Source: Octopus vulgaris
Lineage: Eukaryota
Reading direction: 5' to 3'
NCBI GenBank assembly: GCA_951406725.2
Contig: OX597818.1
Span: forward strand, 136,834,001 to 136,898,000
DNA: 64,000 nt
Part shown: piece by piece, positions 1-64,000 of the stretch
Layout of the letters: every line of letters begins with the position of its first letter
Numbering within the stretch: position 1 is the stretch's first letter
Notes under the pieces: model-generated
Database searches by the model: none
Told to the model about the DNA's origin: nothing
What the model saw: only the letters and a program-made list of their open reading frames with translations
Position numbers and translations under genes: made by a program

Positions 1-31
1 CATGCTAACGATTTGGCCAGCTCACCACCTT

Positions 32-33
<2 letters not shown>

Positions 34-87
<54 letters not shown>
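34..87. repeat. (CA)n microsatellite
   Basis: Pure CA run. Confidence 0.95.
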
Positions 88-95
<8 letters not shown>

Positions 96-474
96 ATAAG
101 AATATAATTACTGTAGTTATTACATAAAGTTATTATATACCAAAACCATGAACATACATGAAGTTCTTTTTTTCATCTTGTTTATGAAAAAAACAACAAA
201 ACACAACGAGGCAACAACAACATTAAGAACAAAACCACAAAAAATGTTACCTTTGATGTGGGTGAAAATATAAATAAATAAATGAGTTACTCATCCATTT
301 ACTGGTTGGTGTCTAGTCAGTGGTGGGTAGTGGGGTGGAAAATGTGGATGTGTGTATATATGTGTGCGAGAGAGAGAGAGGTATGTCCTGGCTTATTACA
401 TTAGTTACTTTCATAATTCCTAGATAACAATTACATTACCGACACACCATTATAACAATCATGATAGGAATTAT

Positions 475-537
475 CATTATTATTATTATTACTATTATTA
501 CTATTATTACTATTATTATTACTATCATTATTATTAC

Positions 538-573
<36 letters not shown>

Positions 574-609
574 TATTATTACTATTATTATTACTATCAT
601 TATTATTAC

Positions 610-653
<44 letters not shown>

Positions 654-745
654 TATTATTACTATTATTATTACTATCATTATTACTATCATTATTATTA
701 CTATTATTATTACTATCATTATTACTATCATTATTATTATTACTA

Positions 746-782
<37 letters not shown>

Positions 783-829
783 TATTATTACTATCATTAT
801 TATTATTACTATCATTATTATTATTATTA
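475..829. repeat. (ATT)n / ATTACT / ACTATC compound microsatellite
   Basis: About 350 bp of trinucleotide repeat. It is the source of the poly-Ile, poly-Leu and poly-Asn ORFs at 436-1114. Confidence 0.95.
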
Positions 830-1980
830 TGTTTCTGTACACGTATAGATAGAGACACACACATACACACACAAATTCAACCAAACAGACATATACTCAG
901 AGGAACACACATATGCAATCTGACTAAAAAAAATCTGCACACATTTAATATACAACTATATACATGCAGCTATGAACATAATACAAATAAAAACCAATAC
1001 ACATACATATACAACAACATATATATATATACAACAACATATATATATATACAACAACATATATATATACTACAACATATATATACACACACACATATAT
1101 CAGACGTTAAATGATGATGATGATATATATATATATATATATATATAAATATATATGTATGTATGTATGTATGTATACATATTTGCATTCACAAATACAC
1201 ATAGATCTATATTTGTGTTTATAAATGTGTGAGGATCAATCATTGAAACACTGAACAGATGTAATAAGACAAAGATAGGTTAACCCTAGCAAATTCATAA
1301 TTGACTTTGCTAATTAGAATCTCCACAAGCAGAGACTGCAACATGATATAATAGCTAGGACTCTGCTACGGTGCTACAATGTGTGCAGAAGTGAGAATTT
1401 CAACATTTGCCTGGCTGCATATTGAAATGGTAGGTATTGTGTGCAGTGAGAATTGGCTGAATGTTACTATAGCAACAGAAATATTTTAGAATATAGAACA
1501 TATCAAGAGGTTTTGAAACAGAAACAGTTTTTTCCCTAAAAAAAGAAATGTTGACATTTCAAAGGATTTTTCCACTCCGTGTGTCTGTGTGTGTATGTGT
1601 GTGTACACTCGCATGTGTGTGTGTATGCAGACACACACACATATAGGTGCAGGCATGGTTGTGCAGATAAGATGCTCGCTTTGTTTTCATGTTGGTTGAG
1701 GATCAGTCCCACTGTGCAGCACCTTAGGCAAAAGTCTTCAACTATAACTTCTCTCTTCCTCTCCCTCTCTCCTTCTCTTTCTCTCTCTCTCTCTGGCCAA
1801 GTAACCATGAATCTCCTCCATAGCAAGATACCTGTTTCTGCCTCTCTGTCACATTCTAACCCTTCATCAAATAACACAAGATCACCTCCTCCAATGCACC
1901 CTCCCCTCTCAAAATTCCTTGTCATGCAAGTTACTTGGTGACCCTGCTAATGCTGGTGCGACTATCTATCTATTATCCAG

Positions 1981-2036
<56 letters not shown>

Positions 2037-2149
2037 TACCTAGCTATTTATCTACATATATTATTGTAACATAGTTACTTGTTGCTAATTATTGTAGATA
2101 ACTTGCATTTTTATTTCTCCTTTGCTTACTTTTCAAGGTTTCCTTCATG

Positions 2150-3869
2150 TTTATGATGTATTTGTCTTCTGCAGATTTACTTATATCTTTTACAGTCACT
2201 GGTACTGGCAGCTCCTGAATGACATCACACAATGTTTTTTAATTTTTTCTTCAATTCAGCTGATGAGTTATTTTTACTGGTGGGACAGCCATATATTATT
2301 TTACAGTACAGACTTATGGGAAGGTCCTATACGTCAAACAACTCCATCCAGACTGTACCTAACAGACTGGTTGCATTTTTTACCACAGAAACTTTTGCTC
2401 CACAGGTTTTTCCCTGAAATGTGATATCCCTCCACATTTCGCCTATGAAGTGTAGTTTTTCACCTGTCTTGCATCGTGCAATCTTTGATATTTTTCTTAG
2501 TGCAGGTTTCCCAATTCTTACCCATGTGTTGGTATTAATAATCGAGATGTCACTACTAGTATTTAGTTGTAATTTAATATTCACTTCATTTACTTTTACA
2601 TGTACAAATTTTCTCTTTTTGGTGTCACTTCTACTTTCCGTTGAGAAAACTTTAGAATTTTTTATGTTTGACCTTCCTAATGTTACTCTGCAATGTGAGC
2701 TCTTGTGTCTTGTATTTTGAAAGGACAATCTTTCCTGAAATGTAGGGCTCCACATCCATAGCATGGGTTAGATCTTAACATTTTTTTGTTTTATACCTTC
2801 CCAGTTGGCATGCTTGTACTTGTGAGAACTCCTTCTCTTCAATTTTCTTTACGTCCTGGCGTAAGTTTACCATTCTTTGACACTCCTCTGCAACTGAATG
2901 CAGGGTTAAACTATGTTCTGCTTGTTCAAGTTTTGTGAGAATTCTTGCATGTATCTTTGCATCTTTATTTGCTGTAAGCTCTTGTACAAAAATGAGGCAC
3001 TTAAACATATCAGGAGTTAATTCCTTCAGCTTAAACCTTTCGCACATATGGTTTATGGTCCTGGCATATATGACAAAGTCTCCATCCTCTTTTTTAACTA
3101 GATTCCAACACTCCTATTGAATGTTAAATAGGGAACTCTTATCTTGATAGTAGTTCAACTGTTTCCTGGAAATAAATTTCACTAGTTTTTTGGGGTAGTA
3201 TAAAATTACAATATTTTTCATGTTCTGATGGAGCTAATTTACATAATAATAGTCTTACTTTTCCCTCCTCTGTCCACGAATTGCAATCCTTGAAGATTTC
3301 TTTGTATCTTCCGAAGTATACCACAAACATTATACCCTCCTCTGGGTTAAAACTGAATACTCTTATCTAGTTTGATACACTGTCTGGCGAAAACAAACTT
3401 ATAGTGTTTCCAAACTTCTAAAGACATAGCTCCATTAACTGCTGTTTTTTCTTTGTTGAAGTAGTTGTTTCTGCAACTCCTGTTGCTGTTTTTGCAACTG
3501 TATTATAGAAGCTAATAGGTCTTCCATCATTAACATCATTTGTATCACAAAAATTTGTTAACTGACTTGTGCGAGCTTCAAATCCTCATCACCAATTATT
3601 GTAGTATCATCAATTATTATAACGATACTTGTTCACACTATAATCGTGCAGTAACAAAAATAATATATAAAGAAGTAGGGCAACGACAAGACAAAAACCC
3701 AACAAACTCTCCATGAACTATACATGAACCAACAACGATATTCCAACAATCTTCCAAAATGACACCTTATGACTCCCTGCGATTAACACCTACTCTTACT
3801 CAGACCATTACTATTTATAGTTGTTCAGTCAAGTCTATTCTTGCAGGGGATGTCGTGACTCTTGTCACA

Positions 3870-3872
<3 letters not shown>
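2150..3872 (-). mobile_element. Decayed Gypsy LTR retrotransposon, 5' half (LTR, PBS, gag, protease)
   Basis: Minus-strand ORF pieces 3139-3330, 2775-3047 and 2327-2764 read as a gag-like region, then an aspartic protease (KLQLNTSSDISII = decayed D-T-G motif; LLGTVW). Candidate LTR runs TGTTG...TACA at 3872-3600 and is followed by PBS-like TGGTGATGAGG. Many stops and frameshifts. Confidence 0.8.
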
Positions 3873-3902
<30 letters not shown>

Positions 3903-4321
3903 ATCAACTAATGAGGGTGAGAAAGTTGTATACTAATTTAATAGTACATCCATTTAACACTGAGTGGCTTAGTGCATATAAAACTCGGATTCGATACATT
4001 TTATACATAAATATAAGAGAGCGACCACTATGTGGTCTACTCTAGCACTAAAAATAGATCCACTGGGCTTTAGCCACATAAAAAATGTTTCCGATGAATA
4101 TTAGCACAACTACTGGCGCAGACAGGGCAAATAAACATAACAAAAATTCAAATTAGTTCGGGACAATTGTTTCGCTATTAATAAATTAATAAATTATGTA
4201 ATTTTACTCACATAATATACCTTTATTTGTAGCTCATCGGCCAAACCCATTCAGAATACAATTTACTCGACCGCACGCTATTTTTAGTGCTAGAGTAGAC
4301 CACATAGTGGTCGCTCTCTTA

Positions 4322-4328
<7 letters not shown>
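3903..4328 (-). mobile_element. Penelope-like pLTR remnant with a 51-bp inverted repeat and a hammerhead
   Basis: Perfect inverted repeat 4007-4057 / 4278-4328 encloses a hammerhead motif. The element is embedded between (TA)n runs. Confidence 0.65.
4156..4246 (-). ncRNA. Type I hammerhead ribozyme motif, U4C core, long loop II
   Basis: Minus strand: GTTTGG-CCGATGA-GCTA-(52 nt)-TAGC-GAAA-CAATTG-TC-CCGAAC. Stem I 6 bp, stem II 4 bp, palindromic stem III, GUC site. Confidence 0.7.
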
Positions 4329-4366
<38 letters not shown>

Positions 4367-4603
4367 GTGTATGTATAAGTTAAATTCATAAGTCATAATA
4401 TAAGTGCTAAATGCTGCAGAACAGGAAGGTTCAGAAGATGTTAAAATTTCAATCCTTGCTTGCAGCCATTTCATTTCCTCTTATGCCACGCCAATGACCT
4501 TAGCGAAGGACTGCTATATGGTCACACTATCTGCTGGGAATATAAACTAGCATTACAGAGCTTGACCAATGGAGTGTTTTCTAACTGTGGTCACTACCTT
4601 TAT

Positions 4604-4835
4604 AAGGCGGCGAGCTGGCAGAAACGTTAGCACGCCGGGCGAAATGCGTAGCCGTATTTCGTCTGCGTTACGTTATGAGTTCAAATTCCACCGAGGTCAA
4701 CTTTGCCTTTCATCCTTTCGGGGTCGATAAATTAAGTACCAGTTACGCACTGGGGTCGATCTAATCGACTTAATACCAATGTCTGTCCTTGTTTGTCCTC
4801 TCTGTGTTTAGCCCCTTGTGGGTAATAAAGAAATA
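4604..4835 (+). mobile_element. SINE family B (GGCGGCGAGCTGGCAGAA head)
   Basis: Multi-copy in window, with a B-box-like GAGTTCAAATTCC. 15-bp TSD GGTCACTACCTTTAT at 4589-4603 and 4836-4850. Confidence 0.9.
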
Positions 4836-5377
4836 GGTCACTACCTTTATTCTGTCTTGCTTCTATTTATCACCCATATTTTGTCCACTTCAAACTCTGC
4901 ACTGAATACTTATTTTATTTTACAGTTTCTCTTCCCTTCAGAAGGCCACAGTTGGAAAATCTATATATTTCTTCAATCAGAGATGACATGTGATTAAACA
5001 CGCATCAGTCTTGGCACTTAAAACAAGTCTAAATTTGATGCTGAATTTCCAGGCACCTCAAAAAAAAAAAAACAAAAAAACGTGTTTTGAGTCCAATTTG
5101 CTCCAATCTACCATAGCCATCACTGAAGAGTTTTGTTATGTATAGATTTGGTGATAAAACAGTAGTAAACAATGGCTACATTACAATATTGTAATCAACA
5201 CTACGAAATACTGTTTTATAGAGTGTAGAAGGAAATCTTGATTAAAACAGTATATGTGATGCTCTCAATACTCTATCATAGATCTTAAACGCATCATTTC
5301 CAAAAGATGGACAGATGATAGAAGCTTACATAGCTGCCAGCATACTAAGAGACAGACAGAGGACAATAGAAACTTAG

Positions 5378-5680
5378 TGGAGGCACATGGCCTAGTAGTT
5401 AGAGCAGCAGACTCGCGGTTGAGGGATCGTGGGTTTGAATCTCAGACCAGGTGATGTGTGTGTTTATGACCAAAACACCTAAGCTCCACACGGCGCCGGC
5501 AGAAGGTGATGGGGAACTTCTGCTGACTCTTTCGCCACAACTTTCTCTCACTCTTTCCTCCTGCATCTTGCAGCTCACCTACAATGGACCAGCGTCCCAT
5601 CCAGGTGGGGAACCTATATATCAAGGAAACTGGGAAACTGGCACTTATAAGCCAGGCATGGCTCGAGAAGGAACAAACAA
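5378..5680 (+). mobile_element. tRNA-derived SINE (C-type head, E-type tail)
   Basis: Head matches 40950 onward; tail matches 10945-11040. Confidence 0.75.
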
Positions 5681-6088
5681 TAGAAACTTACAAGGGTGCC
5701 AGTGCACCAAAACACAGACAAACAAGAAACTTACCGAGCTGCCAACAATCCAAAAGCCACAGCAACATCATTGTTTTGGGTGAGTCTCACGACTTCTTCG
5801 ACTTTGTCTAGAAGTTGAGGATGGCCAGCATAGAGAGCAGCAACAGGAATAATTCTTAGAACGCAGTCTACTTGTTCATCGGATTCAGAACCTAGAAAAG
5901 GGAAAGGGTGAGGGAGGTGAGATATACATTGAGAGAAGGAGAGTAATGGAGAGAAGAGGAGAGGGTGATCGACATTGGGAGAAATATAAAGAATGAAAGA
6001 GAGTGAGAAAGAGATATAGAGAATGTGAATGACAATGAGAGAAATTGAGAAAGACAGAAAGTGAGTGAAGGAGTAAAATGGAGAGGAT

Positions 6089-6121
<33 letters not shown>

Positions 6122-6465
6122 TTAGAGAAACAAATATAGATATAGATAGCATAAGAGTTATTAAAGATTTAATACAGATAAGTAAAAATAATTACATATT
6201 AAAATAACACTTAAATTATTACATCTAAGAATAAACTATTCATGTATAAAAAGGGCAGAGTGGCAAACAAATTGCTTTGTGGCATTTATTCTGGGTCTCA
6301 ACATTATGAGTTCAAATCCTGCCAAAGCTAATTTTGACTTACATCCTTTGTGGTCAATAAAAAAAATGTAGCAGTCACGTACTAGAGTTGAATTAATCAA
6401 GTTATCATATCATCAAAATTCTTCGTACGGGCCTCTTTTAGAATCAGTATTTTTGTAGAAGAATA

Positions 6466-7655
6466 ACCATCTATGTATCATACCTTATGTATATACATTG
6501 TTGATAAAATTCCCTACAGATAAGCTGTGTTAAAAACACAATATATATCAGAGGGCGATAAAAAAAAATTGTGCATCTGGTTAACAAGAACATCAAATGC
6601 ATCTCAATCTTTTTGAGCTTTGTCAGTGATGTGTACTCATACCCACTTATCTAAATGAGATCTGTCACCTCAATATAGAAAACAGTGAATAATACATTTA
6701 CTGATATTGCAAATAGCTGATGGGCTGAATAAAATATCCAGTGTAAGCAATTGAAGCTGCATTCAGTTAAAAAAGCCATTTACATATAAGGTATACTCTT
6801 TTACTCTTTTCGCTCAATAAACACTCACAACGCCCGGTCTAGGAATCGAAACCGCGATCCTATGATGAAAGGTCAATAAAATTAGTACCAGTTGAGCACC
6901 GGAGCTGATGCAATCGACTAGTCCCCTTCCCCAAAATTTCAGGCCTTTTAGCTTTAGTAGAAAGGATTATTATTATTATTATTATTATTATCATAGCCAC
7001 TTATCGAAATGAGATCTGTCACCTCAATATAGGGGGACAAACACAGACACACATACTATACACGCACACACATATATATATACACATATATACGTGTACG
7101 AAGGCTTCTTTCAAAAAGTTTCATATAAGTCTACCAAATCCACTAAGCAAGGCTTTGGTCGGCCCGAGGCTATAGTAGAAGACATACAATGCCATATATG
7201 GAAAGGAGACAGAAGAATTGTCCTGGCAGTGGCTAGCAAGAAACTCCAGATAAATATCAAACTTCTTAGGGCTTGTCATTGTATATTTGCAGCTACATGC
7301 CTAGTTGAAATTTGTCATCTCCAATATGTAGAAAATAGTGAATATATTCAGATACTGCAAACAGTTGTTGCACTGAATAACAAAAAAATCCAGTGTATGA
7401 AATTGAAGCAGCATTAAACTAAAACAGCCATCTATGTATCATATCTAATGTATGTGGTTGTGAGTACATGTCATTGGTAAGGCCCAAGAAAGCCAAAATA
7501 CATCTGGCATTCTTGCTAGCTGCTGCTGGGAGATCTTCCATCTCCCTCTGATATGTATTATGCTTTTAACACAGCATGAAACTGCAATATCTTACCTATC
7601 AATAAAGTATATACGTTAGATATGGTACATAGATGACTATTTTAATTTAATACTG
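6466..7655. repeat. Old, roughly 320-bp repeat unit in direct and inverted copies, interrupted by SINE fragments
   Basis: 6466-6790 resembles 7190-7450 (direct). 7462-7655 is an inverted copy sharing CATCTATGTA..CATA and GCTGTGTTAAAA..ATATCAGAGGG. Confidence 0.6.
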
Positions 7656-8384
7656 TTTATGAAGTAGAATTGTGGGTTGGCACGATTTTTAGAGTGGCTC
7701 ATTTAAGGACAGTGATATGTACTCATGAAATGCAGTAGTAAGTCTAAACTGTAACCCTCTGCCAAACACTAATGTGTTTTTCTTGTTATAAATCAATATT
7801 TATGTCAAAACATCACACAAAACAATAGCAGGCACAGAAACACATATGTAAATTAGGTAATAATTCATATCACCATCAATATTGTAACCTAAAGACCAGG
7901 TTTCCCCTTCTGAGTCTATGACCATTACGTTTACCCACAGTTGTTCACTTTTGGTATTTCTTTTCTTTTTACAACTGCCTATGGCCCAAATGTATATCAC
8001 ATCATATCGTACATGTACAAATATCATCAGGTGTCCCAATATTTCTATCTTTATCGATGTGTATATAAGCAAAAATTAAACTCTGAAGCCATCAATTATA
8101 AAAGTGGTATTGCCATATTTTACATATTTACCAATAACCCACAGTGAACACTTCCATGGCCAACCTGGTGCTGGCTCTCTATTCTACACCAATGATTAGC
8201 AACTATATTTTATGCTATGGTCTACAATATTTCTATATTGTCTATGACCCACCTGATATCAATTAACTGAAGCCAAAACAATCAATATCCAAAAACAAAT
8301 TTAATTCAAGCCATAACAAAATAAACAAAAAGAGCTGTTAGCCAGGTTTGAAGAATACAATAATATCAATACTTGTCCCATATT

Positions 8385-8829
8385 AAGGTGGTGAGCTGGT
8401 AGAATCATTAGCATGCTGGGCAAAATGCCTAGTGGTATTTCATCTGTCAAGGCGGTGAGCTGGCAGAAACGTTAGCACGCCGGGCGAAATGCTTAGCGGT
8501 ATTTCGTCTGCGTTACGTTGTGAGTTCAAATTCCGCCGAGGTCGACTTTGCCTTTCATCCTTTCAGGGTCGATAAATTAAGTACCAGTTATGCACTGGGG
8601 TCGATGTAATCGACTTAATACCTATGTTTGTCCTTGTTTGTCCCCTCTGTGTTTAGCCCCTTGTGGGTAATAAAGAAATAGGTATTTCATCTGTCTTTAT
8701 GCCACCAGGGTCAACTTTGCCTTTCATCCTTACCAGGTCAATAAAATTAGTACCAGTTGAGCACCGGAGCTGATGCCATCGACTAGTCCCCCCCCCAAAA
8801 TTTCAGACCTTTTAGCTTCAGTAGAAAGG

Positions 8830-8881
<52 letters not shown>
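8385..8881 (+). mobile_element. Nested family B SINEs (young copy 8449-8680 inside an older copy)
   Basis: 15-bp TSD GGTATTTCATCTGTC at 8434-8448 and 8681-8695. The older copy resumes and ends in (ATT)n. Confidence 0.85.
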
Positions 8882-8882
<1 letters not shown>

Positions 8883-9387
8883 CTGGGAAAAATGCCTTGC
8901 AGCATTTCGTTCGTCTCTATGTTCTGAGTTCAGGGTTGATAAAATAAGTACCAGTAAAGCACTAGGGTTGATCTAATTAACTTAACCCCTTCCACAAAAT
9001 TGCTGGCCTTGTGCCAAAATTTGAAACTAATATTCATCCCATCTTGTTCCTCAATGCTCTATGAAGCAGAAACACTTGCACATTGGAAAACTCTTTATAT
9101 ACCTAGAATGGTTCAGCTGCCTCACACACATACATACTGAAAGACTATCTGACTATTTGGTAAACCACTCACCATAACAATACATCCACTAAAACAGTAA
9201 TGCTCAGTAGCCTTCTTCTCCGGCTCTGTAATCAATGATCCCTAATTCTCTGGACAATCAAGCCATGTTATACCTATGATTCCCCCAAAATCTCTACCAA
9301 CCATTGATACCCATACCTAACCGTTCCTCTCTCCAACTTCAGTCCTCCAGGAAAACACACACACATACTCTCCACAGAGACACATAG

Positions 9388-10004
9388 TTAACCCTTTAGC
9401 ATTTAAACTGGCCATGTTCAGCCCAAATATTCCATCTGTTTTATGTTCTGGCTAGACAGATCAGGCCTCTCAAACTTACCCTACAGTGTTATTCTAAAAG
9501 TACACCATCACATCATCCAAAGCTTAAAGCTTCAAGATAATCTATATATATAAAGCTGAAGTTGTCTGTGTATGGCAGGTTTGGTAGCCTTCAACTAACA
9601 CTATCTCCTCCGAGACCCTGTGGCGCAAGTTGAACAAAACTGAGAGTATGATAAAAGAAGGCTTGCTCTTCCTTCCGTAGAAGAAAAATTCAAATCGGAC
9701 CATGTTAACACCAAAAATTATATACATCAAAAAGGTGCTTTTTTTCTATGAAATTCTCTACTTTTTATGGTTTTTTTACTGCTGTGTCGCCATTTTTCGG
9801 TGTATTTCAACCAGAAAAATGTTCACTTAAAGAGAATAACAAGCTACATAATGCAAAATTTTTACTTTTCAAAAGTTCCAATTCTAAAGGGTCGAAACAA
9901 ACCTGAGCAACGCCGGGCGATACTGCTAGTTAAGGATAAATTTAAAACAATGTGAATAAAGAAGCAATACATTTGACAAAGTAATCTGAATGCTTAAGGG
10001 TTAA
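9388..10004. mobile_element. piggyBac-type MITE (TTAA-CCCT...AGGG-TTAA) interrupted by a Helitron
   Basis: TTAA at 9388-9391 and 10001-10004; TIR CCCTTTAGCATT / AATGCTTAAGGG. Same family as 48078-48303 and 60868-61090. Confidence 0.8.
9541..9929 (+). mobile_element. Non-autonomous Helitron
   Basis: Starts TC(TATATATATAAA), has a subterminal GC hairpin CCTGAGCAACGCCGGG, ends CTAG, and sits between A and T with no TSD. Confidence 0.8.
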
Positions 10005-10798
10005 AGCTGGCTCAGTTTCATTAATTTATATGAGTAGAGTGAACTGCAACTGGTAATAGAAACTGTACTGTATACACAGCTCACCAGGGATTTATATCTA
10101 TTCTACATTAATAGCAAAAATAGAAAATTGTTCACTGGAACTATATTTCTGCTGCTGCTGCACAAAAAGTCGTATTGCTTAAGAAATATATGGTTTGTGG
10201 CAATATGACAATTATAAATCTATTGATTCAGCTGGCATTAATGTGGAGACAAAACTATCAAAATACATTAAAATTTAAAGAAAAAAAAGACCCAAAAAAA
10301 ATCCTCAAAAAAAAAAAAAATTCAGACTGGAATTTTATACAAAAAAATAAATATTTCATACTAACAGGCTTCACTTGCATTTATCCTCTTTCTTTCTTTT
10401 CTGTCTCCTATTTATTTTATTTATTTACCTTTTTTCTTACATTACTTGTTTTGTCAATTATCACTAATGCGGCTTCTGTTCTGAGTTTGCTCAGTAAGTC
10501 CATGCTAAATCTGTGCTATATTGGCCAAACTGTCTACTTTGCAGAAACAACCCCAACGCCCACTGCCCCCTCTACAAAAGGAAAAAAAGAAAGAAGAAAA
10601 ACAGCTTTTCACAAGAGGAACTATAAATAAACAATAATGGCAGGAAAATGGTGAAATTGTGAGCATGTAGGATAGAATGTCTTGCAGTATCAGTTCTAGT
10701 TTTCTGTGCTCTGAGTTCAAATCCCACCAAGCTTAGATATTAATTTTTACTGTCATCCTTCTAATTTTGATAGATAAAGTACCTGTCATCTACTATGG

Positions 10799-11040
10799 TA
10801 GAGGCATGTGGCTTAGTGGTTAGGGCGTTGGACTCATGATCTTAAGATTGAGGTTTCAATTCCTAGACTGGGTGACGCATTGCGTTCTTGAGCAAAACAC
10901 TTCATTTCATGTTACTCCAGTCCACTTAGCTTGTAAAAATGAGTAACCCTGCTATGGACCGGTGTCCCATTCAGGTGGGGAATATATACCCCATGGAAAC
11001 TGGGAAACTGGTCCCTATGAGACTATAGAACTTGGGAAGG
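10799..11040 (+). mobile_element. SINE family E (tRNA head, CORE-like central block)
   Basis: A box TGGCTTAGTGG and B-box-like GGTTTCAATTCC. GTTCTTGAGCAAAACACTT...GTAAAAATGAG resembles the CORE domain. Confidence 0.75.
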
Positions 11041-11269
11041 AAGGAATGATATCTATCATGATCTCTTTGTCTGTCCATATGTCTGTCTCTCAGAATTGGT
11101 TATGTCATGTTGTGTTGCAAGAACTTTTGTAAACTCATTGCAACACAAGAGCTATCTCATAGTATCTCTTTCTCATGACCTGGAGAAGCTGGAACACAAA
11201 TATGAATGACCTGTAGGAACACCATAGTATGCAACCATAATATACTCATTGTTTACATTAGGCATACCC

Positions 11270-11590
11270 ATCATTATCATCATCATCGTTTAACGTCTGT
11301 TTTCCATGCTAGCATGGGTTAGATGGTTCGACCGGGGTCTGGGAAGCCAGGAGGCTGCACAAGACTCCAGTCTGATCTGGCAGTGTTTCTACAGCTGGAT
11401 GCCCTTCCTAATACCAACCACTCTGTGAGTGTAGTGCGTACTTTTTATGTGCCACCGGCACAGGAGCCAGAGGAGGCTAGCAAACGGCCACGGTCGGTTG
11501 GTGCTTTTACGTGTCACCGACACAGACGCCAGTCAGGCAGCGCTCAGCGGCACGGGTATCTTAACAACAATTTCCATTTGATTTTCCCCA
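11270..11590 (-). mobile_element. Family D element (3' end of RTE LINE)
   Basis: Multi-copy GGAAGGGCATCCAGC...CCCATGCTAGCATGGAAA..(GAT)n on the minus strand. Confidence 0.8.
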
Positions 11591-12044
11591 TATATGGAAA
11601 ATCGCAACCAAATCAGTGCTGGATATAATTTCTACAGAAAATCTGTAGAGATAACCTTAACAAGTGACCTGGAGAAGGGTTATGTGAGGAGGGGAGGCAG
11701 TAAATACTCTTCTTACTATGTGAACCAATGTATAGTATCGTATGGAATCGAAATAAAGAATTTAATGTCCTGGACTGTTGTTTTTTATCTGAAAGTGTAA
11801 GTCATCATTATCGCCATCATTGTTTCAGTGTCCACTTTCTTGTGCTTGCATAGGAGGAACAGAATTCATTGCAGCAGATTTTTTGTGGTTAGATGCTCTT
11901 TCTGTTGCCACCCCTCACCTGCTTCTAAGAATGACCTTATTCTTACTCCCCCATGGTCAGACATATTTTTGTGGAAGAATGGAAATGAATGACACTGCTT
12001 CTATGATGGTGACACTCTTTTACAAGTATCTAGCAATGTCAAGA

Positions 12045-12085
<41 letters not shown>

Positions 12086-12829
12086 TCAACATGCTTCTTT
12101 CAGTTTCTGCCAACCAAATAAATTTTTATGGTTTTGACTGGGGCCCAGTAGAAAACATTTTCCCAAGGTGTCATCCAGTGTGACTGAAATCCAAGCCATA
12201 TGGTTGGGGAACAAACTTTTTAACCACACAGCCAAGCCTGTGCTTAAAAGAAAAATATAAATAAAAGTGATATTGCCATATTTCATTAACAACTCATTGG
12301 TAGTCAGTACTGTATTACTGATCCTCTTTTACTCTTTTACTTGTTTCAGTCATTTTGACTGTGGCCATGCTGGAGCACCGCCTTTAGTTGAGCAAATCAA
12401 CCCCGGGACTTATTCTATGTACATACATATCCATGTGGTTGGTTAGCAAGCTATTTACCACACAGCCACTCCATTTAACTACTACTACTACTATGCTTTC
12501 ACTGTTATCCTCTCTAGTATTGGTACCACAATAGAATACACACAGTTTACCATTAAATGTGAATGCAGGAGGTCCTCTTAATCTCAATGAGGACATGACA
12601 ACCTCTCCAGTGCTGGTGCCATGATAAAATACACGTAGTACAGTCTGTAAACCATTTGGTATAAAGAAACCAAGTGAAATATTAAACTTATCAGCGATAT
12701 GTGGTTCTTCATCCCATTTAGATGTGCAGTAATGGGTGTCTGAGCCATTCCAGCAATGGAAAGTGGATGTAAGTGATGATGGTGAAGATGATGATATTGA
12801 GAGGGATTCAGAAAATAATTGTCATCTGT

Positions 12830-13230
12830 AGGCGCAGGAGTGGCTGTGTGGTAAGTAGCCTGTCTACCAATCACATGGTTCCGGGTTCAGTCCCACTGCG
12901 TGGCACCTTGGGCAGGTGTCTTCTACTATAGCCTCAGATCGACCAAAGCCTTGTGAGTGGATTTGGTAGACAGAAACTGAAAGAAGCCTGTCGTATATAT
13001 GTATATATATATGTATCTGTGTGTGTCTGTGTTTGTCCCCCCTAGCATTGCTTGACAACCGATGCTGGCGTGTTTACGTCCCCGTCACTTAGCAGTTCGG
13101 CAAAAGAGACCGATAGAATAAGTACTGGGCTTACAAAGAATAAGTCCCAGGGTCGATTTGCTTGACTAAAGGCGGTGCTCCAGCATGGCCACAGTCAAAT
13201 GACTGAAACAAGTAAAAAGAGTAAAGAGTA
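12830..13230 (+). mobile_element. SINE family A, full length
   Basis: GGCGCAGGAGTGGCTGTGTGG head, GGTTCAGTCCC B box, internal TA/TG microsatellite, (AAAGAGTA)n tail. More than 10 copies in the window. Confidence 0.9.
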
Positions 13231-14290
13231 AATTAAAGAATTCAAATAATTGTTAGGAGACAGTGTAGAAGAAAGTGTGTATTGCTGGTAACGTAATACC
13301 GATTTCTGTAGAAATGGTCAAGTGACTTGGCAGATGTGACAAGAAGGTCATGGATGGATTTCAGTTTGGAATATGTTAAAGAGGTTATAACTCAGCTTCA
13401 TAAAAATTCCTCGTAATGCATAGCACCTTAACACAGATAATTAAATATTTACTTTCACAAACAAACGCTGAATTCTGTCAGCTTTTTTCAGAAAAAATTG
13501 GTTTTGAAATATGTTGCCTATGACAGAATACTGTAATTCTCTTTCTTGTAGCCATGGCAACGAAGTGCAATGCATTTAATATTGATTAATGATCGGAGAA
13601 AAGATAATGTTCTAAGTTAATTTGATCAGCAAAATGGGATGGTGGCTCAATTGTAGCATATTTGGGTAGAGACCGTAGTGTTTAACACAGAAATACTAGC
13701 AATGCTGAATAAGGGAGAGTCTATGTGGTCAGCTGATTTGCAAGATATAGCAGCCAAAGCTTCCTCAATTCTACCCTTTAAGAAAATAGAAAGGACTTGC
13801 CAAATAATGTAGTCCGAAATAATACAAAAAGATAGGATAGTCACGGCTGGAATGTCTCTGATCATAGATCTGCTTAATCAGGGTTGACCTGGGTTACAGA
13901 ACAACGACAAGGGAGTCACATAGCAGTCACATTTTCCGCTGGAAATAGTAACTAAATTACTTTCAAAGCTCATTCACTGACTAAAGGAAGGATATATCTG
14001 ATAATGAGGTCCTAGGATACACTAATAACTGAAACAAAGATGGAGGTGGTTTTTATATGGCAACAGGTGTCATATATCATAAGTTCACCTGACAAAGACT
14101 TATTAGGGCTCACTGACATGTAGATGGTATATGGAAGTAAAATTGGTTAAAATGCTAGGAATTATCAATGATGGTTGCACTTAAGAATTTTGTTTCTTAT
14201 TTCAGATCAGCAAACATTTAGAATAAAAAGACAGACAACAAACTTCTTATCCATAACTAACATAGCATCCTGTGAAAATTTAACATATAT

Positions 14291-14462
14291 AGGCACAGGA
14301 GTGGCTGTGTGGTAAGTAGCTTGCTAACCAACCACATGGTTCCGGGTTCAGTCCCACTGTGTGGCATCTTGGGCAAGTGTCTTCTGCTATAGCCCCGGGC
14401 CGACCAATGCCTTGTGAGTGGATTTGGTAGACAGAAACTGAAAGAAGCCTGTCGTATATATG

Positions 14463-14493
<31 letters not shown>

Positions 14494-14720
14494 ATATGTT
14501 TGTGTGTCTGTGTTTGTCCCCCTAGCATTGCTTGACAACCGATGCTGGTGTGTTTATGTTCCTGTTACTTAGCGGTTCGGCAAAAGAGACCGATAGAATA
14601 AGTACTGGGCTTACAAAAGAATAAGTCCCGGGGTCGATTTGCTTGACTAAAGGCGGTGCTCCAGCATGGACGCAGTCAAATGACTGAAACAAGTAAAAGA
14701 GTAAAAAGAGTAAAAGAGTA
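14291..14720 (+). mobile_element. SINE family A, full length
   Basis: Near-identical to 12830-13230. Confidence 0.9.
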
Positions 14721-15115
14721 TATCTCTAAAACATTTATTTAGCCATTTGATGATTATTTGTTGAAATTTTCCGAGAGAAGTCACTGTGATAATTTTTGAC
14801 TTTCTGAACCATTTATACTTATTTATTGCCTTTTTTGCTTCTGTTGTAGTGATTCATAATACAGCAGATGATATCTTAGAAGTTCAGTGTTTCTTATCAA
14901 TCTTATTAGCCAATCAGAGATGAGTAATCTATCAACCATTTTGGTTATATAAACTATAACCATGTTAAAGGCTGGAAATAGAAACTAAACACTCCTCCAT
15001 GTGAGAAACAGTTTAGCCTTCTGCAAAATATTCTATGTTATTTGTATGGAGTATGTGGGGTGCACTCTTTGCGTTTGTTTAATTCATACAGACATGAAGT
15101 TATAACATCAACTAT

Positions 15116-15559
15116 AGGTGCAGGAGTGGCAGTGTGGTAAGTAGCTTGTTTACCAACCACATGGTTCCGGGTTCAGTCCCACTGCATGGCACCTTGGGCA
15201 AGTGTCTTCTTCTATAGCCTCGGGCCTACCAAAGCCTTGCGAGTGGATTTGGTAGACGGAAACTGAAAGAAGTCCGTCGTATATATGTATGTGTATATAT
15301 ATATATATATATATCATCATCATCATCATCATTTAACGTGTGTGTGATGTTTGTGTCTGTGTTTGTCCCTCTAGCATTGCTTGACAACCGATGCTGGTGT
15401 GTTTATGTCCCCGTAACTTAGCGGTTCGGCAAAAGAGACCGATAGAATAAGTACTGGGCTTACAAAAGAATAAGTCCTGGGGTTGAGTTGCTCGATTAAA
15501 GGCAGTGCTCCAGCATGGCCGCAGTCAAATGACTGAAACAAGTAAAAAAAAAGAGAGTA
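15116..15559 (+). mobile_element. SINE family A, full length
   Basis: Near-identical to other A copies; a short (CAT)n-TTTAACG fragment lies in the internal microsatellite. Confidence 0.9.
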
Positions 15560-15920
15560 TGCTGAGTCACTGAGTACCCACAGTGATTAAATATTTTGCT
15601 TAAATGAACTAAGACTTTACCGACCAGGTATATGTCCACCTGGATGGTATTTGATTGACTCTTGAACCACAGTTAACCACAACTATCATCAAATCCGAGA
15701 TGACATGTAACCACAAATAGTGTACATGTATGGGCTAAAAAACAGGAACAAAGTAATCTTCTGTTTGAGAGACAAAGTTTAGCCTCGTTTTAGAAAGAAC
15801 ATTTTATCAAAGAACTTTCTGTTTACACCATGTTTGTTTATTATTTTGTGGTTTAGTGAATGGTTTTCTCTGGATGTTTTTTTTTTCTTCCTTTGCTTTC
15901 CAAGCATTATGGCAAGTAAT

Positions 15921-16102
15921 AGGCGCAGGAGTGGCTGTGTGGTAAGTAGCTTGCTTACCAACCACATGGTTCAGGGTTCAGTCCCACTGCGTGGCACCTT
16001 GGGCAAGTGTCTTCTACTATAGGCTCGGGCCGACCAAAGCCTTGTGAGTGGATTTGGTAGACGGAAACTGAAAGAAGCCCGTCGTATATATGAATGTATG
16101 TG

Positions 16103-16139
<37 letters not shown>

Positions 16140-16361
16140 TTGTGTGTATATGTTTGTGTGTCTGTGTTTGTCCCCCCCAACATCACTTGACAACCGATGC
16201 GGGTGTGTTTACGTCTCCGTAACTTAGCAGTTCGGCAAAAGAGACCGATAGAATAAGTACTGGGCTTACAAAGAATAAGTCCCGGGGTCGATTTGCTCGA
16301 CTAAAGGCGGTGCTCCAGCATGGCCACAGTCAAATGACTGAAACAAGTAAAAGAGAGAGTA
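15921..16361 (+). mobile_element. SINE family A, full length
   Basis: Near-identical to other A copies. Confidence 0.9.
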
Positions 16362-16505
16362 ATACTTCAAGGAGTGAGTTAGAATTCAGTGATACTATTT
16401 ATTAATGACTTAATTAGTGAAAGAGAGTGTGGAATTGAAGTAAAAAACAAAAAAAACCCACAGTAAATGTTTCAGTGTCACCAGGACACCAGCATGTAAT
16501 TTATA

Positions 16506-16826
16506 TTGGAATTTATTGATTCAGAGCAGGAGTGGAATGGTCACATTGTTAATCATTGTACTGATGCTTGCATTAGTGATGAGGGCCCTAAAACACCTTT
16601 GAACTTAGAAGTAAAACCTGTTGAATATTTTCTTCAAAATTTTCCTGAAAATGTTTTTGTCAGGATAAACAATGGAACCACAGGGTGTGTGTGTGTGTGT
16701 CAACCAGGTAATTCTATCTTTATTACATCAATGCAGGAGATGAAAGTGTGTCTCAGAATTCTTCTTTTAATGATAATGGTACAGTTTCTAAGTTATAGAG
16801 ACAGAGGAACACAAATTCGGCTTTGA
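16506..16826 (+). pseudogene. piggyBac-like transposase N-terminal remnant
   Basis: ORF contains PVEYFLQNFPENVF...TSMQEMKVCLRILLLM...SYRD, resembling the P..YF..FF / T..E.K.F.GI.L.M / RDYW blocks of piggyBac transposases. Confidence 0.55.
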
Positions 16827-16863
16827 GACAGGGAAGCAATACCCAGGAAACCATATCTTCAAG

Positions 16864-17053
16864 ACTATTGAAAAGGTTGCAAGACGCAATGAAAATTTTA
16901 GGAAAATAAAAAGACGAAATAAGTGGAAATTTTACCGGTGAGTGTGTTAAATAATAAAGTACTAAAAGAGAATGACTCTCCCCAGACACAACAGAATATG
17001 CTTCAACACACAAACTCATATAAAGAATCTTGCAAACCAAATCCAAAAACAAA
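16864..17053 (+). mobile_element. Single arm of the fold-back element seen at 23041-23347
   Basis: ACTATTGAAAAGGTTGCAAGAC...CCCCAGACACAACAGAATAT...CTTGCAAACCAAATCCAAAAA is shared with that element. Confidence 0.75.
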
Positions 17054-17748
17054 ACATATTTAGAAATATATGTGGAAACATCTGTGTAATCAACTTAACT
17101 GTATTTAATCTACCTAAGTAATCAAAAGTGACACGACAACAGTAAAAACAGCATTTGCAATATTCATCAAAAATCATTACATCCTAATTAATGTAATAGA
17201 TATATTTTTATGATTTTTCTTCTAAACTAATTGTTTTTCATCAAAATCTCTAGTTTCTAAAAGGAATATGAGATTTACATAGAAAAAGCACTTTAATTTA
17301 AGAGTTTAGCTTTCCGTCATAAAATATTCCTCCGATAGATCTCGAAGTATCTTTCACGGCAGTTATGAATTTTTGATAATATAAAATGTCACCACTTTAC
17401 TCTTTGATCCATTCAAAGTTAATTTATAGACCAGCTATTTCAAACGTCAGCATCTACTACATATTGTGTGGATAAATGAGTAACTGTCTTTAGTTCAACA
17501 GCAGCTGAATAAGTGAAGAGTCACTCGAACAGCAAGGTACCTGGCAAAGTATCTTTATTCTCTATACTCGTTTCAGTCATTTGTTTGTGGCCATGCTGCA
17601 ACAGTGATAAATATTTCATATTTTCTTTACATATTTGAGGTTCAGTCTTCCAATTTATTTACACAAAGCCACAACACTAACCACCAGCTGGGTTATTGTG
17701 CACACTTAGTTGAACTCAGACTATACTGAGGTTCAAGTGTACCTCACT

Positions 17749-17801
<53 letters not shown>

Positions 17802-18260
17802 AGATATTCATCAAAATCATCATCATTTAATATCTTATCTTTTTTTTTAATCTTTTACTGGTTTCAGCTCAGCGCTGAGGTCATGCTAGTGCACCATCTG
17901 TAGTTACTCTGTATTGCTTCTGGTATTGTTGTTGGTGATGGAGCTCTCTTCTTTGTGCCACCTTCTGTGATGTGGGTTCATCTGGTATCATCATCATCAT
18001 CATCGTTTAGCGTGTGCTTTCCATGCTGGCATGGGTTGGATGATTAAACTGGGGTGTGGGAAGCCAGAAGGCTGCACCAGGCCCAGTCTGATCTGGCAAT
18101 GTTTCTACGGCTGGATGCCCTTCACCTGTCCAGATGCTCCTTGAAAAATTCCACATCAACACCATGTAGATCTCTATGGTTGCCTGGCAAGATGTAGAAC
18201 AATTGCAGGCTCAGGCTCTTGAAACCAACCCAGACTATTGCAGTACTGTGTACTGTGTAT

Positions 18261-18425
18261 GGAGGCGCAATGGCCTAGTGGTTAGGGCAGCGGACTCGCG
18301 GTCGTAGGATCGTGGTTTCGATTCCCAGACAGGGCGTTGTGAGTGTTTATTGAGTGAAAACACCTTAAAGCTCCACGAGGCTCCGGCAGGGGATGGTGGT
18401 GATCCCTGCTGTACTCTTTCACCAC
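18261..18425 (+). mobile_element. SINE family C 5' part fused to an A-like tail
   Basis: GGAGGCGCAATGGCCTAGTGGTTAGGGCAGCGGACTCGCGG head, as at 40950. Confidence 0.8.
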
Positions 18426-18485
18426 TTAAACGGCGGTGCATCAGCATGACCGCAGCTCTGAGCTGAAACTAGAAAAAAAAAAAAT

Positions 18486-18521
<36 letters not shown>

Positions 18522-18712
18522 GTATATATGTCTTTGTGTGTGTGTGTGTGCAAAAGTGTACCCCCTGAACCTACCACATAGTAGAATACCATGATCTAAA
18601 TAAAGAATAAATATGTAAATAAAGAGATTAAGTTAATAGTGCAAACAATATTGGTTATTGTTGTAATAACAGGGTTAGTCAATAGTTTATCATGGAAGTA
18701 GATAATGTGAGA

Positions 18713-18747
<35 letters not shown>

Positions 18748-18892
18748 GGAGGTTGTAGCAAAAAACACACACACATCACACACTGTGGAAAATGAATGGA
18801 TATGTGTGTGAATGTGTGTGTGTGTGTGTGGAGAAAGAGATAATGAATATATGAATGGTGGCAACATATACAAACATGCACTGCATATGAGA

Positions 18893-19133
18893 GTGTGTGT
18901 ATGTATGTATATATGTATGTATGTATGTATGTATGTGTGTGTATATGTGTGTGTGTATGTGTGTGTGTATGTGTGTGTGTATGTGTGTATGTATGTGTGT
19001 GTGTGTATGTATGTGTGTGTGTGTGTGTGTATATGTATGTATGTATGTATGTATGTGTGTGTATGTATGTATGTATGTGTGTATGTATGTGTGTGTGTAT
19101 GTGTGTGTGCATGTGTGTGTATGTATGTATGTA

Positions 19134-19165
<32 letters not shown>

Positions 19166-19221
19166 TGTATGTGTATGTGTGTGTGTATGTGTGTATGTAT
19201 ATGTGTATGTATGTGTATGTA

Positions 19222-19262
<41 letters not shown>

Positions 19263-19785
19263 GTGTATGTATGTATGTGTGTGTGTATGTGTGTGTGTAT
19301 GTGTGTATGTGTGTATGTGTGTATGTATGTGTGTATGTATGTATGTGTGTATGTATGTATGTGTGTGTGTGTGTGTGTATGTATGTGTGTATGTATGTAT
19401 GTATGTGTGTATGTGTGTGTGTATGTGTATGTGTGTGTGTGTGTGTGTATGTGTGTGTGTATGTGTGTATGTATGTGTATGTATGTGTGTGTGTATGTGT
19501 GTATGTGTGTGTATGTATGTATGTATGTATGTATGTATGTATGTGTGTATGTATGTATGTATGTATGTATGTGTGTGTGTATGTGTGTGTGTGTGTATGT
19601 ATGTGTGTATGTATGTGTGTATGTATGTATGTATGTATGTATGTATGTATGTATGTATGTATGTATGTATGTATGTATGTGTATGTGTATGTATGTATGT
19701 ATGTGTGTATGTATGTGTGTATGTATGTATGAGTGTATATGTATGTATGTATGTATGTGTGTATATATGTGTGTATGTATGTATG
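18893..19785. repeat. Compound (GT)n/(ATGT)n microsatellite, about 0.9 kb
   Basis: Source of the 300-440 aa His-Thr and Cys-Val ORFs. Confidence 0.95.
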
Positions 19786-20063
19786 AGTGCACATATAAGC
19801 GAGAAAGAGGGAGGAGAAGACAATGAAAGGAAATGAATATTTACAGCACACACACACACACACATGGAGTCTGTAAAGAGGAGGAAAAAGATAAGAGAAT
19901 GAGAGAGAAAGAGAAGAGATGGGTAGTGGTTGCAGTGGTGAGTGGAAATATGAGAGAGAGTAAGATATGGTCTACATATACATACATACATACATACATT
20001 CATACATACAGAAACAGGCATTGAAACACATTAATAATTGCCTCTTTTATTTTTTCTCTTTTA

Positions 20064-20451
20064 TCTTTTACTTGTTTCAGTCATTTGACTGCGGCCATGC
20101 TGGAGCACTGCCTTTAGTCGAGCAAATCGACCCTGGGACTTATTCTTTGTAAGCCCAGTACTTATTCTATCGGTCTCTTTTGCCGAACCGCTAAGTGACA
20201 GGGACGTAAACACACCAGCATCGGTTGTCAAGCAGTGCTAGGGGGACAAACACAGACACACATATATATATATATATACATATATACGACAGGCTTCTTT
20301 CTGTTTCCGTCTACCAAATCCACTCACAAGGCATTAGTCGGCCCGGGGCCTATAGCAGAAGACACTTGCCCAAGATGCCACACAGTGGGACTGAACCCGG
20401 AACCATATGGTTGGTAAGCAAGCTACTTACCACACAGCCACTCCTGCGCCT
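20064..20451 (-). mobile_element. SINE family A, full length
   Basis: Reverse complement of the A consensus. Confidence 0.9.
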
Positions 20452-21182
20452 GCGTACACACACATGCTAACAAATTTTGAAATAACTGTGGGAGAGGCAT
20501 AAAGCACAGGACATCAATATTTTCACACACACGCAAATGTATGTGGCTATACACATGCACACACACATATACACACACACACACACACAATTGCACTGAT
20601 TAACTTCTCCAAGACAAACAATTTCACAAGACATTTGTGATCACAGTAAGATAGTGTGTGTACTGCATGTGTATATGTATGTATGTATATGTATGTGTAC
20701 AGTGTGTGTATTCGTGCAGTGTGTGTGTGTGTTGTGTGTGTGTGTGTGTGTGTATGTGTGTATAAGCACATGTTTTCAAAACAAAATGAAAACCCTCAAA
20801 ATCTCCATCAAACGACAGAAACGTTTAGTAACAAAATAAACAGTGAGGTACTGAGTTCAAGCCTGATAAACAACACATCTATCCATTTATATATATATAT
20901 ATATATATACATCCATAGTTACCAATCCTTCTACGCACTGTATTTACTCCACTAATTCCAGCCACCATTGAACTACAAATATTTGTCAAGTCGTCAACGT
21001 TATTAAGTGGAAGCAGGTTATTAAGTCGAAGAACTCACTAATCAAACAAATTTACAGAACTGCTCAAATATTAATGAGGCTGATCAAATATTTTTGAATG
21101 AGTGATGTAGAAACTGGAGGAGTTCACCGATTCAGTGTGTCATATAGAATAGGTTTTCAGTTTTAAAGACAATGCTGTATGC

Positions 21183-21445
21183 ATCATCATCATCATCATC
21201 ATCATTTAGCGTCCGCTTTCCATGCTAGCATGGGTTGGACGGTTCAACTGGGGTCTGTGAAGCCAGAAGGCTGCATCAGGCCCCAGTCTGATCTGATCTG
21301 GCAGTGTTTCTACGGCTGGATGCCCTTCCTAACGCCAACCACTCCGTGAGTGTAGTGGGTGCTTTTTACGTGCCACCCGCACAGGTGCCAGACGGAGCTG
21401 GCAAACGGCCACGGACGGATGGTCCTTTTTACGTGCCACCAGCAG
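21183..21445 (-). mobile_element. Family D element (RTE 3' end)
   Basis: (CAT)n tail plus D consensus. Confidence 0.8.
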
Positions 21446-22611
21446 ATGGATGTTGTATTTTGTTACAACCTCCATCTCCCTCTCTCTCTCTCTCTCTCAT
21501 TCACTCATTCCTTTGACCGATTTCTTTTACTATTTTATTTGTTTTAGTCATTTGACTGTGGCCATTCTGGAGCACCACATTAAGGGGTTTTAGTTGAACA
21601 AACCAACCCTAGGACTTATTCTTTGTGAACTTAGTACTTATTCTATCGTTTTTTTTTTGCCGAACTGCTAAGTTACTGGGACATAAACATACCATCATTG
21701 GTTGTCAAGCGATGGTGGGGGACAAACACGGACACAAACACACAAATATATACAAACATACATACAAATATATATATATACATTTTATTGATTACTTAAG
21801 TTCAGCTATCTGTAAAGGGACATAACTACAATAGAATATATACTGCTATTTCTAGTGGGCAAGCATCTATCATTGATGAGACCAAAGAAGGTAGAAACAT
21901 ATCATCTGATGATGTCGGTGGTGGGTATTTATCTCCCTGCTAGCGATATAACCAAGTGTGCATTTTTTATCAAAAGCCAATATGAGAGTTTCTCATATAT
22001 CTACCGCAGCATAGTTTGTTTTAATAGAATTTCCACATTTAAGTGGGGATAAACACTGCAAAGTACATTCATACTAGCATTCCTTCACCAGCAGACACAC
22101 ACAATAAGCTTCTGCACAGTTTCCACCAACAGAATCTTCCTTCCATCAGACCCAGCTTCCTTCCCTATTACCATCTCTATCACAGCCACCTTTCCCACCC
22201 AACAGATGCTGCTCTTTATTTACATCACCAGAGAATGACTGCCACCAGCCCCTCCCTCTACACATCATCAACTGATACCACTGCAAATACTCTGGTCACT
22301 TCCTCTACTCCACCTTACATGTGTTACCTAACATCCTAGCTGTAATGTTTAATATGCAACAGATGTAGATTTCCAGCTACATTTCTTATCTATTATCCCA
22401 ATTACAATATTCCTGATGCATATTATATTCAAGGAAGAAAACACCAATATTTCTCAAACACAAACGCATTCACAAATGAACCAGTGAAGGAGCCTCCATG
22501 TAGCATTTAATGCTGGTAGAAATATCAGATGTTCTTTAAATCACACTCTACTAAGAATGCATGAGCCAATGAGGAAACCTGTACATAGTTATTAGTACTG
22601 ATAAATATAGT

Positions 22612-23030
22612 CATCATCATCATCGTTTAACGTCCGTTTTCCGCGCTAGCACAGGTTGGACGGTTCGACCGGGGTCTGGGAAGCCAAGGCTGCACCAGGC
22701 TCCAGTCTGGATCTGGCAGTGTTTCCACAGCTGGATGCCCTTCCTAACGCCAACCACTCCGTGAGTGTAGTGGGTGCTTTTTACGTGCCACCTGCACAGG
22801 TGCCAGGTGGGGTCTGGCATCAGCCACGATCGGTTGGTGCTTTTAATGTGCCACCGGCACAGAAGCCAGTCGAGGCGGCGCTGGCAACGGCCACGTTCGG
22901 ATGGTGCTTTTTATGTGCCACTGACACAGGTATCACAACTACTATTTCCATTGATATTTGTTTCAATGTTCGTGTACATGCACTTGACTCAACAGGTCTC
23001 CTCAAGCACAGCGAGACGTTCCGGGATTCA
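22612..23030 (-). mobile_element. Family D element extending into the RTE ORF end
   Basis: Three internal TGCTTTTTACGTGCCACC subrepeats. 22980-23030 matches the ORF-terminal GCTGTGCTTGAG.AGAC seen at 24330. Confidence 0.8.
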
Positions 23031-23040
23031 TAGTTATTAA

Positions 23041-23347
23041 ATTTCATTTTTGGATTTGGTTTGCAAGATTCTTTATATGAGTTCGTGTGTTGAAACACAC
23101 TCACTGGTTATTATTTAACACACTCACTTTTCCACTTTTTCTTATTTTTCTTGTCCTGAAATTTTTGTTGCATCTTGCAACCTTTTCAATAGTTTTGACT
23201 CTCTATTGAAAAACTATTGAAAAGGTTGCAAGACCCACCGAAAATTTTAGGACAATAAAAATAAGAAAAAGTGGAAATTTTACCAGTGAGTGTGTTAAAT
23301 AATAAGGCACAAAAAGAAAATGACTCTCCCCAGACACAACAGAATAT
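23041..23347. mobile_element. Fold-back / MITE-like palindromic element
   Basis: Inverted arms at about 23110-23196 and 23210-23305 (TTGCAACCTTTTCAATAGTTTT / AAAACTATTGAAAAGGTTGCAA). Flanked by direct repeat ATAGTTATTAAATTT at about 23030-23045 and 23347-23360. Confidence 0.75.
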
Positions 23348-24224
23348 AGTTATTAAATTTGCCTCAAAATCACACCCTACTGTGTTATGTTATGTGTCTA
23401 AGTAGACTAGAAATACATCAACATGGTGGAGAATCTTAATATAAAATGCAACCATATCTCCCTCATATCACAGCTGCCTGTTCTACGTGCATATACATTT
23501 ATGAATTAACAAATGAATTCTATATTAATTCTACTATAAATTCAGCTCTAAGAGGTATATTATCAACATATAGCAAATTTATATATATTTACATAAAGTC
23601 TCTAATTATACCATCATAGATGATTGCAGTCTCCTTGGGATTCTGTGTTAAAAAATGCATTGGAATAATCTTCAAGTTTAATGACATAAGAACACACACA
23701 CACACACATATAGTGAAATTCCTTCAGTTTCTGTCAACCAAATTCACTCATATGTCATTGGTTGGCCTGGGTTTATAGTACAAATCAATTGCCCCAAATA
23801 GTACAACTGAACCCAAAACTACAGGGAACAATGTGAACCTCACACACACACACACACACATCTTTTAACTAGTATCAGTCAGTGGACTACAGCAATGTTG
23901 AGGCACTGCCTTAACTTGGGTATCTATTTTCAAGAATGCTACTTACTTTGTCTATCTACATTTGTCGATTTGCTAAGTTATGGATCTAAATAAAGAAGAG
24001 CACTAGTTTTATGTGATGTCAATACAAAAACAGATATGGGAACTGATATGGTTCCATGCCACCATCATGATCATCATCCTTCTTTCAGATGTCCACTTCT
24101 CAAGGCTTGCATTGGTCATATGGAATTCATTGAGAGGTAGATTTTCTACAGATGGATACCCTTCTTGTCACTAACACTTGCCGAGCTGCATCAAGAAGTG
24201 CTGACTTCTTATTGGGGCGGGAAC

Positions 24225-24685
24225 ATGTGAAAGGGATGGACCAAGGAAGACGTAGGATGAAGTGGTCAGAAAGATCCTCAAGCATCCTCTCACAGAGGGG
24301 ATGACAAAGAACTGAGACTTCTGGCAGTTTGCTGTGCTTGAGAAGACGTGTCACGCTGAGTAAAATTGTGACCATCCTTGCAGACAGGCATGTCCACTAC
24401 ATCTCTCTTCAGCTGAGTGATCCTAATCTTGTGAGCTTGTGGGTGCTGGTACCATGTAAAAAGCACTCATGCTGGTACCATCCATATAAAAGCACTTGTG
24501 CCAGTGCTGCATAAAAGCACCCAGTACACTCTGTAGAGTAGCTGGCATTAGGAAGGGCATCCAGCCATAGAAACCATGCCATGACAAACAAAATAGACCC
24601 TAGGTAGCTCTCTAGCTGGCCTGCTCCTGTCAAACTGTCCAACCCATGACAGCATGGAAAATGGACATTAAATGATAATGATGGA
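24225..24685 (+). mobile_element. RTE LINE 3' end continuing into family D sequence
   Basis: Decayed PRKT*DEVVRK...FWQFAVLEKT, then the D body and the ATGGACATTAAATGATAATGATG tail. Confidence 0.7.
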
Positions 24686-24778
24686 TGGATATGTTTTCAT
24701 GGAAGGCTGGAAATGAATCACTGCTTTTTATGGTGATAATGCTCATTTATAACCATCAAGCGATATTCAGACAATTAC

Positions 24779-24833
<55 letters not shown>

Positions 24834-25208
24834 CATACACACACAAACACATGCACACATACAACAGGCTTCTTTCAGCTTTTGTCTACCAAATATGTTC
24901 AAAAGGCTTTGGTCAACCTGAGGCTATAGTACAAAATACATACTCAAGGTACCACAGTTACAGACATAAGAACAAATATAGAGACAAACACACAAACGTG
25001 TGTGTGTGTTGATGCTTACCGGTGCTAACGGGAGATATGTCTCTTATTGTCGAAGACTCTGAGTTAGTCTTTTGATAAATAAAGACTGATTAAATAAAGA
25101 CCACTCTGAATGAAATAAGTACTGGGAATAACATGATTGATTAAAACTCTTGGAGGCAGTGCTCTAGCATGGCTGCAGACCAAGGACTGAAATAAGTAAA
25201 CAACACAC

Positions 25209-25244
<36 letters not shown>

Positions 25245-26167
25245 CACACGCATAGATAGTTACGCTTTATATGAATGTTAATGTTATATCTATTATATAG
25301 CTAACTAGTTTATGAAACAACTGTAAACAAATGGAATAGACATCTAGTCTCTCACCTCACTTCTCTTATTTGTTGTATTTATATAAATTTTCTCCATCAT
25401 TGTAGCTCCTGGATTTTCAGAACAATGTGATGGCTTACCCTAACCTTAAGCATGGAAATTCTTGTAAGCCATGCACTTGGTAGAGAGCTTAATGTAAGAT
25501 CTGTTTGATTCTTTGAATCCCTACTACTACAATATATATATATATACATACATACATACACACACACACACATGTGCACAGTGTGTGTGACAGCCAGTTG
25601 TATATAACATGATGTTTATTGATCACTTGGCTTGGAGACAAATGGGTGTGGAGTGGATGAAGATGGAACTTGTAGAGAATCTGAAGAAGGATATTAATCA
25701 GTAGAGATGGCTTGATTCAGTAGACCAAGTCAGTGTAGATGGAGAGATTTGTTGAAGAGAGAGGGAGGTAATAGGAAAGAGAGGGAGAGAGAGGGGAAGA
25801 GGAAGGAGAGAAAGGGAGAGCGAAAGAGGAGAGAGAAAATGAGAAAAAGAGGGGTAACGAAAGCGGGAAAGAAGGGTGAGAGAGATGAGGGGAGATGAGG
25901 AAGAGAGAAAAGGAAGGATAAGAGAGCTGGTGAGGGAGGGAGGAGGGATGGATACAGGAAGGGAGAAAGGCTAGAAAATTGGTGGAAATGGAGAGAGTGG
26001 AAAGAGAGCTGTTGAATAGGAGAGAGAGGATTATTAGGAAAAGGAGGAAGAAGAGAGAGAGAAAGAGGAGGAGAAAGAGGGAGAGAGTAAAAGGAGTAGG
26101 ATGTAGAAAGACTAGAAAGGCAGAGATAAGAGAGAATAGAAGAAATATGAGTATAGGCAGCAAATAG

Positions 26168-26660
26168 AGAAAGAGAGAGAGGAAGAGAGAAAGATGGGGG
26201 GGAAGAGAGAGAGGAAGAGAGAAAGAGGGGGGGGAAAGAGAGAGAGAAAGAGAGAAAGATGGGGGGAAAGAGAGAGAGGAAGAGAGAAAGATGGGGAGAA
26301 AGAGAGAGAGGAAGAGAGAAAGATGGGGAGAAAGAGAGAGAGGAAGAGAGAAAGATGGGGGGAAGAGAGAGAGGAAGAGAGAAAGATGGGGGAAAGAGAG
26401 AGAGGAAGAGAGAAAGATGGGAGGAAGAGAGAGAGGAAGAGAGAAAGATGGGAGGAAAGAGAGAGAGGAAGAGAGAAAGATGGGGGAAGAGAGAGAGGAA
26501 GAGAGAAAGATGGGGGGAAGAGAGAGAGGAAGAGAGAAAGATGGGGGAAAGAGAGAGAGGAAGAGAGAAAGATGGGGGAAAGAGAGAGAGGAAGAGAGAA
26601 AGATGGGGGAAGAGAGAGAGGAAGAGAGAAAGATGGGAGGAAAGAGAGAGAGGAAGAGAG
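26168..26660. repeat. 31-32 bp polypurine minisatellite (GAAAGAGAGAGAGGAAGAGAGAAAGATGGGG), about 15 copies
   Basis: Direct tandem repeats within the purine-rich tract 25740-26800. Confidence 0.9.
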
Positions 26661-27394
26661 ACAGAGAGAGAGAGAGGCGAAGATAGAAAGAAGGGGGAAG
26701 GGAAGAAGTAAAAAAAAACGCAGAAGAAGATGAAGAAATAGAAAAAGAAAAATGAAGTAAGGAAAAGAAGAAGGGGAGCAAGAGAAGAAGAAGAAGAAAC
26801 ATTACCCCCTTTTACACATATCTATGCGTTGCAATGATGTGTTTACATAGGGAAGCAAGCAAAAACAACACCTACTGTGCGTGTGTGTGTGTATGGGGAA
26901 CTTAAAACAAACATTGAGAGTATTACTAGATATTAATGGATGAGGGCACGCACGTACGGATATGCAAACATACATATACAGCCAAACGCACTCAGATATA
27001 CACGTACACATATGAGCAGTCTAATGCGCAGGCATACACGCATACGTATTCGCTAATGTGTATGTGTATGTATTCAGACTGTCTTTTGCATGCTCACAGG
27101 CAAACATGCAATCTGATTCACACACACAAGACACACACATACATACATACACACACACATTTATACACACACATATATATATTTTTACACATACACATAA
27201 ACAGATATATATACATATGTACATAAATAAATATAAACATAGATATATCTACATATATATATATCTACATATATATATATCTACATATATATATATATAT
27301 ATACATGCAAAGATAGATATATATACATGCAAAGATAGATATATATACATAGATATATAGATACATACATATAAGCATAGATATATATATACAT

Positions 27395-27433
<39 letters not shown>

Positions 27434-27599
27434 CATGCAAAGATAGATATATATATACATAGATATATACATACATACATATAAGCATAGATATATACAT
27501 GCATACAAAGATAGATATATATACATAGATATATACATACAAGTATAGATATATATACATATATATATATATATACATACACACACATATTATATATAT

Positions 27600-27789
27600 C
27601 ATCATCATCATCATCATCATCGTTTAGCGTCCGCTTTCCATGCTAGCATGGGTTGGACGGGTCAACTGGGGTCTGTGAAGCTGGAAGGCTTCGTCAGGCC
27701 CAGTCAGATCTGGCAGTGTTTCTACGGCTGGATGCCCTTCCTAACGCCAACCACTCCGCGAGTGTAGTGGGTGTTTTTTACGTGCCACC

Positions 27790-27792
<3 letters not shown>
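27600..27792 (-). mobile_element. Family D element, truncated, inside a TA-rich microsatellite
   Basis: D consensus with (CAT)n tail. Confidence 0.8.
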
Positions 27793-27843
<51 letters not shown>

Positions 27844-28384
27844 TAGATTAGCACATACCTGTATAAAGTGAAAATAGAAATTAACATATGCATACGTGCA
27901 GAGAGCGATATGTGCAAATATACACATGCATACATGTATGTATGCGTTTGTGTGTTTCAGTCTTCATGTATATTTATATATTTAAATATTATGGCCAGAA
28001 ATAGAATGACCACTTGTTTCACACCTATGAAGCACTTTTCAATATGGCCGAAAGCACACAACCTCTCCACAACTGGTTCCAGTTGTAGAGAGGTTATGCA
28101 CCTTCGGCCATGTGAGTCTCATAGATCATCTATACTGCTAAGCACTTTATAGGAGTGAAACCAATGGTCACTATGACCAGCCATGATATTTAACTTCCTA
28201 AAAAATATATTCTTTTCTACTCTAGGCACAAGGCCCGAAATTTTTGGGAGGGTGGGGTAGTTGATTAGATCGACCCCAGTATGTAACTGATACTTAATTT
28301 ATTGACTCCCGAAAGGATGTTCCTAAAAAATATATTACTGCTTTAATGCTTTATAGTGTGCTACATTTTCGGATGTATCTTTTC

Positions 28385-28775
28385 TCTTTTACTTGTTTCA
28401 GTCATTAGCCTGTGGCCATGCTGGAGTACCTCCTTGAAGAATTTTTTGTTGAATATATTAATGCCAATACTTATTTTCTTTAAAGCCTGGTGCTTATTCT
28501 ATTGGTGTCTTTACCTGAACTGCTAAGTTACAGGGACTTAAACACACTAACACCAGTTGTTAAGCAGTGGTAAGGAACAAACACAGACAGAAAGACACAC
28601 ACACACACACACACACATGTATATATGATGGGCTTCATCCAGTTTCTGTCTACCAATTCCACTCACAGGGTTTTGATCAGCCTGAGGCTATAGTAGAAGA
28701 CATTTGCCCAAGGTGCCAAGCAGTGGAGACAGAACACGAAACTATGAGGTTGGGAAGAAAGCTTCTTACCATATA
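28385..28775 (-). mobile_element. Older SINE family A copy
   Basis: Diverged A consensus. Confidence 0.75.
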
Positions 28776-29127
28776 AACAGGGTTGGGCAAAAGTCTACCG
28801 ACAGTAAATCAAAATTTCTCCCTCTTTCCATGCTTGCATGGGCCAGATGGAATTTCTTGAGGCAGATTTTCTAAGGCTGGATGCCTTTCCTGCTGGCAAC
28901 CCTCACTTGTTTACAAGCAAGGTAATCATTTCCCATAGCTAGACATGGAAGACTGGAAACTAACAAACCCTGCTTGAATGATGTTGATGCCATTATATAA
29001 TGTCTAGGCAACACACACACATACACACACACCAAATGTCTAGGCAACATGCATACACACACATGCATGCTTGCATACACACAAACACATACACAAACAC
29101 CGCAGGGTTCTTTCAGTTTCTTATGTG

Positions 29128-29343
29128 TTTATTGCCCACAAAGTGCTAAACATAGAGAGGACAAACAAGGGGGTTAAGTCGATTACATCGACCGCAGTGC
29201 GTAACTGGTACTTAATTTATCGACCCCGAAAGGATGAAAGGCAAAGTCGACCTTGGTGGAAGTTGAAATCAGAACGTGACGGCAGACGAAATACCGCTAA
29301 GCATTTCGCCCAGCATGCTAACGTTTCTGCCAGCTCACTGCCG
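29128..29343 (-). mobile_element. SINE family B
   Basis: Reverse complement of B. GGGTTCTTTCAGTTTCT is duplicated at 29106 and 29343. Confidence 0.8.
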
Positions 29344-29956
29344 GGTTCTTTCAGTTTCTGTCCACCAAATATAATGTCTAGGCAACATGCACACACACAG
29401 ACACAAGCATGTACACACAAACACACACACACATACAGAGCAGGTTTTTTCTCAATTTCTGTCCACCAAATCCACTCACACTGCTTTAGTTGACCCTCAG
29501 ATATAGTAGAAGACGCTTGCCCTGGGTGCCGTACAGTGAGACTGAACTCAAAGCCACATGGTTAGGAGGCAAGAATGTTAACCATAGCCCCTACACACAG
29601 ACACACAGCAAGGATTATAAATTACTGTATAATTGCATGTGGGGACTAGCTTACAAGAATAGTAACAAAACACACCTTAACACATCTACATACGTAAACA
29701 TGCTTAGTGTATTATTTATGTAGAGATAAAAAGGTAGATACACTTACACACACACACATTCAATTATACACACACTATATATACATGAGCAGCCTAATAT
29801 GTGGATAACGTATATAAATTAGCAGATATGTATATGCACAGAAATAGGTGTGTCTACACACAGGTGCACACAAATATATCTACCACACACATACATGTTT
29901 GTTCATGTGTATATAAATGCAAACACAAACATTGCCATACATATGGGTGTGTGCAC

Positions 29957-29988
<32 letters not shown>

Positions 29989-30146
29989 TGCATTTGTGCT
30001 TAGACATATAAGAAACAATGTGCAGACATACACACATTCTGTAAAATTATGTTTTGAGGAAAACCTGAAAATAGCAATATTGCAACATACACTGAAGCAT
30101 TAATATTATGGAGTAGATTATGAAAAAGGAGAAGGTATATGCATAT

Positions 30147-30351
30147 TACTCCTTTTACTGTTTTACTTGTTTCAGTCATTTGACTGCGGCCATGCTGGAG
30201 CACCGACTTTAGTCGAGCAAATCGACCCCAGGACTTATTCTTTGAAAGCTTAGTACTTATTCTATCGGTCTCTTTTGCAGAACCGCTAAGTGACGGGGAC
30301 ATAAACACACCACCATCGGTTGTCAAGTGATGTTGGAGGGACAAACACAAA

Positions 30352-30399
<48 letters not shown>

Positions 30400-30573
30400 C
30401 ACATATACATGACAGGCTTCTTTCAGTTTCCATCTACCAAATCCACTCACAAGGCTTTGGTCGGCCCGAGGCTATAGTAGAAGACATTTGCCCAAAGTGC
30501 CATGCAGTGGGACTGAACCCGGAACCATGTGGTTGGTAAGTAAGCTACTTACCACACAGCCACTCCTGCGCCT
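30147..30573 (-). mobile_element. SINE family A, full length
   Basis: Reverse complement of the A consensus. Confidence 0.9.
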
Positions 30574-30891
30574 ATATATGTGTGTGCATGTACACACACA
30601 CACATACACACATGCACTATGATGGGTGGGATATTCAGTCGTGCTTATACAGAGAGAAAAATAAAAATTAGGAGCAATATCCTAATCAATATTCTAGTAA
30701 AATAGGAATTATAGCCTCACATTCACAAGCAGCAGTGGGGGCTAATTTATTGTTAGGTGCTACAGAGATCGGCATAACTGGATACTATGTTCAGCTTGTC
30801 TGGGCACAGAATGGGTTGTATTGTTTTTATAGTGGTTCATTGCAAACCTAGGTTAATGTAGTATTTAATACTGTCTCAAACTTCCCTGGCA

Positions 30892-30928
<37 letters not shown>

Positions 30929-30965
30929 AGAAACAAAGAGAGAGAGGGTGTGTGTGTGTGTGAAA

Positions 30966-31207
30966 GGTAGGAGAGTCCAGTTTGCTGGACATTGTTGTAG
31001 AGCTGAAAACGAGGCTATTTCTACTCTTCTCCTCTGGAAGCCAGTTACTCGCAATACCAGAGTACGCACACTCTCCTACCCAGATGTAATCTCCAGGGAT
31101 ACAGGCATCCAGCAACAGGACCTCCGTAATGCCATGATGGACCGTGAAGTCTGGTGTAGCATGGTAAATTCCATTGTCTCGACCACGGTCGAACAATGAT
31201 GATGATG
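30966..31207 (+). mobile_element. RTE-clade LINE 3' fragment
   Basis: RRVQFAGHCCRA...LLLWKP...LSYPDVISRDTG...AMMDREVW-stop followed by a (GAT)n tail. Confidence 0.75.
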
Positions 31208-31422
31208 TGTGTGTGTGTGTGTGTGTGAAGGCCAATATTCCATTAATATTTACGTAAGTGTATAGTAGACGCGTATGGTCCGAATCAATAGTTTAACTAA
31301 GTGATCCAATACAAACGAACATGAATAATCCACCACTCAGACGGACATATTGTACCATAGGAAGCAAAACAGATTACTTTTAGGAAAAGGCAAAAAAAAA
31401 AAAAATTTCAGTTTTTATATAT

Positions 31423-32000
31423 AGATGCTGATGTGGCTGTGTGGTAAGTAGCTTGTTTACCAACCACATGGTCCCGGGTTTAGTACAACTGCGTGGCACC
31501 TTGGGCAAGTGTCTTCTACTATAGCCTCGGGCCGACCAAAGCCTTGTGAGTGGATTTGGTAGACGGAAACTGAAAGAAGCCTGTCATATATATGTGTATA
31601 TATATATATGCGTGTGTGTGTTTGTGTGTCTGTGTTTGTCCTCCTAGCATTGCTTGACAACCGATGCTGGTGTGTTTATGTCCCCGTTACTTAGCGGTTC
31701 GGCAAAAGAGACCAATAGAATAAGTACTGGGCTTACAAAAGAATAAGTTCCGGGGTCGAGTTGCTCGATTAAAGGCGGTGCTCCAGCATGGCCGCAGTCA
31801 GATGACTGAAACAAGTAAAAGAGAGAGAAAGAGAGATGCTGATGTGGCTGTGTGGTTGAGATGCTTGCTTCTAAAGTTATGTGGCCTCGAGCTCAGGCTC
31901 ACTGCATGGCATATTGGGCGAGTGTCCTCTACTGTAGAGCCCACCACTGACCAAGGCCTTGTGAATGGATTTGATAAACTGAAACTGAAAGAAGCCCAAT
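31423..32000 (+). mobile_element. Young SINE A inserted in the head of an older A-like copy
   Basis: 23-bp direct repeat AGATGCTGATGTGGCTGTGTGGT at 31423-31445 and 31834-31856. Confidence 0.85.
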
Positions 32001-32004
32001 CATA

Positions 32005-32260
32005 CTTTGATACTGTCAGGACTGAGAACCCTGTTTACAAGCAACTGTAACCCGGCCAAAACCGGCTCTGGCTCTGTGGTAAAATGTCTTGTTTTCATAA
32101 ATTTTGGATTAAAATCTTCCACCAAACCTTAGTCACAATTTACATTCCTAACACTAGCTGAATGATAACTAAGTTATTTTACTAAATTCTTTGTTATATT
32201 TAAAATCAATTGAAAGAAACACAGAGCATCTCAAAATAAATACAGTAACGAAAGGGTTAA
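32005..32260. mobile_element. piggyBac-type MITE
   Basis: Ends GAAAGGG-TTAA; related remnants at 45835-46348 and 60390-60480. Confidence 0.6.
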
Positions 32261-32679
32261 ATAAAGTGTTAAACAGTTGTCGTATGCAAATTAGTAGCTC
32301 CAATTTTCTGTAAATTTGAATACATGGCTTGATAAGCAATCAGTTTAATGTCTTAACTCTGGGCTTTTCAAAGTGGAAAAGTACCTATATAAAATCTTAT
32401 ATTAATACTAGAGGGAGAGAGAGAGAGGGAGAGAGGGAGAGATAGAGAGAGAGAAAGAGAGTGTGTGTGTGTGTTCATGTGTAATAAACTACCCTAATTT
32501 TTACATAATTTTGGCCTTCTTACCAAAATTTGACACCAATATTACCAGCAAATTTGGGGAGAGGGTAAGTCAATTACATCAATCCCAGTGATCAATTGAT
32601 GTTTTTTTTATTGACCCCCCCCCTAAAGGATGAAAGGTAAAGTCAACTTTGGCAGAATTTGAACTCAGAACGTAAATAA

Positions 32680-32855
32680 AGTTCTATATTTCAGAGATGA
32701 GGAATTATGTACATTATTTACAATTGACGGATATTTCTCCTCATCTTGTTTGTTGTTAACAAAATGTTTCGGCTGATATACCCTCCAGCCTTCATCAGGT
32801 GTCTTGGGGAAATTTCTAACCTGGGTTCTCATTCCTAAAGTATTTTTCAATGTTG

Positions 32856-32909
<54 letters not shown>

Positions 32910-32980
32910 TCACTGCCTGGAATCGAACTCGGAATCTTGGGATTAGTATCCTGCGCTCTTAACCACTACGCCATATGCCC
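32680..32980 (-). mobile_element. tRNA-headed short element carrying a hammerhead motif, nested in an old B SINE
   Basis: Minus strand: A box TGGCGTAGTGG (32963-32973), B box GAGTTCGATTCC (32919-32930), (AAT)n, then the hammerhead. B SINE sequence lies on both sides (32535-32677 and 32981-33010). Confidence 0.75.
32757..32803 (-). ncRNA. Minimal type I hammerhead motif (decayed stems III and I)
   Basis: GACAC-CTGATGA-A-GGCTG-GAGGGTATAT-CAGCC-GAAA-CATT-TTGTT. Canonical core and 5-bp stem II; stem III is one change from palindromic AACGTT. Confidence 0.65.
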
Positions 32981-33652
32981 AGATGAAATACCACTAAGCA
33001 TTTTACCCCAGGTTGGCTGGTAATATTAATGGTCAGAATGTTGTTTTGACATTCCATATAATCAGGAAATGAATTCTATGCCAGGAGTCTTTTAATGCTA
33101 ATCATCTTGTTGGCAGCCTTTTTGGGTTGCATTTAATTTTGTTGAATTGTAGTAAGGAGACACTGGAAAAAGTATCTCTCTCTCTCTCTACATACACATA
33201 TAGATACATATACCCACACACACTCTTCCTCTCTATCTCTCTTTTTCTCTTTGTTTCTCAATCATCTCTTTTACTTTACGAAGGATTAATATCCAAAACA
33301 TCAGAAACACTCTTTTCTTTCATGCCTAGAACTAATACTTTATCTAATATATTATGCTTTGTTTTTTAACCATATTCATTCTTTTTCTTTACACTATACA
33401 TATAAAACATCCTTGTTCAACATCCACTATTCTATGTTTGCATGGCTCATACAAGATTTGTCAAGGAACATTTTCTATGGCTGGATGCTCTTCCTGTCAC
33501 CAATCTTCACCAAGAAACAGTAAAATGGCAAAACAGAAGACTGCAATTAAATGACACCACCTGTACAACAATCATGTTTCTTTACATTTAGTGTACAATG
33601 TCAATGAGACACAAACAATAGGTAAAGAAAACGTTTATGTAATATCTATATA

Positions 33653-34000
33653 TGAGGTGCAATGGCCCAGTGGTTAGGGCAGCGGACTTGCGGTCATAGG
33701 ATCACAGTTTCGATTACCAGGCCGGGCGTTGTGAGTGTTTATTGAGCGAAAAAAACCTAAAGATCCTGTACTCTTTCACCACAACTTTCTCTGACTCTTA
33801 CTTCCTGTTTCTGTTGTGCCTGCAATTCAAAGGGCCAGCCTTGTCACACTCTGTGTCACGCTGAATATCCCTGAGAACTACATTAAGGGTACATGTGTCT
33901 GTGGAGTGCTCAGTCAGCTGCACGTTAATTTCACGAGCAGGCTGTTCCATTGATCGGATCAACTGGAACCCTCGTCATCGTAAGCGATGGAGTGCCAACA
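33653..34000 (+). mobile_element. SINE family C with internal deletion
   Basis: Matches 40950-41331. Confidence 0.85.
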
Positions 34001-34039
34001 ATATGCAAGTATAATACAACTGTACTAGAGAGAGTTAAT

Positions 34040-34345
34040 ATGTCAAGCATGTATGCTCTCCTAAGTAAATTCCAGTTGCAGTGAAGTGGACATGTAGCGT
34101 GCACATCTGACTCTAGATTTCCTAAAGAGAATTATTTTGGTAAACTAACAGTAGGCTCTTGGTCACGTGGTGGGCCAAAGAGAAGATACATAGACACTCT
34201 GAAGACAAATTTGAAGAAGTGTAACTTACAGCAGCCCAATTAGGAACATCTTGCTCAAGATCACTCACTGTAGAATAGTGCTGTGTAGTCTGGATTACAG
34301 TACTCAGAATCGGAAATGGTTAGCGAAACTAAACAGAGGAGGGTT
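34040..34345 (+). mobile_element. RTE LINE ORF C-terminal remnant
   Basis: Reads LQ*SGHVA..SDSRFPKENYFGKL..GSWSRGGPKRRYIDTLKTNLKKC. Confidence 0.65.
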
Positions 34346-34415
34346 GCATAGAAAGCAAGAGTCCCACTGGGTCCTGATCTTGATACTATGCGTCCCAAAT
34401 ATATATATGTGTGAA

Positions 34416-34620
34416 AGGGTGGCAAGCTGGCAGAAACGTTAGCATGCCGGGCGAAATGCGTTGCCGTATTTCGTCTGCCGTTACGTTCAGAGTTCAAATT
34501 CTGCCGAGGTCGATAAATTAAGTACCAGTTACGCACTGGGGTCGATGTAATCGACTTAATCCATTTGTCTGTCCTTGTTTGTCTCCTCTGTGTTTAGTCC
34601 CTTGTGGGTAGTAAAGAAAT
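34416..34620 (+). mobile_element. SINE family B with internal deletion
   Basis: B consensus lacking the block between the two GGTCGA motifs. Confidence 0.8.
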
Positions 34621-35054
34621 ATATATATATGTGAATTTTATGCCAATATTGGCCAAAGAAGTCAACTCTGGATCCACAAAGATTAAAATTGCAAATCTGG
34701 TCATCTTCAGAGACATGAAGGACGAATGTCACATACATACCCATTGAATCCTGCCAAATCCCCTTACCTATACCAGCATGGAACATGGACATTAAATGAT
34801 CTGCGTTGCCTTAATGGCACTTGTGCCGGTGGCACATGAACAAAACATTCAAGCGAGGTCGTTGCCAGTGCTGGTGGCACATAAAAGCACCGACTACACT
34901 CTCAGAGTGGTTGGTGTTAGGAAGGGCATCCAGCTGTAGAAACTCTGCCAGATCGGATTGGAGCCTAGTGCAGCCATCTGGTTCGCCAGTCCTCAGTCAA
35001 ATCGTTCAACCCATGGTAGCATGGAAAGCGGACATTAAACAATGATGATGATGA

Positions 35055-35116
<62 letters not shown>

Positions 35117-36109
35117 GATGTAGATATGGCTGTGTGGTAGGAAGTTTGCTCCAGGTTCAGTACCACTGTATGGCACCTTGGGCAAGTACCATCTTGAGTT
35201 GATCACTGTATTGTGAGTGGATTTGGTAGATGAAAGCTGAAAGAAACCTGTTGTGTATGTGTGTGTGAGTGTGTCTGTGAGTGTGTGTGTGTTTATGTGT
35301 GTGTGTCTTTGTGTCTGTGTTTGTCCCACGCTATCACTTGACAACTGGTGTTATGTGTGTACATCCTCATAACTTAGCAGTTCAGTGAAAGTGATCGATG
35401 GAATAAGTACCAGGCTTTAAAAAAAAGTTATAAGTACTGGAAGTGATTCATTCAACAAAAATTCTTCGAGGTGGTACCACCAGCATAATTGCCGCTAATA
35501 ACAGAAATAAGCAAAAACTAAAACATACACACACACACTACCTAACCAATTCCACTGAACACAGAAGGCAAACATGTCACAAGTAAATAGTCTCCATATA
35601 TGAAAAATACCTTACAAAAACATATGAGTTGGTACAAGGGAGAAGTACAGGCAGACACCTCAATGTCTTTAGAACAACATCAACGTTGCTGCCTCTATCT
35701 TAGAGAAAAAAAAAATCAACAGAAACATAAACAGATAGAATTAAATTATTATAATTCTCACAAGCGTTTTTTCTTGTAGTTTTAGTTGTTGTTGTTGTCA
35801 TTTTACTTGTATCTATTTATTGTTTTTATTTATTTTTTCCGTGCCGTTCGTTGAGGAACTCACAATCATGCCATATAATTAACCCCAGGGATGAATGTAT
35901 GGAGGAAATAGTCATAGGATATCGCAGAGATGATGATGATGAGGGGGATGACGATGATGATGGTGGTGTTCATGGTGGTGGTGGTGGTGTTGGTGATTAT
36001 GAATCTTGGCACCATTTCACATGTGATCTAACACACTCATACACACACGCATACACATAGACACAAAAGAATGCACACATACAAACACACAAATATATAT
36101 GTACACACA

Positions 36110-36166
<57 letters not shown>

Positions 36167-36355
36167 TACAAACAGTAAATTAATGATTTAGTCAACAAAG
36201 AACCCATCCTGTAATTTAAAACGGTTAAATCACTTCTCACACTCAGCTGCCGAATTCTATCATTTTTTTATTTATTTATTTATCTATTTGCATAGAAACA
36301 CCTAATTTACAGCACACACACGCACACACACGCATGCACACACACACACACACAT

Positions 36356-36424
<69 letters not shown>

Positions 36425-36782
36425 CACACACACGCATGCACACACACACACACACATGCACACACACACACACACACACACGCTGCCATCTCATTTTCTC
36501 TGTTTGCATGTGGTAGACGGATTAGCGTGGCATCATCCAGTAGAGACTGCTAAATACCCCACCACCACCACCACACACACAGACATATATATATATATAT
36601 ATATTTTATAAAATAACTGAGGAGTAATTTAGAACATCCAACAGGTGTGGTAAAGGTTCACATACCAGAACTTGTTTAACTGGAGCAAACACAGTTGATA
36701 TTACATCACACATCAGCTTTCTTGAAGTCTATTGCTCTTTTCGACTGATGTACATATTTGAATACACCCACACCCACATATA

Positions 36783-36821
<39 letters not shown>

Positions 36822-37554
36822 CACTCAGGCTCAGACAGGGTCTCAGTGACCTTCAACAAGATCATAGTACTCTCAAATGAGGTCTTCATTTGGGCTCTTT
36901 CCTCTTCATGGAGCAGATCAGATCAAAAAGATAATGGGGTGATGATAAATGGCCCCTATGCCAGTGGCACGTAAAAGCACCCACTACACTCTTGGAGTGG
37001 TTGGCATTAGGAAGGGCATCCAGCTGTAGAAACTCTGCCAGATCAAGACTGGAGCCTGGGTGCAGCCATCTGGTTCGCCAGCCCACAGTCAAACCGTCCA
37101 ACCCATGCTAGCATGGAAAGCGGATGTTAAACGACGACGATGATGATGATGATGATGATGAAGAAGTGTAGTACCCTTGACTCTTTACAGAATCTCTGAA
37201 ATTGGTGGTGGGGGAGAGATGGAAGTTATTCTTAGACCATGCACTCGGACCAAATTCTGGAAACAGAGAACCGAGAATCAGGTACTGATGTTAAACTGGA
37301 CAATGCTTCTTATATCAGTTTAGCAGTGGAAGCAAACCACACCAAAGCCATCCATTGCAATCAAGTATTATCTGGTAGCATGTTAGCATGTATTATACTT
37401 TCAATAATTGCTTTAGGAACCTACATAGTCGCTAGTAGACACAGACGTCTGCTCATCCAGCTTGAGTCAGCAGATCATTTGACGATGTGACAGATGGAGG
37501 AACAGAGGGTTGCACCAGCACTCAGACGAGGACATCGAAAATTTGGTAAAATCA

Positions 37555-38630
37555 ATTGTGGCCTGAGATGGATAGACTGTGGTCCAGGTACATATAGACC
37601 ACACTGGGCCAGTGAATGGCATGTACTACTTGATCACTGTTGATAGCATTACCAAGTGGTCAAAAGTATGTGGATGCAGTCAACCTATATCGAAGGCAAC
37701 AAGAAAGTTCCTGCACAAACTTTTTGCTAAATACAGTGTTCCTGAGATCATATTATCGGACAATGGAACACCGTTTACAGGATACGAGTTCAAGAAATTC
37801 TGCAAAATGCATGCAATCAAGCACATGTTTACCCTGCCCAACCACCCAAGGTCAAATGGGCAAGGAAGATGATCCGTAGATACTTTCAAGCAAGCACTAA
37901 AAAAAGCAAGGAACAAGTTAGGAAATGATGAAGTGCTAACTAAATTCTTAAGGGTAATGCTTAAAGGTACAGAGTAATGCCCAATCTGAATACCAGTTCA
38001 GGTGAGTCACCTGCAGAGCTAATGTTCACTTGAAAGATTAAATCGATCTTTGACAAATTGTTGCTGAAGGAAAAAACGTATAGAGAAAATACAAAATATT
38101 CAACTAAACATTTTGATGTCGAAGACAAAGTCCATTTCAAAATATACAATGATGGTAAAGAGACTTGGCTGAATGGAATAGTGACTAAAAGAATTGGAAA
38201 CATGATATATTTAATAAAAGGCCAATGATGGGAGCATAAATAACACCTAAACCAATTAAAAATCAGACATACAGAAGAAAGGAAGGAAACTCCAATGGGA
38301 GTGTTTTACAACATGTTTGATGTGCCAGCACCAAAAGAGACCAAGCCTAGAAGGAGCAGTAACAGGAAACGTAAACAGACTGAACATTTAAAAATAATTC
38401 CTAAGCAGAAAAGGTACTGAGCTCCCTAAGGAAGCAAAATTTCAAAAAGGGAGAGGTGTTGGAAAGAAAGAAAAACAAAATTTTTGTTTCCTATGGAAGT
38501 TGAAATCTCAAAAGGCGATATGTTGTAGCAAGAATAGACTTGACTGAACAGCTATAAATAGTAGTGGTCTGAGTGAGAGAGAGAGAGTAGACGTTAATCG
38601 CAGGAAATCGTAAGGTGTTGCTTTGGTAGT
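37555..38630 (+). mobile_element. Decayed Gypsy LTR retrotransposon, 3' half (integrase, PPT, LTR start)
   Basis: ORF 37579-37872 VHIDHTGP...LITVDSITKW...VPEIILSDNGTPF...HPRSNGQ is an rve integrase core, continuing with SPAELMF. PPT AAAAAGGGAGAGG at 38444-38456 is followed by TGTTG. Confidence 0.9.
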
Positions 38631-38634
38631 TTAT

Positions 38635-38693
<59 letters not shown>

Positions 38694-38738
38694 CGTGTGT
38701 GTGTGTGTGTGTGTGTGTGTATGTATATATATATAAAA

Positions 38739-38781
<43 letters not shown>

Positions 38782-40949
38782 TGTAGTCATTTTAGCATCC
38801 AATTTTCCATTTCTGGACAGAACAAATGGAATTTGTTCCAGAGACAGATTATTTATAGCCAGATATCCTTCCTGTTGCCAACCATTGCCTATTTCCAAGC
38901 AAAAACTTGCCCCATGGCTGGAGAAGTTTTTGCAGAAGTTTGAAAACAAAGGATTCCAAATGTGTGATGGTTGTACTTGTTTCCAACTATCATGCAATAT
39001 CAATACAAGGAGTAGTTGTATATACATGCACGTGTGAGTGAGTGCACATGTGTGTGTGAATATATATATGTGTGTGTAAAAAGATTTGGTGTGGGTACTG
39101 GTGCCACATAAAAAGCACTGGTGATGGTGACGTGTAAAAAGCACCCAGTATACTCTGTAAAAGTGGTTGGCATTAGGAAGGTCATCAAGCTGTAGAAACC
39201 AAGCCAAAACACTATGGAAGCTGGTGTAGCCCCTGGCCTTGCCAGTTCCTCTCAAGTTGTCCAAAGCATGCCAGCATGGAAAATGGGTGTTAAATGTTAA
39301 TGAAAATGATGTTATATATTTACACACACACACACACATACAAGCTTCTTCCAGTTTGTGCCTATTAAATTCATTCACAAATTTTGGTCAAGCCAAGACT
39401 AGATAGCAGAAGACTTTTGCCCAAGATGCCAAGCATTGGAACTGAACCTGTAACCACAATGTTGTGAAGTGAAATCCTGAACCATACAGCCATGTTGGCA
39501 TCTATCTCTATCTCAGAGCGAAAACTCTTGAAAGAAAACACCAAGTGATACCAAACTATCTTAAGCATGTCTAGGAAACATCATTCATTTCACCAGGATC
39601 CTCACAATGAGTACATGTGTGTGTGTGTGTTACTAACTCACTATCTCTATACTATTTCTTCACCATAGTAATCCTAAACAGTCATTTAAACAGATGGCAG
39701 TTAGTTTGTTGAAGTTTACCTGTTGCAGACTGCATAATACACAACTGATCTCTGCCCTAACTATATTTATAACAATAACAACAGTTTTCTATTGATGAGA
39801 GAAATAAAAGCTGCTAGGGGAGGATCTGAAGTGCAAAGCTGATATGAAAAAAAAAAATGAGGTCATTGTTTTCTTTAGTATGTGTATGTGTGGGTGGGAT
39901 GACGAAGAATTTGGCTAACTTAATTGGAAAGTATCCAAATCAACTAGAACACTCAATGAAATTGGCAGTTGATGTCTAAAAATTAATATAGGTTATGAAT
40001 AAAATAATAATTTCAAAGATAGGTCCAAGTGGCAGGCATGGCTGGGTAGTTTAGAAGTTCACTTTGCAACCAGGCAGTTTCAGGTTTGGTTCCACTGTAT
40101 GGCATCTTGGATAACTGTCTTCTGCTGCAGCCTCAGGTTGACTAATGCTTAAAGCAGTAAACTGGAATAGTTGATAGAGTATTTCTAACTTTCCATGCTC
40201 TGAGTTCAAATCCCACCAAAGTCAACTTTGTCTTCTATTTTTTGGTGGTGGTGGTGGGGGGGGGGGGTTTACCAAAAAATACCAATCTAGGGTTGAGGAT
40301 TAGTGAAACTTGAACAGCATTGGATGAGGTGGTTTGTAAGTATGCAACTCTGGCCTCTTGTGTTCTGACAGCAAATGTATTGGCCTTGAAGTGGAAACCG
40401 TTTCCCTAAATAATGTCAGTGCTATTGAGAGGGAAGGTCTGTATGCTTGGGCAACTGTTACTCTTCTACAGAAAAACCTTACTCGGGCCTTCACATATAA
40501 GATAAACATTCAATTCTCACTGATGAAGGCCTCTTGATAAATACCTTGTGAGTGAAACAGGTAATGGGAAACAGTACAAAAGCCTATTGTGTGTGTGTGT
40601 GAGTGTATTTGCATGGGTTTATGTGTACATGTATGTGTGTCTAGATATCAGTCTTTATGTTGACACTATTGAAAATTGCTGTATTTCTTTATGGCCAGGG
40701 ACTTGTTTATACTCCATAACCTAGCAGTTCAACAAACAGAGAAGAATAAGTACCAGACTTTAAAATGGAAAAAAGTACAAGGGTTGATATGATTGACTAA
40801 CCCTCTTGAAATGGTTGCAATCTGATGACTGAAACAAGTAAAAGCATTAAGTCAGAAATTGTTTTAAGGGCCTTAAATTGTACCCTAAATTGAGCCCTCT
40901 CTTGACTTGTATTTTATGTTATAAGATACAACTGTTAGTTCAATATTTC

Positions 40950-41331
40950 GGAGGCGCAATGGCCCAGTGGTTAGGGCAGCGGACTCGCGGTCGTAGGATT
41001 GCGGTTTCGATTCCCAGACCGGGCGTTGTGAGTGTTTATTGAGCAAAAACACCAAAAGCTCCACGAGGCTCCGGCAGGGATGGTGGTGATCCCTGCTGTA
41101 CTCTTTCACCACAACTTTCTCTCACTCTTACTTCCTGTTTCTGTTGTACCTGTATTTCAAAGGGCCGGCCTTGTCACTCTCTGTGTCACGCTGAATATCC
41201 CCGAGAACTACTTTAAGGGTGCACGTGTCTGTGGAGTGCTCAGCCACTTACACGTTAATTTCACGAGCAGGCTGTTCTGTTGATCGGATCAACCGGAACC
41301 CTTGTCATCGTAACCGACGGAGTGCTTCCAC
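40950..41331 (+). mobile_element. SINE family C, full length
   Basis: tRNA-like head with A box TGGCCCAGTGG and B box GGTTTCGATTCC. 11-bp TSD AGTTCAATATT at 40937-40947 and 41332-41342. Confidence 0.9.
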
Positions 41332-41745
41332 AGTTCAATATTATTGTTTGATATCCCTCTTCCATGTTGGCATGGTTTGGATGGTTTGAGAGGAACTAAT
41401 AAGCCAGAGAATTGTGCTGAGCTCTAATTACCATTCTGTGTTTTAAGTTGTAGTAAGAAGAGGAAGGAACAATGGGACAATGCCAATGGCCCTTTTTTTG
41501 GAGCTTCTAAGAATAATGGTAGGAAAAGAAGAAGAAAGTTTCTCTTAAGCCAGACACCTGGCCTGAAATGCATGCAGCAGAGTAAACTCTGATGAAGAAA
41601 CCCGAAAACCAGGCAGGTGGTGGTGTTAAACCAAATAAGGGAACAAGAACAGGAACAGGCTCTTTAACAGCTTCCTTACAGTTTCTGACTATCGAGTTTT
41701 ACTCACAAGGTTTTGATTGATTTAAAGCTAGATTGGTATTTTATT

Positions 41746-42075
41746 GTGAAGGCATATGGCTCAGTGGTTAGAATGTCGGTCTCACAATCATTAGATTGTT
41801 GAGATCACATACAGCCCGAACTGGGCTGGATGCTGTGTTGTTGAGCAAGACACTTTATTTCATGTTGCTCCAGTTCTCTCAGCTGTAGAAATGAGTTGTG
41901 ACATCACTGGTGCCGAGCTGTATCAGCCTCCACCTTTCCCCTGGACGACATTGGTGTCATGTAGAGGGGAGGCTGGTATGCATGAGTGACTGCTGGTCTT
42001 CCATAAACTACCTTGCTTGGACTTGTGCCTCGGAAGGTAACATGCATGACTGAAGGGGGTCTTTACCCTTTACTT
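41746..42075 (+). mobile_element. SINE family F (tRNA head, CORE-like block)
   Basis: Second copy at 53641-53975. Confidence 0.75.
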
Positions 42076-42339
42076 TATTGGCCACAAAAGGACGAAATAT
42101 AAATTCAACCTTGGTGAGATTTAAAAAGAAGATACAAAGAGCCACAAGTAATTTTCCTGAGTGCTCTATTGTTTCTGCTAGTCATGAGCTTTCAGTAAGG
42201 GAAAATTTAATAAAAAAGATAATTATTCTGGAGAGAAAAGGGTCTGGATCAGCAGATCATCAGGTTAAATGCTATGTAGTATTTAGTACAGTGTTTTGCA
42301 CTTGTGATTGTAAGTTAGTGGTTTGGTTCCTAGAGTGGG

Positions 42340-42985
42340 AATGGGGTAGACTCTGGAAAACATGGGACAAGGTGATGGAGCATGATCTACAGATGTTGAA
42401 TCTTATGGAGGTGATGACAAATGATCAAGACTTTTGGTGATTCACTGTGCTTCAGAACACACATCAAGCCAAGTGAAAGTGTAGTCATGGCCAGTGCCAG
42501 TGACATGTAAAAGGCACTCACTACATTCTTTGGGTGGTTGGCATTAGGAAGGGCATCCAGCCATAGAAACCAAGCCAAAATCAGACGGGAACCTGGTGCA
42601 GATCTCTGAAGGTGAGCTGATTCGCGATGTACTCCTCCCACCTCCACTTCCCGGCTGGTGCAAACGCACAGGCGGGCAGCTGAAGACCTGGGCAACGATG
42701 ATAAAGGAGGACCTCTCTGAACTCTCAAGTCCGCAGGTGGTCGGTCTGCGCAGATGGAACCACAAATGGCACACTATCTCCAGTGACCTCACACAAGACC
42801 GTTGAGCATGGGCTGCCATGGTTTGTGATGCCATTAGGAACAGAGAAGAAGCCAGCTCAACTCACCATAGGTGAATGTCATCACAAGTACAAGTAGTAGC
42901 AGCTCTCTGGCTTACCAGTTCCAGTCAAACAGTCTGACCCATGCCAGCATGGAAAACGGATGCTAAATGATGATGATAATGATGA
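42340..42985 (+). mobile_element. RTE 3' end plus family D, interrupted by a second RTE 3' fragment (42609-42898)
   Basis: GRLWKTWDKVMEHDLQML..DQDFW, then D. The inner fragment reads GWCKRTGGQLKTWATMIKEDL..DR*AW with a CAAGTACAAGTA tail and imperfect TSD GCAGATCTCTG / GCAGCTCTCTG. Confidence 0.8.
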
Positions 42986-43270
42986 GTGAGTGGTACATTG
43001 TGTTCTTGAGCAAAACACTTCATTTCATGTTGTGTTCCAGTCCACTCAAAGATAAATGAGTAACCCTGTGACGAACTGGCTTCTAGTTCTAGGGAAAAGT
43101 GGTAATCTCGGTCACTTATATGCCATGGAAACTGGTTAACAGGCTCTATGAGTTCCAGGACTTGAGACAGTAATGTCCAAGGGTTGCTGTTCCAAGTTCA
43201 AATCTCACTGAGGTCAATAGTGTCTCATACCTCCAGAGTTAGTAAAACAAGTATCAGACATGAACTAATA

Positions 43271-44122
43271 CAAGGGATGATCAATAAGTATTTGGACCAT
43301 TGCCATAATAACAAAGCTAAAGCATGCAGAGTGAAGCTGCTAGGCACAGATTGACCTTGAACTCTGCTGTGCATGTGCACTAAGTTTTAACATTCTGGCT
43401 CACTCCTGCTATTTACAACAATGCTTGGAAGGAAGGTGTGTAGCATGTGACCATCGCATTGACCATGACAGAGAAAGTTGTCATGGTGATACCTGATCAA
43501 AGGCCTATGCAAAGTTGCAGAAAGTGTATGGAGAGGAGTGTATGAGCCACACACAAATGTATGAATGGTTTAGATGTTTCCAGGATGGTCGAAAAAATGT
43601 TGATAGTGCTGAAAGTTCTGGGAGACCTGTAACCAGCAGAACTGGGAAAAACATCACAGATGAGCATGCAACTGCGAGAGGAAATCATTGAATCACCATC
43701 CGTGAGTTATCAGAAGATGTACAGATTAGTTATGGTTCAGTTCAGTCCATTATCACTGAAGATTTGGGTATGAGATGCATGTCTGCCAAGTTTGTACCAA
43801 AACTGCTTTCAGCTGACCAAAAAGACATTGAGGTTTTAGTTGCACAAAATCTCCTTGAATGTGTTGTGAATGATGAAAAGTTTTTGAAAACTTTGTGTAG
43901 GCCTCTGAGCAGGTATCCCCAAGCTTTTGGCAAGATTTGATGCAGATTCTCTGCTCAACTTTCTCTGTCATAGTCAATGCAATGAACACATGCTACGCAC
44001 ATTACTTCCAAGCACTGCTGTAAACAGTGGAATTCAAGGTCAATCTGTGCCAAGCAATTCACTCTGCGTGCTTTAGCTTTGTTACTATGGCAACAGTATG
44101 GATACTTATTGATCACACCACG
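43271..44122 (+). mobile_element. Non-autonomous mariner derivative with an inverted duplication of its 5' end
   Basis: TIR-like GATCAATAAGTAT at both ends. The plus strand encodes a decayed transposase N-terminus (YEWFRCFQDG..SGRPVTS..ITIRELS..SAKFVPKLL). 43890-44122 is an inverted copy of the left end (MTEKVEQRICIK). Confidence 0.85.
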
Positions 44123-44534
44123 CATAGATATTTCATATGCGTTTCTCGCCTGCTAATATGTGGCCTGGTACCATTATGTAAAAATCAATGTGTTGTTCAA
44201 GCAATAGATAAATATATATAAAATCAATTTGTAGATCATTTGTGAAATGATAAATTAATGGTAAGTGCTCAGTTTTATTGCCTTCTTTCTTACTTTCCAG
44301 AATAATTGGCAATTGTGAATGATGGAAGCAGATGAGGTGACGAACACAAAAGTAAATATTCGTGCCAGAAATACAATAGGACATCTAGGAGTAAATCTGA
44401 ACTTATGAATCATCAGTTTAAAGTCCAATACATTACATGCTGAGACAGTTCGTGCCTGAAGATAGCAAAATAGATATACTCATAATTCATAATGGTGTAG
44501 TTATTATTATTATTACTCTAGTATAATTTTTACC

Positions 44535-44736
44535 TTTTACTTGTTTCTGTCATTAGACTGCGGCCATGCTGGAGCACCACCTTCAAGAATTTGAGTTGAA
44601 TGAATTGATCCCAGTACTTTTTTTTAAAGCCTGGTACTTATTCTATCAGTCTCTTTCACTGAACCACTAAGTTATGGGGACATAAACACACCAACACCAG
44701 TTGTCAAGCAATGGTGGGGGAACAAACACAGACACA

Positions 44737-44783
<47 letters not shown>

Positions 44784-45165
44784 CCTCGACTGGCACCTGT
44801 GCGGGTGGCATGTAAAAAGCACCCACTACACTCACGGAGTGGTTGGCGTTAGGAAGGGCATCCAGCTGTAGAAACATTGCCAGATAAGACTGGAGCCTGG
44901 TGCAGCCTTCTGGCTTCCCAGATCCCCGGTCGAACTGTCCAACCCATGCTAGTATGAAGAACAGACGTTAAACGATGATGATTATGATGATGATGATGAT
45001 GATATATATATACATATGATGGGCTTCTTTCAGTTTCTATCAACCAAATCCATTTACAAAGCTTTGATGGACCCGAGGCTATAGCAGAAGACATCTGCCC
45101 AAGGTGCCACGCAGTGGGACTGAACCTGGATGAAACAAGTTTCTTAGCACACAGTCATGCCTGTT
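44535..45165 (-). mobile_element. SINE A (minus) with a family D element (plus, 44783-45003) inserted in its internal (TA)n
   Basis: Both halves of A flank the D copy. Confidence 0.85.
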
Positions 45166-45557
45166 TAATCAGTCTATTCAAAATACAATTGAAGGTGCAA
45201 TAACTTAGATTCATCATCACCGTTCAATAATCTGTCTTCCATGCTGTCATGGGTTGAACAGTTTGAGAGGAACTGATAAGCCAGAGGGCTGTGCTGAGCT
45301 CCAGTGTTGTTGCAACTCATTTCTACAGCTGAGCGACCTTGTATTAGTTCATGTCTGATACTTGTTTTACTAACTCTGGAGGTATGAGACATTATTGACC
45401 TCAGAGAGATTTGAACTTGGACTCAGTGAGATTTGAACTTGTGATAGCATTTTCAAAACCTTTTCTTTGCTGCTAAGTTTCATTATTACCATGATAGCTT
45501 GTACACTCTAAAATTTCTTTCAGTTGTACCTCCACTTTATTTATTTGGATATTATTA

Positions 45558-45796
45558 TCTCAAGTCCTGGAACTCATAGAGCCTGTTAACCAGTCTCCAT
45601 GGCATATAAGTGACCAAGATTACCACTTTCCCCTAGAACTAGAAGCCAGTCTGTCGCAGGGTTACTCATTTATCTCTGAGTGGACTGGAACAACATGAAA
45701 TAAAGTGTCTTACTCAAGAACACAACACACAGCCTAGTCCAGGAATCGAACTCACTACCTCATGCCTGTGAGCCCAACACTCTAACCACTGAGCCA
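45558..45796 (-). mobile_element. SINE family E
   Basis: Inverted, closely similar partner of 42998-43167. Confidence 0.8.
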
Positions 45797-45963
45797 ACTA
45801 TATAGAGTAATGTGAATGCCTAAAAATTTAAGTGATCAAAATTAAAATTTTCTATCAAAATTTCATGTTAATTTATGCTTCAAACAGTGTTTTGATAATG
45901 GCAAAGTTTTGTTTTGCTTAATTCTTCATTATCTCCAAAATTAACTGAAACAAAGATAGCATA

Positions 45964-46304
45964 CAAACAATTGCAGTGTGGAAGGTGTTTATAAGCCATT
46001 TAAGAAACACACAAAAACCGTTAGATTCACTTCAACATTTAAATTTAATTTGTCAAAATATTTTCATCACTTTGAGACCGCGACCTGTTCACTGATATGA
46101 TGCAGCACAAAGTTGTGTCAGTGAACAGGTCGCGGTTTCAAAGCGACGAAAATATTTTGACAAATTAAATTTAAATGTTGAAGTGAATCTAACGGTTTTT
46201 GTGTGTTTCTTAAATGGCTTATTAACACCTTCCACGCTGCAATTGATTTCGTTCCAGCACATGATCTCAGATCAAGTCACTCGCTATGCAAGTACATCTC
46301 CGTA
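45964..46304. mobile_element. Palindromic Penelope-like insertion with a 12-bp TSD and two hammerhead motifs
   Basis: Arms 45968-46097 and 46116-46245. TSD AAAGATAGCATA at 45952-45963 and 46305-46316. Confidence 0.8.
46116..46162 (+). ncRNA. Minimal type I hammerhead motif with G3-C8 covariant core
   Basis: TGTCA-GTGAACA-G-GTCGC-GGTTTCAAA-GCGAC-GAAA-ATAT-TT-TGACA. A mirror copy lies on the minus strand at 46051-46097. Confidence 0.65.
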
Positions 46305-47126
46305 AAAGATAGCATATTTCAACAGAAATGTGGAAATGAACAGGTTAAAAGAGTACATTGTAATATGACCTAAGTCTGGTTGCTAATTCTGGTAGGGACA
46401 CTTTCAGAGTTCAGTAAACGCAGCCATATTTGACTGAAATCATGTTGGTCTGACTGGATAATCAACTCTGAAACATCTGATTTGGTTTAGAGAGGCAGAA
46501 CTATAAGAAATAAAGGGTAGAAAGAAATATATTGATGGGAGGGAAAGGTGGAAGGAGATGGGGTGGATGGATGAAGTAGAGAGAGAGATATGAGAAAGAG
46601 GAGGAGGTAGAGAGTGAAGGATAGATGAGTAGAGGGAGAGAGAGAGCTAGAAAGACATAGGACGAAAGTGGTAGAGGGAAGAGAGAGGAAAGAAGGAGAG
46701 AAAGAGAGGAAGGGGTGGGTAAGGAGAGAGATAGAAAGACAAAGGAGGAAAGTGGTAGAGGGAAGAGAGAGGAAAGAAGGAGAGAAAGAGAGGAAGGGGT
46801 GGGTAAGGAAAGAGGTAGAGGGAGTTGAGGGAGGAAGTAGGAGGTGGGAAGTAGAGAATTGAAAGTGAAAGTTGAGATAAGGAAAAGGAATATAAAGTAT
46901 AGAAAGACAAGGAAGAGAGAGAGAGTAAAGGAGACAGGAGAGGAGAAGCAGAAACAGAGAGAGAATACCTTGGAGTAATAAAAAAAAAGGACAATGTGTT
47001 GACTGTGAAATGAAAATGGAAGGTGGAAAGGAGGGGAGAGAGAGAGAGAGAGAAAGAAAGAAAGAAAGAGGAGTGAGTGAGTGAGTGAGTGAGACAGTGA
47101 GTGAGTGAGTGAGTGAGACAGTGAGT

Positions 47127-47232
<106 letters not shown>

Positions 47233-47665
47233 CTGAGGTTGGAAAATCTCTGTAAGAAAAAAAGAGTTTTTTTTTTATAAGTTGGCAGGCACGTTTTACA
47301 ATCATCAATGGTAATTTTTATATTCCACCATGATATTGGCAATGGGTCAAGCATATACGAAGGGAGATTAGTTAAATAAAGACTTAGTAGCCTGGCTGGC
47401 CATTTGGTGCCAAGGATTCATTCAATTTACCATCTGTGTATCTTTTCTAAACAGAACAATAACGAAACAATAAGAATTTACCAAATCCAGTCAACCAGAC
47501 TGCCAGGATTGGAAGACAGCTTATGGGGTATTATTCTAAATCCAAAATTTCTAATATTTTTATATTCATGTCTTTATTTACTGAGAACTCTTTCCACAGA
47601 CAGAAACACAAAAATAAATCAAAAACTTGTGTTAGAATACAAATAAAAACAATAAAAAATTATTT

Positions 47666-48078
47666 AGGCGCAGGAGTGGCTGTATGGTAAGTAGCTTGTT
47701 TACCGACCACATGGTTCCGGGTTCAGTCCCACTGCGTGGCACCTTGGGCAAGTGTCTTCTACTATAGCCTCGGGCCGACCAAAGCCTTGTGAGTGGATTT
47801 GGTAGACGGAAACTGAAAGAAGCCTGTTGTATATATATATATAATATATATATATATGTATGTATGTGTATGTGTTTGTCCCCCTAGCATTGCTTGACAG
47901 CCGATGCTGGTGTGTTTACGTCCCCATTACTTAGCGGTTCGGCAAAAGAGACTGATAGAATAAGTACTGAGCTTACAAAAGAATAAGTCCCGGGGTCAAG
48001 TTGCTCGATTAAAGGCGGTGCTCCAGCATGGCTGCAGTCAAATGACTGAAACAAATAAAAGAGTAAAAGAGTAAGAGT
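47666..48078 (+). mobile_element. SINE family A, full length
   Basis: A consensus. Confidence 0.9.
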
Positions 48079-48303
48079 AACCCTTTAGTATTTATACCAG
48101 CCATATCCAGCCCAAATATTCTACCTGTTTTGTGTTCAGAATGGCTAGATTTGACCTCTCACACCTATCTACAATGTTATTCTAAAAATAAACATTCACA
48201 TCATCAAATTCTTGAAGCTAAGAAATAATACATGATTAATTCGAAACAATGAGAAAAAATAAGCATTACATATGACAGAGTAGTCTGAAAGTTGAAGGGT
48301 TAA
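48078..48303. mobile_element. piggyBac-type MITE
   Basis: TAA-CCCTTTAG...GAAGGG-TTAA; an inverted half copy follows at 48355-48511. Confidence 0.75.
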
Positions 48304-49228
48304 TCTTATCTGGATTTCATATTTAAGGAGCTACATAAGGAATGGTGTGCTTATCCATTGTTTTGAACTGATATGAGATTTTGATGAGGCTGCTAATTTT
48401 TAAGATGATATTGTACGGGTTGGTGTGAGAGACCAGATATGGCCAGTTTGAACATAAAACAGGCAGAATACTTTTGGCCGGATATGGCCGGTTTAAATGC
48501 TAAAGGGTTAAGGAGCTACACAAGGAATGGTGTGGTTATGTGATTAAGAAGGCTGCTAAGCAATCTGAGGATACTAGGTTCGATGCCGCTGCATAGCATT
48601 TTGGTAAGTATCCTTTCTTTTAGCTTTGAATTTGCACAAAGCTTTGCGAGTGAAATTGTGTAGATTGAAACTATGCAGAAGCCATCAGATGGATTACATC
48701 TGCTCTTGGGTGATGAAGTATTGCTTGACTTTTGTTAGCCTAATTTAACACCACCACCTGGTCTTGGGTGTCTTTGGTCAAGTCTAGTCTATTGTAAGTA
48801 GGTCTCTGGTTTGAGGGTATAAAAGTCTCTCCCTTCCTCTTTATCTCCACTAGCAAAAGCTCTGGAAACAAAGTCATCAATATTACTTTCGCTCCTCTGA
48901 TAAATGTATTCTGGTGTTTGAAGACATAGTAACCTACAGACACCCTGCAGTTTTAGTTAGCAGGAAAGAAAACAGGACCCTACTTTAATGAAAGAAATGG
49001 CCATGCTTGATATGCAAAAATGGAGTACATAGAAATTCAATATGGTGAACCCAGTGTAAACTTTAGACATACAAAAGATGTGGCTCACAAGATTTTGTAT
49101 GTATAAGGTCACTGAAGCAGTCAGCAGGAAGAAGTGAAACAGATTCTTTTCAATGCATGGAAAACTCCCTAGAAATAATTGAAAACGTTTTTTGTTTTTT
49201 TTTTATCCAGGTAACAAAATTAGCAGTG

Positions 49229-49776
49229 GAGGCAGGGTGTTCTTGAAGCCATCATGGCTGGAATTTGAACAGGTTTGAAATAATTTAATCGTTTGCCAGA
49301 CTCGTCTGGCACCTGTGCCGGTGGCACGTAAAAAGCACCCACTACACTCACGGAGTGGTTGGCGTTAGGAAGGGCATCCAGCCGTAGAAACATTGCCAGA
49401 TCAGACTGGAGCCTGGTGCAGCCTTCTAGCTTCCCAGACCCCAGTTGAACCGTCCAACCCATGCTAGCATGGAAAGTGGACGCTAAAAGATGATGAGGCA
49501 GGGTGTTCTTGAAGCCATCATGGCTGGAATTTGAACAGGTTTGAAATAATTTAATCGTTTGCCAGCCTCGTCTGGCACCTGTGTCGGTGGCACATAAAAA
49601 GCACCCACTACACTCACGGAGTGGTTGGCGTTAGGAAAGGCATCCATCCGTAAAAAACATTGCCAGATCAGACTGGGCCTGGTGCAGCCTTCTGGCTTCC
49701 CAGACCCCAGTTGAACCGTCCAACCCATGCTAGCATGGAAAGCGGACGCTAAAAGATGATGATGATGATGATGATG
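49229..49776 (+). repeat. 266-bp tandem duplication containing a family D fragment
   Basis: Units start at 49229 and 49495. Confidence 0.9.
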
Positions 49777-49839
49777 TTACCTCTTCTGGCAATAAGATTT
49801 CTCATTCAGCATGTAAAGTAGAAGGTATGTTGCATGTGT

Positions 49840-50480
49840 ATAAAGCATATGTGGAGGATTAATGGTGGTTAGAAAGAAACGGGGTGAGCATGCTCTGCTG
49901 GGTGTGTAATGTTGATGTGGATGAATAACAGAGCATGAGTTGATTTGATAAAAGAACACCCAGATTTAAGAGGAAAAAGATGTAGTGTGCCAGAGAGAAG
50001 ACTACACTGGTACTGATGTGTGATGCAGAAACGTTAGCACGCCGGGCGAAATGTTTAGCGGTATTTCGTCTGCGTTACGTTGTGAGTTCAAAATCCGCTG
50101 AGGTCGACTTTACCTTTCATCCTTTCGGGGTCGATAAATTAAGTACCAGTTACGCACTGGGGTCAATGTAATCGACTTAATACCTATGTCTGTCCTTGTT
50201 TGTCCCTTCTATGTTTAGCCCCTTGTGGGTAATAAAGAAATAGGTACTGATATGTGATGCAATGGAGGACGTAAGTTGATGAAGAAATGCAAAGAGCTCC
50301 AAGTGGATGAAACCTGTGGGAAAGGGGCCTGCGGAAACATGGAATTTAATTATGAAAACTTATCTCATGAAGGTGGACCTCACAAAGGAGATGGTGACTG
50401 ACCATAAATAGTTGACTGTGATGTCAGAGAAGACTCGGTGACCCAATCATGCATAGCAAAATAGACATTAAAATGGTAGT
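49840..50480 (+). mobile_element. Decayed RTE LINE 3' end interrupted by a family B SINE (50025-50242)
   Basis: RRLHWY..KKCKELQVDETCGKG..DLTKEM. TSD GGTACTGAT(G/A)TGTGATGCA at 50009-50027 and 50243-50261. Confidence 0.75.
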
Positions 50481-50679
50481 GCTAATGGAGGTTGGCAATT
50501 GGACATCATTCCTTGCTGCCAGCATAATGAGGTATGACATCAGATTTGTCCATATTCAATTACCTTACTATCACTGTTCTTTATCACGAGTCATTACTCT
50601 CTCATTAACCATTACTCCCTCCCATTGGCACACATCACTCTCTTCTCTAATTTCTCACACTCCCATTACTCCTTCTTCT

Positions 50680-50912
50680 TATTTCTTTATTGCCCACAAA
50701 TGGCTAAACACAGAGGGGACAAACAAGGACAGATAAAGGGATTAAGTTGATTACATCGACCCCAGTGTGTAACTGGTACTTATTTAATTGACCCCGAAAG
50801 GATGAAAGGCAAAGTCGACCTCAGTGGAATTTGAACTCAGAACGTAGCGGCAGACGAAATACTGCTAAGTATTTCGCCCGACATGCTAACGATTCTGCCA
50901 GCTCGCCGCCTT
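50680..50912 (-). mobile_element. SINE family B, full length
   Basis: TSD ATTACTCCTTCTTCT at 50665-50679 and 50914-50928. Confidence 0.9.
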
Positions 50913-52247
50913 GATTACTCCTTCTTCTATTACTTTATCACCTGCCTACAACTCTCCATTTCTCTCCTTACAACATTCATCCTGTTCCACTATTCAATCT
51001 CCTTACCAACAACCGATATGTAGCTGTCTATCATTGTCTCTTCTATTACTACCTCATCTATTGTTCTCTTCTTCATCAGTTCAGCTTCTTTTACCCTCTT
51101 GATCATGCTATTTTGAGACACTATAGAGTCAAGAGAAGAGAGGACTCTTTGAGCTCTGCTGACAAGAAGACATCCTCTCTAGAGTTGGTACCATGATAAA
51201 TTACATCCTTTAGATTTGATAAAGTAGCTGGCCGGAGAATAGAATCAAGCTGCTTTGTGACACTGCAGAGGATAGAAGACTCTGTTGCATTGTGTCACAA
51301 TAAAATGCATCCAGTACAATGACTGGTATCAGAAAGAGCAGGCAGCAGTAGAAATTATACCAGAAATGGAACATACACATGGGATATGGTCTCTGACTCA
51401 TCACCAAGGGTAGTAATTCCAAATAAGATTTCAGGCAGTGATAACCCATCCAACCCATGTCAGAATTGAAGAATGAAAAATAAAAAAAAAGGACGCAAAA
51501 ATAATGGAAATAAAGTGAACATAAAATAATGATGATGATAAAAATGATGATATTATATACATTTACATCAATGTTATACTATTGCTGTTATATATTTTAT
51601 ATTGTTGTTATATACCATTTGATATAAAAGATATATAAACTTCTAAAAGGAGCAAAAAATAAAGAAAATAAAGTTCGTATGTTTGTGTATGTGTGGGGGA
51701 TTCTATAGAGCAGAAAATAGTTATAATATCTAGAAAATATATCTGCAATAAAACAACATGAAACTGCTTATAATCAAACCAGCTATTTCAAAATAGAAAA
51801 TACTTTAAAATTAACACAAAAAAATGTAAAAAAAAAAAAGAAAAGAAAAGAAGAAAACAGTAAGTGAAATATAAAACCAACAACACAAAAAATATCAAAT
51901 AAATAATAAAAAGGATTATTCCACCCCATTTTACATACAGATCTACTAATACGGTAGGGTATAGGGTATATTATTGTTGTTGTTAATACTGAAGTTGTGG
52001 CTTATTCACTCGCTTTTATTTCTTTTGTTTAATAGAGCAGAATAGAATTAGAGTTAGGAATGAGGCGAAGAAAAGACATAAAACAATGCTAAAACACATA
52101 CATGTATGTGTGTGCATGCGTATATACATACATATGTGTGTGTGTGCGTATGTACATACATATGTATATATAAAATACACACACATACATTTGTTTTAAA
52201 TGTGCTACATTCTTTATATATATATATGTGTGTGTTTGTGTGTGTTG

Positions 52248-52302
<55 letters not shown>

Positions 52303-52754
52303 ATATAAGCCAATTCAAAGAGGAGGGAGAGAGAGAGGACGATAAATTACAGCAATAGTCTTTGAGTAAAAAAAAGATTACTTCAAAGACAGAGCAATAA
52401 TACAGTAGGGTAGATTAGAATCTACCAGCTTCCAGTCATGTTGCTGTCTGTTATATATATATATATATATATACACATAAGTGTGTACATATATAGACGC
52501 ACACACATGAGAGAAAACATGAACATACCACATACATATACCAGAGCATGCACATACACAGAGGTACATACACCACATACTAAAGCATGTATATATATAC
52601 ACAGATGCTATTTAATTCACATCGCTTATATAGATGCTGTCAGTAAAAAGAGGAGATATGGTGATAACAGGTTGTTTGTTGGAAACACACATGCACACAC
52701 ACGTACACACACACATGCGTACACACACACACACGCGTACACACACACACGCAT

Positions 52755-52788
<34 letters not shown>

Positions 52789-53004
52789 AGGGAGAAAATA
52801 ACTAGAGTCAGTATTATTTAATAAGTAGTTAAGTGACCTGAAGTTCATAGTTTCAAATCTTACAAGGGCTGCTAAAAAAAATCATTACCTTTGCACAGTA
52901 TTTAGTTGCAGCTCTTTACATCCTGAGTTCAATTCCTGCTAAAGTTGATTTTGCATTACGTTCTTTCAGGGATAACGAAATAATTACCAGAAGAGAACAT
53001 ATAT

Positions 53005-53238
53005 ATATTTCTTTACTACCCACAAGGGGCTAAACACAGAGGGGACAAACAAGGACACACAAAGGGATTAAGTCGATTACATCAACCCCAGTGCGTAACT
53101 GGTACTTAATTTATCGACCCCGGAAGGATGAAAGGCAAAGTCGACCTCGGCGGAATTTGAACTCGGAATGTAACGGCAGATGAAATACGGCTATGCATTT
53201 CGCCTGGCGTGCTAACGTTTCTGCCAGCTCGCCGCCCT
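53005..53238 (-). mobile_element. SINE family B, full length
   Basis: Reverse complement of the B consensus. Confidence 0.9.
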
Positions 53239-54569
53239 TAATTGACTAGTGGGTATCCCTCCTTTCCCGTCACAACAGTAGAGATGATCACACCCGTTGC
53301 TGGATACTTCTGATCATCAAAATATAAAGTAATTGATTCGTTTTCTACATTAATGTGTGGATACATCATCATTGTTTTAACGTCCACTTTCCAAGCTTGC
53401 ATGGGTTGGACAGAATTTGTGGACGTGGATTATCTTCTACAGCCAGATACCTTACCTGTCACCAACCCTCACCTGTTTCCAAGAAAAAATTTTTCACATA
53501 GCCAAACATGTTTCCATGGAAAATTGGAAACAAAGGACACCACTTGCATGGCAGGGACACTTGTTTACAGCTATCATATGATGTCAAAGCAAGGAGACCG
53601 TAAAATACAAACATATTTAAACATGGATCCATATATATACTGAAGGCACATGGCTCAGTGGTTAGATCATCGAGCTCACAATCATGAGGTAGTGAGTTTG
53701 ATTCCTGGACCAGGCTGTGTTGTGTTCTTGAGCAAGACACTTTATTTCACATTGCTCCAGTTCACTCAGACGTAGGAGTGAGTTGCAACATCGCTAGTGC
53801 CAAGCTGTATCGGTATTTGCTTTTCCTTTGGATAACATCGGTGGCATGGAGAGGGGAGCCTTATATGTATTGGTGACTGCCTGTCTACAATAAATAACCT
53901 TGTCCAGACTTGTGCTTCAATGGGTAATTTTCTAGGTGCAATCCTATGATCATTCAAGACAGAAGAGGGTCTTTACACACACACACACATGCAATCAGTT
54001 TCTGTTTACAAAATCCATTCACAAGGCTTAGATTAACCTGGGGCTATAGTAGAAGACACTTGCCCAAGGTACCACACTGTGGGGCTGAACCCAGAACCAT
54101 GCAGTTGAGAAGGAAACTTCTTACCACACAGCCATGCCTGCACTTCATAGTAAACATATATAACACAAAACAGACATGTAGAGATTTTATACCAAAGTTT
54201 CCTTAAACTTTTTAAGCTTTTGCCCTTTATTTTTCTAACATTTTTTTCAATGCCAACCCCTGTTTGCTATGATTCATAGTCCCCATCTACCACTAATTTC
54301 AATGTATGTATACATAATATCAAGTGAGAGTATTCAAGTTCTGAGTACTAGTTTGATGCAGGTGATGACATACCACAGCACCACTCTACTGTAAGCAAAT
54401 ATTCAACATGTCACCTCTTGACCTTAGTTTTTGACCTGACCTTTAAGCATGTGCCTTTGGCCAGACTCAAGCATGCATTCTTTGTGTTTCACACATATGT
54501 TTGTTATTATCATTTATAATCATATCCTGATTTATAGTTGCATTGACACTCCATTTTCTTACTTAATAT

Positions 54570-54625
<56 letters not shown>

Positions 54626-54779
54626 GGTCCCGGGTTGAGTCGGGGTTAACCACAGTAAATAAGGTACTCAATACATAGCAGAGTAAATTAATTTATTTTA
54701 TAGAAGGAGCTTCTACATGACTAGAACTGTTTCATTCAAATGAAATCATCAGAATCATATATATATACATGTATATATA

Positions 54780-54996
54780 CCGGAGTAAACACATAAATGT
54801 GAAACAAGGTGGAAAAAAGAGTACTCAAATACCAGTGGTAGAGTAATATGCTTTATTTTAAGCAGCAGAAAATTCAACAAAATCTGTTACTCTGAGTTTC
54901 TCGTTGCCGTTCATCAGACAGCAAAAACTGTCTGATGAACGGCAACAAAACTCAGAGTAACAGATTTTGTTGAATTTTCTGCTGCTTAAAATAAAG
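54780..54996. mobile_element. Penelope-like pLTR remnant with a 70-bp inverted repeat
   Basis: Arms 54851-54921 and 54928-54996, each with a hammerhead motif; lies inside TA-rich microsatellite. Confidence 0.75.
54884..54921 (-). ncRNA. Minimal type I hammerhead motif
   Basis: CTGT-CTGATGA-ACG-GCAA-CGA-GAAA-CTCAGAG-TA-ACAG. The plus-strand mirror at 54928-54963 has lost the G of GAAA. Confidence 0.65.
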
Positions 54997-55115
54997 TACA
55001 TGTATATATATATATAGTTAATCTAAATATGAAAATACAAAGAGAAAACACAACAACGCGAGGACGTGGAACAAGTATAGTGTTATTGGACGCTCAGGAA
55101 AGGTAAGAAAGGAGG

Positions 55116-55150
55116 ATTTAACGTTTCGAGTGAAGCTCTTCGTCGGAAAC
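55116..55150 (-). ncRNA. Minimal hammerhead motif, U4C core
   Basis: GTTT-CCGACGA-A-GAG-CTTCA-CTC-GAAA-CG-TT-AAAT with palindromic AACGTT stem III. The duplicate at 56448-56482 has a GAGC/GCTC stem II but a CpG-decayed core. Confidence 0.55.
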
Positions 55151-55222
55151 ATAGGAAAAGGAAAGAGCCAAGGAAGGGAAGACGGAGGAAAAAAAAATCG
55201 CCAACGATACACACGTGGTCAC

Positions 55223-55318
<96 letters not shown>

Positions 55319-55848
55319 TGTACTGATATAAACACACACACACTGACAAATATAGCGTACAGCAACACAGACACATATGCAGCAGATACAAAATCATACG
55401 ATGCACATAAACACACACTAACACACATGTAGACATACACACACATACACATGTACAGAGCCATAGAAAGCTTAACTTATTATAGAATCTCTATAAAGTA
55501 AAGAACTGATAATGATGATGATGATGCTGTTTAGCCCTAGTTATCGACAAGTCTGACTGAGTACAATCCAAATCATTACTTCTATGACCATATTGCCCAC
55601 TTAAATAAATGTAGGGCTACATTATCTCATGTGCCCCTTATTTAAAACAACAGGGTCTGGCTGTGTGGTTAGGGAGCTTGCTTCCTAGCTATATGGTTTT
55701 GGGTTCAGACCCACTGCGTGGCATATCCCTTTTAGAGAATTATTATTGCTTTCGAACAGATTTTCGAAATCAGCAAATGTATTTTGCTTGAAAATCTATA
55801 TAAGAAAATCCTGCAGAGTGAGAATTCGTCGAGGAAGCGGAGGCCTAC

Positions 55849-55894
55849 CACACGCCGATGATAGGCAACACACCTTGAAACCATGGTCCGTGTG
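55849..55894 (+). ncRNA. Type I hammerhead motif, U4C core
   Basis: CACACG-CCGATGA-T-AGG-CAACACA-CCT-T-GAAA-CCATGG-TC-CGTGTG. 6-bp stem I is extended by GAAGCGGA/TCCGCTTC; GUC site. Confidence 0.7.
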
Positions 55895-57600
55895 TGGTTT
55901 CCGCTTCATCGGGGAATTACCTCCCTTTGCAGGATAAGGGCACCGTGACGGTGTCGAGCCTTTCTGGTGACGTCGATGTTCGCCTGGGGCTAAATGCAAC
56001 AGTAACACCCCCACCACCCTGCCCTGTCCCTAGCCATATTCAGATGGCTTTAGTCCCTTATGTTATCGAGCAGTTACTGTCTATATCCCTTTTAGAGAAT
56101 TATTATTGCTTTCGAACAGATTTTCGAAATCAGCAAATGTATTTTGCTTGAAAATCTATATAAGAAAATCCTGCAGAGTGAGAATATATATATATTGAAA
56201 CCATGGTTGTGTGGTTTCCGCTTCAATTACCTCCCTTTGCAGGAAAGGGCACCGTGATGAAAATGTTCGCCTGGGGCTAAATGCAACAAAACACCCCCAC
56301 CACCCTGCCCTGTCCCTAGCCAATTCGATGGCTTTAGTCGATATATATATATAGTTAATCTAAATATGAAAATACAAAGAGAAAACACAACAACACGGTG
56401 GAACAAGTATAGTGTTATTGGATGCTCAGGAAAGGAAAGAAAGGAGGATTTAATGTTTCGAGCGGAGCTCTTCGTTGGAAACATAGAAAAAGGAAAGAGC
56501 CAAGGAAGGGAAGACGGAGGAAAAAAGTCGCCAACGATACACACGCGGTCACATATTATATATATATGTGTGTGTGTTTATATCAGTATATATATATATA
56601 CTGATATAAACACACATTCACACACACACTGACAAATATAGCGTACAGCAACACAGACACATATGCAGCAGATACAAAATCATACGATGCACATAAACAC
56701 ACACTAACACACATGTAGACATACACACACTAACACACATGTAGACATACACACACTAACACACATGTAGACATACACACACTAACACACATGTAGACAT
56801 ACACACACATACAAATGTACAGAGACATAGAAAGCTTTACTTATTATAGAATCTCTATAAAGTAAAGAACTGATAATGATGATGATGATGATGTTTAGCC
56901 CTAGGACAAGTCTGACTGAGTACAATCCAAATCATTACTTCTATGACCATACTGCCCACTTAAATAAATGTAGGGCTACATTATCTCATGTGCCCCTTAT
57001 TTAAAACAACAGGGTGTGATTTGAAATAGAATTAGCAACTATTTCTAGCAGATTAACCAGCTACATAGAGGTTCCCTTATTGGCTCATGGCTGAAGCAGT
57101 TATTCCTGGAAGACGGGTAGTAAAACTAAGTCTAAAGAAAGGTAAATAACAACAGAAATAATAACTACTATAGTAATAATAACAATAACAATGATACTTC
57201 ATGAACAAAATGGTAAAACAGCGATATAGGCCATTCTTCATGAATGGCACAAAAAACAAAGAATAGATAAATAAATAAATAAAAGATCTCATTAGCGATA
57301 TATTTTTGCGGATGGAATAGCAATTAAAATCGGTTGCAGACATGCTATAAAGAAGAGTCTAAGACATACATATAGCTTCAAATGCATACATAAATAATAT
57401 TTGTATTAATAACGAGTATCATATTCAAATAACTTTTGTTTTTAAATAACATATAGGTGAAAAGATGTGGCTGCATGGTTAAGAAGCTTGCTGCCCAACG
57501 ATGTGGACTGGGGTTCAATCCTACTGCTGAAAAGAAGCCCACCATGCATATATATATATATATAAATGAAAGAATGGAGTCGAACGACGATTTAACAAAA

Positions 57601-57699
57601 TTCCTTTATTCTCGACATATGTTTCGAAGACTGCATATTCTTAATTCCGAAGGAATAAAGGGTGCATTATGCCATCTTCTCATCAGGAAAGACAAGGAA
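57601..57699 (-). ncRNA. Type I hammerhead motif, canonical core
   Basis: TTCCTTGTCTTTC-CTGATGA-GAAGA-(44 nt)-TCTTC-GAAA-CATATG-TC-GAGAATAAAGGAA. GUC site; element lies inside (TA)n. Confidence 0.8.
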
Positions 57700-57729
57700 C
57701 TTATTTGAACTTCATTCAACTACTTAAAC

Positions 57730-57775
<46 letters not shown>

Positions 57776-57957
57776 GCTAATGTATATATTATATATCATA
57801 CTTCCATACATATATATCATACATGCTTACATATATTATATATCATATATACATACATATATCATACATAAATATATGTATATATATGGGCATATTTATT
57901 TTTAATGGACATCAACCCATACCGGCATGGAACATGGACATCAAATGATGATGATGA

Positions 57958-57994
<37 letters not shown>

Positions 57995-58022
57995 TATATA
58001 CATACATACATATATATATATA

Positions 58023-58388
58023 TCATCATCATCATCGTTTAGCATCCGCTTTCCATGCTAGCATGGGTTGGACGGTTCAACTGGGGTCTGGGGAGCCAGT
58101 AGGCTGCACCAGGCCCAGTCTGATCTGGCAATGTTTCTACCGCTGGATGCCCTTCCTAACGCCAACCACTCCGTGAGTGTAGTGGATGCTTTTTACGTGC
58201 CACCGGCATAGGTGCCAGATGAGGCTGCCAAATGGCCATGATCGGATGGTGCTTTTTACGTGCCACTGGCACGGAGGCCAGGTGAGGCTGGTAACGGCCA
58301 CGATCAGATGGTGCTTTTTACGTGCCACCGGCACTGGTATTACAGCTACAATTTCCATTGATGTTGATCGATTTTGATTTTGATTTTA
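58023..58388 (-). mobile_element. Family D element with three internal subrepeats
   Basis: D consensus, (CAT)n tail, ends GATTTTGATTTTGATTTT. Confidence 0.85.
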
Positions 58389-59153
58389 ACTTAAGGGAGT
58401 AAAATATTAAAGTAACATATGAAAAAATACATAGAAAATATATTGTAAAAATAATAACATAATGATATATATATAAAAAAAGTATATCTATTTTCCCTAA
58501 AAATAACAATAATGTTTTCAGTCTTTAAATTAATGTTTAATAACAATAAGAACAGCAAAAATAATAACTTGTGCAATAAAAAAAAGATAATTAAAATTTT
58601 CTTCACCTTTTCATCTTGTAATTTTGTTTATACAAGAAATATCAGATTGAGAGATGAAAAGGGAGATAACAATAATTAAACAGACGTAGGTGTTTTATTT
58701 ATCAATCTATCTATCTATATATCAGTCAATCATACATGTATACATACATACATACATACATAAACATACATACACACACACATATATCTACACACAGACA
58801 CACACACATATATCTACACAGACACACACATATCTACACACAAACACACACATATCTACAGACAGACACACACACACACATCTATATATATATATATATG
58901 CATACAGACACACACACATCTACACAGAGACACACACACACATATATATATCTACATACAGACACACATATTTAAATACATATATACGTAAATACATATA
59001 CATACATACATATACAGATATTTAAATACTCAAACATAAATACATATACACACATACACAGACACACACATGCAGATATTTAAATACACATATACATAAA
59101 AACACACACACAAGAAAATGAGATGACAAAGGAATAAATGATTATCATATGAA

Positions 59154-59253
59154 CTTCATGAGCTTACGGCTGTTTCTACTATAAGAAGCAGTGGACTCAT
59201 AGCTGAGTATCTGAGTGACACCTTACAGCTTCATCAGAGCATTGAATATGAAG
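59154..59253 (-). ncRNA. Type I hammerhead motif, canonical core, long stem II
   Basis: CTTCAT..GCT-CTGATGA-A-GCTGTAAG-(36 nt)-CTTATAGT-A-GAAA-CAGCCG-TA-AGC..ATGAAG. GUA site. Confidence 0.65.
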
Positions 59254-60479
59254 TGCAGTTTATTTGGGAAATGTATTACCAATGAGAAAGCCAACTCAGA
59301 AGTGTATATCAAGATTTAGATAAATGGCAATTAGCTCTAATATATGTATATACACTCGTGTGTGTATACACATACACACATAAATATATATATACGTACA
59401 CACATAAATATGTATATATATACATTCATAAACAGTTTTACAAATACATATTATGGAGTGGCAGTACTAAGCACTGATGTGTATAAATACCAGCTTGAAG
59501 TGTATTTGAGCCCGTAATAAAGCCATTAATTTCTCACAGTAGACAAATGCTGCTTCTAATTCAACTGATTCAGAAGTAGCAAGAAGTTGTAAAGAATCGA
59601 AATATACAGAGAATTATCTTCAGTGGAATGATGGTAACGTTTTATTTTAAGATCATTCACTACTATTGCCATTTAGTGCAAGGTCAGCCCTGATTCAGTA
59701 AATTTATGATAAAAGACATTCCACACACGACTATCCATTACATTTTATATCTAGGATTATTGTCTATTATTGTCTATCCTTCCTATTTGAGAATAGTCAC
59801 ATTTGGCTGCTATTTCTAGCAGGTCAAGTAACTGGCTCAGGTTCCTGCATTTATCTGCAAAATGGTGAAAACAAGGAACTAATACCAATTTACAGGCTTG
59901 GCTTCCTGTTGGAACACACTGTCTTCATTTGTTTGTTAGTTTTTTTTTTCTTACACCTGTTTCGTTGTGCTTGTGTGGGTTAAATATATCATCACTGAAT
60001 CATTGTTTTTACAGCTTGATGCCCTTCCTATTGCTGACCTGTTTTTAAAAGTAAGGAATGTTTCAAGGTGCAAAACCAGCAAATGATTCACAAGTGGAGG
60101 ATGACATCATTGCTAATAGCTCAGCAATTTACAGAGAAATGAACATGTATACAAACACACACACACATGCATCACACACACACATGTGCATAACAGACAG
60201 AGAGACAGACACACACACACATACAAAATAGCTCTTTCATGTTCTGTCAAGCAAACCCAAAACACAAGGTTTTGGTCAGCCTGGGGCCATTATAGAAGAC
60301 ACTTAGACATGGTTTAGCCCAGTGGGATGGAATTCAAGACCAGATTGTTGGGAAGCAAACTCCTTAACACACACCCATGCTGGTGCCTTCATTTTTAGTT
60401 TGGAAATGAAGAAGAACTTAGTGAAATAACTTTATCCTTATTAACCTGGTATTTGGAACACATATCAACATGAAATCTC

Positions 60480-60837
60480 TCTATATATATAAACAGCAAA
60501 ATGTCTGCGTGTCCTTTATACAAATCCACAATTTTTCAGTTAGAGGGCTCGCACTTTCTATGGTCATTTAAAACCGTCCAAGGGTGGTCGTGCACATCTT
60601 TACACTTCCTCAGTCACCCCGCAAAGCCATTACAAAATCAATAGAAGAGACTTTTTGGTGAAATTTCTATCCAAAACCCAATCAAAATGCCCGAAACTTG
60701 ATACGCCAATTGAATGCCAGCTAGCTGTATGTGATTGGTCGGAGATTTGGACAGTACTCGCGTGTATGTGCGCACGCACACAGCTGTGTATGCATGCACT
60801 AGCACTATGACCCGGCGTTGCTGGGTCATAGTGCTAG
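60480..60837 (+). mobile_element. Non-autonomous Helitron-like element
   Basis: Starts TCTATATATATAAA and ends CTAG before a T, with a terminal hairpin at 60798-60838. Confidence 0.75.
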
Positions 60838-60867
60838 TCTTGTATAAAAATTTTAATTACAATCAGA

Positions 60868-61090
60868 TTAACTCTTTAGCATTCAGATTATTCTGTTAAA
60901 TGCATCTCTTATTTATTCACATTATTTTGAATTAATCACGCATTATCTTGTAGCTTTGAGATTTTGATGGTGTGTTTGTATATTTTTAGAATGACACTGT
61001 AGGATAGGTGAGAGAGGCTGGATATGATTTAACATAAAACAGGTAGAATATTTGGGCCAGATATGGCCGGATTAAATGCTTAAGAGTTAA
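60868..61090. mobile_element. piggyBac-type MITE
   Basis: TTAA-CTCTTTAGCATT...AATGCTTAAGAG-TTAA. Confidence 0.8.
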
Positions 61091-61741
61091 AACAGGAAGT
61101 TTGCATCATAGAACCAGCGGTGGTCTTAAGTAGGCTAGTATCAAAAGGATTATGAAAATTTTGTTGCTATAGTCCATAAAAGGGGTGGATTGTACCAAAA
61201 AACAACAAACCACTGGTTACCATTCATCTCAAAGTATTATATATTAGAGGGTTATATGATTAGATATCTGAAATACCTGCCACAACATTTGAAGAGATTT
61301 AAGGGGTAATAGTAAGGAGTAGTTGGGGTTGTTGTAGTATTAAGTAAAATGAAAGATAAATCTTATTGTTAGAACTTTATGTAGATTTGAATTCAAGATT
61401 TCAGCAGGTAAAGTAGAAGCATTTTACATTTGTTCCACCACAGCCAATTTGTGCGAATGTATATGCGTGTGTGTGCATTTGGGTCTGTGTGTGTGTATAT
61501 GTGTATCTGTCTGTGTGTATGCATATATTGATGTATTTGCATGCAAATATGCATCTGTATATATATTTATACCTGTCTGTGCTTTTGTGTATATATCTGT
61601 ATATCTAAGTGCATGTATGTATCTGTGCATGTGTGTGCATTTGTGTACATACTTGGATGCTTGTATGTTTGTATATCTGTGAGATTTCTGCATGTGTGAG
61701 TGTATATGTGTAGTCTGTGCAAATGCATGTATGTAATGTGC

Positions 61742-61788
<47 letters not shown>

Positions 61789-62246
61789 GGAGGCCAAAAG
61801 TGTATATATGCTGCTATATGTATATATAAAAAAATGAAACTAAAAAATGAAACAAGAACATAACAGGCGATCCACCCATGCATGTATGTGCTTATGTGTA
61901 TGTATCTGCACATCTGTGTGCATGTGTGTGTATATGTGTACACATCTGGATGCTTGTGTGTTTCCATATCTGCACAATTTTCATGCATGTGTGTGTATGT
62001 ATGTGTATGCATGTGTGCATATGGGTCTGTGTGTGTGTGTGTATATGTGTATCTGTCTGAATACATGCATGTATGTGATGTGCTTGCATGCAAGTGTGCA
62101 TCTATCTATCTATCTATATATATACATATATATATATTTGTGCATATATGTGCTTACGTATATATATATATCTCTGTGCATATATGTGATTATGTATATA
62201 TATATATATATATATCTGTACATATCTGTGCATGTATGTGCTTATG

Positions 62247-62305
<59 letters not shown>

Positions 62306-62334
62306 GTACATATCTATGCATGTATGTGCTTATG

Positions 62335-62379
<45 letters not shown>

Positions 62380-62419
62380 GCTTATATATATATAATATAT
62401 ATGTATGTATGTATATATG

Positions 62420-62452
<33 letters not shown>

Positions 62453-62955
62453 CTGTACATATCTATGCATGTATGTACTTATGTATATAAATATATATAT
62501 ATATATCTGTACATATCTGTGCATGTATGTGCATGTGAGTACACATCTGGACGCTTGTGTGTTTGCATATCTGCACAATTTCTCTGTGTATGTGTGTCTG
62601 TGTGTGTTTGTGCACACATCACACATCCATGTGTGTGTACTTGTCTCAGTTACTTGCGTTTGTGAGTACATGTGTATGTATGCTAGCATCCACAAATAGC
62701 TAGCTTCCTTTGCTGTAGTGTGAGTCATCCTCACTTGTTGAATGTGCAGTAAAAAAAAACCTATTTCACTTCAATTGTTGTTCAGTGATCTTCTCATTCC
62801 TTTCTCTTTCTCTCATCCTCCTCCTCCTCCTCCTCAGTAATATTTTATGCCTTATTGTATATACATGAATAAACACACACACACATTACATATATACACA
62901 TTATGCATATACGTCACGTATACATCTCGCCCTTTGTAAGTTTGAATGACTGTAT

Positions 62956-63020
62956 TACATATACATACATACATATACATATACATACATATATATATAT
63001 ACATATATATATATACATAA

Positions 63021-63066
<46 letters not shown>

Positions 63067-63376
63067 ATACATACATATATATACACATATATACATATAT
63101 ACATACATACATATATATATATATATACATACATACATATATACATACATACATACATATATATATATACATACATACATATATACATACATACATATAT
63201 ATATATACATACATATATACATACATATATACATACATACATATATATATACATATATATACACACATACATATATATATACATACATACATATATATAT
63301 ACATACATACATATATATATATACATACATACATACATATATATATATATACATACATACATACATATATATATAT

Positions 63377-63406
<30 letters not shown>
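62956..63406. repeat. (AT)n/(ACAT)n compound microsatellite
   Basis: Source of the Tyr-Ile-His and Met-Tyr-Val ORFs. Confidence 0.95.
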
Positions 63407-63407
<1 letters not shown>

Positions 63408-63514
63408 ATTTAAGTAATAGAGAAAAATGCAGAAACTGATGTATAGATATCAATTTATTTGAACATACTTAATTCTATACAATATCAAATTCCTTTTATA
63501 TATTCTTTTATTCG

Positions 63515-63717
63515 TTCACTTGCTTCCATCATTTGACTGTGGCCATGTTGGAGCACCACCTTAAAGGCTTTTGTAGTCCAAGAAATCGACCCTGGGACTT
63601 ATTCTTTGTTAGCCAAGTACTTATTCTATCAGACTCTTTTTACAGAGACGTAAACACACCAACATCGGTTGTCAAGTGATGATGGGGGGACAAACATAGA
63701 CACACATAAATAAATAT

Positions 63718-63766
<49 letters not shown>

Positions 63767-63935
63767 CACAACGGTTTTCTTTCAGTTTCCGTCTATCAAA
63801 TCCACTCACAAGGTTTTGGTCGGCTTGAGGCTATAGAAGAAGACACTTGCTCCCCAAGGTGCCATGTAGAGGGACTGAACCTGGAATCATGTGGCTGGAA
63901 AGCAAGCTTCTTACCACACAGCCATGCCTGTGCCT
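63515..63935 (-). mobile_element. Older SINE family A copy
   Basis: Diverged A consensus. Confidence 0.8.
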
Positions 63936-64000
63936 ACATATATATATATATATATATCCGTGATCACCGTGACCGACCAGGCTATCAAATGTTGCTACAC

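Follow-up and report, generated by a model that had tools for sequence, protein, structure and literature searches.

The palindrome found in the window, by which we mean the whole 64-kb stretch of DNA analyzed here, is a 5'-truncated head-to-head insertion of a Penelope-like element (PLE), and its layout is routine for the family to which it belongs. With moderate confidence, we propose that the pLTR of this short insertion carries a G3-C8 hammerhead motif homologous to the C3-G8 motif of a sister family, that the swap likely preserves weak cleavage dependent on dimerization or on protein, and that such cleavage is likely not needed for insertions of this kind.

The inverted arms (45965-46095 and 46118-46248) are 131 nt each and 95% complementary, confirming the near-perfect inverted repeat described in an earlier note on this DNA. 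They differ at 6 of 131 positions, and the CpG decay that the note had seen in the left arm accounts for three of these differences, the other three being non-CpG. The proposed 12-bp target-site duplication (TSD) is likewise upheld, as the 12-mer at 45952-45963 recurs at 46305-46316 and nowhere else in the 64-kb window; its first A might be element sequence. The palindrome is shorter than the direct unit, with the right unit (46099-46304) extending 56 nt past it into the PLE "tail". The features of the locus are as follows.

45952..45963, no strand: left target-site duplication, whose 12 bp match the most frequent non-simple TSD length
45965..46095, minus strand: inverted, 5'-truncated pLTR arm, which stops at the first family end-point, S1, the tail being absent
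46051..46095, minus strand: hammerhead remnant with G3 (46092) and C8 (46087) present, a stem I of 3 bp and a CpG-decayed stem II; predicted to be dead
46096..46098, no strand: non-templated filler at the head-to-head junction, from comparison with family copies
46099..46304, plus strand: direct unit, the 3' part of the pLTR, from the main family 5' end (likely the transcription start) to the second end-point, S2
46116..46162, plus strand: minimal type I hammerhead motif with G3 at 46121 and C8 at 46126; predicted cut between 46157 and 46158
46214..46304, plus strand: initial ~30 codons of the PLE RT-endonuclease ORF; codon 4 is a stop in the window copy
46249..46304, plus strand: PLE "tail", the span from S1 to S2, from the bimodal 3' ends
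46305..46316, no strand: right target-site duplication

The window is otherwise filled by dispersed SINE-like repeats, direct and inverted (e.g., 43033-43180/45545-45692 and 44782-44926/49298-49442), and by long microsatellites. None of its 53 frames of at least 120 aa resembled a real protein when inspected by eye.

A DNA search with the element returned 3,218 candidates, of which 40 were scored, at 95 to 100%. Across the genome, 6,567 sites matched a degenerate core pattern exactly (reversed control, 0), and 8,090 matched a pattern near the ORF start. Longer copies of this family, here family A, continue upstream, first through a 3' region rich in microsatellites and then into a GIY-YIG domain (PF01541, E 1.6e-5, above the cut-off), and two pLTR arms flank a 1025-aa open frame that has the RT motif YVDD and a CX3CxxC linker; Pfam gave no RT match in this ORF, RT being assigned from the motif and homologs. 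The ATG 66 nt after G12 (window 46214) reads into the ORF in four copies (L144, L145, L156, and L157), and the pLTRs occur in tandem or inverted, include the ORF start, and come with a one-sided tail and a TSD. With a single ORF that encodes RT and, at its C-terminal end, GIY-YIG, family A belongs to the EN+ Penelope-like retrotransposons, which bears out the Penelope-like origin suggested earlier as well as the inverted pLTR arrangement, visible in the arms of the window palindrome. By motif, it would be of the Neptune or Nematis type. The closest database protein to the family A ORF is labeled as octopus and is encoded in the same genome at 100% identity, and a metagenome scan for relatives with pLTRs yielded two short contigs carrying the ORF only. 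We rejected a non-LTR retrozyme, which is defined by head-to-tail tandem monomers with a hammerhead each and without an ORF (10.64898/2026.07.22.740005, as far as its available portion goes); family A copies are dispersed singles or head-to-head twins from an ORF-bearing element. Beside one young copy lies a decayed twin insertion from this lineage, with G3 and C8 still present in one arm (L130:1240-1601); searching with it yielded an unrelated repeat and tails of family A, with no separate family. Separate LINE RT fragments, which we take to be RTE-like, adjoin another family A copy (L092:1-1106).

The hammerhead motif of the right arm is complete, with a core at 46121-46127, an extra G at 46128, a 5-bp stem II, GAAA at 46148-46151, a palindromic 4-nt stem III/loop, U16.1-U17 at 46156-46157, and a 5-bp stem I. 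It is the single match on both strands of the 64-kb window to a descriptor allowing any Watson-Crick 3-8 pair, and this descriptor gave no match for an opposite-strand reading. Shuffles of the element matched in 5 of 5000 cases with loose stems and in 0 of 5000 with 5+5-bp stems; whole-window shuffles gave two matches in 20. The left arm fails the descriptor: it ends 3 nt upstream of G3, where it abuts three filler bases, so its stem I has only 3 bp, and its stem II is weakened by CpG decay. Thus, of the hammerhead proposed for each arm, the right one stands with its full motif and the left one, which lacks the TGTCA of stem I, does not, so that two ribozymes are not supported. Stem I of the right arm is shortened by an uncommon G at 46115, where almost every other copy has T, and the pairing probabilities of stems I.1 and II.1 were 0.01 and 0.75 for the window copy versus 0.93 and 1.0 for a young family A copy folded from its 5' end. 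Unconstrained cofolding did not give the dimeric hammerhead fold. A read-through RNA of the locus is predicted to form a 131-bp hairpin (-216 kcal/mol), in keeping with the masking that the earlier note had foreseen.

Within the family, core positions U4, G5, A6, A9, G12, A13, A14, A15.1-U16.1, and H17 were each conserved in 153 to 159 of 160 copies, a set partly selected on the core. The hallmarks of the minimal hammerheads (min-HHRs) of PLEs (PMC4209133) are all present in family A except C3-G8. Like these, family A has the pLTR location, the extra nucleotide between 9 and 10.1, G10.1-C11.1, a vestigial palindromic stem III, U17, dual motifs on opposite strands, and mostly truncated copies. 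Unlike them, it carries G3-C8, which appears in none of the legible rows of their Fig. S3, all C3-G8 or U3 forms; the natural covariant there is U3-A8, and the inserted nucleotide has the consensus H, this being G in family A. The 3-8 pairing is kept and its identity (CUGANGA) swapped. As had been anticipated, the motif is invisible to a CUGANGA search, since its core is G3-C8, and an Rfam scan of the window showed no hammerhead among the matches listed (150 of 161, E ≤ 1). Surveys based on CUGANGA can therefore miss whole PLE families, which is relevant to elements said to lack hammerheads. The cleavage triplet UUU, previously regarded as unusual, is not novel, because U17 is common in the rows of Fig. 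S3 of PMC4209133 and one of them, from Crassostrea gigas, has UUU.

The interpretation of the motif as a hammerhead with a swapped 3-8 pair is supported by a sister family. Family B, found via protein P0002, has many intact ORFs of ~1,312 aa, and its protein is 55% identical to that of family A over 815 aa; the two grouped apart from other relatives with a support of 1.0 in a tree limited to relatives of at least 700 aa, shorter matches being left out. Its motif lies 111 nt before the ATG (66 in family A) at the same pLTR position, and the cores align without gaps. The family B core pattern has 3,879 matches genome-wide, and among the first 100 of these, C3-G8 was found in 98, with C9 in 92, the canonical A9 in 5, and U9 in 3. 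Family B shows compensatory changes relative to family A, among them A-U instead of G-C in stem II, G-C instead of A-U in stem III, and C-G instead of U-A at position 3 of stem I. The extra G after position 9 is common to both, and loop II and the flanks have diverged. Because its stem I is imperfect and C9 is present, family B failed the strict hammerhead descriptor; the dominant form with C9 departs from canon, which fits relaxed selection. Like family A, it has two 3' end-points, here 56 nt apart. A distant-query search for a third related PLE family, a stricter first look, returned 43 matches, all belonging to A or B. Because hammerheads generally have C3-G8, the swap would be derived in family A, and the 3-8 covariation between A and B represents one family pair and one event. 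With over 6,000 copies beside a canonical sister, the natural G3-C8 core provides evolutionary support for the 3-8 pair. As to family B itself (L335-L364 and L365-L384), it is young and has a long asparagine-rich insert near the N terminus, resembling the N-rich inserts in Penelopes of Adineta. The dominant family B hammerhead combines C9 with U17, canonical A9 being in the minority, and A9 is accompanied by C17 in the copy that was aligned (L368).

Among the first 100 of the 6,567 family A matches, 94 were G3-C8, two were G3-G8, one each was G3-A8, G3-U8, U3-C8, and C3-C8, and none was C3-G8. G3-G8 occurs in 217 of the 6,567 matches (3.3%), a frequency several-fold above that of other C>G changes in the column profile. 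The expectation that G3 and C8 are fixed together, to be abandoned if the two varied independently, is therefore not supported: G3 is fixed and position 8 varies alone in these 217 copies, which partly fulfils the refutation set in the earlier note. G3-G8 copies are scattered over older sublineages, including ORF-linked ones, and 3-8 pairing is therefore not required for mobility. With the endonuclease region as an independent marker, and with 14 rows without a linked pLTR left out, 6 of 13 rows of the older clade were G3-G8, two of these six loci having been fetched because they carried G8; C8 was present in 33 of 33 rows of the younger clade (32 G3 and one U3), two or three of which are the same insertion twice. 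Templates with G8 were themselves transposed, as shown by some insertions in which both arms, or both pLTRs, carry G8. Short-branch copies of the older subfamily, in G8 and C8 forms, cluster on contig C16 (L415-L417, L419, L421, L422, L424-L426, L429, and L430).

An ancestral C3-G8 subfamily within family A was considered and rejected: only three of 17 canonical-pattern matches were family A copies, approximately the number expected from two independent changes, four were junction artefacts, and the rest appear unrelated. Over the motif, no G>C site reached 2% in contigs from three other organisms, so G3 is common to them. The G3-G8 pattern fits a path from C3-G8 through G3-G8 to G3-C8. A loss from G3-C8 on a side branch fits too, because the root of the family A tree is weak; its outgroup branch is long, and the order G8 to C8 rests on this unreliable root. 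Uniformity within the family reflects descent and not selection, because copies are neutral after insertion. The series C3-G8-A9, C3-G8-C9, G3-G8, and G3-C8 nevertheless constitutes ready-made natural alleles to probe the role of PLE hammerheads.

The 5' ends of family A copies cluster upstream of the core, with 42 of 88 arms at positions 17-30, i.e., 13 to 26 nt upstream of G3, and another 14 of 88 at 31-44, in part an alignment artefact of a T-run. There was no pile-up at the predicted cut, with the 5' ends of 2 of 88 arms within 3 nt of it. In copies that begin at the main 5' end with no longer templated stretch ahead of it, the preceding base was G in 24 of 42 cases, C (templated) in 12, T in five, and A in one. 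From this we infer that the main 5' end is a capped transcription start, some of the preceding G being due to microhomology. A branch-point-like ACTAAC, a pyrimidine run, and an AG stand directly before this likely start site (L061-L090); they may represent either an initiator or, as in Penelope, the acceptor of a retained intron, and no splice joint was seen at this signal, the upstream repeat being skipped. RNA read ends showed no cleavage footprint in fragmented libraries from a related organism, whose reads cover the family pLTR on both strands, a kind of data that says little about cleavage or about the window locus; none of the sequencing runs listed as containing the locus was of RNA. 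Given the mobile G3-G8 copies and 5' ends that do not accumulate at the cut, these insertions seem not to depend on cleavage.

A G-C swap of the hammerhead 3-8 tertiary pair is a textbook engineered rescue. In the published portions accessible to us, the engineered double change C3G/G8C partly restores a PLE hammerhead whose activity is abolished by single changes (PMC11167929), and when all pairwise changes of another hammerhead were scanned, no double change in the core except this swap gave rescue (PMC9901934); engineered G3-C8 also appears in PMC3884650. The min-HHRs cleave weakly, as dimers (PMC4209133). Residual cleavage by the family A motif is somewhat probable, and cleavage at the window locus would be much less likely. 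An alternative that we consider possible, if rather doubtful, is that the motif descends from a C3-G8 ribozyme and is catalytically dead, G3 having been fixed by drift in a master copy and C8 having arisen as a chance second change, with the stem-loop kept for protein binding, promoter function, or translation. The past mobility of G3-G8 elements with ORFs and the 5' ends without a pile-up at the cut agree with this, as do the normal insertion of HHR mutants in vitro (PMC11167929) and the proliferation of Naiads without canonical HHRs (PMC8557442), each as described in the available part of its source. However, U4, G5, A6, A9, G12-A15.1, U16.1, and H17 have all been kept despite 45% protein divergence from family B, and of three possible changes at position 8, the one that became fixed restores a Watson-Crick pair.

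Natural compensatory change at the 3-8 tertiary pair has a precedent in the U3-A8 covariants of Perreault et al. 2011 (PMC3088659); these, as far as the accessible text goes, are a transition-type swap (C-G to U-A), whereas family A shows a double transversion (C-G to G-C) together with an unpaired G3-G8 form in the genome. The Poseidon PLE PAc of Anolis (Frangieh et al. 2024, PMC11167929, consulted portion) shares with family A a hammerhead near the ORF start, two end-points in the 5' region of the ORF that define the tail, and AT-rich targets; its HHR, for whose cleavage the element protein was needed, is dispensable for insertion, and its C3G/G8C form is partly active. Its G3-C8 is engineered, however, and family A differs in its tail of ~60 nt, its hammerhead 66 nt upstream of the ATG, and its CX3CxxC linker. 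In a 2026 octopus repeat annotation, Penelope-like families are listed, and the word ribozyme is absent from the portion of the main text available (PMC13282606). Taken together, the insertion is of a known kind, and the putative natural ribozyme variant appears to be new in the literature searched and well supported by sequence homology. No report of a natural G3-C8 hammerhead was found in that literature, a search short of some key hammerhead surveys. The Seehafer 2011 descriptor is said to have perhaps allowed 3-8 swaps, so an earlier listing of G3-C8 is possible.

The palindrome, which had been presented as something special, is common in the family: head-to-head twins made up 43 of 78 sampled loci (drawn from the first 100 places for the ORF-start pattern, of which 99 were used, after removal of six duplicates of one multiplied insertion), a fraction in which twins get two chances of being sampled. 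Many family A copies are single-armed, and the arms have ragged inner and fixed outer ends. The 3' ends fall at two points ~60 nt apart, S1 and S2. Among the unique twins over all loci analyzed (n = 97), 79 had one short and one long arm, four had equal ends, and 14 had an unclassified end; one S1 and one S2 arm were thus combined in 79 of 83 classifiable twins (p 4e-19). Non-simple TSDs peaked in length at 12 bp (13 cases among 100 twin insertions). Inverted, 5'-truncated pLTRs with a one-sided tail and a TSD are known for PLEs, as described in the available parts of PMC3846280 and PMC8557442, and the PLE tail corresponds in vitro to the stretch separating two RT start sites, according to the accessible part of PMC11167929.

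That the window locus instead serves as a functional hairpin, as a substrate for siRNA production or editing or as a ribozyme/hairpin conformational switch, is improbable. The predicted 131-bp hairpin and the A>G (19) and T>C (20) sites in family RNA reads, versus 2 to 4 in DNA contigs, would be in line with such a role, but about half of the family insertions are such twins, and editing is not separable from alleles because the reads come from another organism and span many loci, with other change types also raised. It is very unlikely that the motif resembles a hammerhead by chance and that the palindrome is itself the mobile unit, a DNA element of the foldback or MITE type: the locus is short, palindromic, TSD-flanked, and noncoding and has no Rfam hammerhead among the matches listed, but the ragged inner and fixed outer ends, the many single-armed copies, the long copies running into the RT-GIY-YIG ORF, the descriptor chance of 0/5000, and the homologous canonical motif in family B contradict it.

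Returning to the PLE insertion that we favor, the arms of a twin bear on the number of RNA templates used. In 73 twins with at least 50 shared columns, arms were discordant at 10.5% of subfamily-diagnostic positions versus 4.0% of positions elsewhere, and arms with shuffled partners differed at 39% of diagnostic positions. Diagnostic differences were absent in 48 of these twins, numbered at least two in 15 (four of which are one multiplied insertion), and at least three in four. In one twin (L223), the arms differ at 5 of 9 diagnostic positions, including position 8 and a loop II indel, and this twin and four others (L284, L262, L265, and L281) have arms from different subfamilies within one insertion; the window arms differ at one diagnostic site. 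Since arms of one twin can belong to different subfamilies, at least a few insertions used two different RNA templates, with gene conversion after insertion as an alternative. Neptune and Nematis EN+ PLEs (Craig et al. 2021, PMC8557442; Arkhipova et al. 2013, PMC3846280), in the portions available, resemble family A in the C-terminal GIY-YIG, the CX2-5CxxC linker, the (TA)n bias, and the inverted 5'-truncated pLTR with one-sided tail and TSD. In contrast, self-priming on one template, as proposed in the accessible part of PMC3846280, would not give the mixed-subfamily arms seen in some family A twins, whereas a dimeric protein extending both strands (from the part of PMC11167929 available) would. 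Mixed-subfamily arms and the strict pairing of one S1 with one S2 end thus offer a genomic test of self-priming against two-template priming on two strands.

In the mechanism that we envisage, modeled on the accessible portion of PMC11167929, the RT-endonuclease would cut AT-rich DNA on both strands, and reverse transcription would be primed on each strand at a separate internal site within the beginning of the ORF, proceeding ~200 nt back to the RNA 5' end. The templates would be uncleaved, probably capped RNAs, sometimes two different molecules. The core may have changed from C3-G8 to G3-C8 probably via the unpaired G3-G8 state, still mobile. At the window locus, neither arm would be likely to cleave, the left being truncated, the right having a weakened stem I, and both being predicted to be masked in read-through RNA. 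Only tentatively do we extend this to a joint claim of an active natural G3-C8 hammerhead, a full compensatory path in one genome (C3-G8 sister, mobile G3-G8 intermediate, and a young lineage with G3-C8 fixed), and a PLE priming both target strands on two RNAs at two start sites.

One twin insertion with identical junctions occurs at many places on contig C1 (L260, L299, L300, L303, L304, L307, and L331; also L043 and L045), where it was apparently carried by another repeat or by duplications.
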